From IMG/VR virus record IMGVR_UViG_3300002162_000001, positions 1 through 64,000 of that record: DNA of 64,000 nucleotides; one strand, written 5' to 3'. Each line of letters begins with the position of its first letter. The stretch's first letter is position 1. The notes under the pieces were generated by a model. It had not been told where the DNA came from. It made no database searches and saw only the letters and a program-made list of their open reading frames with translations. Positions 1 through 64,000 of this stretch are shown here, piece by piece. The translations under genes were made by a program, and so were the position numbers. The DNA comes from an uncultured virus (IMG/VR IMGVR_UViG_3300002162_000001) (lineage: Duplodnaviria > Heunggongvirae > Uroviricota > Caudoviricetes).

Positions 1-26
1 AAATAAAAATTAGGAGGTCGTTATTA

Positions 27-557
27 ATGGATATTAAATTATTACTTTGGGACTGGAGATTCATACTTGTTACTATATTAGGAGTGGCTGTTTATGCTGT
101 AGCTGACTGGAAGAACTTTAAAATACTTGTTATTCAGGCTATTGCAGTTGCTAAATCTAAAGCTAAAGACGGTGTATTAAATGGAGGTCAAGCTCAAGAA
201 GATTGGGTTGTTGATAAAGTTTACGATGTTATGCCAGCTAGAATAAAATTATTTGTAAATAAAGAATTGCTTAGGAAAATAGTTTATAAAGCTTATCACA
301 TCACAAAAGATTTATTAGACGATGGTAAATTAAATGAATCTGTACTAGATCAAATAGTTGAACAAGTTGTTGCATCTGATAAGGTACAAGAGGCTGTGGA
401 GGCCGTAGCGAGTGCTGAAATAGAATCTAATGTAGTTGCTACTAAGGAAGCTAACGTAGCTGAAATAATCCAAGAATCAACTGTAATTCTAGGCATACTT
501 CCCGAAGAAACTAAATCTGAAACTATTGAGAAAATAGAAGAAGTTTTAGCAAAATAA
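27..557 (+). CDS. Holin-like membrane protein
   Basis: N-terminal hydrophobic helix (WRFILVTILGVAVYAVA), 'DLLDDGKLN' segment, acidic tail; GGAGG RBS; end of late + strand block. Confidence 0.55.
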   Translation: MDIKLLLWDWRFILVTILGVAVYAVADWKNFKILVIQAIAVAKSKAKDGVLNGGQAQEDWVVDKVYDVMPARIKLFVNKELLRKIVYKAYHITKDLLDDGKLNESVLDQIVEQVVASDKVQEAVEAVASAEIESNVVATKEANVAEIIQESTVILGILPEETKSETIEKIEEVLAK

Positions 558-608
558 TAAATATAAAAACACTATTTTATTCAACAAATAGAAAGGAATG
601 ATTAATTT

Positions 609-890
609 ATGAGAGTAGGATCGGGATATTTCGGTTCAAATAATTTATTAACTTCAACTGCAAATCAAGAAATAATTCAGCAAAATAAACCTGTAAATTT
701 AACATCATTTTCATCATATAAATTTAGTTTTATGAATTCACAAGACTGTCATGTTCTTATAAATGGTTCAACAAATCAGATATATTTACCAGCAAATAAA
801 GGATTCAATTCAGATGATGTTGATAAAGAAATATATACATTTGTAATTGTAGAAGCGTCTATAAGTTATTACTATTTAGGTGCATATTAA
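609..890 (+). CDS. Hypothetical phage protein
   Basis: 93-aa ORF with AAAGGA RBS, same orientation as neighbours. Confidence 0.6.
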   Translation: MRVGSGYFGSNNLLTSTANQEIIQQNKPVNLTSFSSYKFSFMNSQDCHVLINGSTNQIYLPANKGFNSDDVDKEIYTFVIVEASISYYYLGAY

Positions 891-904
891 AGGAGATGAT
901 ATAA

Positions 905-1903
905 ATGGGGTTTTTCAATAATTTCGGTGGAACATCAGCAGCAGATAAAACTAAATTAGATAGTCTTTCTGCTCCAATAAAAAATAATCTTATTGCCACA
1001 TCTATTCCAAATATAACAAATGATTCTGGAAGTGGGTATTCTGCTGGAAGCACATGGATTTATGGAGGTATTACATATACTTGTACAGATGCAACAAGTG
1101 GCTGTGCGACATGGGCAAACTCAGCAGATGTATTCTATTTTGATTCATGGGCTAATTTAGTAGCTACCATAAGCGTAGTAGGTTCAACATATGTAAATAA
1201 ATATGCTATTGTATCTAATACTAATGGAGGAGTTAATAGTGGAGTAACTTATGTATCTTCTAGTGGTGCAGTAACTAACCCCATAGTTGATGGTAGTTCT
1301 GCTACTTATAAAATTAATGCACAAGGAACTATCTATGGTGTAACATGCCAAGTTAGAACAGTGACAAATCCAATTATAACTTCTATTATGATTGTTGCAA
1401 CTACAAAACCAATAATAGCAGGTTATTATATATTTTCCGTTGTTCCTACAAACGGACTCCCATCTGGAATAGGATTAAACGATATAACTTTTTTTGATGG
1501 TATAAATTGGTCTTTATATCAGAAATACTCTTCTGCTATACCAGTATTGGTTGCTGGAACCACAACAAATACACAAGTTACATGGAAAAAGCAAGGTGGA
1601 AGTTGGGTAAATTCCTATACTGCTGACAATGCTTCCAGTGGGTGGTATGATGTTGGAAGTGTTCGTACGCAATTTGGTCAAGGCGGTGGTGGTTCATCAT
1701 CCCCTACTATTACTTTCCCAGCCCCATTTAAAGACACAACATTTTCTTTTAATGCTATGTTTAATAATGGTAGCACTGCCAATACATACAACGTGATGCA
1801 AACAGGTAAAACAGTTCAATCAGTTTCATTAAACAAGAAATTTCAAGGTGGTGGGGCTACTGGAGAAGGTCTGGATTGGATTGCAATAGGATTAAAACCA
1901 TAA
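905..1903 (+). CDS. Tail-fibre/receptor-binding-like protein with gp53-like C-terminal domain
   Basis: G/S/T/N-rich beta protein; C-terminus 'QFG...ITFPAPF...WIAIG' typical of tail-fibre C-terminal domains. Confidence 0.55.
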   Translation: MGFFNNFGGTSAADKTKLDSLSAPIKNNLIATSIPNITNDSGSGYSAGSTWIYGGITYTCTDATSGCATWANSADVFYFDSWANLVATISVVGSTYVNKYAIVSNTNGGVNSGVTYVSSSGAVTNPIVDGSSATYKINAQGTIYGVTCQVRTVTNPIITSIMIVATTKPIIAGYYIFSVVPTNGLPSGIGLNDITFFDGINWSLYQKYSSAIPVLVAGTTTNTQVTWKKQGGSWVNSYTADNASSGWYDVGSVRTQFGQGGGGSSSPTITFPAPFKDTTFSFNAMFNNGSTANTYNVMQTGKTVQSVSLNKKFQGGGATGEGLDWIAIGLKP

Positions 1904-1960
1904 TAATATTAGGGAGGTATAGACCATTATAAAATAAGAATTCTAAACCTATTTCATTTA

Positions 1961-2011
1961 AATAAGTCAATCAGAGTAGATTAATTCTATTCCGGTTGAC
2001 TTATTTTTTTT
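1961..2011 (+). terminator. Intrinsic terminator of late operon
   Basis: AATAAGTCAA...TTGACTTATT imperfect stem followed by a T run. Confidence 0.75.
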
Positions 2012-2183
2012 GCTGCTTTCAAATTGTCAGATAAAAGGAAGTTCCTAGGTTCCCTTTATTAATAGCTGAAATAACTATTCTTTAACATTATTTAATACTA
2101 CAATAGAGCGAAAATACATATCAAGGTCGCTCTCGTGTAATAATAGTATATACTACATAATTTTTAATATACCTTTAATTTAT

Positions 2184-2230
2184 AGGAGAATCTAAACTCA
2201 TTAATTTGAGATAGATTCTCCTTATTTTTT
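2184..2230 (+). terminator. Second intrinsic terminator-like hairpin
   Basis: AGGAGAATCTA..CTCA/TGAG.TAGATTCTCCT followed by TATTTTTT. Confidence 0.6.
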
Positions 2231-2241
2231 CATTTTTATAT

Positions 2242-2499
2242 ATGATCATAATAGTATATAATATAATCATTGAGGTGAACATAATGATTAAAATGAATCT
2301 ACATATGAAAATGGCTGAAATTAAGATATCACAACGTGACTTAAGCAAAGAAACTGGAATTAGACAGGCAACATTATCTGCATACTATAATGATAGTTTT
2401 AAAATGATACCAAAAGAGCATTTAGATATTTTATGCAAATTTTTCAAGTGCAATGTAAGTGATTTGATAGAATTTGTTAATACTAAATTTGTAAAATAA
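2242..2499 (+). CDS. XRE/Cro-type HTH regulator (true start probably ATG at 2284)
   Basis: 'ISQRDLSKETGIRQATLSAYYN...LCKFFKCNVSDL'; GAGGTG RBS before 2284. Confidence 0.85.
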   Translation: MIIIVYNIIIEVNIMIKMNLHMKMAEIKISQRDLSKETGIRQATLSAYYNDSFKMIPKEHLDILCKFFKCNVSDLIEFVNTKFVK

Positions 2500-2537
2500 A
2501 AGGAGGATAATCCTCCCCTCTTGCAAAACCTTTCGAC

Positions 2538-2858
2538 CTAAACTTCCAGTTTATGGCTATTCCATATTGTGGTAGTTCCGTCAGAATAATATATAGTAAC
2601 CATTTCTCCGTCAATTTCAATCTTATCAATTAATTCTATTAAAATTGCGTTTTTATGCGAGCTTATAGAGCTATCTTGACAATGTAGATTCACAAGTGCT
2701 ACTATATCAGATTCGTGAATTACATTCCTGGGACAGTAGCTAGACCCTCCTTTGTTCTTGTATCCTGAGCATATATAATTATAAGTTTTTCCTTCTAATT
2801 TTCCTATGAAATTTGAATTACAGTTTTTACATTTAATGAGTCCCTTAAATAAATTCAT
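2538..2858 (-). CDS. Small recombinase zinc-ribbon protein, candidate recombination directionality factor
   Basis: 'LFKGLIKCKNC...YICS...C...IDKIEID' resembles the C-terminal zinc ribbon of the adjacent integrase ('WLSGLIKCGTC...YLSC...IEKVRVTD'). Confidence 0.7.
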   Translation of the reverse strand: MNLFKGLIKCKNCNSNFIGKLEGKTYNYICSGYKNKGGSSYCPRNVIHESDIVALVNLHCQDSSISSHKNAILIELIDKIEIDGEMVTIYYSDGTTTIWNSHKLEV

Positions 2859-2904
2859 ACCTCACCACCTACCTTATTATATCATACAACTAGCTCCGTG
2901 CCTA

Positions 2905-2952
2905 GTTGTATGTTTATATGTGAACTATCTCGTGTACATATAAACATACAAC
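2905..2952. other. Putative attP site of the serine integrase
   Basis: Perfect 17-bp inverted repeat GTTGTATGTTTATATGT-N14-ACATATAAACATACAAC (48 bp) just downstream of the integrase. Confidence 0.7.
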
Positions 2953-2967
2953 AGTAATTTAAAAAAA

Positions 2968-4488
2968 TTAGAACGATATTTCGTTCCAATCAATTATAAC
3001 TCTAGTATCAGTCACACGCACCTTTTCAATAAAGAAATATGCTATTTTCTTTTTTTCTTCCATAGATAGTGTCTCCCATGCATCAACACTTTTTAGTAAA
3101 TCTTCCTTTGAATGTGTTCTATGTTTATTAACTACAACTTTACTTATTTCAGATATAAGAGTATTTTTTTCAGTATCTAATTTTTCTATTTTCTCATTCA
3201 CATACTTAGTTGTGATCTTACTCGCTTCTGCTAGTTGAGATATTAAGTTTTCAATTTGTCTATCAATTTCGATAATTTGTATTTTAGATTTGTTTGTTTG
3301 AGAATCCTCTATTTCTTGCTTAGGAAAATCATCATTTCTTATTTTTTCAACTATCTCAAATATATCTTCCTTTACAATTTTTTCTATATTTTCGGCATAC
3401 ATAGTTGTTTTAAATCCGTCACATATTTTTAAATTACTTTTACCCCTACAGCTAAGATATCGTTTATCTCTCGATACAACTACAGTCACTGTGTATCCAC
3501 AAGTTCCACATTTAATAAGTCCACTTAGCCAACTGTGTTTTCCTTTTCCTGCATTTTTGATTTGCTTATTAGCATCTAGTTTATATTGACAAGCCAACCA
3601 AGTGGAAGAATCTACAACACCCTCATGCAAAGCTATAGACAATGTATGATCAGTTACCTTAGTATATTTCCTTTCATTAGATTCTCGCTTGCCATATAAA
3701 TATAGTCCATTGATTCCTACGAATTCAGTTACATCATTGACTATATTGCAACCTTTGTTTTTATAATAGGAATATACATCGGCATCTCCCATTACATAAG
3801 CAGGACTTCTTAGGATTCTGCTTATTTTACAAGAATCCCATGCTCCTCCTTCTGCTGCTAAAATACCTTCAGTATTTAAATGATCACTAACCTTCCCCAA
3901 ACTCATATCAGTACTAGAATAAAGTTCATACATTTCTAATAATGATATGAGTTTAGTGTTGTCATTTTCAAAGGTATAAGTTTTTTTACCATTGACTTTT
4001 GTTTCTATTTTTATATAACCATAGGGCGCCCTTCCTCCCATATATAACCCTTTAGCTCCCCTGGCATAGTAATTATCCCTTACTCTTTTTTGTATCGTCT
4101 CACGCTCTAACTGAGCAAAAACCATGCAAATAGACAGCATGGCATTTCCCATAGGAGTGGAAGTATCAAATTTTTCATTACAACTGAGAAAACCAACTTC
4201 GTACTTTTTATAGTATTCTATGATATTAGAAAAGTCCAAAAGATTTCTACTTATTCTGTCAAGTTTATATACTATAACTTTGGTTATAAGTCCTTCTTTT
4301 ATGTCTTTTTCCATTTCTTTAAATTTAGGACGGTCTGTATTCTTTCCAGAGAAACCTTTATCTATGTATATCTTGATTTCACCATCTATAACTTCTCTCT
4401 TACAAGAATCAATTTGACTCTCAATAGATATACTATCTTTCTTATCAACAGATTGTCTTGCGTAAATAGCTATGGACATATTTATCAC
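2968..4488 (-). CDS. Large serine recombinase (integrase)
   Basis: 'AIYARQS', 'DKGFSGKNTDRP', 'YKLDRISR', recombinase domain, CxxC zinc ribbon, coiled coil; 506 aa. Confidence 0.95.
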   Translation of the reverse strand: MINMSIAIYARQSVDKKDSISIESQIDSCKREVIDGEIKIYIDKGFSGKNTDRPKFKEMEKDIKEGLITKVIVYKLDRISRNLLDFSNIIEYYKKYEVGFLSCNEKFDTSTPMGNAMLSICMVFAQLERETIQKRVRDNYYARGAKGLYMGGRAPYGYIKIETKVNGKKTYTFENDNTKLISLLEMYELYSSTDMSLGKVSDHLNTEGILAAEGGAWDSCKISRILRSPAYVMGDADVYSYYKNKGCNIVNDVTEFVGINGLYLYGKRESNERKYTKVTDHTLSIALHEGVVDSSTWLACQYKLDANKQIKNAGKGKHSWLSGLIKCGTCGYTVTVVVSRDKRYLSCRGKSNLKICDGFKTTMYAENIEKIVKEDIFEIVEKIRNDDFPKQEIEDSQTNKSKIQIIEIDRQIENLISQLAEASKITTKYVNEKIEKLDTEKNTLISEISKVVVNKHRTHSKEDLLKSVDAWETLSMEEKKKIAYFFIEKVRVTDTRVIIDWNEISF

Positions 4489-4520
4489 CCTTCGTTCATT
4501 TATTTTTTATCTTAAGTATT

Positions 4521-4548
4521 ATTATATATCGTTTTACTTTTATGTCAA
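4521..4548 (-). promoter_or_regulatory. SigmaA-type promoter for the integrase
   Basis: TTGACA-N16-TATAAT on the minus strand. Confidence 0.6.
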
Positions 4549-4685
4549 CTATTTTCGTTGTCATTGAATATGATTTCATATAATTTTTGAAGTATTCTTT
4601 CATTTATTTTTTTTTCATCTTCAGGTTTATAATCTGGACAATTAGTTATAACCTCAAATCCATATTTATGTGTAATTGTTTGCAT
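4545..4685 (-). CDS. Small hypothetical protein, 46 aa (not in ORF track)
   Basis: GAGGAGG RBS, MQTITHKYGFEVITNCPDYKPEDEKKINERILQKLYEIIFNDNENS*. Confidence 0.55.
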   Translation of the reverse strand: MQTITHKYGFEVITNCPDYKPEDEKKINERILQKLYEIIFNDNENS

Positions 4686-4734
4686 AATATCCTCCTCTAT
4701 ATTGCTTATTTATAATTATGAAGAAAGAGAGTCT

Positions 4735-5379
4735 TTAATTACCCTCTTTTAATTTCTTATAAAAATCCTTCATTTCTTTCTCAAATATTGAGCTCATAAA
4801 ATCATATCTAAAAGATGAATCCATATCTTTATATTGAATTATATTATATTTTTCATTTAGATCCTTGATACTATCAAGACTATGTAAATAAGATAAATAA
4901 TCTACAGCCATAAAACAACATTCTCTCTTTTCTTCAACTGAGTTTTCATGAAGCAATTTGTGATTTAGGTCGGTGACTGGAAGCAAATTCATAGGGTTAC
5001 TATTTCCACCAAAAACTATGGGAAATATATGGTGAGTTACATCCGCCTTAGCCGACCAATCCATAGGCAAATCCCAGTAGCCATCATTCTCTTTATATTT
5101 GCTGTAGAATTTATAATATCTATTCCTTCCAGTTTTATTGAAATATTCTCTAGTTCCGTCATCCACAATTTTAACTGGGAATTTTTCATTAAATAAATCA
5201 TAGACATTTATATCTTTATAGCTCCAATATAAAGCCTCGTCCTTTATTTCTTCAGATATATCTACTCCGTAAATATCTTTTGTATATTCAATTACTAAAT
5301 CTGGACTATAACAACGCCTGTCCAAATTTATTAAATAGTTTCTAATAGGGATTTTGCCTACTCCAATATATTCAATCAT
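4735..5379 (-). CDS. HNH-motif protein
   Basis: 'HHIFPIVFGGNSNPMNLLPVTDLNHKLLH'. Confidence 0.7.
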   Translation of the reverse strand: MIEYIGVGKIPIRNYLINLDRRCYSPDLVIEYTKDIYGVDISEEIKDEALYWSYKDINVYDLFNEKFPVKIVDDGTREYFNKTGRNRYYKFYSKYKENDGYWDLPMDWSAKADVTHHIFPIVFGGNSNPMNLLPVTDLNHKLLHENSVEEKRECCFMAVDYLSYLHSLDSIKDLNEKYNIIQYKDMDSSFRYDFMSSIFEKEMKDFYKKLKEGN

Positions 5380-5890
5380 TATTTTCCTCCTTAGTTAGTT
5401 TTAATTTTTCAATGAAATCTTTTATCATATAAGAATATTTTACCTTCTTAAGCTTGGACATAATTTCCACAGCTCCAGCAGCAAGAATATCCTTTTCATT
5501 AATACTAGATTTTGTTGTACCTTCTACAAATTTATTAAAATTCTCAATATGTAAAAAATATGCTCTATTTGTTGGTTCTCTAAAATTGAAGATAAATCCA
5601 GCTATAACTCCATCTGTTTTAGAAGCTTCTGAAAGGCCTTTGATTTGATTGGATTTAATCATTGGAGTAGTACCTTTAAAACTAAATGACGTAGATTTTG
5701 TACTCTTCAATTCAAAAGGAAATAAGTTTGGACTAGCATATACTAGACAATCAAAGGGTTGATTTAAAGTAAATCTAGTGGCTACATTTGTCCCAAAACT
5801 TGAAGGACTATCCTTAAGTCTTAAATAATACATATTAGATGGCACAGATTCCTTGAACGCATTTTCAAACTGTTTACCAAAATTGACCAT
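5372..5890 (-). CDS. recU: RecU-family Holliday junction resolvase
   Basis: 'GKQFE', 'PFDC', 'FELKST', 'QIKGL'. Confidence 0.85.
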   Translation of the reverse strand: MVNFGKQFENAFKESVPSNMYYLRLKDSPSSFGTNVATRFTLNQPFDCLVYASPNLFPFELKSTKSTSFSFKGTTPMIKSNQIKGLSEASKTDGVIAGFIFNFREPTNRAYFLHIENFNKFVEGTTKSSINEKDILAAGAVEIMSKLKKVKYSYMIKDFIEKLKLTKEENND

Positions 5891-5947
5891 TTATATATTC
5901 TCCTTTCACAATACTATTTATTATGTCTTTGTTTTAAAATTCTGTTT

Positions 5948-6886
5948 TTAATATAGAAATATATTTAAATTTTCAACTGTGTTGCCTAAATCTTCTGATA
6001 TAACTTCTTTCATGTATGTTTCCATTTTATTTATAGCTTCTTGTGATAATATTAAACTCTTTCCAAATATCATTGAATGACAATGTGGCCTTTTAATATC
6101 TTGTTTTGTTTCACTGATACTTACTTTAATCCTAGATTCCATCATCCATAATCACCTCCTTAAATTCATATAAAAACTGCATTCTATGTCATAACATTCT
6201 CATTAACTACATCATTGCACCAAAACGCAATTCTTTATATAATTCTGATGTAAATACCCAGTCTCCAATATCTTTAAGTTCGTAATCTATATCATGTGTA
6301 TCATAGTAGTATTTACCATCTTTTAATTCAATTCGATATACTTCACTTTCAAAAAACCTATAGTCCTCATCTATCATATAAGCAACATCGCCTAATTGAA
6401 ATTCTTGTTTCTCATTATCCACCTTTACGCCTCCTTAAATTATCTTAAAATCTATCTTTTAAAATATAGTTGATAAAATCTTACACGCTGTGATTATAAT
6501 AAACACAATCCAAGCTACTATAAAAAATATACTTGCTTTACTTTTCTTCTCCTTATAGTCACTAATTGAAAATATTAAAAATAATATGTCAAATCCTAAG
6601 TTAAAAATTAAATTACCCATGCTTATGCCTTCTCTCTCAAATTTATAATCTTGCTTGTGTTATCACTCATGATTAATCGGCATTCATATTTACTTAACAC
6701 AGATTTCCTTCCAACTATTTGAATACCATGCTCTGCACGATATCTTTCTTTATTAGCAATCATGCTTTGCTTAACGATAAAGTCAAAACCCGTTTGTGTC
6801 ATCCGTGCTGACACAGGAACCGGCTGACTATTTTTAATTGTTTCTGTTAATTCCTCTAGTTGTTCCTTTGTTAAATCACTATTCAT
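5948..6886 (-). other. Cluster of small hypothetical genes (5948-6145, 6207-6422, 6459-6620, 6623-6886)
   Basis: Co-oriented short ORFs, most with clear RBSs. Confidence 0.6.
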
Positions 6887-6889
6887 AAT

Positions 6890-7603
6890 TTATATCTCCT
6901 CTTTCACAATATTATTTAGTATAAGCTTGTTATATAGATCATCGAATATTACAGGTATAAGCTCATGAAATTCTTTTAATAAAGGCACAGCCAATTCTCT
7001 CATTTGGGGATGAGCTGGCTTGTCTGCTCTTAATAAAAAGAAATGCATCCATTCCCGAAGATTCATAGTGACAACAATTTCTGTTTTTAAACTATTAGGT
7101 AATACATCTCTAGCTATTTGTGGGGTAGCTCCTAGTTCAATTAGTTTAAGGTAATGTCTTTCAGCATCGGTCATAGCAGTAGTCCATTCATCCAAGACCT
7201 TCGATAATGTCATAAAATCAAGCTTATTCATTTTGGTGTCTAACTTAATACCTTTTTCAATATCTATAACATTGATTTCATTGCTGAATTTATCATTAGA
7301 ATAATTACAATATCTAGTACTTTCTTGTCCGAAGCTTGCTAATCTATGTCTTACTATCTCATGTGATACGCCTCTGTCGCAGATAAATCTTACGGTAATG
7401 CTATTATGTTCTATCATTGCTAAATGCCCTCTGGTAACTAATCCTGCAACGAATTTGATAGCAGAATCCTCAGTTATATTACCTTCAGATTTATAACAAG
7501 TTCTACCTACTTTTTCTATTTGTTTTAACAATTCTATACCATTAATTTCACTTTCGATTACATAAGATGCTTTGATTTTGTTCATTTTACATTTCTCCTT
7601 CAT
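6890..7603 (-). CDS. thyX: FAD-dependent thymidylate synthase
   Basis: RHRx7S motif 'SHEIVRHRLASFGQESTRY', 'ARDVLPNS', 'AHPQMR'. Confidence 0.95.
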   Translation of the reverse strand: MKEKCKMNKIKASYVIESEINGIELLKQIEKVGRTCYKSEGNITEDSAIKFVAGLVTRGHLAMIEHNSITVRFICDRGVSHEIVRHRLASFGQESTRYCNYSNDKFSNEINVIDIEKGIKLDTKMNKLDFMTLSKVLDEWTTAMTDAERHYLKLIELGATPQIARDVLPNSLKTEIVVTMNLREWMHFFLLRADKPAHPQMRELAVPLLKEFHELIPVIFDDLYNKLILNNIVKEEI

Positions 7604-9173
7604 GTTGTATATTTTTGATTTATTTTGGCCATACTATTAATATAATATTCCGTAGTTGCTTTTTGAGAGTAGTAGATATCTTGCTTGTATATTTGCTACT
7701 CTCTTTCTTTTATTTCGTCACTAGAAAATATTCTTGTTTCAATAGGCATTTCAGCTAGACAACATTTTGCTATCCCACCTAGAATCTTAAAATTAAACTG
7801 AACGATATATTGAGTAAAATCTTTTAAGCTAACTATTCCCATTATTATTCCTGATTGTCCTTTTAATTTAGGGACAATGTCTGTGAATTCCACCTTATCT
7901 CCTAGCTTATATTCACTTTCAATTTCATAAGTATATTTTAAATATGTTCCAATTAATTGCATTAACTCTTCCTCCTTATAATAATACTATTTAGTATGAT
8001 AATTTTTCTGATAAATAACCTTCTCGCATCTTCATCTGAGTAAACACATGCTAGTAAAACTATCCAAGCGAATAATAGAATCAATACAGGCCATTTCATT
8101 TATACTAAACCTCCTTAAATCATTCTTGGAGCTGCAAATAAGTCATATATAGCTAAATTCTGTTTAACAAATCCCTCGGTTAATATTTCTATTAGTTCCT
8201 CAGTTTCTACAGGGTTTAACTTTATCTTATTGTTCTTTAATACTTCTCTTGTACCACTTATTACTTGATTATGGATGTATTTGTATGTGTCTTCCATACG
8301 CTACCCTCTTCCTGAATTGTAGTCATCCCACATATTCTCCCAATACCTCTCAGTTTGCTCATTGCAATCAGAACACTCTGTGCAATAATTGCTTTCTTCA
8401 TCTGAATAATCTGAGCTCATTCTTCTTCTTTTAGGATAAACAAACCATCTTCCGCAATGCCAACAATATCCAAATAGTTTTCTAAATAGTTTCATGTTTA
8501 CTTCCCCCTGCACAGATATTAAGTTTTCTAAATAACCTCCTATAGAACTCACCATAACTTCCCCTAGCGGAATTATATTTTTTATTTTCTAAGGCTCCTA
8601 CTATTTTGAACATATTTTCAAACGTATCTTTGTCATATCCAAGTCTTGCTATTTTCTTATAGGCTTTATCTACAATTCTTCTTGATATCCCTTCTGAAGT
8701 ACAATAGCAAAATAATCTCGGGTATTTTTTACAAAATAAATAATCTTGTTTAGTAAGTGATTTATGTCCAACTAATCTCAACTTCTTCTTTTCTTTTACT
8801 ACTTTGTTCATAACTTTCTCCCTTCTATTAGAAATGATGTTTTAAAGTGCAATCATCTTTATACCTTTGTAGCTATTATTGCAATGTCTCCAGCTAAATG
8901 AAAATTCAATGTCTTTATGTTCTTGCTGCAATTCCTTTAATACAATATCAGAAATCTCACTTTCAAAATCACGAGTCACAATAAAGCAAAAATCTACATA
9001 GGTAAGTTCAAATCCTTTTTTAATACTTTTACGAAACTCTCTAATACATTGAGTTTTCATAGCTTTAACATCTCTTTTAATGATTTTATTTTTATTCTTT
9101 TCTGCTTTCTGTTTATAATTTAGAAAGAACATTTAATCCACTCCATTCAATTTATTCTTTTAAAATCTTAGTT

Positions 9174-9470
9174 TTAAGATAACTTCCCAACTTCACAAGA
9201 TGTAGTAGCAAAGTCTATTTTCTTTCCTATGACATATTCAAGAACATCCTCTATATCATCTACTAGAACACTATTAATATAAACCCCTCTCAATGGTAAT
9301 TCAGCTACGGTTATAGGGAATGGTATAAATAATCTTAATCTCTTTGCAGTTTCTTCGATAACACGAACTCTCTGCTGATCCTTGCAAACTATATATTTTC
9401 GTTCCTTACTTGAGCGTTTTACCAATTCTGTAGTTTTACCCTCACCTCTAGCTGCTTGTATTATTTTCAT
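9174..9470 (-). CDS. Small P-loop protein
   Basis: Walker A-like 'AARGEGKTT' at N-terminus, 'VLVDD' Walker B-like; only 98 aa. Confidence 0.55.
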   Translation of the reverse strand: MKIIQAARGEGKTTELVKRSSKERKYIVCKDQQRVRVIEETAKRLRLFIPFPITVAELPLRGVYINSVLVDDIEDVLEYVIGKKIDFATTSCEVGKLS

Positions 9471-10054
9471 ACTAATCCTCCTTACTATTTTGAATAACTA
9501 CATTATCGTTTCCCATAACCTTTGAACAACAAGGTTTATCATTGGCACTGACTAATGCACAAATTGTAAAACCGCAAATTGAACCACAAAACATTCCAAA
9601 TATAAATGCCATTATCATTTTGATTTCTCCTCTCTAATATTATTTATTATGACTTACTTTGATTTTCTTGAATAATGTATTACGTCATAATCAATTGCTA
9701 AAGTCTTGCCATTAATCTCAGTTGTGAAGCATATGCCATCAAAGAAAACTTTGTTTCCATCGACCTTACCAATGTACCCGATTCTAATATCACTCATAAT
9801 AACACCTCCTTAATTTAATATTTTACTAACTTCTAATTCTATGTACTCTGCAATTCCTTCTGTCCAAATAAACTTATCTCTAGCTTGTATTGTTAGCTTT
9901 CTCGTTATGGTTTCGATATCATCTTTCCATATTTCGCGAAGCATACAAGTCCAAGCATTGATTTGTGATTTATCAAATGTCTGTTTCTGAATTTCTTTAA
10001 ACATTACTACCTCCTTGATAGAATTGTAAGGAAGTGATTTCTCACCTCCCATCT

Positions 10055-10083
10055 AATATAACACAATACTATTTATTATACAA
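10055..10083 (-). promoter_or_regulatory. SigmaA promoter with motif A as spacer
   Basis: TTGTAT-aataaatagtattgtgt-TATATT. Confidence 0.75.
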
Positions 10084-10960
10084 TAGTTTTTTAAAATATT
10101 TACAATACAGATACTATTCTTCCACCGAGAACATGATAAGGACACATCATAGGCATCAATATACAGTCTTTTTGCTCCTGTGTGAGCTGATTATATAGGC
10201 AGCCTTCTATTAGTATCTGCCAAGTTCTGTACCCTCTCAGGTTCTCAGAGATAACATTACGTTGAATACATCTAACTCTGAAGTGCTCATATTCTATAAA
10301 TCCTGAATCCTTACCTTTCCTTATTTCTATAGGTTTTTCATATCTAAAAGGTGAAAGTTCAAGTAGTCTTTCCACAGCATCGTTATTTTGATAGAAAAAT
10401 ATATAATCTGGTTTCACACCTTCTGATTTCTTGGGTACCAGTGTAGCTATAATATTGAACTCTTTAAATATATCACCCCATATCCTTTTAGATAGTTTAG
10501 CCTCCATACGTTTAGCTGCTAAACTAGTTACCTCTTCAAATGTTAAGTCTACTGAATACTTATCAGTTTCAACCTCCTTTTTGATAACTGGGGCAAAAGC
10601 AGATACGGGTTTAGGTCTCATTCCTTTACTGAGCTCTTCTACTATTTCTTTGATGGTTTTCTCTCTCATTTATATTTACTCCTTTCATTTAAAATTATAT
10701 TTCTATATTAAATCTTTTTCTATTTTAGCTAGTTTATTAACTTTGCTATCAATCTCATTGTCTATTTGTTCTGATATATGCTGCAAATAGAGTTCTTTTG
10801 CTTGAGTTATTCCATTGGTAACACAGGCAAATGTTAGTTCTGACTCCTCAAGTTGGAAACTAAAATATCCTTTACTCATATCTATTTTCATAATTCAAAC
10901 CCTCCTTTCTACAATATTATTGATTATTAGTACAGATTGTTTATAAAAAGTGATACAGAT

Positions 10961-11500
10961 TTATTGAGATAACTCCTTTTCAAAGTATTCCTTGACCTTT
11001 AACCATCCTGTCAATCTAAAAAATCTAGTTTCATCTTGATTGTGCATGGCATCAAATAATAATCCTCTACCATGAAATGTCTCTAAGTTATGAATTCCGT
11101 CATCGATTAAAAAGTCAGTATGAACCAAGCTTTTATTGTTACAGAAGATTATATTTTGATATGGGATACACGGAAAGAATTCGGCCAGCCATGCTCCTTT
11201 ATCCCCACAAACCCCGTAATGAGCTGAACTTACAATATAGACATCATAATATTCACATAGCCATTCAACTACCTTTTGTGCGTTGGGTTGTATTTCTAAA
11301 TCCCTAAAGAACCCAGGGATAGCCAGAAAGCTATAGATATCATTACCACATTCAGGTTTTACAAATTCGGTTATTCCCCAAGCCGTCACATCTTCCATTC
11401 TCATATCATCATTATATTTTTCATTATAAGCTTTAAACCATTTCTTATTGAGATTATTAAGGACTTGATCTAGGTCTATTCCAACGGTCAATTTAGGCAT
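10961..11500 (-). CDS. 5'(3')-deoxyribonucleotidase (HAD/NT5C family)
   Basis: 'GIDLDQVL', 'K..WL', 'DFLIDD'. Confidence 0.85.
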   Translation of the reverse strand: MPKLTVGIDLDQVLNNLNKKWFKAYNEKYNDDMRMEDVTAWGITEFVKPECGNDIYSFLAIPGFFRDLEIQPNAQKVVEWLCEYYDVYIVSSAHYGVCGDKGAWLAEFFPCIPYQNIIFCNNKSLVHTDFLIDDGIHNLETFHGRGLLFDAMHNQDETRFFRLTGWLKVKEYFEKELSQ

Positions 11501-12025
11501 TTATACCACCATCCTAGTTTTCATATTTTGAATAATTTCATTTGCAGCAATATCCTTGCTTATATTTCTAATAGTAAAATCAACTTCAAATTCTACGCCT
11601 CTAAAAGTATCTCTATCTGATATAATCCTTCTGCATAGCTCTGTAATTTCATCTCCTCTATCAATCAATCTTAATAATCTTTTACGTTCAGGAACCTCTA
11701 TAAAGAAAGAAATCACTTTAACTCCATCTCTTTTTAGACTCCTAAACCCACAAGGATCAACAACGACTATTCTGTCATTTCCACAATCTTCTTTTGCCAT
11801 TCCATAATGCCATCCTCTATAGTTACTAGTTTCTATAAAGCAATTATGCATATCTTTTTCACTAAATTCCTCTTCCGTTATAAACTGATATTCAACTCCA
11901 TTAGTTTCCCCTACTCTCATAGGTCTTGTAGTATAGCTGACAACTGGTTTCAGACTGGTTAGCTCTACTACCTTATTCATTAAAGTATCCTTACCACTTG
12001 CAGAATGTCCTATTATTACTACCAT
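11501..12025 (-). CDS. gmk: Guanylate kinase-like protein
   Basis: 'GHSASGKDT', 'VSYTTRPMRVGETNGVEYQF'. Confidence 0.9.
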   Translation of the reverse strand: MVVIIGHSASGKDTLMNKVVELTSLKPVVSYTTRPMRVGETNGVEYQFITEEEFSEKDMHNCFIETSNYRGWHYGMAKEDCGNDRIVVVDPCGFRSLKRDGVKVISFFIEVPERKRLLRLIDRGDEITELCRRIISDRDTFRGVEFEVDFTIRNISKDIAANEIIQNMKTRMVV

Positions 12026-12101
12026 ATACCTTCACTCCTTCATATAATTTTAGAGAGAATATTTCATCTCTCATTTAAAATTCAAATTTTATATTACAAT
12101 A

Positions 12102-12824
12102 CTATTTATTATCAACCTTTTCTTTTAGAGCATATTTCCCATGATATGTTTCTTCTAAAGTTTTTCTACAATCAATTGCGTCTTGTTTATTTTTAAACCA
12201 TTTTGTTATACTTTTCCTGTTTATTCTTATTGATGCATACCAACCATCTCCTTTTTTATCATATAAAACACCTTTTACACCACTTTTATTTCTTGATGAT
12301 ATTATTTGATTCATACCATTTTGACTTGAAGTGACTAATCTTAATTCCGATTTCCTATTGTCAATTGTTTTATGATAAATATGGTCTACAGCTTCATCTT
12401 CTTTTGCATTTGTTATCAACCTATGCATTGATAAAGTGGTTCGAGTTTTAGAAATTTGTGAAGTTATGGTTGTTCTGATATATTGATGCTCGTCATAACC
12501 CCAACAATAACTTTTAATCTTGTCATAATCTTCTAAATCAAAATAGAAAGGTTGTTCTTTTAAAGTGTAACCAATTCCATATTCTCCAGATAAATCATAC
12601 GTGTTGTATTTTTTATTTCTTTTGAATAATAACTTTTTTCGAAGGCAACCACAAGATTTAGAATTTCCAGATTTTAATGAATTCCCAGCAACTATGATAT
12701 TTTTATTTCCACAACTACAATCACATTGCCACATTGCAGTCCCAAATTTATTAACTGACACTCTTTTAATAACAGTTAATCTCCCAAATATCATATCTTT
12801 TAAATCAATAATCGGTCTTCCCAT
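12102..12824 (-). CDS. HNH homing endonuclease with AP2-like C-terminal domain
   Basis: 'WQCDCSCG...SCGC', 'MHRLI...VDHI...DNRKSELR...QN..N', 'SGVKGV'. Confidence 0.85.
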   Translation of the reverse strand: MGRPIIDLKDMIFGRLTVIKRVSVNKFGTAMWQCDCSCGNKNIIVAGNSLKSGNSKSCGCLRKKLLFKRNKKYNTYDLSGEYGIGYTLKEQPFYFDLEDYDKIKSYCWGYDEHQYIRTTITSQISKTRTTLSMHRLITNAKEDEAVDHIYHKTIDNRKSELRLVTSSQNGMNQIISSRNKSGVKGVLYDKKGDGWYASIRINRKSITKWFKNKQDAIDCRKTLEETYHGKYALKEKVDNK

Positions 12825-12841
12825 GATTCTAATTCTCCTTT

Positions 12842-13405
12842 TTATTTAACGCTGACTATTTCAGAAGTTGATTCTGTTGAAATTATTGTGGATAGATTCA
12901 TTCCATTCACAGAGTTAATTGGTTCTCCGTCAATTATTTTAACTATTTTCTTCAGATTCAACCAGTCCAGCGTAATTACCGTTTCTGTTTTTGCATAAGT
13001 TGGGAAGTTGGCTAGAATCTGTTCTGACGTAAGTTCAGGTTTGATTAATTTAATAGCGGATTTTTTAATAATTACATCGCCTGCAAGATACGTCTTTTTA
13101 AACTGTGTTTTAGTTTCATTAGCATCTCCAGCAGCCTTGACAGTATTTTTGATATTGAATAACTGCCATTGTATCTTATTTTCTATCCCTAGAACTTTTG
13201 AATCCCTCATGAATTTAAGCATTTCAACTTTTTCTTTATATAAAGAATTAAGTCTTTCTTTTTCTACTTCGAGATCCTTAACTAATTCTATTGCATTATC
13301 AATTTCACCCTCGGTTTGAAATGAGTATTGACTAGCCTCTCTTTGATCCTCTTCGTCTGGGAATAACTGAGCAAATAATTCTGATAATTGTGTATTTTCT
13401 TCCAT
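12842..13405 (-). CDS. Gam-like host-nuclease inhibitor
   Basis: N-terminal coiled coil then 'KTYLAGDV', 'LDWLNLKK' pattern of Gam-family proteins. Confidence 0.6.
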   Translation of the reverse strand: MEENTQLSELFAQLFPDEEDQREASQYSFQTEGEIDNAIELVKDLEVEKERLNSLYKEKVEMLKFMRDSKVLGIENKIQWQLFNIKNTVKAAGDANETKTQFKKTYLAGDVIIKKSAIKLIKPELTSEQILANFPTYAKTETVITLDWLNLKKIVKIIDGEPINSVNGMNLSTIISTESTSEIVSVK

Positions 13406-13408
13406 AAT

Positions 13409-13741
13409 TTATAATCCTCCTTTAGATAATTTGTAATTTTCTATTAATTTCTCTCTACTTATACCTAATCGTTCCAATGCAAATTTTAATAATGTATCAT
13501 CTTCGAAGTCATCTTCTCTACAATATTTGCAAGATCGTTCTTGGTTACTCTCACATTCCCAACATTCTTGTTCACAAGCTTCATTATCCTCATACCCTAA
13601 TTTACAATGTTCTTCTTCGTATCCATCTGTTTGAGCACATTCTAAAGAACACCATTTTCTGCCACATTCGCACCTTTCAAAATCACCACATTCACAAACT
13701 GATTCTCCACACACTTCACAATCGAAAAAGTCTACACTCAT
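13409..13741 (-). CDS. Cys-rich hypothetical protein
   Basis: Multiple CxxC motifs; paralogue of 13741-14139. Confidence 0.7.
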   Translation of the reverse strand: MSVDFFDCEVCGESVCECGDFERCECGRKWCSLECAQTDGYEEEHCKLGYEDNEACEQECWECESNQERSCKYCREDDFEDDTLLKFALERLGISREKLIENYKLSKGGL

Positions 13742-14139
13742 TAAACTTGACCTCCTTTAGATTTTTGATAAGCTTCTGTTAATTCTTCCTTTGACATGTT
13801 TAAATATTTATCTAGTGCAAAATCTAGTAAGTCATCATTGTGAACTTCCGTGCCACTACAGAAAGGACAGTACTTTGAATCAATGCCTACATCATCAATG
13901 ATATCTCCTATTTCATAACCATATCCAGTTCCTTCTCCTTTGGCATGTATCCCATAATATTCCTTCTGTTCTTTCGTACCATCAAATTTAACTTTGTATT
14001 CATAAGCGTACCTTGAATCTAAATCATCATTTATCAGGCAACTAGTGCATAGACTATGCCCACATTTAGAACAACTAGCTACATATTCCTCATATACTGC
14101 TTCTCCACAACAATCGCATGGTGTATCATTTACCGACAT
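13741..14139 (-). CDS. Cys-rich hypothetical protein
   Basis: Multiple CxxC motifs; paralogue of 13409-13741. Confidence 0.7.
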   Translation of the reverse strand: MSVNDTPCDCCGEAVYEEYVASCSKCGHSLCTSCLINDDLDSRYAYEYKVKFDGTKEQKEYYGIHAKGEGTGYGYEIGDIIDDVGIDSKYCPFCSGTEVHNDDLLDFALDKYLNMSKEELTEAYQKSKGGQV

Positions 14140-14193
14140 TTATAACGACCTCCTCTAAATTTTTGTTATTATAAAAACCCGATTTTAAGATAG

Positions 14194-14781
14194 TTATTTA
14201 CCTGAACTTCCAAGATGTCTCATACCTCTTTTAGATGGAATTCTTTTCATTTCAGTTACCGTCATCTCTACTACCTCTGTTTTAGGAACTGGTATTAATA
14301 ACGCCTGACATATCGCTTTTGTATCAGGATATATTGTTACAATTCCTTCAGCATAATGACTTTGTGTCGTTATAATATCTTTAGTTATGATGATGGACTT
14401 ATTTGTAGTGTTATTAATAGGAATGAACCATTCCCCTCTATAGCCACTATCTATGACCCCGCAACGTTGAGACATTCCTTTTGTTCCAGTCGAACCTCTC
14501 TCTTTAAGTATGAATCCATAATCCTCAGAACACGCTGACATAATACCTGTTGGAATAAGTTTGATTTCTCCTGGTTGTATATATATTTCGTCTTCATCAA
14601 AACACGCATAAATATCATAAGCCATGTTTTCATCCTCTTTAGAAGGCATAATCGCTTCTCTCTTTAATTTTGCAAAATAAATTCTAATAACTGGGGTACC
14701 TTTATAATTTCCTATAAATCCTTCTCCTGTAATTTCTCCATTTTCTCCATTTAATATATTCATATTTCCTTTTCTCCTCAC
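14194..14781 (-). CDS. dut: Trimeric dUTPase (start probably ATG at 14763)
   Basis: 'AYDIYA', 'ERGS', 'GVIDSGYRGE', 'KRG..LGSSG'. Confidence 0.93.
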   Translation of the reverse strand: MRRKGNMNILNGENGEITGEGFIGNYKGTPVIRIYFAKLKREAIMPSKEDENMAYDIYACFDEDEIYIQPGEIKLIPTGIMSACSEDYGFILKERGSTGTKGMSQRCGVIDSGYRGEWFIPINNTTNKSIIITKDIITTQSHYAEGIVTIYPDTKAICQALLIPVPKTEVVEMTVTEMKRIPSKRGMRHLGSSGK

Positions 14782-14813
14782 GACAGTAGGATTTGTCAGC
14801 CCATATTACAATA

Positions 14814-15305
14814 CTATTTAGTATAAAGAATAACTTTATTTTGTTTTAAACTTTCTTTACAGTCTATGACTCTCTGATTAGAACTCCCTCTCCACATTAA
14901 TTTCTCGTCATATAGAGATTTTACAAATTGACCATCAATCAAAACATCAACATAATTAAGAACATCGAAACCTTTAATATTCTCAAATATATTCCCCGTC
15001 CATACCCAAATTGTTTTACTGGGATATTCCTCTTTGATTATTTTACAAAGTTCAGTAACTCCAAGAATATTGTAAGGCTCCAGTGGCTCCCCACCTAATA
15101 TTGATAAATCTTTACTGATATCTTTTTCCAGCAACTTGATAATCTTATCTATATGATCTTCTGAAAAGTCTTTACCTGAACTAGTTTCCCAGTATGCTTC
15201 ACCATGACAGCCATCACAATGAAAATGACATCCACTTACCCAAAGACTAACTCTAACTCCTTCTCCATTATTTATATCAAAATCCTTAATAGATGTTATT
15301 TTCAT
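14814..15305 (-). CDS. nrdG: Anaerobic ribonucleotide reductase activase
   Basis: 'NGEGVRVSLWVSGCHFHCDGC', 'GGEP', 'RGSSNQ'. Confidence 0.95.
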   Translation of the reverse strand: MKITSIKDFDINNGEGVRVSLWVSGCHFHCDGCHGEAYWETSSGKDFSEDHIDKIIKLLEKDISKDLSILGGEPLEPYNILGVTELCKIIKEEYPSKTIWVWTGNIFENIKGFDVLNYVDVLIDGQFVKSLYDEKLMWRGSSNQRVIDCKESLKQNKVILYTK

Positions 15306-17449
15306 ATTTCTACCTCAAAATCAAAATGATCTACTCTATCATCTGTTTCAGCTACTTTACCAACATTGAACCTTGTATCTCCTTTGAGTTTCTTATATCC
15401 TAGATAGCCACAAACTCTATCAATTTCAGTTATATTTGTACTTCCGCATTTAGGACAAACTCCATCTTTAAATTCACCTTCAGCGTAGCAGTCATCACAA
15501 TTATCTAACTCAAGATTTATACCTTCATATAATCCCTTCTTCATTCCTTCATCTATAATTTGCTTTATAGCTTTTTTATTCTTTGTAGTTGGAAACTCTG
15601 AATAATGGATTCTACCACCGATAGATAAATTAAACATTGGAAGTTCTATATCTTGTTTCTGGATCGGATTTATATGAGCTTTTACATCTACATGAAAACT
15701 ATTCATATAATATTTCTTATCTGTTACACCTGGAATTTCTCCATATTTTTCTTTGTCTTTATCTAGCATTTTGTAACAAAGACCTTCAGCCGGAGTACCA
15801 TAAATAGCAAATAATAAATCATATTCCTTAATTGCTTTATTTTTTAATTCTTCTATCCTTGTAAGGACTTTAATAGCAAAACTGTTGTCCTCATGTATAT
15901 GTTTTCCGGTCATAGAATAACTCGCTTCGTCTAATCCTATATAACCATAGCTCCAAGTGAATGTTTTTATAGCAGCTTCGATTGTATCATTAGAATCTAA
16001 TTTGATATGACAGCCACCTTCACAAAAGAATAGTGGATTTGATGAAGCTTTAACATCTTTTAATTTTTCATAAGTCCATAGATGTACTTGAGTTGCTAAG
16101 TTAAAATTCTTTTCTAATAATTCAAAATAAATCTTCTCGTCACCTTTAGCTTCTATGGCATATCTAACTGTATTTAATGTGACAGCTCCACAGTTAGCTC
16201 TACCAATGAATATAGGTACATCAGTTTCATCTAATGGATTTATACCACCCTTTACATACCAAGGACTAAGGAAAGCTCTACATCCCATAGGTGATACTGC
16301 TAATCCATACTTGTCAAACATTTTTCCTAGATATCCAGCATCTAATGAAAGTTGGTCAGGATACATTCTTGTCATCATGCAATTAACTGATAACTCATAT
16401 AAATCATAGTTAGGATCTCCTTCTTGTCCGTTGATTCCATCTCTATGTAGAAATACAAGTTTTGGGAAAACTGGAGTAAGGTGTTGTCTACCTAATCCGG
16501 TTATTCTATTGTCTAAAATTGCTTTAGAAATCATTCGCCCTTCTTTTGTAGTATTTAACCCAAAGGTCATATCAACGAAAGGAGTTTGAGTGTTACTGTT
16601 ACTAATTGTGTTTAATCTTGTTTCTACGGCCTGAAATCCTTGTTCTAATGCCCTCTCTACATACTTTTCAGCTAAGTCAATAATCTTTTCTTCCGATATA
16701 AGACCATTAAGCTGCTCTGTATAGTATTTCTTAGATTTTATTAAAGCCTTCTTAACATAAGGTTCCCCAACATCATCTATCTGAGCAATAGTAAATCCAC
16801 CATATTGCTGTGAGCTTGCTTCCAGGATAATATCTGAGAATACTCTCATAAATGATTCAGCACTTGTAGGTTCTGTATACTGAATACCATTTAACTCAAA
16901 TCCATCCTTCAAGAGATTAGCCATATCAAATAGATTACAATTAATTCCATTAAATAATCTATCTCCTAAATCATGATAATATATATCTCCATCTTTATGT
17001 GCTTGAGCCAAGACTTTAGGAAGTTCATATTCAAGCATTATTTGCTTTGATAATTCATTAACTAATAATCCTTTTTTAGTGCTTACCAAGAGACTATTTT
17101 TATTAGCATTTTCTTTATCTCCTGAATACACTATCCGGTTACTATCTTCTACAAGATCATTAAATACGTTTGTAAATCTCTTTTTATAATCCCTATAACT
17201 TTGATATTCTTTAAATACATCGTTGTCTATACGATATAAAGCAACTTGTACTATCTCATGTATTTCAGCTACGGTTGCTATTTTTACTTGTTTGTCTTCC
17301 ATTATTGATTTAATCTCTAAATATAACCTCGCAGACGTAAAATCTTTGCCTATTACTTTGCCCACTCTGTCAGCAGATTTCTGTACGGCTTTAAGTATTT
17401 TAGAGAAATCGAAATCCTCTTGTAAACCATTCTTTTTAATTACTTTCAT
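15302..17449 (-). CDS. nrdD: Class III anaerobic ribonucleoside-triphosphate reductase
   Basis: N-terminal ATP cone, 'PMGCR', 'YGTPAEGL', C-terminal CxxC...CPxCG and 'RVCGY' glycyl-radical motif. Confidence 0.97.
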   Translation of the reverse strand: MKVIKKNGLQEDFDFSKILKAVQKSADRVGKVIGKDFTSARLYLEIKSIMEDKQVKIATVAEIHEIVQVALYRIDNDVFKEYQSYRDYKKRFTNVFNDLVEDSNRIVYSGDKENANKNSLLVSTKKGLLVNELSKQIMLEYELPKVLAQAHKDGDIYYHDLGDRLFNGINCNLFDMANLLKDGFELNGIQYTEPTSAESFMRVFSDIILEASSQQYGGFTIAQIDDVGEPYVKKALIKSKKYYTEQLNGLISEEKIIDLAEKYVERALEQGFQAVETRLNTISNSNTQTPFVDMTFGLNTTKEGRMISKAILDNRITGLGRQHLTPVFPKLVFLHRDGINGQEGDPNYDLYELSVNCMMTRMYPDQLSLDAGYLGKMFDKYGLAVSPMGCRAFLSPWYVKGGINPLDETDVPIFIGRANCGAVTLNTVRYAIEAKGDEKIYFELLEKNFNLATQVHLWTYEKLKDVKASSNPLFFCEGGCHIKLDSNDTIEAAIKTFTWSYGYIGLDEASYSMTGKHIHEDNSFAIKVLTRIEELKNKAIKEYDLLFAIYGTPAEGLCYKMLDKDKEKYGEIPGVTDKKYYMNSFHVDVKAHINPIQKQDIELPMFNLSIGGRIHYSEFPTTKNKKAIKQIIDEGMKKGLYEGINLELDNCDDCYAEGEFKDGVCPKCGSTNITEIDRVCGYLGYKKLKGDTRFNVGKVAETDDRVDHFDFEVEI

Positions 17450-17686
17450 AAATACCTCCCATTATGTCTAATAAAAATTAAGTTTTATATTAAATGTTAA
17501 ATTACCTACCTATTCTGATATTTTTATTGTTACAGTTTCTAGCCATGCACAGATGAACATTGCAACATAATCCATCAATATTATCTGTACATCTAGTAGT
17601 ACATTTCTTATCTTTCCAATAATCATTTTCTAACTTCTTAAAAAATTTCTTGAACATGATATGTTTCCTTTCCTGAATTATAAATT

Positions 17687-19704
17687 TTAAAAATCATACT
17701 GTGCAGAAATAGATACAACATCAAAAGAATGTAGACTAAAACATCTTTCTCTAAATTGTTTTGCTTCTTCCTTACTTTTAAATGGTTTAGCAAAAGCAAT
17801 ATCATCAGTCTCTTCTCCTCTATAAGTACCGTATTTACCTCTTCCTATCGTTGAGTATAAAACAAAATAATCTGAATATGTTTTAAACATTACTTATTTC
17901 TCCCTTCTTTTAAAATTGAGATTTTAAGTTAGATAATTTTAATATTTTAATATTTTGTCATAGATTACAGTTTTACCATCTCTTGTTAAATCATCTAAAT
18001 TAATTTCTGGATATTCTGGATTATCTAATTTTCTCTCTTTTAATAGCGTCCAAATCTCTGAGTTAACTATATTAACAATAACTTTACCTTCTGCCATACC
18101 AACCCACAAAGGTTCTCTATTAGATGTCTCACATGCTCTTGTCACTATTCTTTTTGCGTAACAATCCTCACATTCATAAATCTTATCTTGAAATATCCAT
18201 CCATAACTACCATCATCATATTCACTTATATAAACAGTATAATTTATAGTTGCGTATGGTTTAAATTTGTGTTCACATTTCTTAGTCATTTACTGACAAT
18301 CTCCTTTCTATTAAAATTTTCATTTTAAATTAAACTTCTACAGACCATATACCATTTTCATTTATATAAGCATCACATAAAGCTACATCTTTCTTTGTTC
18401 CATCTTGATATATTACTTCTCCATAATCCTGTAGCTTGAAGATGTCATTTTCTTTTAGATCTTTAAATTCAATCTCTATCCAGTCATTATTTTTTAATAC
18501 TTTACATACTCTTTTATTCACAATAAGTCCTCCTTATACAATACTATTTAATATACCATTTGCCTTCTAAAATTTGTTTCATGTTTACTGAACCATCTTC
18601 ATCAATAAGAACTCCAGCTCCGTTAACTTTAAAATCATATCTGCTACTACCGATTATACAATAAATATCTTTACCATCTTGCTTGGCTTGAGCTGCTTCC
18701 ATGAAAGGAACTGGTATAGGTTCAAATTTCAATACAGTAAAGGTTCTAATTTGTAACGCTGGAGATACAGGATAACCTTCTTCATTCATATATCCTAATG
18801 CTAAATTTCCAGCCATATGATCCTTTACGAGATAAGTCATTCCATTATCTCCGAGTAATTTATCTCCTTCCTTCAACTCTTTTCTGTCAATCATTTTAAG
18901 AACTTCCCAACCCTTTAATTCTTTCATTGTAACGACCTCCTCATAATCTTCTATCATCTCTTCGCTCCAAGAGTATCTTCCTTCATCTATATCTAGTGCA
19001 TAATCATATTTAGTTGTAAGTAGTCTTGTAATTTTAGCTACTTTACCGCCAAGGCTTATCATTTCTCCATTAATAAAAATATCATAATCAGTTCCGTCTA
19101 CATAACCTTGTATCAAATCCTCTTTGATTCTTACTTGATCTCCAACTTTATGTTTCAATATAATCTCCTCCTCATAATCATATGCCTGTCTATTAAATAT
19201 TTCCCATGTAGTTTTATTTACGTTATAGTAACTACCCTCTTCTGTGATTAAATCCGAACCAGTTTTCACACCTAAGATGTTAGATTTATCATCAGTATCT
19301 AAGACTACCTTTGTACCATCCTCTAATTGTAGAACTTCCTCCATTGATAATTTTTTACCTTTCATAAACCTTTTCTCCTTTCAATATAATATTATTTAAT
19401 ATAAAACTAAAATTTTATAAGATGTCTACTCGTTGAAGTCTTTTAGCTGATAAATTGCATTTCTAGTAGTTACCGTTACACCATTGTTCGTTTCTTCAAA
19501 GTTTTCAACGTTGCTAGTCATAAGAGTTCCATGTCCATCTGAATATTCAAAGAACATAGGTGTACTAACATTTAGATTTTGAATCTTTCCAATTTTACCA
19601 ACTCTATACTGATGTGAATCCTTTGGTGTCTTACCATCTTTTTCAAGAACAGCTATTACTATAAGGGTATCTTCATAACTATGTTTTGACATTTGATACA
19701 TCAC
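17687..19704 (-). other. Hypothetical genes (17687-17890, 17939-18289, 18330-18521, 18544-19365, 19426-19704)
   Basis: Co-oriented ORFs with RBSs; 18544-19365 has a KOW/SH3-like 'KVGDQVRI' module. Confidence 0.6.
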
Positions 19705-19735
19705 TCCTTTCGGTTAAGATTTTGTCTACCCTCTT

Positions 19736-19764
19736 ATAATACTACAATACTATTTATTATGCAA
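19736..19764 (-). promoter_or_regulatory. SigmaA promoter with motif A as spacer
   Basis: TTGCAT-aataaatagtattgtag-TATTAT. Confidence 0.8.
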
Positions 19765-19770
19765 GTAATT

Positions 19771-20502
19771 TTAAGAAATTCTTTCAGTTGCAATATCAAA
19801 ATATTTCTTATCTAATTCAATGCCTATGAATTTTCTATTTAGATTTTTACATGCTAATCCAGTTGTCCCTGAGCCCATAGTAAAATCTAAGACTAAATCT
19901 CTTTCATTTGTATAAGTCTTAATTAAATATTCCATTAAAGCTAATGGCTTCTGTGTCGGATGTAAATTACAAGTTTGTTTATCACTCTTAAATAATTGTA
20001 CATCTCTAGGATATCTTTCGGTACTATCATAAGTAGTTAGCTGAGTATTTGCATTATAGCAATCACTATCTTTACAATTAACTTTAGATTCTGCCTTACT
20101 AATTTTTCTTTCGTGCCCTGCAGTCTTTTGAAAATTATAAGTGGGAAGCTTCTTATAGAATACCAAAATATTCTCATGTGCTTTCATTGGCATTTTCTTT
20201 GCATTTTGAAAACCAGTTGCTGCAGTCTTTTCCCATATCCATTCATACTTTAAATTCTGTAAATTACTACAACCTAGTACTTTATCAAATGGTGTCTGTG
20301 CAAATAATACTGCAGGTGTATTATCATAACTCATAGCATTTATTCTGTCCCACATTATATCTAAAGGTATTACAGCATCCCATTTACATTTTGTTGTACC
20401 ATAAGGAATATCAGTTAAAATTAACTTAGCTTTTATGCCTTGTTGGATAAGTTTCTCCATTTCTTCTAAACATTCTCCATTTATTAATTCTATGTCTTCG
20501 AT
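19771..20502 (-). CDS. Orphan N6/N4 DNA methyltransferase (beta class)
   Basis: 'TDIPYG', 'HPTQKP', 'LDFTMGSGTTG'; in-frame upstream 'LINGECLEEM' extends the ORF past the called ATG (20460). Confidence 0.9.
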   Translation of the reverse strand: MEDIELINGECLEEMEKLIQQGIKAKLILTDIPYGTTKCKWDAVIPLDIMWDRINAMSYDNTPAVLFAQTPFDKVLGCSNLQNLKYEWIWEKTAATGFQNAKKMPMKAHENILVFYKKLPTYNFQKTAGHERKISKAESKVNCKDSDCYNANTQLTTYDSTERYPRDVQLFKSDKQTCNLHPTQKPLALMEYLIKTYTNERDLVLDFTMGSGTTGLACKNLNRKFIGIELDKKYFDIATERIS

Positions 20503-20537
20503 AACGACCAGTCCTTTCGTATAAAAGATACTTTTGA

Positions 20538-20756
20538 TTAGATTATATTTAACTTTGTATTGATTCTCTTACCTTTTACAACATCTTCTAAAACAGTACT
20601 CATTAACTTATTTTGAGAATAACTATCAATAGGAATTTTGATTTCAGCGAAACTATTTATAAGAGAGTTCATTACACTATCAGTAATCCTATCGTTCATA
20701 CGTTTTACAGCCCAACTAACTATTTCATCAAACATCATACCCTTTTCTAATTCCAT
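20538..20756 (-). CDS. Hypothetical protein
   Basis: 72 aa with AGGAGG RBS. Confidence 0.6.
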   Translation of the reverse strand: MELEKGMMFDEIVSWAVKRMNDRITDSVMNSLINSFAEIKIPIDSYSQNKLMSTVLEDVVKGKRINTKLNII

Positions 20757-20782
20757 ATTAACCTCCTATAATATTATTTAAT

Positions 20783-22414
20783 TTAACGAAAGAACTCTAA
20801 ATGATTTTCTATAATAGTATCCTTAATAATAATTTGTCTTGCTGTCTTTCCCATAAAGTTAGATATTCCTGGAGTACCTACTACATTAATAGTTTTGTAA
20901 ATTCCAGTACCACACTTCAATCTCTCACTGAGATCACTGTTCCATTGGATAAACTCAATCGAATCTGCTACGAATTTTGAATGTACTTTTTTCATTGTGG
21001 TAATTCCGGTAGCTTCTAATCCTTCTATTACAATATTTATTGGTGAAAAGCCTTTGCCTGAGATCATATTTATGAACTCAATCTTTTTAATCAATGGCAT
21101 TGTTAGCTCTTTTGGTTTTAAGATCATATCAGCATTACTTGTTATTGTCAGCTCTGTACCCTCTAGTTGTTTATTTAAAGTAGTTATTAATTCACTCCAT
21201 TTAGATTCATATAGCGATATACCTGCTGCTCCAGGATGGCCTTCACAGAAAATAACAAGTTTAGTATCAGATACAAACTCTTTAAAGTCAGGAATTCCAT
21301 TTCCACGAATACTTCCTTTGAGGACTCCTTCCTTCTCAGTAGGATGAACTATTATAACCAAGCAATCATACTTTGCTGATAAAACATTTCCTACAAGGCC
21401 TGTAATATCTGCTTCCATTGCACCATCTCTATTAGATATTAAAAATCCCATAACTTTATCATTTATCATATTTTTTTCTTTAATTTCGATTTCTAATTCC
21501 TCTACTAATCTTTCCTTTTGGATATTTTGAATTTCTTTCAATTCTGTAAGTTCTACTATTATTTTTTTTACTTTTTTCTTATCATCCTCTAATAACAACT
21601 GTGCTGATAATTCTCCATGTTTAGTACGGACACCGGCATTAATCATTGGTGCTATAGAAAATGAAATACAAGTCCCATTGAATGTGTATTTACCTACCAG
21701 CTCTTTAAGTCCTGGATTAATTAGATGACTAAATCCCATTGAACAAATATATCTGTTTTCTGGACTGTCTTCTGATACATCTTGCATATCTCCTATAATT
21801 CCTGATGCAGCTAAGTCATAAAACTCTTCAGCTCCCGTAGTACCTTGTAAGAAATCTAAATACTTAATAAATTTAAAGGTTACACCGGAACCAGCAAGTG
21901 CAGGATTTTTATATCCGTTTAACTGTGAGTTTACAATTATTGCAGTTCCTTTCTTTTTTATAGGATGATGATCTAATACTATAACTTGAATACCATTGTC
22001 AATTAAGTATTTCTGTTCAGCACAACTATCACTAGATGAATCTACAGCAATTACTAATTGGTATTTTCCAATATAAGAAGGTAAGTCTTTCATATTTAAT
22101 CCATGTTTTTTACCTACGTTAATTGACCATGTAACTCTATTGGTAAAACCAGTTAGGTATCTATAAAGCATACTGTTTGAAGCTACACCGTCTAAATCTA
22201 CATCTGCAAGAATATGAATATACCATCCCTCTTCGATTGCCTTGAGAACTAAGTCAGCAGCTTCTTTAATATCAGACAAATCCTCATAGGGTAACATATC
22301 AGATTCTAAAGGTTGAAGGAAATGGACTGGATCTTTTATGTTCCTTCCCTCTAAAAGTAGTTGAATAAGATTTCCCTTCGGACTAGGATTTATTATCTGC
22401 CAATCCTTTTTCAT
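20783..22414 (-). CDS. recJ: RecJ-like DHH ssDNA exonuclease
   Basis: 'DVDLDG', 'LDHH', 'LAGSGV', 'GSIR', 'GHPGAAG'. Confidence 0.92.
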   Translation of the reverse strand: MKKDWQIINPSPKGNLIQLLLEGRNIKDPVHFLQPLESDMLPYEDLSDIKEAADLVLKAIEEGWYIHILADVDLDGVASNSMLYRYLTGFTNRVTWSINVGKKHGLNMKDLPSYIGKYQLVIAVDSSSDSCAEQKYLIDNGIQVIVLDHHPIKKKGTAIIVNSQLNGYKNPALAGSGVTFKFIKYLDFLQGTTGAEEFYDLAASGIIGDMQDVSEDSPENRYICSMGFSHLINPGLKELVGKYTFNGTCISFSIAPMINAGVRTKHGELSAQLLLEDDKKKVKKIIVELTELKEIQNIQKERLVEELEIEIKEKNMINDKVMGFLISNRDGAMEADITGLVGNVLSAKYDCLVIIVHPTEKEGVLKGSIRGNGIPDFKEFVSDTKLVIFCEGHPGAAGISLYESKWSELITTLNKQLEGTELTITSNADMILKPKELTMPLIKKIEFINMISGKGFSPINIVIEGLEATGITTMKKVHSKFVADSIEFIQWNSDLSERLKCGTGIYKTINVVGTPGISNFMGKTARQIIIKDTIIENHLEFFR

Positions 22415-23157
22415 ATGTTCACCATCTTTATGATATTATTTAATATAGGTATATCTTTAATGGCATAATCTCCATGTAATTCGATTTCCTTCTTTTTTCT
22501 CCATTCAATTGCATCTTCTTTATTTTTAAAGAATTTATGTAGCCTGTCCCCTCTTGTCATTATACTAGAATGCCACTCTTGACTTTTCTTATCCCAACTA
22601 ACTCCTTTTGTTCCACTTGAATTATTTTTAGGAGTTATTGAGTTCATTTCGTTTTGACTATCTGTTACAATTCTAAGTTTATCTTTTCTATTATCGTAAG
22701 TAATATGATATATATGGTCTACATCACATTCTTGTTTTGCATTCATTACTAATCTGTGCATCTTTATTGTCTTATTGCCATTCCTAGCCTTTACATACAT
22801 ATTTTTATCATAGCCCCAACAATAACCTTTTATTTTATCATAATCCTCCAAATCAAAATAAAAAGGTTGATTCTTGAGAGTATATCCAATTCCATAGGTT
22901 CCATCTAAATCATATTTATTTTGTTTAGATGACATTTTACCTATAGCTGAACATATTTCTCTTCTGGCACATCCACAACTTGTTGTATTACCTGATTTTA
23001 AGCTATTCCTTATGATTATAATATTCTTCGTCCCACAATCACAATTGCAATACCATTGAGGAGTTATATGTCCAAGTGGGGCAACATAGTTTTCTGCTCT
23101 ACCTATTACAACTAATTTCCCAAATCTTTTCCCAGTTAAGTCTATAAATTTACCCAT
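22411..23157 (-). CDS. HNH homing endonuclease, paralogue of 12102-12824
   Basis: Shared 'YGIGYTLK.QPFYFDLEDYDKIK.YCWGYD', HNH and 'SGTKGV' segments. Confidence 0.85.
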   Translation of the reverse strand: MGKFIDLTGKRFGKLVVIGRAENYVAPLGHITPQWYCNCDCGTKNIIIIRNSLKSGNTTSCGCARREICSAIGKMSSKQNKYDLDGTYGIGYTLKNQPFYFDLEDYDKIKGYCWGYDKNMYVKARNGNKTIKMHRLVMNAKQECDVDHIYHITYDNRKDKLRIVTDSQNEMNSITPKNNSSGTKGVSWDKKSQEWHSSIMTRGDRLHKFFKNKEDAIEWRKKKEIELHGDYAIKDIPILNNIIKMVNI

Positions 23158-23489
23158 TATCTATTCCCTCTCTTCCTTTTTATTTTCATAAGTTGATTTA
23201 AACCAATCTAGGCAGAAGATATCACAGAAATTGTTCTCGCCACTACTGACTTGATTATTAGGATTTAGTTTCTTACCACACATAGAACATTTCTTTTTAC
23301 TTAATTTTGTCATAATATTTCTCCATTCACTTTTTCAGCTTCTTCGTACCATTTACTTACGCCTTGCTTGAAAGTCTCACATTGTCCACTAGCGTTAATT
23401 TCAATTCTTTCTTCATTAATATTTTTAGTACAATTATCTTCCCAATAATTTTCGCATGAGCTATTTGTACACATCATATTAATTGCCAT

Positions 23490-26400
23490 TTACTCTACCT
23501 CCTCGAAATATTTTTCTTTAAATTCCTTCGATAACCACCTTTTAAAAGTTTCATCATCTATTATCCATCCTACAAATCCGTTATATCTAGTGTATTTATT
23601 ATCCACAGGATTAAAGCAATACTCCTTACCAACCGTAAATAATACTTCTAAATCAACGGTGTCATTAATTGTGTCTTTGCCTTTTAATATCATAATTTCT
23701 CCTTTCCTTTATCTCGTTTGAGATATTCATTTTGTTTGTAAAACTGCGTCTGTAATTTATCAACTTCTTTTAGAAACACAGCTTCCATATTTTCTAAACA
23801 AGTATCATTCTTTAAAAGATTGTCTTTACATTTTTTATATATTTCCATGTGATCGTTTGCTACTTTTAGTTCGTGTGTAAGTATTTCAAGAATATCTTCA
23901 CATTGACGGATCTGTTGTCTTTTATGATATGATTCAAACATCTTTACCCTCTCCCTTCGTAATAGAATAGCTGTTTTAAATCTTAAAATAATTCTGATAG
24001 AAAGTAGGTCTTCTGCTTACTCTTTCTTTTTGGGTTGGACATTCATATCTTGTAAAAGTTTCAAATTCATAAGGATCAATCATATTCCTTCTACTATCAA
24101 CATCCTTAATTGTAAAATTACTTTTTTCATATTCATCTCTTTCAAGACATATTTGGCGATTTAAAACTTTTATGTCTTCTCTATAATGCTCTTTCATTTT
24201 TGATAGTTTTTCTTCTAACGATTTAATTGTTGTTCTCTGTATTTCAACTGTTGGGCATTTATCACATCTATTGAAAAACATTTACAACCTCTCCTTTCAT
24301 AATTCTAATAAATTCATCTTTTTAAATTAATTTATTTTCGTTAATATAAGGAGCTATCCCTAAAAATTTACTCTCTATTTTTTTATCACATAATAAATCA
24401 CATAAAGCCATCATATACTCACAGACACACCTTAATTCATCTTTTAGTTCTTCTTTGCTTAATTTATTTTCTTTATATAATACATTTCCTATATATCCAT
24501 CTATATCATTTTTTAATCTTTGTACTTTATTAGCATCCATAAACTAATCCCCACTTTCTTTTAAATTTCTATAATCATCAACTTCATTTTCTAAACCATA
24601 TATAAAATCTTTTAAAGTGTCTTCTCCTTCACTAAATCCAGAATTAATTTCAAATCCATTATCAAAAATACTGAAGAAAATTAACTTATTACCCGATATA
24701 GATTTTTCACGTACTGCCTCAATATCACAATCTTTATACTTCACTTTCATATTTTATTACTCCATTCATTATTGAAAAAGTTATATCCAAGTTGACAAGG
24801 TACATTTTTTTCTTTGTCTATTGGACATTCTTTACAATCTCCATCGCCACACGTAATATTGCTTAATTTATCCCATGCTTTTATTAATTCATCATAAGCT
24901 TTTATAAATTCTTGCTTAACTTCCTCCTTCATATTTCTTCTCCTTTCATATAAAATATCTTTTTTAATATACGATATTATTTAGTATCTAAATACTCCTT
25001 TCTATCTATGGACTATAGTATAAATATCAATTATTTTACTGGTTCCATTGTTATAAATAATTCTACCTTGATTGACTCTTAGTTCAGGATCATCCTCTAC
25101 AACTATAACTTTTATACCCTTCAAAGGATTTATGTCCATCCCGTCATCTACATTACTTCTAATAATTGTTTGTGACATAACCATAAATCCTTCCTTAAAT
25201 ACTTCCATTCTTATAGCTATTGGAGGCATATCATTTAGAATCTTCATAGTCCTTTCAAACTCTTTCATGGTAAATACCGAAACAGCTGATGTATATGTTT
25301 TATGATTACCACCATATAATGCAGTTTCTAACTCATCCCTTATTCTGGCATCTATCTTTTCAGTTGCTAATTTAAAAGCTTTATCGGCTTGTTCATTTAG
25401 CATGGCCTCATTTCCACCATTAACGAAATGGTTATAGACATGATCTGAGATACTTTTGTTGAATGCTGACATCATTGAGTCTACAAAATCTTGATACATT
25501 ACTTTTCTCCTCTCATATAAAATCCTAATTTTAAGTTAATACCAATCAGGAGTTTCTCTACAATAGTCCTCATTTGTTTTGGTAATAACTTCACCACATT
25601 TCTCACAAAAGAATCTATAGGTTTTGGTGTATTGAGTCCAACACCCTTTATATATTTCATTTCTCTTTGCATCCATATAGACTAGTTTATGTTCATCTTC
25701 CTTACACATTTAAATCCTCCTCTGGTAATATTCCAAACTCTAAAACCTTTTTCTTAAATACATCTCCACCCTGAGAAACTAAATCAGAAATCTCTTTATC
25801 TGATAATCCTTTAGCTTCCAGTTCCCTAAATACTTCCTCAGCTTCAGTATGTAAATCAACTACCTCTTCAACAATTTCATTTGCATACCATTGATCTATA
25901 GTTTTAGAAACTCCATCACTCATAATATTTAAAGTAATTAATGCTGAATCCTTGTCTATCTGTTTTACAATTCCCTTTGTACCTTTTACTGTTACGTTAT
26001 CATTAACTTTCATTTACTTTTCCTCCTTATATAATACTATTTAATATCGGTTTTATTTATAAAATCAAATACAAATTCTTTGGGTTCTAATTGAATAATT
26101 TTTGCCTTTACCTTCATATTTATTGTATCTAGCTCAAATTGCAAATGATCATTTACTTGCATTGCTGCACAAACTGTAACCAATGAATCTAACAAATTAT
26201 TTGCTTCACCTTCAGATAAATTTAATTTAATTGTTTTATCAATTTCCTTTTCTAGCTGAACATAAACTGATTTATGACAGAATATTTCTTTATCTTTCAA
26301 ATCATCCCAGTTTCTAATTTTAGTTAAGTGATATCTTTCTTTTGCGAAATATTCCATGCTTGCATACCACATTGGAAAATACTTAAATTCGTGGAATATA

Positions 26401-26546
26401 ACTATAGTGTCTTCCTTTTGTATTCCGTTTTCCTGCATTGGCCTAACTACGTCTCCTACAAAGTAATCCATTCCTTCATATCTAAAAGCTTTAATTCCTA
26501 TATCTCCGTAGCTATATCCGTTTGAACTGATTAATTTTCCTTTCAT
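23490..26546 (-). other. Array of small hypothetical genes (23490-23693, 23690-23941, 23976-24281, 24322-24540, 24544-24750, 24747-24932, 25002-25499, 25702-26013, 26037-26546)
   Basis: Co-oriented short ORFs with RBSs. Confidence 0.6.
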
Positions 26547-26596
26547 AATATAAATCTCTCCTCTATTTTTATTATTTACATTTTAAAACCCTTGTT

Positions 26597-28435
26597 TTAT
26601 AAGACTCCTTGACCTAATCCTAGTAAAATATCCTGCATAACTTTATCTTTATTTTTATGTCCCTCACATAACAGATAAGATTGTTCTACTAGATTATCTA
26701 AATTAGTTAGAATAAATTTATAGTCCTTAATAGTAATTTCGGAATTAAGACTTTCTTCTATATCCGTTAAGTCAATGATACTTCTGTCGATATAAGTCTT
26801 CTTATCTCCGAGATTTCTTAATACAGTTATACTTTCTTCAATAATTTCATTGGATACATTTAAGGATTCTATCTTTACTGTTTTTGTAACCATTAAATCA
26901 CCTATAGCAAATATGTTATGATTAAATCCTAATATCCTACTTATTAATTCTAGCAGCATCAAAGCTCTTTGCTCTTTTATACTTAATTCCGTCATAGTTA
27001 AATACCCAGTGATCTCAACATCCTCTAATAATTCAGAAATATGAATTACCTTGTCTGATTCTTTCATAGCCTTTAGTATTTGATCTTCAACCTTGTTCCT
27101 TGATATTATTAATTTTAGTCCGTAATATTTCAGCATATTAAATTTAAATTCATATGTTTCAATTTCTCCAAAAGACATCCAGAAGACAGGTTCCTCGTTA
27201 TTTATAATTATCTCTCCTATTTTTTCCTCTGTTTCCTTCTCTTTAATTTCAGGTCTTTCGGTATATCCTTCAGAATATGAGCTAGATCCGCTATGAGTAA
27301 TAATTCCTTTTGCATCAGGGAAGGTGGTGACAACATCCTCTTTTATCTCAATTTCTTCAAAATGACTTTCAGATTGAACTTCACTTTCTTTTTCTAAATA
27401 TAACCGGAAATCTTTATAGTTACTAATGTTCTTATCTTTACTTTTAGCTAAGGCAATTTTTTCAAAGTATTTAAAATCTTTTTCATCTTGCCCTTTTAGT
27501 GTCAAAAATCTTATTTTGTTTTTAACGTTCTGTTTATCTACGTAATATCCTACTGCATTAGCAAACTCTTCTACTTCCTGTTCATCGCCTTCTAGCAACG
27601 CCTCTTCACATAATTTTTTAGCGTAATTCTGTATTTTCTTATAAAAGCTAGAATATTTACCATCCTTGATAATATCTTTTCTGTCTGGTGAGGTTAAGGA
27701 TAATGTCTTATCTCCAACATGTATATCTCCTTTAAGATAAGGACTATTTTCTAATTTCTTAACTAATCTACCTTTATAAAATATGTTTAAATTATCGCTA
27801 TACCAATAGTTACTTCCCAATGCTATCCAACCTTGAATATCATCTTCTTCAATTTTTAATTGGAAATAACTATTGTCTCCTTCAGTTAAATCTTTCTTTT
27901 CTTGTAAAGCGCCATTATAATAAACATTTAAGTCCTGTACGTATCGTCCTAATTGTTCAACCCTTTCTCCAATGTCATAACTAGAAGCTGTATCAAAATT
28001 GAATTTATTCAAAACTAGTTTAAATCCTGGATAAGATTCTTCTAACTCTTCAATTTTTATTTCAGTATTATTGGTATCTATCATATTATCTACATCAAAG
28101 ACTAAGTGTTTATTCCCACTGAAGACTTCAATTAAACTACTAATTGTAATATTACTGAAGAAACCCATTCCAAAGGGATTTTCAGTTTCTTTTGTTTCAT
28201 TATCCCATCCACTTTCTGCTATAGAAAATAGTGCTTGTGGGTTATCTAATATTGCTCCATCATTTTCTATAGTCACGCTATTCCTATTTACTGTAATATA
28301 AACGTTTGTTGCCTTAGCTCTTTGTGCATTCTGTATATCCTCATCTAAAAAGCAAAGGACATCCTTGAAAGTTGATTGCCTTAATAACCTTAATTGATTA
28401 ATTATGTTTACTTTTAATTCTACCTTTTCTTCCAT
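26597..28435 (-). CDS. GHKL (HSP90/MORC-like) ATPase-domain protein
   Basis: 'DEDIQNAQRA' (ExxxN), 'IENDG', 'NPFGMGFFS' (GxG). Confidence 0.8.
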   Translation of the reverse strand: MEEKVELKVNIINQLRLLRQSTFKDVLCFLDEDIQNAQRAKATNVYITVNRNSVTIENDGAILDNPQALFSIAESGWDNETKETENPFGMGFFSNITISSLIEVFSGNKHLVFDVDNMIDTNNTEIKIEELEESYPGFKLVLNKFNFDTASSYDIGERVEQLGRYVQDLNVYYNGALQEKKDLTEGDNSYFQLKIEEDDIQGWIALGSNYWYSDNLNIFYKGRLVKKLENSPYLKGDIHVGDKTLSLTSPDRKDIIKDGKYSSFYKKIQNYAKKLCEEALLEGDEQEVEEFANAVGYYVDKQNVKNKIRFLTLKGQDEKDFKYFEKIALAKSKDKNISNYKDFRLYLEKESEVQSESHFEEIEIKEDVVTTFPDAKGIITHSGSSSYSEGYTERPEIKEKETEEKIGEIIINNEEPVFWMSFGEIETYEFKFNMLKYYGLKLIISRNKVEDQILKAMKESDKVIHISELLEDVEITGYLTMTELSIKEQRALMLLELISRILGFNHNIFAIGDLMVTKTVKIESLNVSNEIIEESITVLRNLGDKKTYIDRSIIDLTDIEESLNSEITIKDYKFILTNLDNLVEQSYLLCEGHKNKDKVMQDILLGLGQGVL

Positions 28436-28668
28436 GTTTATCTCTCCTTCAAATTTATTATAATATTATTTAATATTAACTTGTTCGATTTTACTTTCTT
28501 CTGCTTCAAAGAACTTTATGATTTTTCTTGTCTCTTGGTATATTTCTCTTTCGGTCTTTTCTGTTAAGACTCTCCTACCTTCTCGCTGACAATAAGCTGA
28601 GAACAATTCTTTAACCACTTCGCTTCTTTTCATTTACTAACTCCTTTCTGTTTTCCTTCGATATTTAT

Positions 28669-28697
28669 ACTATACTACAATACTATTTATTATGCAA
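28669..28697 (-). promoter_or_regulatory. SigmaA promoter with motif A as spacer
   Basis: TTGCAT-aataaatagtattgtag-TATAGT. Confidence 0.8.
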
Positions 28698-29099
28698 TAG
28701 CTAAATACAATTTATTTACAGAAACCTAAATCTATTTCCCAGAATCCAATATTAATTACTATAGCATATGTTCCGCAGCAACTATTATTCTCAATTTTCA
28801 ATCTGATCCCCAATACAAAATCTTTGCTACTCCAATTATTTATAAATTCACAAAATGGATCAAAATTATATTTACCCATGTTTTCACCTCATTTCTTCTA
28901 TTAAAATTTCTCTTTTATATGAGAGACTTCCTTTGTTCTTTTAAATCCAAGGCATAATTTACAATTGAATATCCATCTTTATCTTTAGCATATTCCCATT
29001 CTCCTACGGATTTTAAATATTCCTTGGCTTCTACATATGTCATTCTTACCTCTTTTTCATAATCACTTGCCATATAGTTCTCACTTCCTTTCAATACAT

Positions 29100-29240
29100 A
29101 AATTTTCATACTATTTCATATGAATTTTGTTTACTTTCCTAAATATGTATGCTAAAATCAATTTATAGTTCAGTATTTTTCATATCCTTTCATATTATAG
29201 AGTATATCACGATATGAAAATTTTCACAATAGTATGAAAC
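29100..29240. repeat. Candidate parC centromere/operator iterons
   Basis: About six TTTCATA/TATGAAA copies in direct and inverted orientation upstream of parM. Confidence 0.5.
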
Positions 29241-29261
29241 AAATATAAGGAGGTCATATTA

Positions 29262-30230
29262 ATGCAAATTCAAGATTTATTAAAAACTACTAGGCCAAAA
29301 GTAATAGCTGGTGACGATAATGGTTACTATGGTACTAAAATATCTACAAAAGATAAAACAATTTACATACGTAGCAAATACGAAAAGTCAAATGACATTT
29401 TGAATAAGGATGACACTTATCGGTTGAACTTTAATGGTATTGATTACATCGTAGGCCAAGGAGCTGAAATTAGTTCGATAGATTATGACAAGACAGCTAA
29501 TGAGTTATATAAGATAATTACTGTAGCCGGTCTATCAATGCTATCAGATTTTACTGGTACTGATTTCTACCTTGTGTCATCTTATCCTCTTTCAATTTAT
29601 AATCAGAATAAAGATCACTTTGCTGCATATCTAAAAGGAGTAGGAATATTTGAAACTACACTGGATGATATACCCAAGAAATTTAACATAGTAAAATCAG
29701 TGACTTTCCCACAGGCTGTAGCACACGCATATAATCATTTAGATTTATTTCAGGATAATATAAGAGGAATACTAGATTGGGGTGGTCTTACAATTAACGG
29801 TTGTGTCCTTGACGATATGAATATTGTTCCAGGTACATCCTTTACTGAAAACCTAGGAAGCATAATCCTAGAGAATGAAATCAAGAAGAAACTAGATACC
29901 AAATATAGTTTAAATCTCAAGGATTATGAAATTTCAAATATCATTAAGAATGGCTTAAAAGTTAATGGTGTCCTAATGACTACTTCCTGTGATATAATTA
30001 AATCAACTATAAGTGAGCACCTTGGAAAGATTATAAAGTCCATGAAGTCAAATAATTGGAATATAGAGTCGCTTGATTTATTTGCAACCGGAGGAACTAG
30101 TTTGACTTATAAAGATCAATTAAAGATTGCATTACCTCAAGTTATTATTTCAGATGATTGTATTAATGATGGATCTAAGGGATTACTCACTGTTGGTAAT
30201 TTAATATTTAAGGATGATATAAATGGATAA
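29262..30230 (+). CDS. parM: ParM/StbA-family actin-like ATPase
   Basis: Phosphate-1 'DDNGYYGTK', phosphate-2 'LDWGGLT', adenosine 'TGGTS'. Confidence 0.88.
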   Translation: MQIQDLLKTTRPKVIAGDDNGYYGTKISTKDKTIYIRSKYEKSNDILNKDDTYRLNFNGIDYIVGQGAEISSIDYDKTANELYKIITVAGLSMLSDFTGTDFYLVSSYPLSIYNQNKDHFAAYLKGVGIFETTLDDIPKKFNIVKSVTFPQAVAHAYNHLDLFQDNIRGILDWGGLTINGCVLDDMNIVPGTSFTENLGSIILENEIKKKLDTKYSLNLKDYEISNIIKNGLKVNGVLMTTSCDIIKSTISEHLGKIIKSMKSNNWNIESLDLFATGGTSLTYKDQLKIALPQVIISDDCINDGSKGLLTVGNLIFKDDING

Positions 30231-30498
30231 ATCCACTAGAAAAACATTTGATTTTAAACAATATATGGATGTGTTTGAAAAGCTTGATTCTAACCCTAAT
30301 ATGACAAAATATATCGTAGATTTAATTCGTGCTGATATGAAAAATGAAACTGGTAAAATTGATAAAGAAGAAGTATTTAAAATCATTGAGGAGTATCTAC
30401 AGATTAGAAATATTATCGTGACCGATAAGCCTGTGGAAATCATTGATGAGGATAAGTTAAAAACCTCAGCTCTCAAAATATTAAATATGAAGGTTTAA
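30223..30498 (+). CDS. ParR-like adaptor
   Basis: 91 aa overlapping the parM stop; RHH-like N-terminus 'RKTFDF...NMTKYIVDLIRAD'. Confidence 0.7.
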   Translation: MDKSTRKTFDFKQYMDVFEKLDSNPNMTKYIVDLIRADMKNETGKIDKEEVFKIIEEYLQIRNIIVTDKPVEIIDEDKLKTSALKILNMKV

Positions 30499-30528
30499 GA
30501 CAAGGATTTTACTCCCTGTCTTTTTTTT
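30498..30528 (+). terminator. Terminator between convergent parR and sleB-like genes
   Basis: GACAAGGA-TTTTAC-TCCCTGTC then T8. Confidence 0.6.
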
Positions 30529-31126
30529 ATTTCTCTTTATAAAATGTATGAGTACCTATTTTTGTTATTCTCACAACGTCCTTTATCCATGATGGGTTGC
30601 ATAAATGTAAATCTACAAAATATAATACTTCCTTTGATCGTAGATTACCGCTCAGTACATCAGTAGCAGCTTGAATACATTCCTTGCTAGGTTCAATATT
30701 GAATAACCTTCCTTGAGTTCCAGCAAATTGATACTTTTCAAATATGATAGTTTTCATAGATTTGTTATAAACTCTCATTCTATTTATTACTACTGAACCT
30801 ACCCATAACTTTCCTTCATAGGATTCTGATAGGCTCTCAGCTTGTATAAGTCTTGCCAGTAGAGCCACCTCAGAAGAGTTTAGAGATATAGGTGTGATTG
30901 TATTAGCTAATTTTACAACAGGCACAGAGGTTGCAGGAACAGGTATTATAACTTCCTCTTCCTTTATGACTGGTTTAGCCATTAAAATTGATAATGTCTT
31001 TGTTGGTTTATAAATTAATTGTCGCTCTTTGACTGTTTGAATTGGATAAGTCAAGAACATAACTTCAGCCAAAGCTATAGTGACAATCAATATGAACTTC
31101 TTTGGCATACTTTCACGTCCTTTCAT
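30527..31126 (-). CDS. SleB/CwlJ-type cell wall hydrolase (Hydrolase_2) with N-terminal anchor
   Basis: 'LLARLIQAES..ES.EGK..VGSVVINR', 'YQF', 'IGTHTFY'; hydrophobic N-terminus. Confidence 0.88.
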   Translation of the reverse strand: MKGRESMPKKFILIVTIALAEVMFLTYPIQTVKERQLIYKPTKTLSILMAKPVIKEEEVIIPVPATSVPVVKLANTITPISLNSSEVALLARLIQAESLSESYEGKLWVGSVVINRMRVYNKSMKTIIFEKYQFAGTQGRLFNIEPSKECIQAATDVLSGNLRSKEVLYFVDLHLCNPSWIKDVVRITKIGTHTFYKEK

Positions 31127-31146
31127 TTGTTTTGTTACAATACTAT

Positions 31147-34100
31147 TTAGTTTGACGTTGTTTCTTTGTCTACATAGGCATCTTCTATAGCTTCGTCCAG
31201 GTCATCTATCGTAGAATAACTTGTAATCCACCACGCAAGCTCATCTGTGTTTTCAAATAAGGGTTTAATTTTTCCTTTTTTATCCGTGGTCTCTCCGACT
31301 TTTTTCATCTTAAACTTACGCTCCATTCCATGTATGTAGATGAATTGATTTTCTTGTAACGGTTCATTATTCCATGTTTTTTTACTTATTTTACATTGGC
31401 ACGTTTTACCATTATTAAGGCAGTAGGTTTCCATTACTGGAGAATATTTAGTATCTATACCGGATACTAGTACATATCTTTTGTCTAATCTGTCGTTTTT
31501 ATAGTCTATATATCCGAGTATTTCCTTTTGGAAGGATATTTTATCTTGCACTGATAGATTTTCTTCCCTGAGATTATCCCATATTTCGTGTAATGATTTA
31601 TCATAATCAAATTTAGTGTAAGTGGCTGCGGTAGGTGAACTGTTATTTTCTATGATCCTTGAAACATTAGGAAAAGTTATTTTCTCAGCTATAGTTTTTA
31701 TCTTAGGTGCTTTTTTAAGAAATAAAATATCGAAACATTTTATGAAGTTCAATATTTTATTTATTCCTCCAAACACATTAAAATAATCACACCTAACCAG
31801 TAAGTCTAGCTGTTTTGAATTGCATGACGTTTTATCTTTAATGTCCTTCAATAAATCATAAAATTCATCATACTTATTATCCTTTAGACCATATAAATCA
31901 TCAGCTACGGTGGAGTTTAAAAATTTAATACTTCCTATTCCTTTGTATATTGAATTGGTTTCTTTGTTGTAGAAATAGCCACCCTTTGAATATCCAAATC
32001 TTGGAGGCAACAAATTTATACCCCTACCTATGGTATACTCCATTATTCTTTTTGTTTTTGCCTCATCATCTGACCAAGCATTAAGACAACTTGATAAAAA
32101 TTCTAATGGATAGTAATATCTCAACCATCCCTGGCAATAACCCGTTATTGAATAAGGAACATTATGATTTTTTGAGAATCCGTATCCACTTGCTGACTGT
32201 ATATCTAACAGAAACGGCTCTATTATTTCTTTAGCTTTGTCCAAACTTATATTATGAACCCTGGGAGTATACTCTAAAAATCTCTCTCTTATCTCGGCTA
32301 ACATCGGTGTGGTATCACCCTTTTTAGCTATTGCTCTACGTACAAGATCACTTTCAGCATCAGAATACCCACAGAACTTAACAAGAAAGAGCATAATTTG
32401 TTCTTGTAGCAGTAGATAGTTAAGAGTTTCGTGTAATAACCCATTCAATTCTTCGATACCATTATCCTTCAATATGCCGTTGCAAGCATCATTTCTAAAA
32501 TTTTCACCGGCTGGCCTAATGGCTCCACATATAAACATGAATAACTCAAACATTGTTATATTGGGATTGCGGATCTTAATCTTTTCTATGACTTCCTTTC
32601 TTGTTATATCACCCAAATATTTATGTGCCATGTCAGACTCCATTTGAAATATAGCCGTAGTATTTTCAATTATACTGTCCCATACTTTATCGTCAAATAA
32701 ATCTATATTATCAGGGTTTAATCTCGGTATTCCGGCCAATTTACAAGTATCATTTATTATTCCTATTGAATCAAGACCAAGTACATCGAGCTTCACATAA
32801 CACAGCTTGTCGACCTCTTTCATATAAAGCATTGACACTGGATTTTTAGTTGTTGCCAATGTGCAAGTTCCCATGTATTTATCTAACGGTATGGGCGATA
32901 CTATTGTGCCACTTGGATGTGTACCTATAGAGACTATAGAGCCTTTTATAATATCAACATATCTGAATACTTCTGGATATTCCTTTCTCATTTTAGCTTC
33001 ATCAACTTCTATATTTTCACATATGTAATTAGATATGTTTAAATAGCTATTCTCGTTACATTGTTTTATTGCTTCGCTAGTACCGTCTGTTAATTTTCCG
33101 TAACCCTCCACATCTCTGTCGGCTTTTTCACTTAGCTCTTTTGGTATTTCTTTTTTATATAGAGCCTTGCATACATCTCTTACGGCTCCCCTATCGGCTA
33201 TGGTATTAAATGTTATTATATCTGCTGCATAGACTCCTTTTATATTAAATAAGTACTCTTTTACCCACTCTCTATCCTTTTTACAATAATCAACATCTAT
33301 ATCTGGCATGGATTGTCTGCTTGGGTTCATAAATCTAAAGAAATTTAAGTTAAGTCTAAGACTATCGCATTCAGTTATTCCTAATAGATAAGCTATTAAC
33401 GAACCATTAACACTCCCTCTGCCATATCCAGCTTGAATACCATGTTCTCTGGCATCTTCAAGTATCTTGGTTTGTAGTAGCATATAATCAATAGAGTTTA
33501 CGGCCTTATATACCTTAAATTCCTCATTCATTCTTTTTTTATAATCTTCATAATTACTTTTTTTATCTATTCCTCTATCAATTACTCCCTGGCGTATCTT
33601 TTCTATAAATACCTTTTCTGAATTTTCATATAGTTTAGGATATTTAGGCTCATAATCTAGTACATAACCCTCAACCATGTTTGCTAATACATTTGTGTTT
33701 TCTAGTGCTTCTTTCACTTCATCTAAAGGTATGTAATCATGTTTTTTATATATCTCTATCAATTCGTCATAAGTTTTTAAACTTAGATCCCAACCCTCTT
33801 CATTGTCAAAATATATACCCTTAGATTTCTGTAATATGCTCCTTCCCTCTAAATGTTCTTTGTTTAAAGCGTGAGTGTCTGTCCCAACTATAAGTCTTAT
33901 ATTATATTTTTTATGAAGTTCGTACAATTGTTTATTATAGGCCATTTGGCTATTTACCTGATGATGTTGAATTTCTAAAAAGCACCTATCCTTATGTTCT
34001 ATAAAATAATCTAAATATCTTTGTTTTAGTATTTCATCAGTACTCTTCGCTAAAACTCCACCTAAACAGGCACTTGTAACGGCAATATTACTTGACATAT

Positions 34101-34494
34101 TAAGAAACTCATCCATTGTTATCCTTGGTACATAGTAAAAATGACCATCTTCTCTACAATACGCCTTAGAAATCAACAAATTTAACTCATACATTCCCTC
34201 GGTATTTAAACTGTATAAACAGGTGTGGTAGTTGTCTCTTACTTTTTCATCAAGGGTAGCAGTTATATAGCACTCTATTCCATGAATATATTTAATCCCG
34301 TTTTCCTTGCAGACATCTAGTTTTTTCTCCCACATGAAAATATTGCCGTGTTCGCTAAACGCAATTGATTTCATATTCAATTCTTTAGCCCTTTCAATAT
34401 AACTGTTGAATTTAGTAACCGAATCTATGTTTGTGGTCGCTGAGGACAAATCCGAATGTAAGTGCAGTATGGTATAATTATCCAACCTGTTCAC
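31147..34494 (-). CDS. dnaE: DNA polymerase III alpha subunit (family C)
   Basis: PHP 'HLHS', 'GRGS', 'MPDIDVD', 'KLDVLGL', 'YGFSKNH'. Confidence 0.96.
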   Translation of the reverse strand: MNRLDNYTILHLHSDLSSATTNIDSVTKFNSYIERAKELNMKSIAFSEHGNIFMWEKKLDVCKENGIKYIHGIECYITATLDEKVRDNYHTCLYSLNTEGMYELNLLISKAYCREDGHFYYVPRITMDEFLNMSSNIAVTSACLGGVLAKSTDEILKQRYLDYFIEHKDRCFLEIQHHQVNSQMAYNKQLYELHKKYNIRLIVGTDTHALNKEHLEGRSILQKSKGIYFDNEEGWDLSLKTYDELIEIYKKHDYIPLDEVKEALENTNVLANMVEGYVLDYEPKYPKLYENSEKVFIEKIRQGVIDRGIDKKSNYEDYKKRMNEEFKVYKAVNSIDYMLLQTKILEDAREHGIQAGYGRGSVNGSLIAYLLGITECDSLRLNLNFFRFMNPSRQSMPDIDVDYCKKDREWVKEYLFNIKGVYAADIITFNTIADRGAVRDVCKALYKKEIPKELSEKADRDVEGYGKLTDGTSEAIKQCNENSYLNISNYICENIEVDEAKMRKEYPEVFRYVDIIKGSIVSIGTHPSGTIVSPIPLDKYMGTCTLATTKNPVSMLYMKEVDKLCYVKLDVLGLDSIGIINDTCKLAGIPRLNPDNIDLFDDKVWDSIIENTTAIFQMESDMAHKYLGDITRKEVIEKIKIRNPNITMFELFMFICGAIRPAGENFRNDACNGILKDNGIEELNGLLHETLNYLLLQEQIMLFLVKFCGYSDAESDLVRRAIAKKGDTTPMLAEIRERFLEYTPRVHNISLDKAKEIIEPFLLDIQSASGYGFSKNHNVPYSITGYCQGWLRYYYPLEFLSSCLNAWSDDEAKTKRIMEYTIGRGINLLPPRFGYSKGGYFYNKETNSIYKGIGSIKFLNSTVADDLYGLKDNKYDEFYDLLKDIKDKTSCNSKQLDLLVRCDYFNVFGGINKILNFIKCFDILFLKKAPKIKTIAEKITFPNVSRIIENNSSPTAATYTKFDYDKSLHEIWDNLREENLSVQDKISFQKEILGYIDYKNDRLDKRYVLVSGIDTKYSPVMETYCLNNGKTCQCKISKKTWNNEPLQENQFIYIHGMERKFKMKKVGETTDKKGKIKPLFENTDELAWWITSYSTIDDLDEAIEDAYVDKETTSN

Positions 34495-35602
34495 CCTCCC
34501 TTAATAGATTTAATAAAAACGATCCATCAGTTGTTTTATATTTATTGTAAATACGGTGCATAGTTTTGTAATTGGCATTATACTTTCTGCAAAAATCAGG
34601 GAGCGTTATATCTACTCCGTTATCATTTAGATAAACATATTTTTGTGGTTTAGATATATAATTTTCTGTAATTTTAGATTTAATAATGTCTAAATTATTA
34701 GGTATATTTTTTAAAATTATTTGGTCTATCACTCTACTAGATATTGCATCAAAGGTTATATATCTTATATCGCCCTTCTGGATACAGTTAATATTAAATT
34801 TTTTATATAGTATTCTTTTAATGTCATCAAATAAATCTTCCATTTCAGCTATACATAATTCCCAGTTTGAATGAGATCTATTAGCGTCATCTAACATCCA
34901 TATTGAAAATGAAAACTCATTCAAATTATTAAACAACTCTAAATTGGTCATATTTCTATATTTAATTAAGCAATTTTGAATTCTAGTACACAATCTGTAG
35001 CTTGGTTGACATTTATATCCCCTACCATTAAATTCCCTTACTGCTTCGGCAATATAACTCGGTTCCTTATTGCACACATCTTTTAAAATATCATATTTCC
35101 AGTATAGATACTCCTTTTGATCTTCTGCATGACCAACAATAAATAAAGGTTGCGTTGGTCTTTTATCAATATGCCCGTCTCCTAACAAAGAACCTACAAT
35201 CAAATCTTGCTGAATAATATTTAACTGTTTATTTTCGTGCCTGTACTCTTGATTAAGTCTATGGACTTCATTACACCACTTTTCTATAACTCTTTCGCTA
35301 CAGTTAGCCTCCTTGGCCATCTCTTTATGATTTAATCCCTCTGTAAAGAACTTTTTATAACACCAGTCATAATCTTGATATATTGCCTTAAAATTAATAT
35401 CAAATTTTCCAGGAATTATTTCTATACCGTTTTTATCTATAATCCCTTTAAGTGCAGCATATCCCATACCTATTTCTTTTGCTAATTTGTATAATGGGGT
35501 TGCTATTTGTAACCTAAATCTAAGAAAGTCTATAAAGCTTTCCTTGTAACTCCATTGCGATCTTCCGTTTATTTTATATATCATACTTTTATCAAATTCC
35601 AT
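34478..35602 (-). CDS. Free-standing LAGLIDADG homing endonuclease
   Basis: 'LIVGSLLGDGHI', 'QKEYLYWK', 'SIWMLDDA'. Confidence 0.85.
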   Translation of the reverse strand: MEFDKSMIYKINGRSQWSYKESFIDFLRFRLQIATPLYKLAKEIGMGYAALKGIIDKNGIEIIPGKFDINFKAIYQDYDWCYKKFFTEGLNHKEMAKEANCSERVIEKWCNEVHRLNQEYRHENKQLNIIQQDLIVGSLLGDGHIDKRPTQPLFIVGHAEDQKEYLYWKYDILKDVCNKEPSYIAEAVREFNGRGYKCQPSYRLCTRIQNCLIKYRNMTNLELFNNLNEFSFSIWMLDDANRSHSNWELCIAEMEDLFDDIKRILYKKFNINCIQKGDIRYITFDAISSRVIDQIILKNIPNNLDIIKSKITENYISKPQKYVYLNDNGVDITLPDFCRKYNANYKTMHRIYNKYKTTDGSFLLNLLREGEQVG

Positions 35603-35621
35603 ACTAATTCTCCCTACAATA

Positions 35622-36674
35622 CTATTTATTATCTAAGCTTTTGTACTCATATTCAAATTTACATTCTTCTATTAGTTGATTAAATACTTCTAAGCCATTA
35701 TCACTCGGGCTTTGTTTTTTACTTAGTAAATCTAAGGTATCTAAGATATAATAGATTTTAAGCATTCCACCGAACTTGCTGCATTCAATGAATATTTCCT
35801 CTTTGGCTACGTCCTTGTCAAAAATTATTACTAATGTTTTACCTAATTTCAGTAGCCTCTTAACTTGTACCGGACTTATAACTTTTTTATTAGTAGCTAC
35901 GCAATTATTAATACCGAAGCTATCCATCTGAAAAATACTCTTCTCTGCCTCAGTTACATAAAGCTCCTCATCAATTAATATATCAAAATAGTTTTCATAG
36001 AATCCAAATAAGTGATTGTTATTGAAACAAGGATAATATGAGATGAATTTAGGAACTCCATTAATCTTATAATCTCTTTCACAGGTTCTTCCTTTAAAAC
36101 TAAGTAATTGACCTTCTTCATTTCTGACTGGAAATACAACTCGATTATCTAATACATCATAGCTGACTCCAAACTTATTCTGTGTCTCAACACTGACCCC
36201 ATCTATTAAATATAACTCACAAGTTTCTCTTACAAATCTTCCAGTAAAGCTTTCATCTAAAATAATATCATCCTCGATATATTCCTCTTTTTTAATACTT
36301 CTTTTAAACTTTCTGAGAAAATCATACGAGCTGCTTCTAAGTTGTTTCTTCCTATCTCCACCTGTATATTTGATTCCACACGCTTTACATACAATCTCTA
36401 TTGCTTCACTCAACGTATTCTCTTTGATATATTGAATTAATGTGAAAATGTCCTTTATTTCAGGCTCATAATCATTTTTAGAACGAACTTGACAGGACAA
36501 ATTATCGTTTAAAGAAACTTGGACACTTGAAATATTATCATGAGGATAAGGTAAGGCAGACTGAACTCTTTTATTATTTATTATTTTTATGTGGTGACAT
36601 CCTATTTCCTCAAGGATAGTTACTATTAACTCAGGGTCACTGTTTAATTGTGCTTTTATAAGTTGTAAATCCAA
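35622..36674 (-). CDS. dnaG: DNA primase (TOPRIM)
   Basis: 'RVVFPV', 'FKGR', 'PKF', 'VTEAEKS', 'FDKD'; next to helicase. Confidence 0.85.
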   Translation of the reverse strand: MDLQLIKAQLNSDPELIVTILEEIGCHHIKIINNKRVQSALPYPHDNISSVQVSLNDNLSCQVRSKNDYEPEIKDIFTLIQYIKENTLSEAIEIVCKACGIKYTGGDRKKQLRSSSYDFLRKFKRSIKKEEYIEDDIILDESFTGRFVRETCELYLIDGVSVETQNKFGVSYDVLDNRVVFPVRNEEGQLLSFKGRTCERDYKINGVPKFISYYPCFNNNHLFGFYENYFDILIDEELYVTEAEKSIFQMDSFGINNCVATNKKVISPVQVKRLLKLGKTLVIIFDKDVAKEEIFIECSKFGGMLKIYYILDTLDLLSKKQSPSDNGLEVFNQLIEECKFEYEYKSLDNK

Positions 36675-36698
36675 TCTGCTTACCTCCTACAATATTAT

Positions 36699-38093
36699 TT
36701 AGTATGGCATACCTTCGTCCTCTGTTTTAAACTTATCAGCTTGGTCAATCGTAGCCGTATCTCCATTAAATGAAAAATTAAGGTATTCACCTTCTTCCAT
36801 TTCTCCTCCATTTCTATTATAATCAATGAAGAGTTTGCAATTACCAGCATCTTTACCGTCTTTGACCATTTCCTCTTTTGTTTTATGAATCCAATAAGCT
36901 ATAGTAGAAGCATATCTATTTATTTTATCTGAATCTGCTAATCTTGTTTCCTTTGGAGCCATCTGTCCACCTGCTATAACAGCTATATCTAATGCACCAG
37001 CTATCCTATTCTTTAAAAAGTTTGTCATATCACCTAAAACATTATGCTCTTTAACATCTTTCCCTCCGGTATCATCAACCTTAATATAATCATATATTAA
37101 GAATCTCAAATTCATAGATTGCTTTAGTTGTTTTGCCTTCATATAGGTTTTATCTTTAGTCCACTCTGGATCATAAATGTGTACTAAAGGTTTTTCTTTC
37201 AACCACTCTTTTGCTTCTAATATAAGTTTTTCTTCCTTTAGCGTGTAATCTCCATTTTTTACTTTGTGAATATCTACTCCAGATTTTAATGCTAGAAACC
37301 TGGTCATCCATAGAGTATCTTTCATTTCTGTATCAAATATTGCAGTAGGGACTCCATTATCAACCTTATGAATAGCCTCATTTAAGAAAAACATACTCTT
37401 ACCGGCTTTAGGTCTACCACCAATTACTACAAGTTCACTGTCTTCATAGGTGAAATATTCGTTAAGGTCTTTATATTTACTAGGCAATCCTGAGAATCCA
37501 GCATCATTTCTTTTACCTTTTATTTCGTCCCATAATTCATCTGCCTTTTCTCCCATAGTTTTAATGTCTGTGTCCACAATATAATTATCAGCAAAATTAG
37601 TTATGTCTGTTTGTAGTTTATAGTTTGTCTCGTTAATATCTTCTCCGCTTTCAAGTACGGCATTTGCCATCTCTCTTAGTTTGATATAAGTATCTCTTTT
37701 AAAGGCATTTGCTAATATCTTCCTTGATATTAATTCATAACTTTCCACATCTATCCTAGCTACTAATTTAAGATCATCCAGCCAGCCACATAAGTCTTTA
37801 GATATATCCTGATATTCATTAATAACACTTTTGAATGCAGCACTACCTTCTATCTCAGCCATAATTAAAAAATTGTCTATCTCGGTAATTCCTTTATCAG
37901 CAAGAGTTTTAATTATATGATATACACAAGCAAACTCTCTATTGTAAAATTGATTAGGTTTTAAGAATTCACTTTTATATACAAACTCTGGATGCATAAG
38001 TAAAGTACCTATTACTCCTGTTTCGGAAATTGTATCTTTGGGAAGTTCAATAGAATGTAATTTTTCAAATTTTTTGATTGAATCTATTTTCAT
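36699..38093 (-). CDS. dnaB: DnaB-like replicative helicase
   Basis: 'GGRPKAGKS', 'FDTEM', 'LIYDYI', 'YNRNG'. Confidence 0.93.
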   Translation of the reverse strand: MKIDSIKKFEKLHSIELPKDTISETGVIGTLLMHPEFVYKSEFLKPNQFYNREFACVYHIIKTLADKGITEIDNFLIMAEIEGSAAFKSVINEYQDISKDLCGWLDDLKLVARIDVESYELISRKILANAFKRDTYIKLREMANAVLESGEDINETNYKLQTDITNFADNYIVDTDIKTMGEKADELWDEIKGKRNDAGFSGLPSKYKDLNEYFTYEDSELVVIGGRPKAGKSMFFLNEAIHKVDNGVPTAIFDTEMKDTLWMTRFLALKSGVDIHKVKNGDYTLKEEKLILEAKEWLKEKPLVHIYDPEWTKDKTYMKAKQLKQSMNLRFLIYDYIKVDDTGGKDVKEHNVLGDMTNFLKNRIAGALDIAVIAGGQMAPKETRLADSDKINRYASTIAYWIHKTKEEMVKDGKDAGNCKLFIDYNRNGGEMEEGEYLNFSFNGDTATIDQADKFKTEDEGMPY

Positions 38094-38103
38094 ATTTCAC
38101 ACC

Positions 38104-38547
38104 TCATATTAAGTCATTCCATTTTTTATTAGGTTTATATGTGAATTTAAGTTTATCCTCATTATTAGGTTGAATCATCTCATTTTTTAAACTCTGATAT
38201 TCAATATTTGTTTTTATAGCCTTCCACTCCGTAATATATCTACCTTCAGCACAGTAATAAGCTAATCCGTAAGGATTATTAATTTTCAAGCCATTAATAT
38301 GTACCTTTTTTTCAATGAATAATACATATTCTGCTTCATAATTGTCAACATAGAGGAATTTGTTAATTGCTTTTCTTAACAAAGCTATTACTGTAGTAGG
38401 GAAATTTTCAATATAATACTTTTCTATTTCTTGCTTAGTTGTCTTTTCTTTGAAACAATCTTTGTGAAAATAAGAACCACCTTCCTTAATTGCATCTTCT
38501 TTTTCTACCGAGAAATTATGTTTACAATGACTATATCTGCATTTCAA
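38104..38547 (-). CDS. Zinc-finger replication accessory protein (possible helicase loader)
   Basis: 'CRYSHC...FHKDC' directly upstream of dnaB. Confidence 0.5.
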   Translation of the reverse strand: MKCRYSHCKHNFSVEKEDAIKEGGSYFHKDCFKEKTTKQEIEKYYIENFPTTVIALLRKAINKFLYVDNYEAEYVLFIEKKVHINGLKINNPYGLAYYCAEGRYITEWKAIKTNIEYQSLKNEMIQPNNEDKLKFTYKPNKKWNDLI

Positions 38548-38601
38548 CTATATCTCCTCCTTTTGAAGAAAAGCTCAAACAGTTAAGCTTGAGCTATATT
38601 A

Positions 38602-39654
38602 TTATATTTGTTGTAATGCGTTCAATACATTTGTTGCAATTGCTATATCTGTTATATTAAGAGGATTTCCGTCTCCCTTAGTTTCTTTTTTAATAGTTTC
38701 AACTACAAGAGTTTTCTTCTTCTCTGTTACTAATTTCTGACATAAAGCTATTGCTTCATCTAATATTTCCTTCAATGTTTTTACAGGAGGAATTGGATCT
38801 GCTACTTTAGCTGGAGGAGTTGGCAGTTCCTTTTGAGCTTTAGTTTTACTTTCTTTTGCAGCTACAATTTTTTGTACTTCTTCTTTTTCTTTCATAGCAA
38901 TCATTGCTTGGCCTTCTTCTTTTGCCTTTTCTAACTTACTATATTTTTCATCTAAATCTCCGTCATTAGCCCATTTGATAATATTAACTCCATCTTTTTC
39001 TTGTATCATGTTTCCACCATATTCAAATAAATCTGTATTATCTTTCATAGAAGTATAAGAATGTGTTGTCATATCTATATTTAATGAAACAGTCATAATA
39101 TACTCTATTCCGTCTCTCTGAATTAAATCTACGCCTTTCTTTACTGGTACTTGTTTACCATTCTGTTCTTCTAAAACGTACTTTTCTTTTGATCTACAGC
39201 ACACTATAAAGTGGGCGTCTGTCTGAAGTATTTTATCTAAGAACTTCTCATGTCTTGGTGTAATTTTTGCGAAATTCGTAAAACTATTACCACTCATTTT
39301 GCTATGAACATCAAGCAAATATGACCATTCTAATGAAGTAGTATCAATAACAATTATCTTAAATCCTTCTGTTAGTGCATCATTAATTGCATCAATATAA
39401 TCCTCTGGTGAGAAACTATCTAATTCTAAAATATCATAATCAAATTTCTTAGCATAATAACAGCTTCTTCTGTTCTCTGTATCTATATAACAAATTCTTT
39501 CATCTTTTCCATTTAATTTAGATAATTCAGATGCCATACCCGTTGCCATTCTTAGTGCTCCAAAAGTTTTTCCTGAACCTGAGCATCCTCCTAATAATAC
39601 TTTTGTATAAATGGCCTCACGTTTTGCTTTTTTAATTCTACTCATAATACACAT
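38602..39654 (-). CDS. Sak4-like AAA ATPase/ssDNA annealing protein
   Basis: 'GCSGSGKT', 'IDTE', 'VIDT'; next to SSB. Confidence 0.8.
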   Translation of the reverse strand: MCIMSRIKKAKREAIYTKVLLGGCSGSGKTFGALRMATGMASELSKLNGKDERICYIDTENRRSCYYAKKFDYDILELDSFSPEDYIDAINDALTEGFKIIVIDTTSLEWSYLLDVHSKMSGNSFTNFAKITPRHEKFLDKILQTDAHFIVCCRSKEKYVLEEQNGKQVPVKKGVDLIQRDGIEYIMTVSLNIDMTTHSYTSMKDNTDLFEYGGNMIQEKDGVNIIKWANDGDLDEKYSKLEKAKEEGQAMIAMKEKEEVQKIVAAKESKTKAQKELPTPPAKVADPIPPVKTLKEILDEAIALCQKLVTEKKKTLVVETIKKETKGDGNPLNITDIAIATNVLNALQQI

Positions 39655-39728
39655 TTCTCCTTTAATTTATATCCTCTAGTTTTTAGAGAACTAGGAAACT
39701 CTATAATACTATTTATTATGTGTTTGTA

Positions 39729-40604
39729 CTAAAATGGAAGATCTTCTTCTACAATATCTGTCGAAGGTTTATGAGCATCTGTTGGAGTCTTAGCTGCTGG
39801 AGTTTCTTTCTTTGATGCAGTTGCTCCAACTTTATCTAAAGCCGCATTGATTTCCTCTCTTGTGTACTTAGCTTTTTCGTCTTTATCTAAATCAACGTCT
39901 GTAACTTCTAAAAATTCAGTATAAGGATTATCCTTATCTATTACTCTCTTACCATCTTGAACAGATTTACCTTTTAATGTTTTTCTTTCGGTAGTAGCAG
40001 CACCCTCGACATAATTAGGTTTTCTATTAACAGAAATTGCTAGTTTCATTAAATCTCCTACCTTTGCATTTTCAACGAAGTAAGCATTAATATCTGGATC
40101 ATCCAATTTCAAAGTTTGTTCTAATAATTCTCCTTTGAATGTAGCAACACCCACTTTTACTTCTTTGTTTTCAGGTCTTTCCATTACTATAACAAATTGA
40201 TTTAACTCATTATACTCTTCAAAAGTTGGACTATCAAAATCAATGGCCTCTTTTTCTATATAAATCTGATTTACTAAGAAGTTTATTTTCTTGTTATAAG
40301 TGTCTATCTCAGCTCTTAGGTTTACAAATACACTATCTCCATCTTTAAAAGCTTCTTTAATTTTATCTATTCCTTCTTGCTCACCAAAAGTTTCTACTGC
40401 TGTCATATCGGAACCTTTAACTTTTATACTAAGAGGAGTATTTTTCCATTCTCCAACCTGTAAGAACAAAGAATTTTCTTTTGATGTTTGAAGTCCAAAG
40501 CTTAATAATCTCTTAGTATTTCCAAACTCTTTTGGTTCTTTATTATTCAAAGACCAGATTTTTCCTTTAAGTCCTAAATATCCTTTAGTTTCTTGTACTT
40601 CCAT
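39729..40604 (-). CDS. Single-stranded DNA-binding protein
   Basis: Acidic C-terminal tail 'EEDLPF'; replication-module context. Confidence 0.7.
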   Translation of the reverse strand: MEVQETKGYLGLKGKIWSLNNKEPKEFGNTKRLLSFGLQTSKENSLFLQVGEWKNTPLSIKVKGSDMTAVETFGEQEGIDKIKEAFKDGDSVFVNLRAEIDTYNKKINFLVNQIYIEKEAIDFDSPTFEEYNELNQFVIVMERPENKEVKVGVATFKGELLEQTLKLDDPDINAYFVENAKVGDLMKLAISVNRKPNYVEGAATTERKTLKGKSVQDGKRVIDKDNPYTEFLEVTDVDLDKDEKAKYTREEINAALDKVGATASKKETPAAKTPTDAHKPSTDIVEEDLPF

Positions 40605-40784
40605 AAATTTAATCTCCTTCTGAGTTGATCTCCATCAGCGATTAGTTGCCAACTGTATTTATGTTAACCTTTAATGGAATACTATTTATTATAGAATAGT
40701 TAATTAATTGGAGGATGTCGTCCCCTCATGCTGTTTCTAATCATTTAACCAACTCCTTTGCTCCTTAATTTGCCTTGCTCATTT

Positions 40785-40813
40785 ATAATAACACAATACT
40801 ATTTATTATACAA
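40785..40813 (-). promoter_or_regulatory. SigmaA promoter with motif A as spacer (replication operon)
   Basis: TTGTAT-aataaatagtattgtgt-TATTAT. Confidence 0.8.
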
Positions 40814-40822
40814 GTAAAAGTT

Positions 40823-42428
40823 TTAAATAATGTAATCTTCTTCTACGAACTCTATTTCATCTCCATACATCTGAATAAAATCAGCAACACCTTCAATGTA
40901 ATCCTTTGATCTTATAAATCCTGCTATGTTATGTTTTGAGTAGTTTAATACATCCTCACAGGCTCCTAATTCGTCAACTGATATATTAGGTATATTTCTA
41001 ATTTCCTCAATAGAATATAAGTCTGTAATCTCTCCTTTTCTACTTTCGTTTACACTGGATTCAATTAATAGTTTGACTTTCTTCATATAAATCTCCTTTC
41101 AGCTGTTCGGTAATCCGGATGAGTCATTTATATCTAATAGAAATTACATTTTATAATGCTACCATACTGTAGTTTCTATATTTAAATTATCTAAGATACC
41201 TCTATCTGTTATTAAAAATTCTAAATAATCTTTTGGAAGTAGCACATCGACTTTTTCATAATTATCCATACTGTCACTATCACTTAACAGTATTTCACCA
41301 TCAATATTAAATCCTTTTAATTTTATAACTTCCGATCCATCTATTTTTGTAATTCCCATAATTTATAATTCCTCCTCTAATATTATTTAATCTTCCTTTT
41401 CAAATTCATCTACAAAATCAAATTCTTTGTCACAATTAGGACATTTACAATCATATATTTCCGTATAAAATTCGTCTGTGTCATACTCTTCTTTAGGCTC
41501 GAATACTTTAAATATATTACGTGTTTTACAATAAGGACATACTTCTGATGTGGTGGTGGAGCTTCCAAAATTATTTTTTGGATTTGTATTGTTTATTGAA
41601 TATATAGTATGAATCTTTTGACAAAATTCATCCTCAAATGGTGTTATAGTAATCATAATTTCCTCCTTTCATAATATTATTTAATTAATTTGGGATTGTA
41701 ACTTCAATATTTTTATGTTCACTATTTATAAAATCTGCAAGTATGGACATTGGAATAAATACAGACTTCTTATCAATTTCTATTGTTAAGCTATCTCTTC
41801 CTTCTCCATCTTTAGATTTAGTCATTTTAAATGTTACATCTTTCATATCTGTCTTCTCCCTCTCTTTGTTAATGGTTCTCCAGCATACCATCTTGGATTT
41901 GTACATTCAGCTCTTATCCATTTCGATACACCTAATTCTCTAACTTCTCTTTGAAAATCCTTTACTTCAGCCCTATTATGGTCTGGCCATTCCAAGAGCA
42001 TTGATAATGAATCTAATGCTCTACCTTCTGTTCCAAAATAGCAGTCGTAATTAGTCATTTTTCTCCTTTCATATAAAAACTAAATTTTATATTACAATAT
42101 TATTGATTTTGAATTAACTTTTCTCAATTTACATATTAGAAATTAGGAGCCTAGATTTATTCATTAGAAAAATACACTTCTCTAAAACTCCTGGAACAAT
42201 TTAGAACATCGTTGATTCATCCAACACCATAAGACCATCCTGGAAATGTAATTTAGTTATACAACAACTTCCAATTTCTTCCGGTAAAATACTTGCAGCT
42301 ACTATAAATTCACCCTTTTCCCTATCTATCTCATTACAAATCTCATAATACCTTGCCTTTTTGCTAAATCTTAGTTTTTTAAAAATGGAATCGTGATCCT
42401 CTGCTTCACTTAAAAATAGTTTAATCAT
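40823..42428 (-). other. Small hypothetical genes (40823-41086, 41159-41359, 41387-41656, 41685-41846, 41843-42058, 42201-42428)
   Basis: Co-oriented ORFs with RBSs; 41387-41656 has two CxxC motifs. Confidence 0.6.
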
Positions 42429-42644
42429 AAATAAATTTCCTCCTTGGATATATTTTTTTATTACTTCCTTGTATATTTATTATCTTCCTACTATAAAAAT
42501 AATCAAGAACTATTTTACGCACTCTTGTTCCCTTTAAGAGAACTTTACTATTAAACCGTATCATAATTACAATTTGTCAGAATTTACATATGTCTAATTG
42601 TCATATTATGAGTTATAATGTAGAAAAAAGGAGAATGATAACTC

Positions 42645-42857
42645 ATGAGTTTTAAAGAATATCGTCTACGTGCTGGACTTACTCAAAAAGAATTAGCAGA
42701 TAAATTAGGTGTGAGTAAATCTCATATATCAGAAATTGAAAATCATAAAGCTTTTTTATCTGTTGAGTTATTATTTCACTTAGCTTCTATACTTCGTGTT
42801 AAACCTTGTATTTTACTAGGATATGATTGCAATTTATTCACTAATGATACTATTTAA
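42645..42857 (+). CDS. XRE-family HTH regulator
   Basis: 'RLRAGLTQKELADKLGVSKSHISEIEN'; TG-extended TATAAT upstream. Confidence 0.9.
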   Translation: MSFKEYRLRAGLTQKELADKLGVSKSHISEIENHKAFLSVELLFHLASILRVKPCILLGYDCNLFTNDTI

Positions 42858-43007
42858 CTATTCCAAATCATGTATCTCCTTCGGCACCTTTTGCAAATTC
42901 CAAGTTTTCCTCTGACACTAACTTCAATATCAGAGTCGCTACATTTGTGAAGGGTGTGAAGAAGATAATATAAAAATTGTTTCATACTATCTCTCCTTTG
43001 CACAATA

Positions 43008-45311
43008 TTATTTATTATCAGTTTTAGGTAATTTAAAAATTGTTACAGGCAGTGTAATATAAGAGTATCCATTACTTACTATCTTTTCTCCACCTAAATT
43101 TTTAAATTTTAGAATATGTTTCTTTTCATAATATATCGCTTTACTTCCAGTTTCTTTGACTTTTCCACCAAGATTTAAAAACATCGTAGCTTCCTCAATT
43201 GTAGTTAATTCTTGTCCGATTTCATAAGTAACTTCAGGAATAACTTCTTCTTTTACAAATGAAACATTCTCGGATTCAGTATCTTTAAATATTTTTGGAA
43301 CAGCAATTACTTCAAATCGATCTCCGTCAAAATTTTCATAACCAGTGCTATATCTTTTTTCACCATTCTCCGAGTTAAACCATAATTTCCCCTCTATTAA
43401 GTAGTATTCAAATTTATTTCTAAGGTTCCTAACTTTACCACCTTGACTTACAATAAGCTCTGCATCAATATCATCTACTTCCTGGCCTACTACAAATCTA
43501 GAAGTTACTGTTTCTTCTACTTTTGATAAAGATTGTATTTCTAAGTATCCGTTTAAATTTCCTGAATAGCCACCACTAACATCAATTCTTCCTTCGTCAT
43601 CTTTAAATTTTAGGATGCCATTTTCTTCAAAATAAATCCAACCATCTTTGTCTATAATTTTTCCACCAGATTTAAGTATATCTGTTGCCTGAAGTTTAGT
43701 TACTTTATCTCCAACCTTCAATATAGGCTCAGAATCGTCTATTAAAATGAGTTTTTTAAGTTCACATGTCCCGGCTGAACATATATATTCTTGTTTTTCT
43801 ATTGCGTCAAACTCCTTAATAGTTGTTGGTAATACTTTAATATTATCTGCCCAATATCCTTTTATCGAATTACCCTCTATTTCTTTAATCTTGCAAATGC
43901 AATTTCCTATGGCTCTACCCTCGAAGAGAATATAATCTCCAACTTTAAATTCTTCTTTAACTGACTCCTCAGTAATAATTTCTTTAGGTTCTATTACCAA
44001 TTCTAAATCTATTAGATCTGCGCTCCATTCTTTATGATTAGGAAAATCTACTTTGATTACTCCATTTTCTTTTAAATCCATTACAATTCCTACGTCTCCG
44101 AATTTTGCTCTTTCAAGACCACGATCAGGATGTTCTGAAACCATTTTAACTTTGCTACTAACCTGAATTTGAGGTTTAACTTCTTCTTTTAAAATTGGAT
44201 TTTTATATTCAGATGCTCTTCCATCAAACAATACTTCTCCAGTAGTTCTATCTGTGAGCTTCATAGTCGGCTCATCAATTACGAATCCGAGTTTAGGTTC
44301 TTCATATAACTCTAAATCTTCTAGGGCAAAGAAATCTCCTGCATCTTTATAATCTTTGTCACTTAATAAGTAATTGCCGTTATACATTCCAGTAAAGAAC
44401 ATATAACCTTGTCCAGACTCAATAGCTCTTGTTACATTACCCGAAGTACTCATAGGATCTCCTGTACTTTTAGTTGTAGGAATATTTACTTTATCACCAG
44501 CTTTGAATTTATAAACATCTTTAACTATTCTACCTATTTTAGTACCACCCTTTATAGTTTTAGCAGAAGCTAAATTTACTGCTGCTAAAACTGCATACCC
44601 TGATGTAACCTTTAGAACTTCCTCAACCAAATCTATATCTAATGCCTTACCCAACGCTTGAACAATACCGAACCCTTTATCATATGTATCCTTATAGTAA
44701 AGTTTAGCTATGCCTGTCCTACCACCTTGTATCTTAACTGTAGTTGTTGTACCTTCTGTAATAATTTCAAATTGCTGAGTATCTTTAATTAACTCTATAT
44801 TTTCAACCTTTACATACCAGTAATCTTTGTCTTTATCCATTCTCATCTTGTAATCACCATCATTATCTTTTCTTTCAATAACACCTGTATCTCCAACCTC
44901 TATGTTAGCAATTGGGTTTACTAATCTTTTTATAACAATTACCTTGTCTCCAATCTCAATTTTATTTAACATAACCTTTTCCCCCTCTGTAATATTATTT
45001 ATTTTAGAATCTTCCTCAACAACCTCAATATTATCATAATTGCCACCGGATTCTAAACTTTCATATCCTGAAACAAAATCAAGTTTCCACGTTCCAGTAT
45101 CTCCGGTCTTAGAATTACAAGAAGCTCTTATACCTATTATAAAAGCATAACCTTCTTCTTCAACAACTAAGTGAGTTCCACCTTTATAACTTCCTTCCTC
45201 TACTCTAACCGTATCTCCTATGAATAGCTTCCTTCCTGCTTTTGATCTGTATAGAGTTGGACTTCCAACAACCCCATAATTGTAATGACCATCTTTTAAT
45301 ACTTTGCTCAT
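43008..45311 (-). CDS. Large modular protein with repeated KOW/SH3-like units
   Basis: Repeated 'IGDTV', 'IGDKV', 'AGDKV', 'VGDYI', 'VGDKV', 'VGQEV', 'IGQEL'; 767 aa. Confidence 0.75.
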   Translation of the reverse strand: MSKVLKDGHYNYGVVGSPTLYRSKAGRKLFIGDTVRVEEGSYKGGTHLVVEEEGYAFIIGIRASCNSKTGDTGTWKLDFVSGYESLESGGNYDNIEVVEEDSKINNITEGEKVMLNKIEIGDKVIVIKRLVNPIANIEVGDTGVIERKDNDGDYKMRMDKDKDYWYVKVENIELIKDTQQFEIITEGTTTTVKIQGGRTGIAKLYYKDTYDKGFGIVQALGKALDIDLVEEVLKVTSGYAVLAAVNLASAKTIKGGTKIGRIVKDVYKFKAGDKVNIPTTKSTGDPMSTSGNVTRAIESGQGYMFFTGMYNGNYLLSDKDYKDAGDFFALEDLELYEEPKLGFVIDEPTMKLTDRTTGEVLFDGRASEYKNPILKEEVKPQIQVSSKVKMVSEHPDRGLERAKFGDVGIVMDLKENGVIKVDFPNHKEWSADLIDLELVIEPKEIITEESVKEEFKVGDYILFEGRAIGNCICKIKEIEGNSIKGYWADNIKVLPTTIKEFDAIEKQEYICSAGTCELKKLILIDDSEPILKVGDKVTKLQATDILKSGGKIIDKDGWIYFEENGILKFKDDEGRIDVSGGYSGNLNGYLEIQSLSKVEETVTSRFVVGQEVDDIDAELIVSQGGKVRNLRNKFEYYLIEGKLWFNSENGEKRYSTGYENFDGDRFEVIAVPKIFKDTESENVSFVKEEVIPEVTYEIGQELTTIEEATMFLNLGGKVKETGSKAIYYEKKHILKFKNLGGEKIVSNGYSYITLPVTIFKLPKTDNK

Positions 45312-45358
45312 AAACCTTTTCTCCTTTTCAATATATATTATTTTCTTTCGATATATTT

Positions 45359-45387
45359 ATAATACTACAATACTATTTATTATGCAA
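45359..45387 (-). promoter_or_regulatory. SigmaA promoter with motif A as spacer
   Basis: TTGCAT-aataaatagtattgtag-TATTAT. Confidence 0.8.
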
Positions 45388-45727
45388 CCCTATTTTGAAA
45401 ATAATTTATTATTTCTTTCCTCATCAATTGCTGCTTCGGTTCTAGGATCATTTAATGCCCATTGACCCAACTTTTCACAATGCTTTCTAGTATAGCTATT
45501 TTTAACTCCACTCATAATTTTATCAACTACGTCTGTATAAAATACTACCATTAATCTTCCTCCTTTCGTGTTTTTACAACTTCAGCTATTCCAGCTGCAA
45601 TCCATTCTTTCGCAGTAATTTCATCAATATTTACAATAATAGGTGTAGTACCTTTATAATTTGTGCTTGGTTTAATTCTGATATTCATTTAACCCATTTC
45701 TCCTTTCGTTTTAAAATGACTCTTTTA

Positions 45728-45901
45728 TTATCTCTTTCTTGTGCTATTAAAGCTCCCAGGGAAGCTCAGGCTTACTCCAATTGATTTATAAGCCCTATTA
45801 ACCTTACAGCCACACTTCTGACAATGTGTTTGTTGTGCCTCTACCTCGAACTCAGAATGGTTAGGACATTCCTTGTTAATACATTTATAGTTAAATGTCA
45901 T
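45728..45901 (-). CDS. FmdB-like zinc-ribbon protein
   Basis: 'MTFNYKC...C...FEV...CQKCG...' with 'FPGSF' tail; ATG at 45901. Confidence 0.55.
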   Translation of the reverse strand: MTFNYKCINKECPNHSEFEVEAQQTHCQKCGCKVNRAYKSIGVSLSFPGSFNSTRKR

Positions 45902-47342
45902 CCTTACCCCTCTCTTTCTTAGCAAATTCATTGAAACAACTCTTACAACTTGCACTAGCACATTCTCCACACCATACTCCATTTGGATTCCATGCTACTC
46001 CACCGTCATGCACTCCTCCTACTTCGTCTCTGTAACTCTCATCTACATATTCTTCTTCAATAAACTCATCTTTCATAATATAGTCCTCCTTTCATATCAA
46101 AATCGTATTTTATAGATGTTATTTAAGGTTAAACCATTCTTCGATCATCTTTTCCGTCCAATTCTCTCCTTGAATTAACGAGTTTATTTCAGCCGCATAG
46201 TCTTCACATATTTTCTTACATTTATCTTCTATGATGTCTTCGTCCTTATCATCGTAAACTCTAACTATACAAATATTTGCAGCATTAAGCCTACTTTTAA
46301 GATTATAGCAATTTTGTATCATCTCCTCTTTGCTTGATACTTCGGTGTCTTTATAGAACGAAAATGTTTTATTCTCTAAATCATACCAACACCTAATAAC
46401 GTTATATCTCATATAGATACATTCGTCACAAGAATCATAATTCTCTAAATTTCCTCCAATAAGTTCAGCATATTTACCAGCCTTTATTCCATCAGTAAAC
46501 ACCTTTTCAATGTGATAATCTGAATAGCATCCCTCTGTGACTATGAATATTTTCATATAAACCTCTCCTTTTTCTTTTAAAATAGAATTTTTATATTAAG
46601 AATATGATCCTTCTGGTTCCTTATCGGGAGTAATTTCATCATTTCCAAATTCATCATCTAACTCTACCTTTATGCTCGATTGATTCATTTTCATTAAAAA
46701 TATTTCAAACTCATTTAGATATCTCAAGGATTTTAAATCATGTACGGAATCATATTGCATATCCCAATTCTCATCCTTGGCTTCACTCCATCTACTAAGT
46801 CTTATAGCAAAATTCATTGATTCATCATGTTCACATTCAAAGGTAAGTGTTCCATATTTAAAACTGCTCCAGCTTCTATCACTATCATATTCAACATTAA
46901 AAGATACTTCTACGTGTTCATAATAAGGCTCACTATCATATTCAACTTCTAATCCATCAGTTTCAACATTAGCTGCTACGTATTTACTCCACACTTCAAA
47001 TAATTCAGAAACTTTTATAGTTTTTCTTTTTTCATCTACAGTCATTAACTCTTTAAAGTTTTCTAACATTCTTTTGTTTTCTAACGCTGAATTTTTCAAT
47101 ACATCTACTAAAACACTGTCAAGTTTCACAACATATTTAGAATAGTCGTACGCTTCAAGGTAAGGAACCATCACAGACTTTATCTGCTCTTCAATAACTT
47201 TAGTTACGTCACCATAAGATCCTAATAAATTATCTAAGGCTTTTACTATACCTTTTTCTAGCTGTTCTCCTATGACCTTTTCAACACTTCCATCCTCTAA
47301 TTTTTTACTTATTACATCTTTAATACTATTTTCTAAATCCAT
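45891..47342 (-). other. Hypothetical genes (45891-46076, 46119-46556, 46596-47342)
   Basis: Co-oriented ORFs with RBSs. Confidence 0.6.
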
Positions 47343-47390
47343 TTTAATAATCCTCCTCTAATCTATTATAATACTATTTATTATCTGATT

Positions 47391-48683
47391 TTAGAAATAA
47401 CTTGGTTCTGTTTTATCATCTCTCCATTCAAGAAATACTGGGAATCTAAGAGATAATTTATTATCCTTACTATTAGTCGTCTCTTCAAAGAACTGTATCT
47501 TGGCTATCTTTCCGATATACTTTTCAGGATTATTAAATATTTCTGTCCTCATAGAATCGTTAAATCCACCACCTACGCCGACAACATTATCTTTATATTC
47601 AACATTAATTCTTCCTAAAGTTCCTTTGTTCCGGCCTTCGCCTTCTTCAACTGATAAAACCCTCAAATCACAATCTTGCATTTTCTTAACTTTTAGAATA
47701 TCTCTAGTCCTTTTACAAGAATATGGAGCTGAGGACATATTAACCATAACTCCTTCTTGATCTTTTGATATGGCTTCATCAAGCAGCTTAATTATCATAT
47801 CCTTATCAATACCTTGGTACAATACCGGAACTTCTATGATATGTTCTAAATGGGCACCTTCTAAATAATCATTAAGAATTACACCTATTTGAACTTTTCG
47901 TTTACTACAAGGAATAAGACATTTACCTTTCTTAAAATCTTCTATAGGAACTACATCAAAGCAATTGAATATAAGGTTTCTTTTTTCTCCATCTTTTCTA
48001 GCAACTTTAATTGTATCTCTATATAAATCTTTACTAGCTAATCTCTTATCGTTCCTGAGAATTAGTTCACCATCATAAGCATTACCCTGTTGAAGTTGTT
48101 TAGCTTCTTCTACTATCTCAACTAAATCTTCTATTGGCTGGCCTTGTCTACTAAATATATTAACCTCTCCAGATTCTTCTTTAAGAATTACACATCTCAT
48201 ACCATCGAGCTTCTGAGTTATAATAAATTCACCCTTAACGGCTTCTGGATGTTCAAAATACTTATCAGCCAGCATTACATCAAACTGATTTATAAATCCT
48301 TCTCCATAAACTTTATTCATTGTGTTTGCTGTAGCACCTATTTTCAAAGATTTGGTAACAATCTGAGTAATTAATTCTCTTTGATTTTCTGGCTGTCTTG
48401 ATATGAAGCTTTGAATTTCTAATATGGTCACATCTCTACCAGTATTATGAATCCTTAGATAATCCATTGCTCCTTCAATATCTCTTATCTGTAATACAGA
48501 GATTCCTTTTATTTTCTTATTAATTTTCTTTGTTGATAGGCCAGTCACAATATAAGGATCATAAACAAATTTCAAAATCTCTTTGAAAAGTACATTTTCT
48601 TTATGCTCTTCAAATATAAACTCTTTATCATTTCTGGAATTTGTAGCTATAAGTTGATTAAATATGTTTAATATTTCTTCCAT
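47391..48683 (-). CDS. lig: ATP-dependent DNA ligase
   Basis: 'QKLDGMR' (KxDG), 'YDGEL', 'EGVMV', 'LKVK', 'LRFPVF'. Confidence 0.95.
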   Translation of the reverse strand: MEEILNIFNQLIATNSRNDKEFIFEEHKENVLFKEILKFVYDPYIVTGLSTKKINKKIKGISVLQIRDIEGAMDYLRIHNTGRDVTILEIQSFISRQPENQRELITQIVTKSLKIGATANTMNKVYGEGFINQFDVMLADKYFEHPEAVKGEFIITQKLDGMRCVILKEESGEVNIFSRQGQPIEDLVEIVEEAKQLQQGNAYDGELILRNDKRLASKDLYRDTIKVARKDGEKRNLIFNCFDVVPIEDFKKGKCLIPCSKRKVQIGVILNDYLEGAHLEHIIEVPVLYQGIDKDMIIKLLDEAISKDQEGVMVNMSSAPYSCKRTRDILKVKKMQDCDLRVLSVEEGEGRNKGTLGRINVEYKDNVVGVGGGFNDSMRTEIFNNPEKYIGKIAKIQFFEETTNSKDNKLSLRFPVFLEWRDDKTEPSYF

Positions 48684-48684
48684 A

Positions 48685-49443
48685 CTATTTAACTCCTCTT
48701 TTTTGATTTTGTTCCACTAGAACTTTTATAAGTCTAAGCAAATAATCAGCATTTCTATTTTCATGCTCAAGATAGGTTACTCTTGCTGCGTCTACTTTAC
48801 CTACTAACTTATCCAGTCCTTGTAAAACCATTAAGATTCCTCCAAGAATACAATCTACCGACGAGTGCTGAAAATCTTTATCTGTCAATGCAAATACAAA
48901 CATTAATATCGCTCCAAAGAAAAACCAGTTGTCCCAAAATCCTTTTAATAAACCCTTTAATACTTTTTTCATGCTATTTCATCTCCTCATATTCTTCTTT
49001 ATTTATCTCAGTTATAGTCTCTATCGGAATATTTGCGTACTTAGCTAGACTTTGTTCGGCTGCATTTCCTGTCCCTTTCTTGCCTTCTCCTAGAATCGTG
49101 CATCCATTAATCTCTGCTTGTTTAAATGTTCCGTCAGCTTGTTTTACTTTAAAATAATTAGGCATTTATAACCCCTCCTTTAATTTAATTCTATTTCACA
49201 CTCCAATAAATTACCTAAGACCTCAGTTCCTCTTTTAGTTACCATATATCCTTGGGTATATCCATCTTCTTCATTACCGAAAAATTCCCTTACTGCATAA
49301 CCTCTATGTACTAAACTCTCCCAATGTCTATCAGCTTCAATTGATACAAATTGATTTGTTACTACTTTGAATTTTCTGTGTTTTATTTTGTCTTTTGTGA
49401 TACCTATGCAATGTTTCATGTTTTTAATTTGTTTTATATCCAT
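48685..49443 (-). other. Small genes (48685-48972 membrane protein, 48974-49165, 49180-49443)
   Basis: Co-oriented ORFs; the first has two hydrophobic segments. Confidence 0.6.
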
Positions 49444-49471
49444 TTGACAGTTCCTCCTCTCTCTATTAGAA

Positions 49472-50203
49472 TTAGATTGCCTCTATAATATTATTTAATT
49501 TAACATGTTTATCTGATATATATAACTTATAATCTTCCCTCATCCACTTGTGTATTTTAGCTAACCTTACTTCATTGTAGAAGGTTTGTTTCTCATACCA
49601 TATTTCCATATCTTCAATACGTTTTCTCGAATTGCAACTCTTACAAGAAGGAACACAATTATCTAGTGTGCTGCTTCCACCATGAACTACATGTTCTCTA
49701 TGAAAGTCACCTAATCTTATTTCACCTTTAAATTTAATAAAATGGTCTTCTAGACGTAATCCACAATAAGCACACGTATTGTTAAAATAAATTTTACACA
49801 AAACCCATTCTTCTTTACTTATTGTATGATCTTTGTGATTTTTATTATATTGTCTAAAATTCTCTAAATGTGCTTGTTGATATCTCTTGTTATATCCATT
49901 TAAGCGTTGATTTTCTCCATGTATTCTCATTTTATCTTTTCTATGTCCTAAGTTATTATCATAAGCATATTTAGAATTTATTCTCTTGTATTCAATCATT
50001 TTTATTGGGTCTTTTGCCTTTCTAATTTCTTGCTGTTTTTTAGAACATTCTTTACAACAATTAAATAATCCATCTTTAAATAGTTTATTCTTATAAAAAT
50101 ATTCTTCTGTTTGTGGAAACCATTCTATTTCAGTTGGGAATAACTGAGTATGATGTCTGCATTTTTTATAAATTTGATTGTTTATTTCTTTTAATTCTAT
50201 TAT
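49472..50203 (-). CDS. HNH endonuclease with N-terminal zinc finger (probable ATA start)
   Basis: 'CAYCG...HREHVV...GG...NCVPSCKSCNSRK'; open frame extends 68 codons upstream to ATA after AGGAGG. Confidence 0.8.
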   Translation of the reverse strand: MIELKEINNQIYKKCRHHTQLFPTEIEWFPQTEEYFYKNKLFKDGLFNCCKECSKKQQEIRKAKDPIKMIEYKRINSKYAYDNNLGHRKDKMRIHGENQRLNGYNKRYQQAHLENFRQYNKNHKDHTISKEEWVLCKIYFNNTCAYCGLRLEDHFIKFKGEIRLGDFHREHVVHGGSSTLDNCVPSCKSCNSRKRIEDMEIWYEKQTFYNEVRLAKIHKWMREDYKLYISDKHVKLNNIIEAI

Positions 50204-50398
50204 AGCTTTCGCCTCCTACATAATATTATTTATTATAAAGCATTTCTTAATTTTTTAACTGTACTACAAAAATCATAATACCCATTATCTACATAAATTA
50301 CTGGTATATTTAATTTGCAGTTACTACATCTTTGTTCACAATTTGAATTTATAATAGCATCTAAATCCTCAGTTAACTTTTTTATTAACTCTTCCATA

Positions 50399-50830
50399 TC
50401 AATTCTCACCTACTTTACATTTACCTATCAAATGATCATATTCGTGCTGTATTACCCTTGCTGTAAATCCTGAGTAATTCTCTTTGACCATTTTTTTAGT
50501 CTTATAATCAAAATATTGAATTGTGATATCTTTGCTTCGTGCAATACTTTTGAATATTCCAGGATATGAAAGACATCCTTCTTTATCGATTTCTGTTTCT
50601 TCACTAAAATATGTAATCTTTGGATTGATAAATAATTTTACTCTACTTCCTATTTCTGCTAAGAAAAAAGTTTTATTTATTCCTACTTGATTAGCAGCTA
50701 TACCAACTCCATCATTAATTGTCATTATTTTAGTAATATGTGGAAACAATGCTACAACTCTACTTACCTCAAATATTTTAACCTTTTCACATACTTTTTT
50801 TAATTCTAATCTATCTGTTACTATATCCAT
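50399..50830 (-). CDS. def: Peptide deformylase (short phage type)
   Basis: 'GVGIAANQVG', 'EGCLS', 'QHEYDHL'. Confidence 0.93.
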   Translation of the reverse strand: MDIVTDRLELKKVCEKVKIFEVSRVVALFPHITKIMTINDGVGIAANQVGINKTFFLAEIGSRVKLFINPKITYFSEETEIDKEGCLSYPGIFKSIARSKDITIQYFDYKTKKMVKENYSGFTARVIQHEYDHLIGKCKVGEN

Positions 50831-50843
50831 TTTTTGTCCTCCT

Positions 50844-53490
50844 CTAAATTTTTACTATTTCATTTCCTAAGAAATACGCAGTTTGTACTATTCCATGAAT
50901 ATCAAATAATACTTTATATCTTCTAGGATCTCCTTCTGATTTAACTAACGAACTTACGATCTTTCCTTCGTCTCCTACCAGATTAAATAGATGTTGCACA
51001 CCCACCTTGACGATTTTCACTTTATCCCCTGTATTTAGTTCATCCAACTTTTATCACTTCCTTACAATACTATTTATTATGTACTTGTTTTAAAAAATAA
51101 GTTTCCTTAGTTATTATAATATATTAGTATTTGTTATCTGTCAACAATATTATTTATTATAAAATTATTCCTCTTCAATATTAGGATTCACCCTTGGATC
51201 TTGAGTTCTATATTCTAGTGGTAAATTAAGATTGAATATACATGAACCACAATCTACTTCTCCAGCAAATTCATAATCACAATCATATTCTATTCCATCC
51301 GGAGTATTGGACGAATATCCCTGGCATATGTCTAATCCTATTTTCTTTCTAAATAAATCTAATTGTATTTGAGCTGAAGCAAACGAAGATGGCTTATCTT
51401 GATTTAATAATTCTGATGGTATTCTAAAAGCGTTATAAATTTCTTGCTGGAACTCACCTATTTCATTATTCATAATTTCTACTCCTTTTAAAATATAAGT
51501 TTTATGGTACGAACTTTACACCAAGACAAAAGCTCGTACACTAACTCTTCAAGTCACATTTCTACTATAGTTAACTTTGAAAAATGCCATCCATACATAT
51601 CATTGAGGTCTGTTGCATTACTCTCGGACGTTAAATACACCCCATTGATATTTAACATGCTTGGTTCCATACCTAAATCAACTAACTCTAATACTCCTAT
51701 TAGTTGATCTGAAGAGTTCTGTACCTCGGCCTCCGATTTCTTGTTTAAAACTATATCCTGATTAGTTCCTTCAATGTCTAAAATGAAAATTTCCATATTT
51801 ATTAATCCACCGTCCCTTTTTAAATTTAGTTTATTATTCACTTCTAACTATGATATCTTTTTTTGACTTTGTTAAAGATAGTAAATTTTCAAGTTGTTTA
51901 ATATAATTATCTAGTTTGTCTACATTATTTGTAGCAAGTATCTCATTGCTCATCTCAACAAATATACTCCCCTTGTGTTCAAGTTGAAAATCTTGCATAA
52001 ATGTTTTAGTTGCATTATAAGGAGTACTTGTTTCTTTTATAATAAAGTCCTTCATATTGGAATCAGCATCATATGAATAAGGTGTAGATTCGTCTAGTTG
52101 TAATCCTTGATATTTGGGAAGACCAATTACTTCTGACTTAAATAATCTCCCTGGTTTAGAACTATATTTACTAAATCGAAAGTCATTTACCAAAATTTGA
52201 CTAAAAACACTAATTTCCTTTGTAGCATTTTCAGGCTGAAAACTAGTTAATAATTCTAATTTTATACATCTACCTTTTGTAGATAAAAGTTTTATCTCTT
52301 TTCTATTTTCAAATCTGCAATTAAAAACATCCACAGCTTTTATAATTTTACTATTTACATCATCTTCTACTTCAAAATTTATTGGAGCACCAATAGATGG
52401 AAAAGCAAGGGTAAGTTCGATTACGTTTTTATAAGGATATCCCTCCATATTATTATTTCTCCTTTCTGTATTTGATAAGCTTAATAACATTATATACTCA
52501 CGACATTGTCAATGTCAATAATTATTTATATTATTTTCCAACTGAGGTAATTAAATTTTTCGATTTTAGAACTTATATAAACACTCTACTAAAATCAGCA
52601 TTTTCAATAAAGTTATATCTATTATCTACTCGATTGAAAACACAGCTTGCAATAATTCATTTACCATACTTATACCACTTTCATTACCTAAAACATATTT
52701 TCTAACATCATATACATTGCTCATAGCTGTATATATTTGAAACTCGCTCAATTTGTCAATTATTATTAATAAATCTTTTGATGTTGCCATAAGTTTAATA
52801 TTAAAGAAATCTAAATCAACGGCCTCTTGTATCTTAAATGTTAGTACAGTTTTAGATGGCATATCTCCAACATATATAAAATCTAAGCATATATCATATA
52901 AAAGCCTAGCTTCTTCTATGGAGAAAATATTTTTAATCTCCATTTTTGTGTATCTCTTCATCTTGCTAAAAACTACTAACATTTCATCAACTTTTGCACT
53001 AAAGTCCTGATTATCTGGGTTTGATGATTGAAATTGACCAATCATAGGTATAGTAGTATCATTTAAAGAAATTGATTTTGCTTGTTTTGCCATTCAGCTC
53101 ACTCCTTATATTATGTTTATACGTTGTTTATATTATATACATAATATAAACATATTACAAGTATATTTTATTTATATTTTAATTTATCTCCAACTCTAAA
53201 ATTCGCTCTTTATACTGATCCCATTCATCTTTCTCAAAACAATTACTATAAGAAGATACTAAATGTCCCTGATACTCTATAAGATCAACTACATCAATAC
53301 AAATGCAGCCATCCTGTAGTTTACAATCTACACCTCCATCATCTACCGGCCACGTCCCTATTGCGCCCTTGAAATCATCCAAATCATAAAATGGTATGAA
53401 CATATAAGTTTCTATTTTATCATTAACAACTTGGACATGAATTTCATGATTATTTAAAAATTCATATAGGTTTGCATTAACCTCTTTCAC
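50844..53490 (-). other. Hypothetical genes (50844-51047, 51165-51473, 51554-51841, 51834-52490, 52626-53093 with RHH-like N-terminus, 53179-53490)
   Basis: Co-oriented ORFs; TTGACA-N17-TATTAT promoter at 51116-51144. Confidence 0.6.
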
Positions 53491-53524
53491 TATTTATTCT
53501 CCTTTCTACAATATTATTTAATAT

Positions 53525-54058
53525 TCAGCTATTACCCGCAAAACTACCGTAATATACTTTTCTCATTTCCGCCGCATAAGCTCCAGCTTCGTCTAATAAT
53601 TCCAACGGGAAACTTTTTAGTTTGGTATTCTTTCCTTCAACTTGCATTTGAACAACCCATTGATCTTTTATTTTAGATACATTCCTATAACCTGAAGTAT
53701 TATTAGCATTTTTACTTTTGCGATTTTTATTATTTTCAAAGAATGTAGACATTCTCAGATTTTCTTTTCTATTATCTAATGAATCGTGGTTCCTATGGTC
53801 AACTAGAATGGCATCTTGTGCATTTGTAAGAAGCCTGTGCATTAATATTGTTTTATATTTTGGTTTCCCATCTACATATCCTAAGTATTCTGTGGTAGAA
53901 CTATAATATCCTATATTCTTTTTAAATCTAGTAATATTCCATGACTTATGATTTAAAATGATTTGTAAGTCTTCTGTATCTATTTTTACTGTAAATCTAT
54001 TCCCATTCTTTTTAGTTATATAAATTTCCGTCATTTCTCCAAATGTTTTGTATTCCAT
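53525..54058 (-). CDS. HNH endonuclease with AP2-like domain
   Basis: 'MHRLL...VDHRNHDSLDNRKENLR', 'TSGYRNV', 'EAG.YA..MRK.YYG.FA'. Confidence 0.85.
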   Translation of the reverse strand: MEYKTFGEMTEIYITKKNGNRFTVKIDTEDLQIILNHKSWNITRFKKNIGYYSSTTEYLGYVDGKPKYKTILMHRLLTNAQDAILVDHRNHDSLDNRKENLRMSTFFENNKNRKSKNANNTSGYRNVSKIKDQWVVQMQVEGKNTKLKSFPLELLDEAGAYAAEMRKVYYGSFAGNS

Positions 54059-54082
54059 ATACTCCTTCCTTTCCTCTTATAG

Positions 54083-54452
54083 AAGAGATCTTTTATCGTC
54101 TTCCCATTGCTACCATAACAAACTCCGGTACTTCATCATAGACATTATATTCTCCATGTCTACCATCATCTATATCATCCTTATGTGCATTCCACCACTT
54201 CAATACTGATTCTTTTAATTCCTTGCTTTGATTCTCGTACATTACTTTAGTATGGATATATATTCCTAAATAATATTCTAATAACTCTGGATATTTCTCC
54301 ATATCCTTTAATGTATTTAGGAGCCCTATGTCTCGAATATCATATCCTTTACGTTGAAGTTCCTCATCTTTAATCCTTCTTAAATTTATAGCACAAGCAG
54401 ATTGTTCTTCCATTAATATCATTCCTTTCTTCTCCTAAAGAGATCTTTTATC
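54083..54452. repeat. 15-bp direct repeat AAGAGATCTTTTATC flanking the 109-aa gene 54093-54422
   Basis: Identical copies at 54083-54097 and 54438-54452. Confidence 0.75.
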
Positions 54453-55505
54453 ACAATTTTAAAAAATTATCCATAATTCCCCCGACTAACTCAATATTAA
54501 AATTTTACTCGGGTTAATATCAATTTCTATAGCCTTTTGTTTAAATTTTAGTATAAGAACTTCGTCTTTTATTACTATAGAATTTAGATTTGTAATCATT
54601 CTATAAACATACTCATTCCATTTTTTAAAAGAATAATTACTCGCTATTCTCAGCATTTCATTAGAACTAAGACGTAATGAATAAAGTTTATTGTTATTAT
54701 AATAATAGTAATAATTATCTGTCTTTATTAAACTTGATCCTTCCACATTAAAACCTCCAAATTATTTAATATTCAACTAGTTACATTATTATATTTTATA
54801 TCTTAAAATAAGCTTTTTATATTATGGCGCTATCTATTTATTAAAATATTTATTTTCAATCATTATGCTTTGCTCAAGCTCTTCTTCACTAAAATGTATT
54901 TCTTTGGCCTTATCAACATCTATTAAAATATTGCTGCTAACGTCAAATCCTTCTTTTGATTTTGTATCAAGGTACTGATTCCATTTTTTGTGTGCAAATA
55001 ATCCATTGGTTGTATTAATTTTAATAGCCTCAGTTCCTACGAATTTATTATCTTTTTTTAACATAATTAATGATACAAACATTTTTAAGTCTCCTTTCCT
55101 TCTATTAAAAGATGAATTTGATTAGATGTCAAACTTAAATTCAATTTTTGTATTATGAATACTCTTTGCTAGCTCTGTTAAATTATTATCCTCTAGTTTA
55201 CCTTTATTCTTAACAGTTACTTCATATATAACTTTTTCTTTTATCTTACTCTCTAAACCTTCCATATCACTCATTGTCTCCTTACATTTTGAAATGAATT
55301 CTGAAACTGGCATAATTTCTGATCTACTTATTTCATCCCATACCCACGCATGAGTTCCGTCATCGATTAAATCAATCCTACAGCTATCTTCATAAAAAAT
55401 ATGTTTATCAAATTTATACCTAATTATCATGTATAACACGTTTCCACAATAATACGGTCTGTTATCAATTTGAAGAATTACCTTTGCTTTTACTGAAATA
55501 TTCAT
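54093..55505 (-). other. Hypothetical genes (54093-54422, 54486-54746, 54834-55082, 55122-55505)
   Basis: Co-oriented ORFs with RBSs. Confidence 0.6.
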
Positions 55506-55534
55506 TTTTAATACAACTCCTATTACAATATTAT

Positions 55535-56170
55535 TTAATTTGAAACTACAAACCTAACAGGAACTAATCTAATATTATGTTTTATTAAAACTAACAACCT
55601 AGTATACTTGTCCACTACTATTACATTACCTTCAGCAAAACTATTTTTAATTACTGTGATAGGTTTGTCTATAACTCCATTCTCTAAAAAATACTTTTCT
55701 TGTTTCTGATATTTCGGGCCATTAGGACAATGTTTCTTCAAGAATTTAGCTATACTTACTTTACCTATTGGATATAGTTCATCAGTTCCGGCTGGGATCT
55801 TACTTGTATCATTTGATTTGTCCACAATTCCTATTTCTCTAACAAATCTTTGATGATCATATTTACCGTCAATTACTATGCACCGGATGGGTTTGTTGAG
55901 TGCTCTTGCTACTGTCAGCCACTTTAAACCAGTAACTAGACTATATTTACCTTCGTATTCTCCTGATAAGAACTGGCGCACTATAACTACCTTATCAATA
56001 TATTCCTTATCCTCAAATGCAGTTAAAAGATTCTTAATACGAATATATTTTGAATTAATATGAATTCTTTCAGTTAATAATATATCCTTCTGGTCAATAA
56101 CCTCAGTAATCTTACCTGTTTTCCACTCTGCAAACTTAGTTTGATTCAATTCGATAATTTCTTTTTTCAT
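55535..56170 (-). CDS. Protein with two ParB-N/Srx-like domains
   Basis: Two similar halves 'IDKVVIVR...YSLVTG.KWL..A...KPIRCIV' and 'IDKPITV...VVDKYTRL.......LVPVRFV'. Confidence 0.5.
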   Translation of the reverse strand: MKKEIIELNQTKFAEWKTGKITEVIDQKDILLTERIHINSKYIRIKNLLTAFEDKEYIDKVVIVRQFLSGEYEGKYSLVTGLKWLTVARALNKPIRCIVIDGKYDHQRFVREIGIVDKSNDTSKIPAGTDELYPIGKVSIAKFLKKHCPNGPKYQKQEKYFLENGVIDKPITVIKNSFAEGNVIVVDKYTRLLVLIKHNIRLVPVRFVVSN

Positions 56171-56206
56171 GATAATCTCTCCTTCATAGTTTTATTTGAT
56201 ATATTT

Positions 56207-56235
56207 AGTTTACTACAATACTATTTATTATACAA
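56207..56235 (-). promoter_or_regulatory. SigmaA promoter with motif A as spacer
   Basis: TTGTAT-aataaatagtattgtag-TAAACT. Confidence 0.75.
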
Positions 56236-56475
56236 GTGTTTTAAAAATTAATCTTCATAATTTATCCAACCATTCTCGTTTCTCATCATCCATAATCATT
56301 TTCTCGAATTTCTTAATAGTAACCCTCTCCCCATATTTCTGTCTATAGTTTGTTAGATTACTCATAAAAGAATATTCACTACAGCAGCAATTAACTAACG
56401 TACCATCAACATAAATTCTATTCTCTTTCATTATTCCTCAGCTCCTTTCCTTTTAATATCCTATGGTACATGGAA

Positions 56476-57555
56476 TTACTCCTCCACAGCACCTCTTAAT
56501 TTATTAGCCGGAGTACTTTCAACTATATCATTAAGTCGTTTGTCCTCATCGGATATTTTGGCTCCTAAATCAGTATAAATCTGTGTTGTGCTAATGCGTT
56601 TTTGTCCTAACAACTCTTGTAGGTCTGACATATCTGCTAAACCATATTGATACATCAAGGTGGCTGCTGTATACCTTAATTTATATGTTGTAATACTGGA
56701 GTTATTTACACCAGATAAAGAAACATATTTCTTTATAGTATTTCCAATTTGTGATGTGGATATTCTATTTTCTTTCATACTTAAAAATAATGGAGCATTA
56801 GAATTTTCTATAATGTTATCTCTATTAATTAAATTTCTTTCTTGTAAGTATAATTTTAATGCTTCTATACATACATCATTTAAATATATAACTCGTTCTT
56901 CATCACCTCTACCAATAACTTTTAATGTTCTTTCAACTAATGATATTGAATTTAAGTTTATACTTGTCAATTCTGAAATTATTATGCCGCAATTTAAGAA
57001 TAATATTATCATGCAATAATTTCTGAGTCCATTTGGTTCAAATCTTCTATTCCATGCATCGTCTATATAAATATTCGTTTGATCTAAAGACATATGAACG
57101 TGATTTGGCTTAGGAATAGATATAGAATCTAATTCTCCAGCAATATTAAACTTAATTGATTTCTCTTTCTTATAAAGATATGTAAAAAATGATTTTAAAA
57201 TAGATACTTTTGTGCTTCTAGTCCCTATCTTATTATTCAATATATTTTCACAAAAATCAAAATATTTATCAATATCTTTTAAGGTAATAGACTGTATAAA
57301 TAGAGATTGAATACCCATAATTTCAACAACTGCACTTTTAAAAATTATATCTGAATTTATTTTCCCTCTAATAGAGATTGTTCTACTTTTATACAACTTC
57401 ATAAATTTAAAAAATTGGACTAAATTAGTTGTATATGAAGCAACCGTCCTTGGAGATTTGTTTTTTATTGTAGCTAAATAATTGACGAGTGATTCTGGAA
57501 GTTGTTCTCTCTTTTTATTAGCTATCTGAGCAACCTTACTTATTTTCTTTACCAT
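56476..57555 (-). CDS. XerC/XerS-like tyrosine recombinase with degenerate active site
   Basis: 'SPRTVASY', 'RNYCMIILFLNCGIIISEL', 'YKLRYTAAT', 'LLGQKRISTTQIYT'. Confidence 0.88.
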   Translation of the reverse strand: MVKKISKVAQIANKKREQLPESLVNYLATIKNKSPRTVASYTTNLVQFFKFMKLYKSRTISIRGKINSDIIFKSAVVEIMGIQSLFIQSITLKDIDKYFDFCENILNNKIGTRSTKVSILKSFFTYLYKKEKSIKFNIAGELDSISIPKPNHVHMSLDQTNIYIDDAWNRRFEPNGLRNYCMIILFLNCGIIISELTSINLNSISLVERTLKVIGRGDEERVIYLNDVCIEALKLYLQERNLINRDNIIENSNAPLFLSMKENRISTSQIGNTIKKYVSLSGVNNSSITTYKLRYTAATLMYQYGLADMSDLQELLGQKRISTTQIYTDLGAKISDEDKRLNDIVESTPANKLRGAVEE

Positions 57556-57635
57556 TTATATCACCCTTTCAATTAATATTCTATATACTAAAAACATACT
57601 ACTCTATCAAGTTTATGTCAATTAAAATAACGGAT

Positions 57636-58638
57636 TTATGGTAATTCATTAAGCCATTTAAAAAAATCAAATATTGTTTCAAACTTCTTTTCATATTTTT
57701 TACTAGATTGTATTTCTGTAACATTGACAACTACAGGTTTACAATATTCTTGAGTAGCCTCAACAAATAAAGTTTCAGCCCCATTATTAATTATAATTTC
57801 ACCTACATATTCAAACTTCCTTACTTTTTCATACATTTTGTTAATCCATCCCTTCTCTTACCTTAATATGTTTATCTAATAATGAGTATATCATAAACAG
57901 GACTATCTATACTATTTATTTTTAGCACTATTAAAATTACCTTTTTAACTGAATGTTTATATTTTAGCAATTAGGTGGCTCTGAGGGATTAAAAGTATTA
58001 TCTATTTTAGAATCTCTTTTAGATTCCTTACTTTTAATTATTTTTTCTTTTCTTTTCTCTGTAAGATCAATAATATTACCTATACTTTTCTTATCTTTCA
58101 TATTGTTCACATACTTTTTCAAACTCAGCAGTTTTAATTTTAAGACGATCAACTATCTTCAAAACAACATCTTCACTATCAAATTTAATAGACATCTCCA
58201 ACCCTTCTGAATACTCTTTCAAAACTTTTGCATATTCAAGCACCTTATCTTCACTCTTCATAATATTTATCCTCCTCTTAAATGTTATCTTTTATATTAT
58301 AATTCTCTTTTCACATTATACATTATTGGAATTTCTTTCATGTATTGAACTAATTCCTCTTGCTCAAACGTAATATTACTAAAGAATCCATCAATTCTTA
58401 TGGTAACATCTCTTTGTACATCTTCAACTGTAGCTCCAAATGGAGTAAATACATCAAGAAATGGGATAATCATAAAATCTTTTGCCTTTATAATATAGGT
58501 ATGAACTTTGGATATATCTGCACAATAATTACAAACTATAGGAAGTACATAAAACAAATCCTTTTCTGTTTTATTAATTACTTTAATTGATTTACCTTCG
58601 TACTTATTTCTTACAACTTTAAATAATTTAATGTCCAT
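57636..58638 (-). other. Small hypothetical genes (57636-57836, 57964-58101, 58091-58261, 58297-58638)
   Basis: ORFs with RBSs; 58091-58261 (56 aa, MKSEDKVLEY...) is missing from the ORF track. Confidence 0.55.
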
Positions 58639-58686
58639 TATTAAATCTCCTCTCTTAATTTAAAAAACTACTCTTATAATATACCA

Positions 58687-60345
58687 TTAAACAACCATAT
58701 CTTTAGTTATTTTTATTCTCTCAAACCCTATAGCAGCACTAGAACCTAAATAAGAACCAATATTCAATACTAGCCCTTGGAGTGAATAGAAACAGGTATT
58801 ACTCTTATAACTAATAGATACATAGGAATCATTTTCTCGAGACTTAACTATTCCAGTTTTATCCATATCTATATTCAGAAAGTTAATAGGATCTTGAACC
58901 TGTATCATCTCTACAGGATAAGTTTCACCGTCCTTCCAAATAAGTATATATAGGTAATAGGAATTTTTATATTGACTTGCTTTTTTAATTTCATTAATAG
59001 TCATAAAAAAATCAGATTTCAATGAATTGGCAGTCTTTACTTCTATCCTGCGAACTGTATTACTAGAATCATAAAGATCGTATCCGTATCTATCATCAAT
59101 TTTGTAAACTCTTTTGTCCCCATATTCTCTATTTAACATATCACATAAAAATTCTTCCCCGGATGCCCCTTTAGCAGTGTTTTTAGCCGCAAACTTACTT
59201 TCAAATCCATCGTCTTTTCTAGGTGGAACTATGTCTTTATCATCTCTCTCATAATTCTTATATTCTTCCAGTAAGTCATCTTTATTAGATTCTTCTAAAT
59301 TCTTGTAGTCTTCTTGTGATTCCTCAAATAAAATTTGATCCTCGAACTGCAAAAAATAGTTTGTCCTATTTTCGTTGAGTCCCCTAACATTCAAGTACAC
59401 TTTGTAATATTTATACATATTTATATAGTCGCGTATAGTGTTATGATTTTCAATGATTCCATTTTTACCTGATTTTAATTTACCATGATGATATAATATT
59501 GTGTTAATTTCATCAGAAGTCAATTCACGTTGTAAAGAATCTTCTTTGCTTTTTAACCCATCTAATATACCTGCAACTATTACCGTCCCAGGACACAATA
59601 CCTTTTCAATCATATCATCATCTTCATATTTAGCTAACTTATTTGATATATTATTAAATGATACCTGTGCTACTGATCCGTTACGTTTACCAAGCCTTGT
59701 ACGTCCCTTATCATTAATTTGAAATAATACTTCGCTTTTATTTGATAGTGTAATCCTTTTTAATATATCCATGCTTTTATTAGGTATATTGATTATTTTG
59801 CTGTCAAGTTTTATTGTGTTTTTATCAAAATCACAATCACTTATTTTCACTTCCTCAATTTCAGTTTTGGTTAAACCTTCATATGCTAATATAAGTGCTA
59901 CACAATCTCTGGGAATGGGCTGTATTCTTTCAATTATATTGTAGACATATTCTCTGTTTAATATAATTTGACCCCAAAAATAATTAAAGTATACATATCT
60001 CTCTATCTCATGTCTATCTTCTATAGAAACTAAATCTAAATTAGAATGAAATTTATTATTTAAATTTCCCCAAGTTATAAAACTAGTTAGTGCTGATTTA
60101 TAACTTGTATAGGACTTATATGACTCTAATTTCCTAAAATATGTTGCTATTTCTAACTCAGTAAACTCAAAGAACTGTTTATTGAGTTGTGATTCGTACT
60201 TAGCTAAAGAAGAAAATATTCTTCTTAAAGTTTTTTGCTTAGTTTCATCCCCATCTAATGTTCCAATGTATTCTTCTTTTAATCCTTTAGGTTTATAGGG
60301 CAAACCCCCTTTATAAGGTCTTCCAGCTCTTTTTTTCACTTCCAT
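58687..60345 (-). CDS. Integrase-fold (MrpR/YopR-like) protein fused to a DUF3883-type nuclease domain
   Basis: AT-hook-like 'RAGRP', 'RDCVALILAYEGL...EI..VK.SD'; C-terminal 'GASGEEF...GYDL...IEVK...FFMTINE'. Confidence 0.7.
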   Translation of the reverse strand: MEVKKRAGRPYKGGLPYKPKGLKEEYIGTLDGDETKQKTLRRIFSSLAKYESQLNKQFFEFTELEIATYFRKLESYKSYTSYKSALTSFITWGNLNNKFHSNLDLVSIEDRHEIERYVYFNYFWGQIILNREYVYNIIERIQPIPRDCVALILAYEGLTKTEIEEVKISDCDFDKNTIKLDSKIINIPNKSMDILKRITLSNKSEVLFQINDKGRTRLGKRNGSVAQVSFNNISNKLAKYEDDDMIEKVLCPGTVIVAGILDGLKSKEDSLQRELTSDEINTILYHHGKLKSGKNGIIENHNTIRDYINMYKYYKVYLNVRGLNENRTNYFLQFEDQILFEESQEDYKNLEESNKDDLLEEYKNYERDDKDIVPPRKDDGFESKFAAKNTAKGASGEEFLCDMLNREYGDKRVYKIDDRYGYDLYDSSNTVRRIEVKTANSLKSDFFMTINEIKKASQYKNSYYLYILIWKDGETYPVEMIQVQDPINFLNIDMDKTGIVKSRENDSYVSISYKSNTCFYSLQGLVLNIGSYLGSSAAIGFERIKITKDMVV

Positions 60346-60401
60346 TCCATTTTCCCCTTTTCTTTATTAATTTCCTTTTAAAATATTCTTTTTATATTAC
60401 G

Positions 60402-60647
60402 TTACATCTCTCGACCAGTTCCATCACAGGCTCCACACTTTATATTGTTCCCATCTTTATCTGCGCTATCATNCCAGCCAGTTCCATTACAAGCAGTACA
60501 CTTAGCCTTATATAATCTCTTAGTTAGCTCATCTTGAACAGATTCAGCCCAATCACTATGAGAACCTTGTATTTCATATAAATCTTCAATCTTATTGAGA
60601 GCCTTTTGTAAGTTCGCTATCAACCATTCGTTAAATTCATTATCCAT
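60402..60647 (-). CDS. Small protein with DnaJ-type CxxCxGxG zinc finger
   Basis: 'CTACNGTG', 'CGACDGTG'. Confidence 0.65.
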   Translation of the reverse strand: MDNEFNEWLIANLQKALNKIEDLYEIQGSHSDWAESVQDELTKRLYKAKCTACNGTGWXDSADKDGNNIKCGACDGTGREM

Positions 60648-60727
60648 AATTAATCTCTCCTCTATTTAAATATTATTTCTATATTATACCATATAGTTTC
60701 TAATGAAATTTTGATTTCAATCGAATT

Positions 60728-60814
60728 TTATATGTCACCAGCTTTGAAATTATATGTTGGCTTCACAATATCTAATATATCTACAGTACCTTCAATATTA
60801 TCAATAATCTCTTG
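60728..60814 (-). pseudogene. rtcB: 3' fragment of an RtcB RNA ligase gene
   Basis: Translates as QEIIDNIEGTVDILDIVKPTYNFKAGDI*, matching the RtcB C-terminal pattern 'TV.I...KP.YNFKA'; no in-frame start. Confidence 0.6.
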
Positions 60815-60913
60815 CCTATATAGCGTATATACTGCAAGTACTCTATCTTACCGTTTTTATTTTTAAGTTTTATTGCATATTTATATTCTTCCCACATAAT
60901 AAGCTCCTTTCAG

Positions 60914-61111
60914 TTAGTGAACAATAATCTCAAATTGTTCCTTATCTATCTCTTTTATATCACTATTTTCTCTATTACTAATAGCTGGGGACTCTTGATC
61001 TTTAGATATTCTAGCTCCACAGTTATCACAAATCCATATCTTTGAATTTGTATTTGAAGAATACCAATCCTTTTTGCATTTAGGACATATTCTTTTCATC
61101 ATTAACAACAC
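60914..61111 (-). CDS. Small zinc-ribbon protein
   Basis: 'CPKC...WICDNCG'. Confidence 0.65.
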   Translation of the reverse strand: MLLMMKRICPKCKKDWYSSNTNSKIWICDNCGARISKDQESPAISNRENSDIKEIDKEQFEIIVH

Positions 61112-61131
61112 TCCCTTTTATCCTTTAAGTT

Positions 61132-61160
61132 AAAGCAAAAGGGAGAATAAATCTCCCTTT
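61132..61160 (-). terminator. Intrinsic terminator after the pro-peptide gene
   Basis: AAAGGGAGA-loop-TCTCCCTTT then TGCTTT on the minus strand. Confidence 0.75.
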
Positions 61161-61168
61161 AAATCAGG

Positions 61169-61315
61169 TTATGAACCTGGTGGATCAACCAACATTTTTA
61201 TGTTCTTTTGATTTTTTGTTGCATCGGCACTTTTCTGAGCTGTTGCAACATTTAGCATAGTTATAACAACCAATACTACTATAATAATCTTTACGAATTT
61301 TCTTACGTTTCTCAT
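61169..61315 (-). CDS. Secreted signalling pro-peptide (AimP/Phr-like), 48 aa, not in ORF track
   Basis: AGGAGGTG RBS; MRNVRKFVKIIIVVLVVITMLNVATAQKSADATKNQKNIKMLVDPPGS* has a basic N-region, hydrophobic core, A-T-A cleavage site and Pro/Gly-rich C-terminus. Confidence 0.85.
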   Translation of the reverse strand: MRNVRKFVKIIIVVLVVITMLNVATAQKSADATKNQKNIKMLVDPPGS

Positions 61316-61369
61316 CTTTAATCACCTCCTTAAAAGTAGTTTATATAATAAAGGAGAACTTAATCCCCG

Positions 61370-61906
61370 TTATATGCTTTTATTTAAACCGTTTCTCATT
61401 TCTTCAAGAACGTCATTCTTTTTCATATCTCCAATATTATTAACTATGATTTTGAAATTCAATTCTTCGTATAGTCCAATATACTTCTTCATACCTTTTA
61501 CATCATTTAGCACCTTTGATCTGTTAAACATTGATATTAAAGCATAATTCTTTTCGCCCACAAGATTATAATAATCGATACATATATCAAACATTTCTAC
61601 GGATTCTTTTTTACATCCTAACTCATCGGCACATTCCCCAATTAGCCAGCAATTCATTACGAAATTATTATCTATTTTCGCACAATAATCTTTTGCTGTC
61701 TTCCCGAGATTATAAGCAGATTCTACTAATCCTAATTTTTTGTTTGCTACTGCTAGATTATAATTAGCCCACTGGAACTCATCGAATTGAAATGTATCTT
61801 TTAAATTATCTAAGTATTTAACACATAGCACACTCATTAATTCATAATCTTCTACAATTTTAGCTTTACGAATTTCCATCCTTTTCTCTTCATATATATC
61901 TAGCAT
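61370..61906 (-). CDS. Short TPR-repeat protein, candidate RRNPP-type peptide receptor without HTH
   Basis: TPR-like helices 'ANYNLAVANKKLGLVESAY', 'NCWLIGECADELGCKKESVEMF', 'SMFNRSK'; directly upstream of the pro-peptide. Confidence 0.7.
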   Translation of the reverse strand: MLDIYEEKRMEIRKAKIVEDYELMSVLCVKYLDNLKDTFQFDEFQWANYNLAVANKKLGLVESAYNLGKTAKDYCAKIDNNFVMNCWLIGECADELGCKKESVEMFDICIDYYNLVGEKNYALISMFNRSKVLNDVKGMKKYIGLYEELNFKIIVNNIGDMKKNDVLEEMRNGLNKSI

Positions 61907-62449
61907 TTATATTTCCTCCTCAATAAAATTTGTATAATCTTTATCTATTAACTTGCAGTATATTTTAAATTCTGAAATCTTTATTCTTATTTCATCATTC
62001 AATTCTCTGTCATTAATATTAAATTTCTTTTTAAATTTTTCTAACTCTTTAATACTATTGACCATACCTTCAATTCTTTGTTTCTGTATTATTTCAAAAT
62101 TGTCATTTCTTACTCCAAACTGATTGTTGATAGCTTGTAATATCGTGTCCATCTTCTGAGCGTTCACAAAGCCCACCTTAGACAGTAAATCAATTCTAGG
62201 AACTGTTCGTACTTGATTGCAAAGTACCATTGAATCGTGGTCTAAGCCACTCTCTATACCTATATGTATATTTGCAGGGTTTCTATTAAGTGTTGAAGTA
62301 ATAGGAACTATATTAATCAAATCACTGTTATCCATACTCTTTTTACAACTTAAAATTATAACTGGGTGCTTACCTTGAAGTAGTTCAAATGCCCCGTGTA
62401 ATTCTGCAATAAATATATCTGATCTTCTTACTAATTTATTATCGTTCAT
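61907..62449 (-). CDS. MazF/PemK-family protein with C-terminal helical extension
   Basis: 'RRSDIFIAEL...GKHPVIILS...IVPITS...DSMVLCNQVRTV...KVG'; GAGGTG RBS before ATG 62449 (track start 62494). Confidence 0.88.
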   Translation of the reverse strand: MNDNKLVRRSDIFIAELHGAFELLQGKHPVIILSCKKSMDNSDLINIVPITSTLNRNPANIHIGIESGLDHDSMVLCNQVRTVPRIDLLSKVGFVNAQKMDTILQAINNQFGVRNDNFEIIQKQRIEGMVNSIKELEKFKKKFNINDRELNDEIRIKISEFKIYCKLIDKDYTNFIEEEI

Positions 62450-62540
62450 AACGCACCTCTTTATTATTGTTTGAGGATGACACACATTTGCCATCCATAT
62501 ATATAATATTATTTAATATAACGTAATAATACAATATTAT

Positions 62541-62912
62541 TCATTTTGATTTCTTACAATTAAGACAATCCACGCAATGTTTATCACAACAATCTGTACT
62601 CATTTTTATGTCGTCGCTATACCAGTCGTACTTTTTTTCATCCTCTTTACTATAAATTTTCACCTCAGCTTCTTTCCTAAACTCACTGAGTACTCTTGCA
62701 ATTAATAGTTTATCTGAGGCCACTATATCTTCACCATTTATTTGACATATCGTAGCAACATTGTCTAACTCGTCCATACACATTGTAACCTCTAAGCTTG
62801 TCTTATCTATGTTAATAGGCACCACTAGGCATCTATTTGAGTTGTAGTTTTCCCCTTTTACTACAACCAATTTTTCTAACTTATCAAAATCTTTCTTTAA
62901 TAATTTTAACAT
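62541..62912 (-). CDS. Hypothetical protein with Cys-rich C-terminus
   Basis: 123 aa ending 'CCDKHCVDCLNCKK'. Confidence 0.6.
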   Translation of the reverse strand: MLKLLKKDFDKLEKLVVVKGENYNSNRCLVVPINIDKTSLEVTMCMDELDNVATICQINGEDIVASDKLLIARVLSEFRKEAEVKIYSKEDEKKYDWYSDDIKMSTDCCDKHCVDCLNCKKSK

Positions 62913-62996
62913 TTTATCTCCTCCATAAATCTATTTTAGTTTTATACATTAGTAAAGCCAAGTCCGTTACTGCAACCTGGCTCGTGTCAGATTAAT

Positions 62997-63932
62997 CTAA
63001 TCTATTGGATACATTTCCCTTGCAATAGTTCTTACCCAATTTATGCTAGTCTTGTTTGTAAGATTATATAATGCAGCTACGGTTTGTGTATCAAATATAT
63101 CAGCATTTTCTGGAGCTAGCAAATAAATCATTCTGCTTCTTGTAATATCCTCTAATGAAAGTCCTTCAATTTTAATTCCTTCACAGATTACTTGTCCATT
63201 TTTGAATAATTTTTGTAATGCTAGATTGGGTTGGTCTAAATATGTTTTTATAGAATCCTTACCTATCTTAGCTGGCTTACATAAATACTCAGAACTCTTA
63301 TATTCTATTTGTCTTCTCTTACCCACTACACTAACGCTTACTATAAATTTTTCTTTCATACAAAGTTTGATGTCTTCAATAATTTCTTGATCATCAATTC
63401 TTACGATTCTATTTTTTAAATGTAATATAGCAACATACAATCCAGTATTATCTTCATTAATTTCAATGTCAGATTCTTTTAATAATCTTATATCATCATT
63501 TGTTAAACTTGACCATGCTAATTCAAATATTATTTTATCTCTTACATTTATTCTCTTGCCATCTTCTTCTATATCTAATTGATTTTTGATATTAAGATAC
63601 TGTGAATAAGTTAATGTCTGATGTAGCAATTCTTCTCTATCTATACATTGCATTGTTACTCCATCATTGACAGCATACTCTCTAAGTGGTAATTTTTCTT
63701 TCTTACATATCATGTTGGCAAACTTTCTTAATACCTGCATTTTTTTATATAAAGAGTTAGGTGATACTGATTTAAATTGTTTTAAGAATGTAACTATCTG
63801 ATCATCTTCCCAATTTAGTAGTTCCACACCTGTAGTTTTCTCTGTCTCTATTATACTTTCTATTATCTGACCCATATTATTGATTTTATCATATATCTCT
63901 AAAAAATTCTTAGCATATTTTACTGTTAGCAT
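62997..63932 (-). CDS. Tyrosine-recombinase-fold protein, SPbeta MrpR/YopP-like, candidate repressor
   Basis: SAM-like N-terminus, 'RDKIIFELAWSSL...IRLLKESDI', 'DITRSRMI'; no canonical R/HxxR/H set. Confidence 0.6.
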   Translation of the reverse strand: MLTVKYAKNFLEIYDKINNMGQIIESIIETEKTTGVELLNWEDDQIVTFLKQFKSVSPNSLYKKMQVLRKFANMICKKEKLPLREYAVNDGVTMQCIDREELLHQTLTYSQYLNIKNQLDIEEDGKRINVRDKIIFELAWSSLTNDDIRLLKESDIEINEDNTGLYVAILHLKNRIVRIDDQEIIEDIKLCMKEKFIVSVSVVGKRRQIEYKSSEYLCKPAKIGKDSIKTYLDQPNLALQKLFKNGQVICEGIKIEGLSLEDITRSRMIYLLAPENADIFDTQTVAALYNLTNKTSINWVRTIAREMYPID

Positions 63933-64000
63933 TTCTCATTACCTCCTGATTTTATTTTAGTTTATAATATGTCTTTGGAATTATATCATTCATAATGAAT

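What the first reader, a model, noticed from the sequence alone, without database searches (positions are those of the whole stretch)
61132..62449. Non-canonical arbitrium-like operon: MazF-like protein, HTH-less TPR receptor and secreted 'DPPGS' pro-peptide
Seen: three co-oriented genes. The PemK/MazF-like gene abuts the 178-aa TPR gene (TAA then ATG). Next is a 48-aa ORF missed by the track, with a strong RBS, a Sec-type signal peptide and the C-terminus MLVDPPGS, followed by a terminator. Established: SPbeta-group arbitrium uses AimR (HTH plus TPR, about twice this length) and AimP. Some mature peptides are C-terminal and Pro/Gly-rich (e.g. EIKPGG), and SPbeta/phi3T lysis-lysogeny control acts through host MazF. 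Inference: this receptor has no DNA-binding domain and is coupled to a phage-encoded MazF-fold protein. The peptide may therefore act post-translationally, with the TPR protein binding or releasing the MazF-like protein as a peptide-gated antitoxin. That would be a quorum-sensing-controlled toxin switch in a probably clostridial phage.
Basis: partly seen in the sequence, partly recalled or inferred. Interest (0 to 1): 0.92.

Follow-up and report, generated by a model that had tools for sequence, protein, structure and literature searches.

The report
Peptide-sensing MazF nuclease cassette in phage
A large phage of a Clostridium-like host carries a small operon that looks like a cell-to-cell peptide signalling system whose receptor is wired to an RNA-cutting toxin domain instead of a DNA-binding domain, which would be a new way for phages to act on population density.

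Summary
On the minus strand lie a MazF/PemK-fold gene (61907-62449), an abutting 178-aa TPR gene (61370-61906), a 48-aa ORF with a strong RBS, a signal-peptide-like N-terminus and the tail MLVDPPGS (61169-61315), and a hairpin.

The three parts belong together. In relatives the MazF-like and TPR parts are one polypeptide: 3 metagenomic proteins and 7 ORFs in Clostridiaceae genomes. In 10 of 13 loci a small signal-peptide-like ORF follows the TPR stop within 16-56 nt. An eleventh locus keeps only the tail (TMIDPPGG). No other ORF of at least 100 aa (0 of 171) had such a neighbour. Peptide tails are Pro-rich and track the TPR clades. The DPP codons vary synonymously.

The MazF part keeps an invariant His/Thr/Ser set at the active-site positions, with His where MazF has Arg. 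The phage has no MazE.

Best reading (0.55): an RRNPP-like receptor-propeptide cassette whose effector is a nuclease, so the peptide gates a toxin after translation. It is not a member of the arbitrium family.

Peptide binding, export, nuclease activity and the direction of control are untested. I found no description of such a system in print.

The parts
61907..62449 (-). MazF/PemK-fold gene with a C-terminal helical extension of about 65 aa (180 aa; an alternative start at 62494 gives 195 aa). It corresponds to the N-terminal half of fused relatives.
   Evidence: PF02452 E 1.3e-15 and phrog_1936 E 2.5e-22. 46% identity over its whole length to the N-terminal halves of P0002 and P0004. His28 aligns with the Arg of the MazF 'RP' motif. 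His, Thr and Ser are invariant in 10 fusions.
61370..61906 (-). TPR protein of 178 aa (four TPR-like helix pairs plus a capping helix, no HTH). Its start codon abuts the MazF stop. Putative peptide receptor and regulator of the MazF-like part.
   Evidence: AF2 pLDDT 92.1. LGN 3ro3_A Z 18.2, KLC1 TMq about 0.7, RapI 4i1a_B Z 15.7. It aligns to the C-terminal halves of the fusions P0002, P0004 and P0005. Asn128 is invariant in 18 relatives.
61169..61315 (-). ORF of 48 aa: putative Sec-type propeptide (signal residues 1-26, ATA|Q; pro-region residues 27-48 = 61172-61237; tail MLVDPPGS).
   Evidence: RBS AAGGAGGTG at about 61323-61331, 54 nt after the TPR stop. An equivalent ORF is present in 10 of 13 loci, and a homologous tail TMIDPPGG in C. 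estertheticum. 0 of 171 other ORFs have such a neighbour.
61138..61160 (-). Terminator-like hairpin after the propeptide ORF.
   Evidence: 9-bp stem, -13.9 kcal/mol, z -2.69. Not listed by the consensus scan.
62997..63932 (-). Context: MrpR-like (tyrosine-recombinase-like) gene of 311 aa, two genes upstream.
   Evidence: PF22822 MrpR_N_CB 20.6 bits (below the cut-off of 27) and phrog_5830 E 3.2e-6. A 45%-identical homologue lies just downstream of the cassette in L040.
58687..60345 (-). Context: second MrpR_N-like gene (552 aa) with a NOV_C nuclease-like C-terminal domain, downstream of the cassette.
   Evidence: PF22822 37 bits (cut-off 27), PF13020 E 1.1e-10 and phrog_5830 E 1e-14.
62541..62912 (-). 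Context: gene of 123 aa of unknown function directly upstream, possibly co-transcribed. Not conserved at related loci.
   Evidence: No family hit. Atlas model of low confidence. No homologue in 12 related loci. A promoter-like site lies at 62961-62933, and none lies between this gene and the MazF-like gene on the minus strand.

Best explanation
This is a peptide-signalling cassette built like an RRNPP/Rap-Phr system, that is, a cytoplasmic TPR receptor with an adjacent exported propeptide. Its effector domain is a MazF/PemK-fold nuclease rather than an HTH or a Rap-type helix bundle. In this phage the receptor is split into two translationally coupled genes (MazF-like plus linker, and TPR). 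In relatives it is one polypeptide.

Proposed mechanism:
1. The 48-aa precursor is exported by Sec and cut after ATA.
2. Its C-terminal Pro-rich end (about DPPGS) is trimmed outside the cell and re-imported.
3. The peptide binds the concave face of the TPR domain.
4. That binding changes how the TPR and linker hold the MazF-like domain, switching its RNA-cleaving activity.

My preferred direction is that the free TPR keeps the nuclease off and the peptide at high density turns it on, favouring lysogeny or growth arrest. This is by analogy with phi3T, where active MazF at high arbitrium signal is needed for lysogeny. I hold the direction at only about even odds.

Shown here: the three parts are real and evolutionarily linked; the folds; conserved active-site-position residues; prophage context.

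Inferred: export, processing, binding, nuclease activity, direction and biological role.
For: 1. Fusion. Of the 23 proteins with E <= 1e-3 among 1.84 billion representatives, 3 (P0002 360 aa, P0004 381 aa, P0005 309 aa) carry the MazF-like part N-terminal to the TPR part. The window's MazF-like protein aligns end to end with their N-terminal halves at 46% identity. Seven more fused ORFs of 312-332 aa occur in Clostridiaceae genomes.

2. Conserved propeptide. In 10 of 13 loci (the window plus all 12 family-type places), a co-oriented small ORF with a basic and hydrophobic N-terminus follows the TPR stop within 16-56 nt. Most have an AxA-like site. An eleventh locus (C. estertheticum) keeps the tail TMIDPPGG, against the window's KMLVDPPGS. 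A fixed script criterion scored 7 of 13 module genes and 0 of 171 other ORFs of at least 100 aa.

3. Selection on the peptide. DPP is written GAT CCA CCA, GAC CCT CCT, GAT CCC CCA, GAT CCA CCT and GAT CCA CCG. Tails fall into classes that follow the TPR clades: DPPG[SG]; DPPM, in three copies in L040; TD[SG]PIVWSIK..; GGGG..P.

4. Architecture. The order is N-terminal effector then C-terminal TPR, as described for RNPP proteins (passages of PMC3601957). An invariant Asn lies in helix A of the fourth TPR-like pair. That paper reports a strictly conserved peptide-backbone-binding Asn from TPR4 of RapF.

5. Effector. His, Thr-Ser and Ser are invariant in 10 fusions of 20-38% identity, at the positions aligned with the MazF RP and T motifs.

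6. No separate antitoxin. PF04014 finds nothing in the 121,966-bp phage, and the upstream genes differ between loci.

7. Modularity. In L043 an HNH nuclease (PF01844, E 9e-12) takes the place of MazF in front of the TPR gene and a signal-peptide ORF.

8. Context. The window lies in a complete DTR phage with two MrpR_N-like genes beside the cassette. The related loci carry integrases, CI-like repressors, replication and tail genes.
Against: - No experiment and no computation here shows peptide export, peptide binding or nuclease activity.
- The window's TPR protein has no TPR HMM hit. Its fold matches are to generic peptide-binding TPRs (LGN, KLC). RapI is only rank 11 among them, so homology to RRNPP receptors is not established.
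- The profile's hits to clostridial HTH-TPR proteins (E about 1e-10) are hardly better than its hits to ordinary 305-aa TPR proteins (E about 1e-8).
- The Arg of the MazF RP motif is replaced by His, so the domain may not be an RNase of the known kind.
- Two of 13 loci (L044, L045, both split and with the canonical RP) have no peptide ORF. One (L046) has the tail but no recognisable signal sequence or canonical start for one.
- In the AF2 model of a fusion the domain packing is unreliable (pTM 0.53, linker pLDDT 55-65).
- DNA context could be obtained for only 1 of the 20 relatives that I kept (the 2 long multi-repeat hits were dropped).
Confidence: 0.55

Rival explanations
1. It is a toxin-antitoxin or abortive-infection module. 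The TPR part is simply the cis or trans antitoxin, or a sensor of a phage or host protein. The small ORF is a secreted or membrane protein with its own job, such as superinfection exclusion, that travels with the module but is not its ligand.
For: The MazF fold has no MazE in the phage. The TPR is fused or translationally coupled, as a cis-acting inhibitor could be. The two loci with canonical RP MazF have a TPR gene but no peptide. phrog_15667 'superinfection exclusion' is a faint hit of the 48-aa ORF (E 0.074).
Against: The small ORF is kept through fusion and fission and through a swap of the nuclease domain (HNH in L043). Its tail co-varies with the TPR clade. The tails are short, Pro-rich and at the extreme C-terminus, and are repeated three times in L040, as in signalling propeptides rather than membrane proteins. 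0 of 171 other ORFs have such a neighbour.
Confidence: 0.17
2. The peptide is the ligand, but it acts inside the producing cell without a round trip. The TPR binds the free C-terminus of the unexported precursor, or of a leaderless form. The nuclease would then report on the precursor's synthesis, secretion or turnover rather than on cell density.
For: The C. estertheticum copy encodes only 22 aa from its ATG and has no canonical start for a signal sequence. The conserved motifs sit at the very C-terminus, which many TPR domains clamp (KLC and Hsp70/90-type matches).
Against: Ten of 13 loci keep a full basic and hydrophobic leader, mostly with an AxA-like site, which would be needless for an intracellular ligand. 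The C. estertheticum reading frame upstream of the ATG still reads like the remnant of a hydrophobic core, so that copy may be decayed.
Confidence: 0.1
3. The MazF-fold domain is not a nuclease here. It would be an RNA- or protein-binding adaptor, and the cassette would regulate another target, for example a lysogeny regulator such as the neighbouring MrpR-like proteins, by sequestration as Rap proteins do.
For: The catalytic-position Arg is replaced by His. A long helical extension follows the domain. MrpR-like genes recur near the cassette in the window, L040, L044 and L045.
Against: His, Thr-Ser and Ser at the active-site positions are invariant across fusions of 20-38% identity, which is what a working catalytic site looks like. 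An HNH nuclease can take the domain's place, which argues that nuclease activity is the output.
Confidence: 0.13

Closest known systems
RRNPP (RNPP) quorum-sensing systems, especially Rap-Phr
   Same: A cytoplasmic receptor with an N-terminal effector and a C-terminal peptide-binding TPR domain. A small Sec-type propeptide gene lies directly downstream, with the active part at its C-terminal end. Intragenic repeats of the mature peptide occur (L040). Rap also lacks an HTH and acts on proteins after translation. (Passages of PMC3601957; signature criteria in PMC10075063.)
   Different: The effector is a MazF/PemK-fold or, in one locus, an HNH nuclease domain. There are only about four TPR pairs (178 aa) against seven in Rap. 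The window's receptor is split into two genes and falls below the 250-500 aa range. There is no detectable sequence homology to Rap, NprR, PlcR, PrgX or AimR, and the fold match is not specific.
Arbitrium (AimR-AimP-AimX) of SPbeta-group phages, acting through host MazF
   Same: A phage-borne receptor plus a downstream propeptide, in a large temperate phage beside MrpR-like genes. In phi3T a high signal leaves MazF active, and that activity is needed for lysogenisation (abstract of 10.1101/2023.04.27.537455). MrpR is the SPbeta master repressor (search listing and abstract start of PMC10516654).
   Different: There is no HTH, no AimR homology and no AimX. No match of the TPR protein was found in 50,697 phage records. 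Here the MazF-fold protein is encoded by the phage itself and is physically joined to the receptor, so no transcriptional step is needed.
MazEF with the 'extracellular death factor' peptides
   Same: An extracellular peptide is reported to raise MazF endoribonuclease activity (abstract starts of PMC3668371 and PMC5930309).
   Different: EDF peptides are not encoded beside mazF, are not Sec propeptides and are said to act on MazF itself. Here a dedicated TPR domain and a dedicated adjacent propeptide gene exist, and no MazE does.
Canonical type II MazF/PemK toxins
   Same: The PemK_toxin domain scores above Pfam's cut-off. It aligns over about 105 residues with solved MazF proteins at E 1e-7 to 7e-5.
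   Different: His replaces the Arg of the RP motif. There is a 65-aa helical C-terminal extension or a fusion to TPR. No upstream antitoxin gene is conserved.

Membership tests
RRNPP quorum-sensing systems (signature of PMC10075063) | Small propeptide gene (10-100 aa) | tested here: met
   48 aa in the window and 33-70 aa in 9 related loci.
RRNPP quorum-sensing systems (signature of PMC10075063) | Propeptide secreted through Sec (SignalP in the published signature) | tested here: inconclusive
   No SignalP was available. By my own heuristic there is a basic N-terminus, a hydrophobic core (KD maximum 4.3) and ATA|Q. Similar features occur in 10 of 13 loci. One locus lacks them.
RRNPP quorum-sensing systems (signature of PMC10075063) | Receptor of 250-500 aa | tested here: not met
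   The window's TPR protein is 178 aa. The fused relatives of 309-381 aa do fall in the range.
RRNPP quorum-sensing systems (signature of PMC10075063) | Receptor carries TPRs detectable by HMM | tested here: not met
   No Pfam or NCBIfam TPR hit for the window protein. Relatives have only weak hits below the cut-offs. By structure it is a TPR domain.
RRNPP quorum-sensing systems (signature of PMC10075063) | Receptor and propeptide genes are direct neighbours | tested here: met
   The gap is 54 nt on the same strand, and 16-56 nt in the 9 other loci with a signal-like ORF.
RRNPP quorum-sensing systems | Homology of the TPR domain to Rap, NprR, PlcR, PrgX, Rgg or AimR | tested here: inconclusive
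   RapI 4i1a_B has Z 15.7 (rmsd 2.6, 166 aligned) at rank 11, among unrelated TPRs with Z 14-18. No RRNPP receptor appears in the Foldseek list shown. No PDB sequence hit except 4i17_A at E 0.14.
RRNPP quorum-sensing systems | The mature peptide binds the receptor and changes its output | not testable with these tools
   Needs binding and activity assays.
Arbitrium (AimR-AimP-AimX) | AimR-type receptor: N-terminal HTH plus TPR, about 380 aa, homologous to AimR | tested here: not met
   No HTH family hit, and the protein is 178 aa. tblastn of the TPR protein against 50,697 phage records gave no match at E <= 0.01. The length of about 380 aa is recalled.
Arbitrium (AimR-AimP-AimX) | aimX-type output gene downstream, under AimR control | not tested
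   Downstream lie a hairpin and then a 65-aa zinc-ribbon ORF. No test for AimX likeness was made.
MazF/PemK type II toxin | PemK_toxin domain | tested here: met
   PF02452 scores 58 bits against a cut-off of 23.1, over residues 8-110. Solved MazF proteins match at E 1.4e-7 and weaker.
MazF/PemK type II toxin | Catalytic Arg of the RP motif and the downstream Thr (roles recalled from B. subtilis MazF, not from a call) | tested here: not met
   Arg is replaced by His (GKHP against GVRP). The Thr position is kept (ITS). His, Thr and Ser are invariant in 10 fusions.
MazF/PemK type II toxin | Cognate MazE/PemI antitoxin gene next to it | tested here: not met
   PF04014 gives 0 matches in the whole phage record, while the control genomes ring. 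The upstream genes are not conserved among the 13 loci. Other antitoxin folds were not searched.

The most novel reading that the evidence does not exclude
A quorum-sensing receptor whose direct output is RNA (or DNA) cleavage. Temperate clostridial phages and prophages would secrete a short Pro-rich peptide. Once re-imported, it binds a TPR domain that is fused or coupled to a MazF-fold nuclease, or in one lineage to an HNH nuclease, and switches it on or off. Lysis-lysogeny, superinfection or kin protection would then be decided post-transcriptionally, with no DNA-binding regulator. This would be a one-protein short cut of the arbitrium -> AimX -> MazF route.
Probability: 0.4. Interest if true: 0.9.

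Novelty: new variant of a known kind. Interest (0 to 1): 0.82.

Why it matters
Known peptide receptors of Gram-positive bacteria and their phages end in a DNA-binding domain or in Rap's protein-binding bundle. A receptor ending in a toxin-type nuclease would add a new output class to this signalling family. It would give a direct molecular link between phage communication and MazF-type RNases, which so far is known only indirectly in phi3T.

It would also extend phage communication to large clostridial phages and prophages. The published detection signature (receptor of 250-500 aa with TPR HMM hits) would miss the split form.

The system is small and directly testable: two or three genes and a synthetic peptide.

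Tried and rejected
**Complex prediction.** TPR (18-row alignment) with residues 19-48 of the precursor gave no verdict (score 0.01 against a mark of 0.32; controls not run). It says nothing either way.

**Searches for close relatives that found nothing usable:**
- Word-based protein search found only the protein itself.
- Viral-contig scans with the TPR, MazF-like, P0005 and P0010 proteins found nothing. The one hit, L003, is a terminase-like ORF and a false lead.
- Metagenome-contig scans with P0005 and P0010 found nothing.
- blastn and tblastn of the region and of the TPR protein against phage records gave no match.
- The MazF-like protein gave only 12 distant phage hits covering the MazF part.

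**Class-wide genome search with the fusion profile.** 323 of 399 genomes matched, but apart from the C. estertheticum locus all listed matches cover only the MazF part, that is, ordinary chromosomal MazF. No further cassette was found in that sample.

**Weaker hits, checked and set aside.**
- XRE-HTH+TPR proteins of about 435 aa: 6 loci read, 1 scanned with Pfam.
- All-TPR proteins of about 305 aa: 10 read.

**Defence library.** PADLOC gave no hit for the three proteins.

**Fusion model.** The inter-domain geometry is not usable (pTM 0.53).

**Sequencing runs.** No RNA holder is listed. Two peat-metagenome DNA runs are held as contigs only, and one of them may be the source sample. The laid contigs added nothing on the operon.

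**Earlier findings of this scan.** None.

**Upstream 123-aa protein.** No usable Atlas lead.

**HNH protein of L043.** Its C-terminal extension shows no sequence likeness to the MazF-like protein's extension.

**RiPP or bacteriocin precursor reading.** Considered and dropped, because no modifying, transport or immunity genes lie nearby.
Full report
**What is there**

The window is the first 64 kb of a complete 121,966-bp virus record with direct terminal repeats. It has 30% G+C.

On the minus strand, 62449 to 61132 holds three genes and a hairpin:
- A MazF/PemK-fold gene, 61907-62449. It matches PF02452 at E 1.3e-15 and phrog_1936 'MazF-like growth inhibitor' at E 2.5e-22.
- A 178-aa gene, 61370-61906. 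Its ATG follows the TAA of the first gene directly, with GAGGAGG just upstream.
- A 48-aa ORF, 61169-61315, which starts 54 nt further on, behind AAGGAGGTG. It has a basic and hydrophobic N-terminus, ATA|Q, and the tail MLVDPPGS.
- A 9-bp hairpin, 61138-61160 (-13.9 kcal/mol, z -2.69). The consensus terminator scan did not list it.

The middle protein has no Pfam or NCBIfam hit, but it is a TPR domain by structure. AF2 gave pLDDT 92.1 and nine helices. Foldseek's best matches are KLC1/2 and LGN TPR domains. VIA-align gives LGN Z 18.2 and RapI Z 15.7 at rank 11.

**The MazF-like and TPR genes are one unit**

A full HMMER scan of 1.84 billion representatives gave 23 proteins at E <= 1e-3:
- the protein itself;
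- 17 stand-alone proteins of 181-234 aa;
- 2 long multi-repeat TPR proteins, which I dropped;
- 3 proteins of 309-381 aa in which the TPR part is the C-terminal half.

Their N-terminal halves are the MazF-like protein. It is 46% identical over its whole 180 residues, helical extension included.

The closest stand-alone relative (51%) is from Clostridium estertheticum. There a 181-aa MazF-like gene precedes it by 6 nt.

I then searched 401 genomes sampled from that genome's family with the TPR profile; 390 were scored. This gave 12 family-type places in 9 genomes, and I fetched all 12:
- 7 fused ORFs of 312-332 aa;
- 3 split pairs;
- 1 TPR gene behind an HNH nuclease gene (PF01844);
- 1 TPR gene alone beside an integrase remnant.

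The many weaker hits are XRE-HTH+TPR proteins of about 435 aa and ordinary TPR proteins of about 305 aa. They are not members.

A class-wide sample of 399 scored genomes, searched with the fusion profile, found only ordinary MazF genes apart from the C. estertheticum locus. The cassette is therefore rare and, as far as sampled, confined to Clostridiaceae.

**The small ORF is conserved and co-varies with the receptor**

- In 10 of 13 loci (the window plus the 12), a co-oriented ORF of 33-70 aa with a basic and hydrophobic start follows the TPR stop within 16-56 nt. Most have an AxA-like site.
- The C. estertheticum locus keeps a 22-aa ORF ending TMIDPPGG, against the window's KMLVDPPGS. It has no canonical start for a leader.
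- Two split loci, both with a canonical MazF RP motif, have none.
- A fixed script criterion scored 7 of 13 module genes and 0 of 171 other ORFs of at least 100 aa in the same sequences.

The tails are Pro-rich and fall into classes that follow the TPR clades:

| Loci | TPR identity within clade | Tail |
|---|---|---|
| window, L046 | 48% | DPPG[SG] |
| L038, L040 | 52% | DPPM(P) |
| L035, L036, L039 | 66-75% | TD[SG]PIVWSIK.P.V.K |
| L037, L041 | 65% | GGGG..P.. |

L040 has three copies of its unit. The DPP codons differ synonymously between copies, so the peptide, not the DNA, is conserved.

**Domains**

- *Active-site positions.* Against solved MazF proteins, the window's GKHP aligns with GVRP, and ITS with the conserved Thr region. 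The catalytic roles of that Arg and Thr are recalled, not taken from a call. In an alignment of 10 fusions of 20-38% identity, His, Thr-Ser and one more Ser are invariant in the MazF part. This suggests a working site with His in place of Arg.
- *Antitoxin.* No MazE (PF04014) is encoded anywhere in the phage. The upstream genes differ between loci.
- *TPR.* One Asn (Asn128) is invariant in 18 relatives. It lies in helix A of the fourth helix pair. A strictly conserved Asn from TPR4 of RapF binds the peptide backbone in RNPP proteins (passages of PMC3601957). I did not establish that the two positions are equivalent.
- *Fusion model.* The AF2 model of a fusion is good per domain but not for their packing (pTM 0.53).

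**Context**

- The phage encodes a large serine recombinase, a tyrosine integrase, its own DNA polymerase, helicase, primase and ligase, NrdDG and several HNH endonucleases.
- Two genes with an MrpR-type N-terminal domain flank the cassette. The gene at 58687-60345 scores 37 bits against a cut-off of 27. The gene at 62997-63932 scores 20.6 bits, below the cut-off, with phrog_5830 at E 3e-6.
- MrpR is the master repressor of SPbeta (search listing and abstract start of PMC10516654).
- A 45%-identical homologue follows the cassette in L040. phrog_5830 proteins lie near it in L044 and L045.
- The other loci carry integrases, CI-like repressors, replication initiators and, in L039 and L043, tail genes. 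The cassette therefore sits in early or lysogeny regions of prophages and related elements.

**Mechanism**

The anatomy is that of an RRNPP system: an N-terminal effector, a C-terminal TPR, and an adjacent exported propeptide with the active part at its C-terminus. The effector, however, is a nuclease domain.

I therefore propose that the processed tail peptide binds the TPR groove and thereby gates the MazF-like nuclease after translation (0.55). The direction is open. I lean to 'peptide turns the nuclease on', because in phi3T MazF stays active at high arbitrium signal and that activity is needed for lysogenisation (abstract of 10.1101/2023.04.27.537455).

Rivals:
- a toxin-antitoxin or abortive-infection module with an unrelated secreted protein (0.17);
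- an intracellular, unexported ligand (0.10);
- a non-catalytic MazF fold acting as an adaptor (0.13).

**Comparison and novelty**

- It works like Rap-Phr or arbitrium, but it fails membership of arbitrium: no HTH, no AimR likeness, and no hit in 50,697 phage records.
- It meets only part of the published RRNPP signature. The window's receptor is too short and has no TPR HMM hit.
- It is a divergent MazF: His replaces Arg, it carries an extension or fusion, and it has no MazE.
- I found no MazF/PemK-TPR-propeptide system in four full-text searches. None appears in the RRNPP_detector paper's text or its one held supplementary file, or in the text of PMC12700828. Other supplements and subscription journals were not visible.
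- I rate it a new variant of a known kind.

Noticed in passing
L043:5337-6640 (G144:C2): Same TPR gene plus a downstream signal-peptide ORF (tail YVILPPH, followed by a hairpin), but the upstream partner is a 208-aa HNH nuclease (PF01844, E 9e-12) with a long helical extension instead of a MazF-like protein. This suggests interchangeable nuclease effectors.
   Followed up: partly
L036, L038, L039 (G283: C1, C5, C18): One genome carries three cassettes. Two of them (L036, L039; TPR parts 66% identical) have nearly the same peptide tail (TDSPIVWSIKQPTVSK and TDGPIVWSIKKPQVTK), so cross-talk between two elements in one cell is conceivable.
   Followed up: no
L046:7163-7345(-), L040:5325-5516(+), L036:7040-7225(-): A conserved ORF of about 60 aa (58-59% identity, no family hit) lies directly upstream of the MazF-like gene in 3 of 13 loci but not in the window. 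It is a possible small antitoxin-like or regulatory partner.
   Followed up: partly
L002:4566-4685 (= L046, C. estertheticum): The propeptide homologue has only 22 codons from its ATG. The in-frame stretch upstream reads like a hydrophobic core but has no ATG, GTG or TTG. It is either a decayed leader or an unusual start.
   Followed up: partly
window 58687-60345 (-): A 552-aa protein combines an MrpR-type N-terminal core-binding domain with a C-terminal NOV_C (PF13020) nuclease-like domain. It has weak PADLOC hits to PDC-S36 and TmtA. This is an unusual repressor-like fusion next to the cassette.
   Followed up: no
window 60402-60647 (-), N at 60473: The window's single N falls inside an 81-aa ORF with a DnaJ-type or anti-TRAP-like CxxCxGxG zinc motif (phrog_12902, E 9e-9).
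   Followed up: no
L015:11-2559 (G233:C73) and other loci: XRE-HTH+TPR proteins of about 435 aa are widespread in the sampled Clostridiaceae. In L015 two paralogues stand in tandem. I did not check them for adjacent propeptides, and they may be ordinary RRNPP-type regulators.
   Followed up: no
L035:10154-11530, L041:640-3396, L046:67-3054: A large protein of phrog_8308 (unknown function, E down to 5e-252) recurs a few kb from the cassette in 3 of 12 related loci.
   Followed up: no
window 50399-50830 (-) and 2968-4488 (-): The phage encodes a peptide deformylase homologue (phrog_2890, E 4e-32). It also has a large serine recombinase in addition to a tyrosine integrase (56476-57555).
   Followed up: no
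window 61631-61753: In run X1 (peat metagenome, possibly the source sample), a short contig of 172 nt lies on the TPR gene with 23 differences in 123 bases. This hints at a diverged second allele or relative in the same sample.
   Followed up: no
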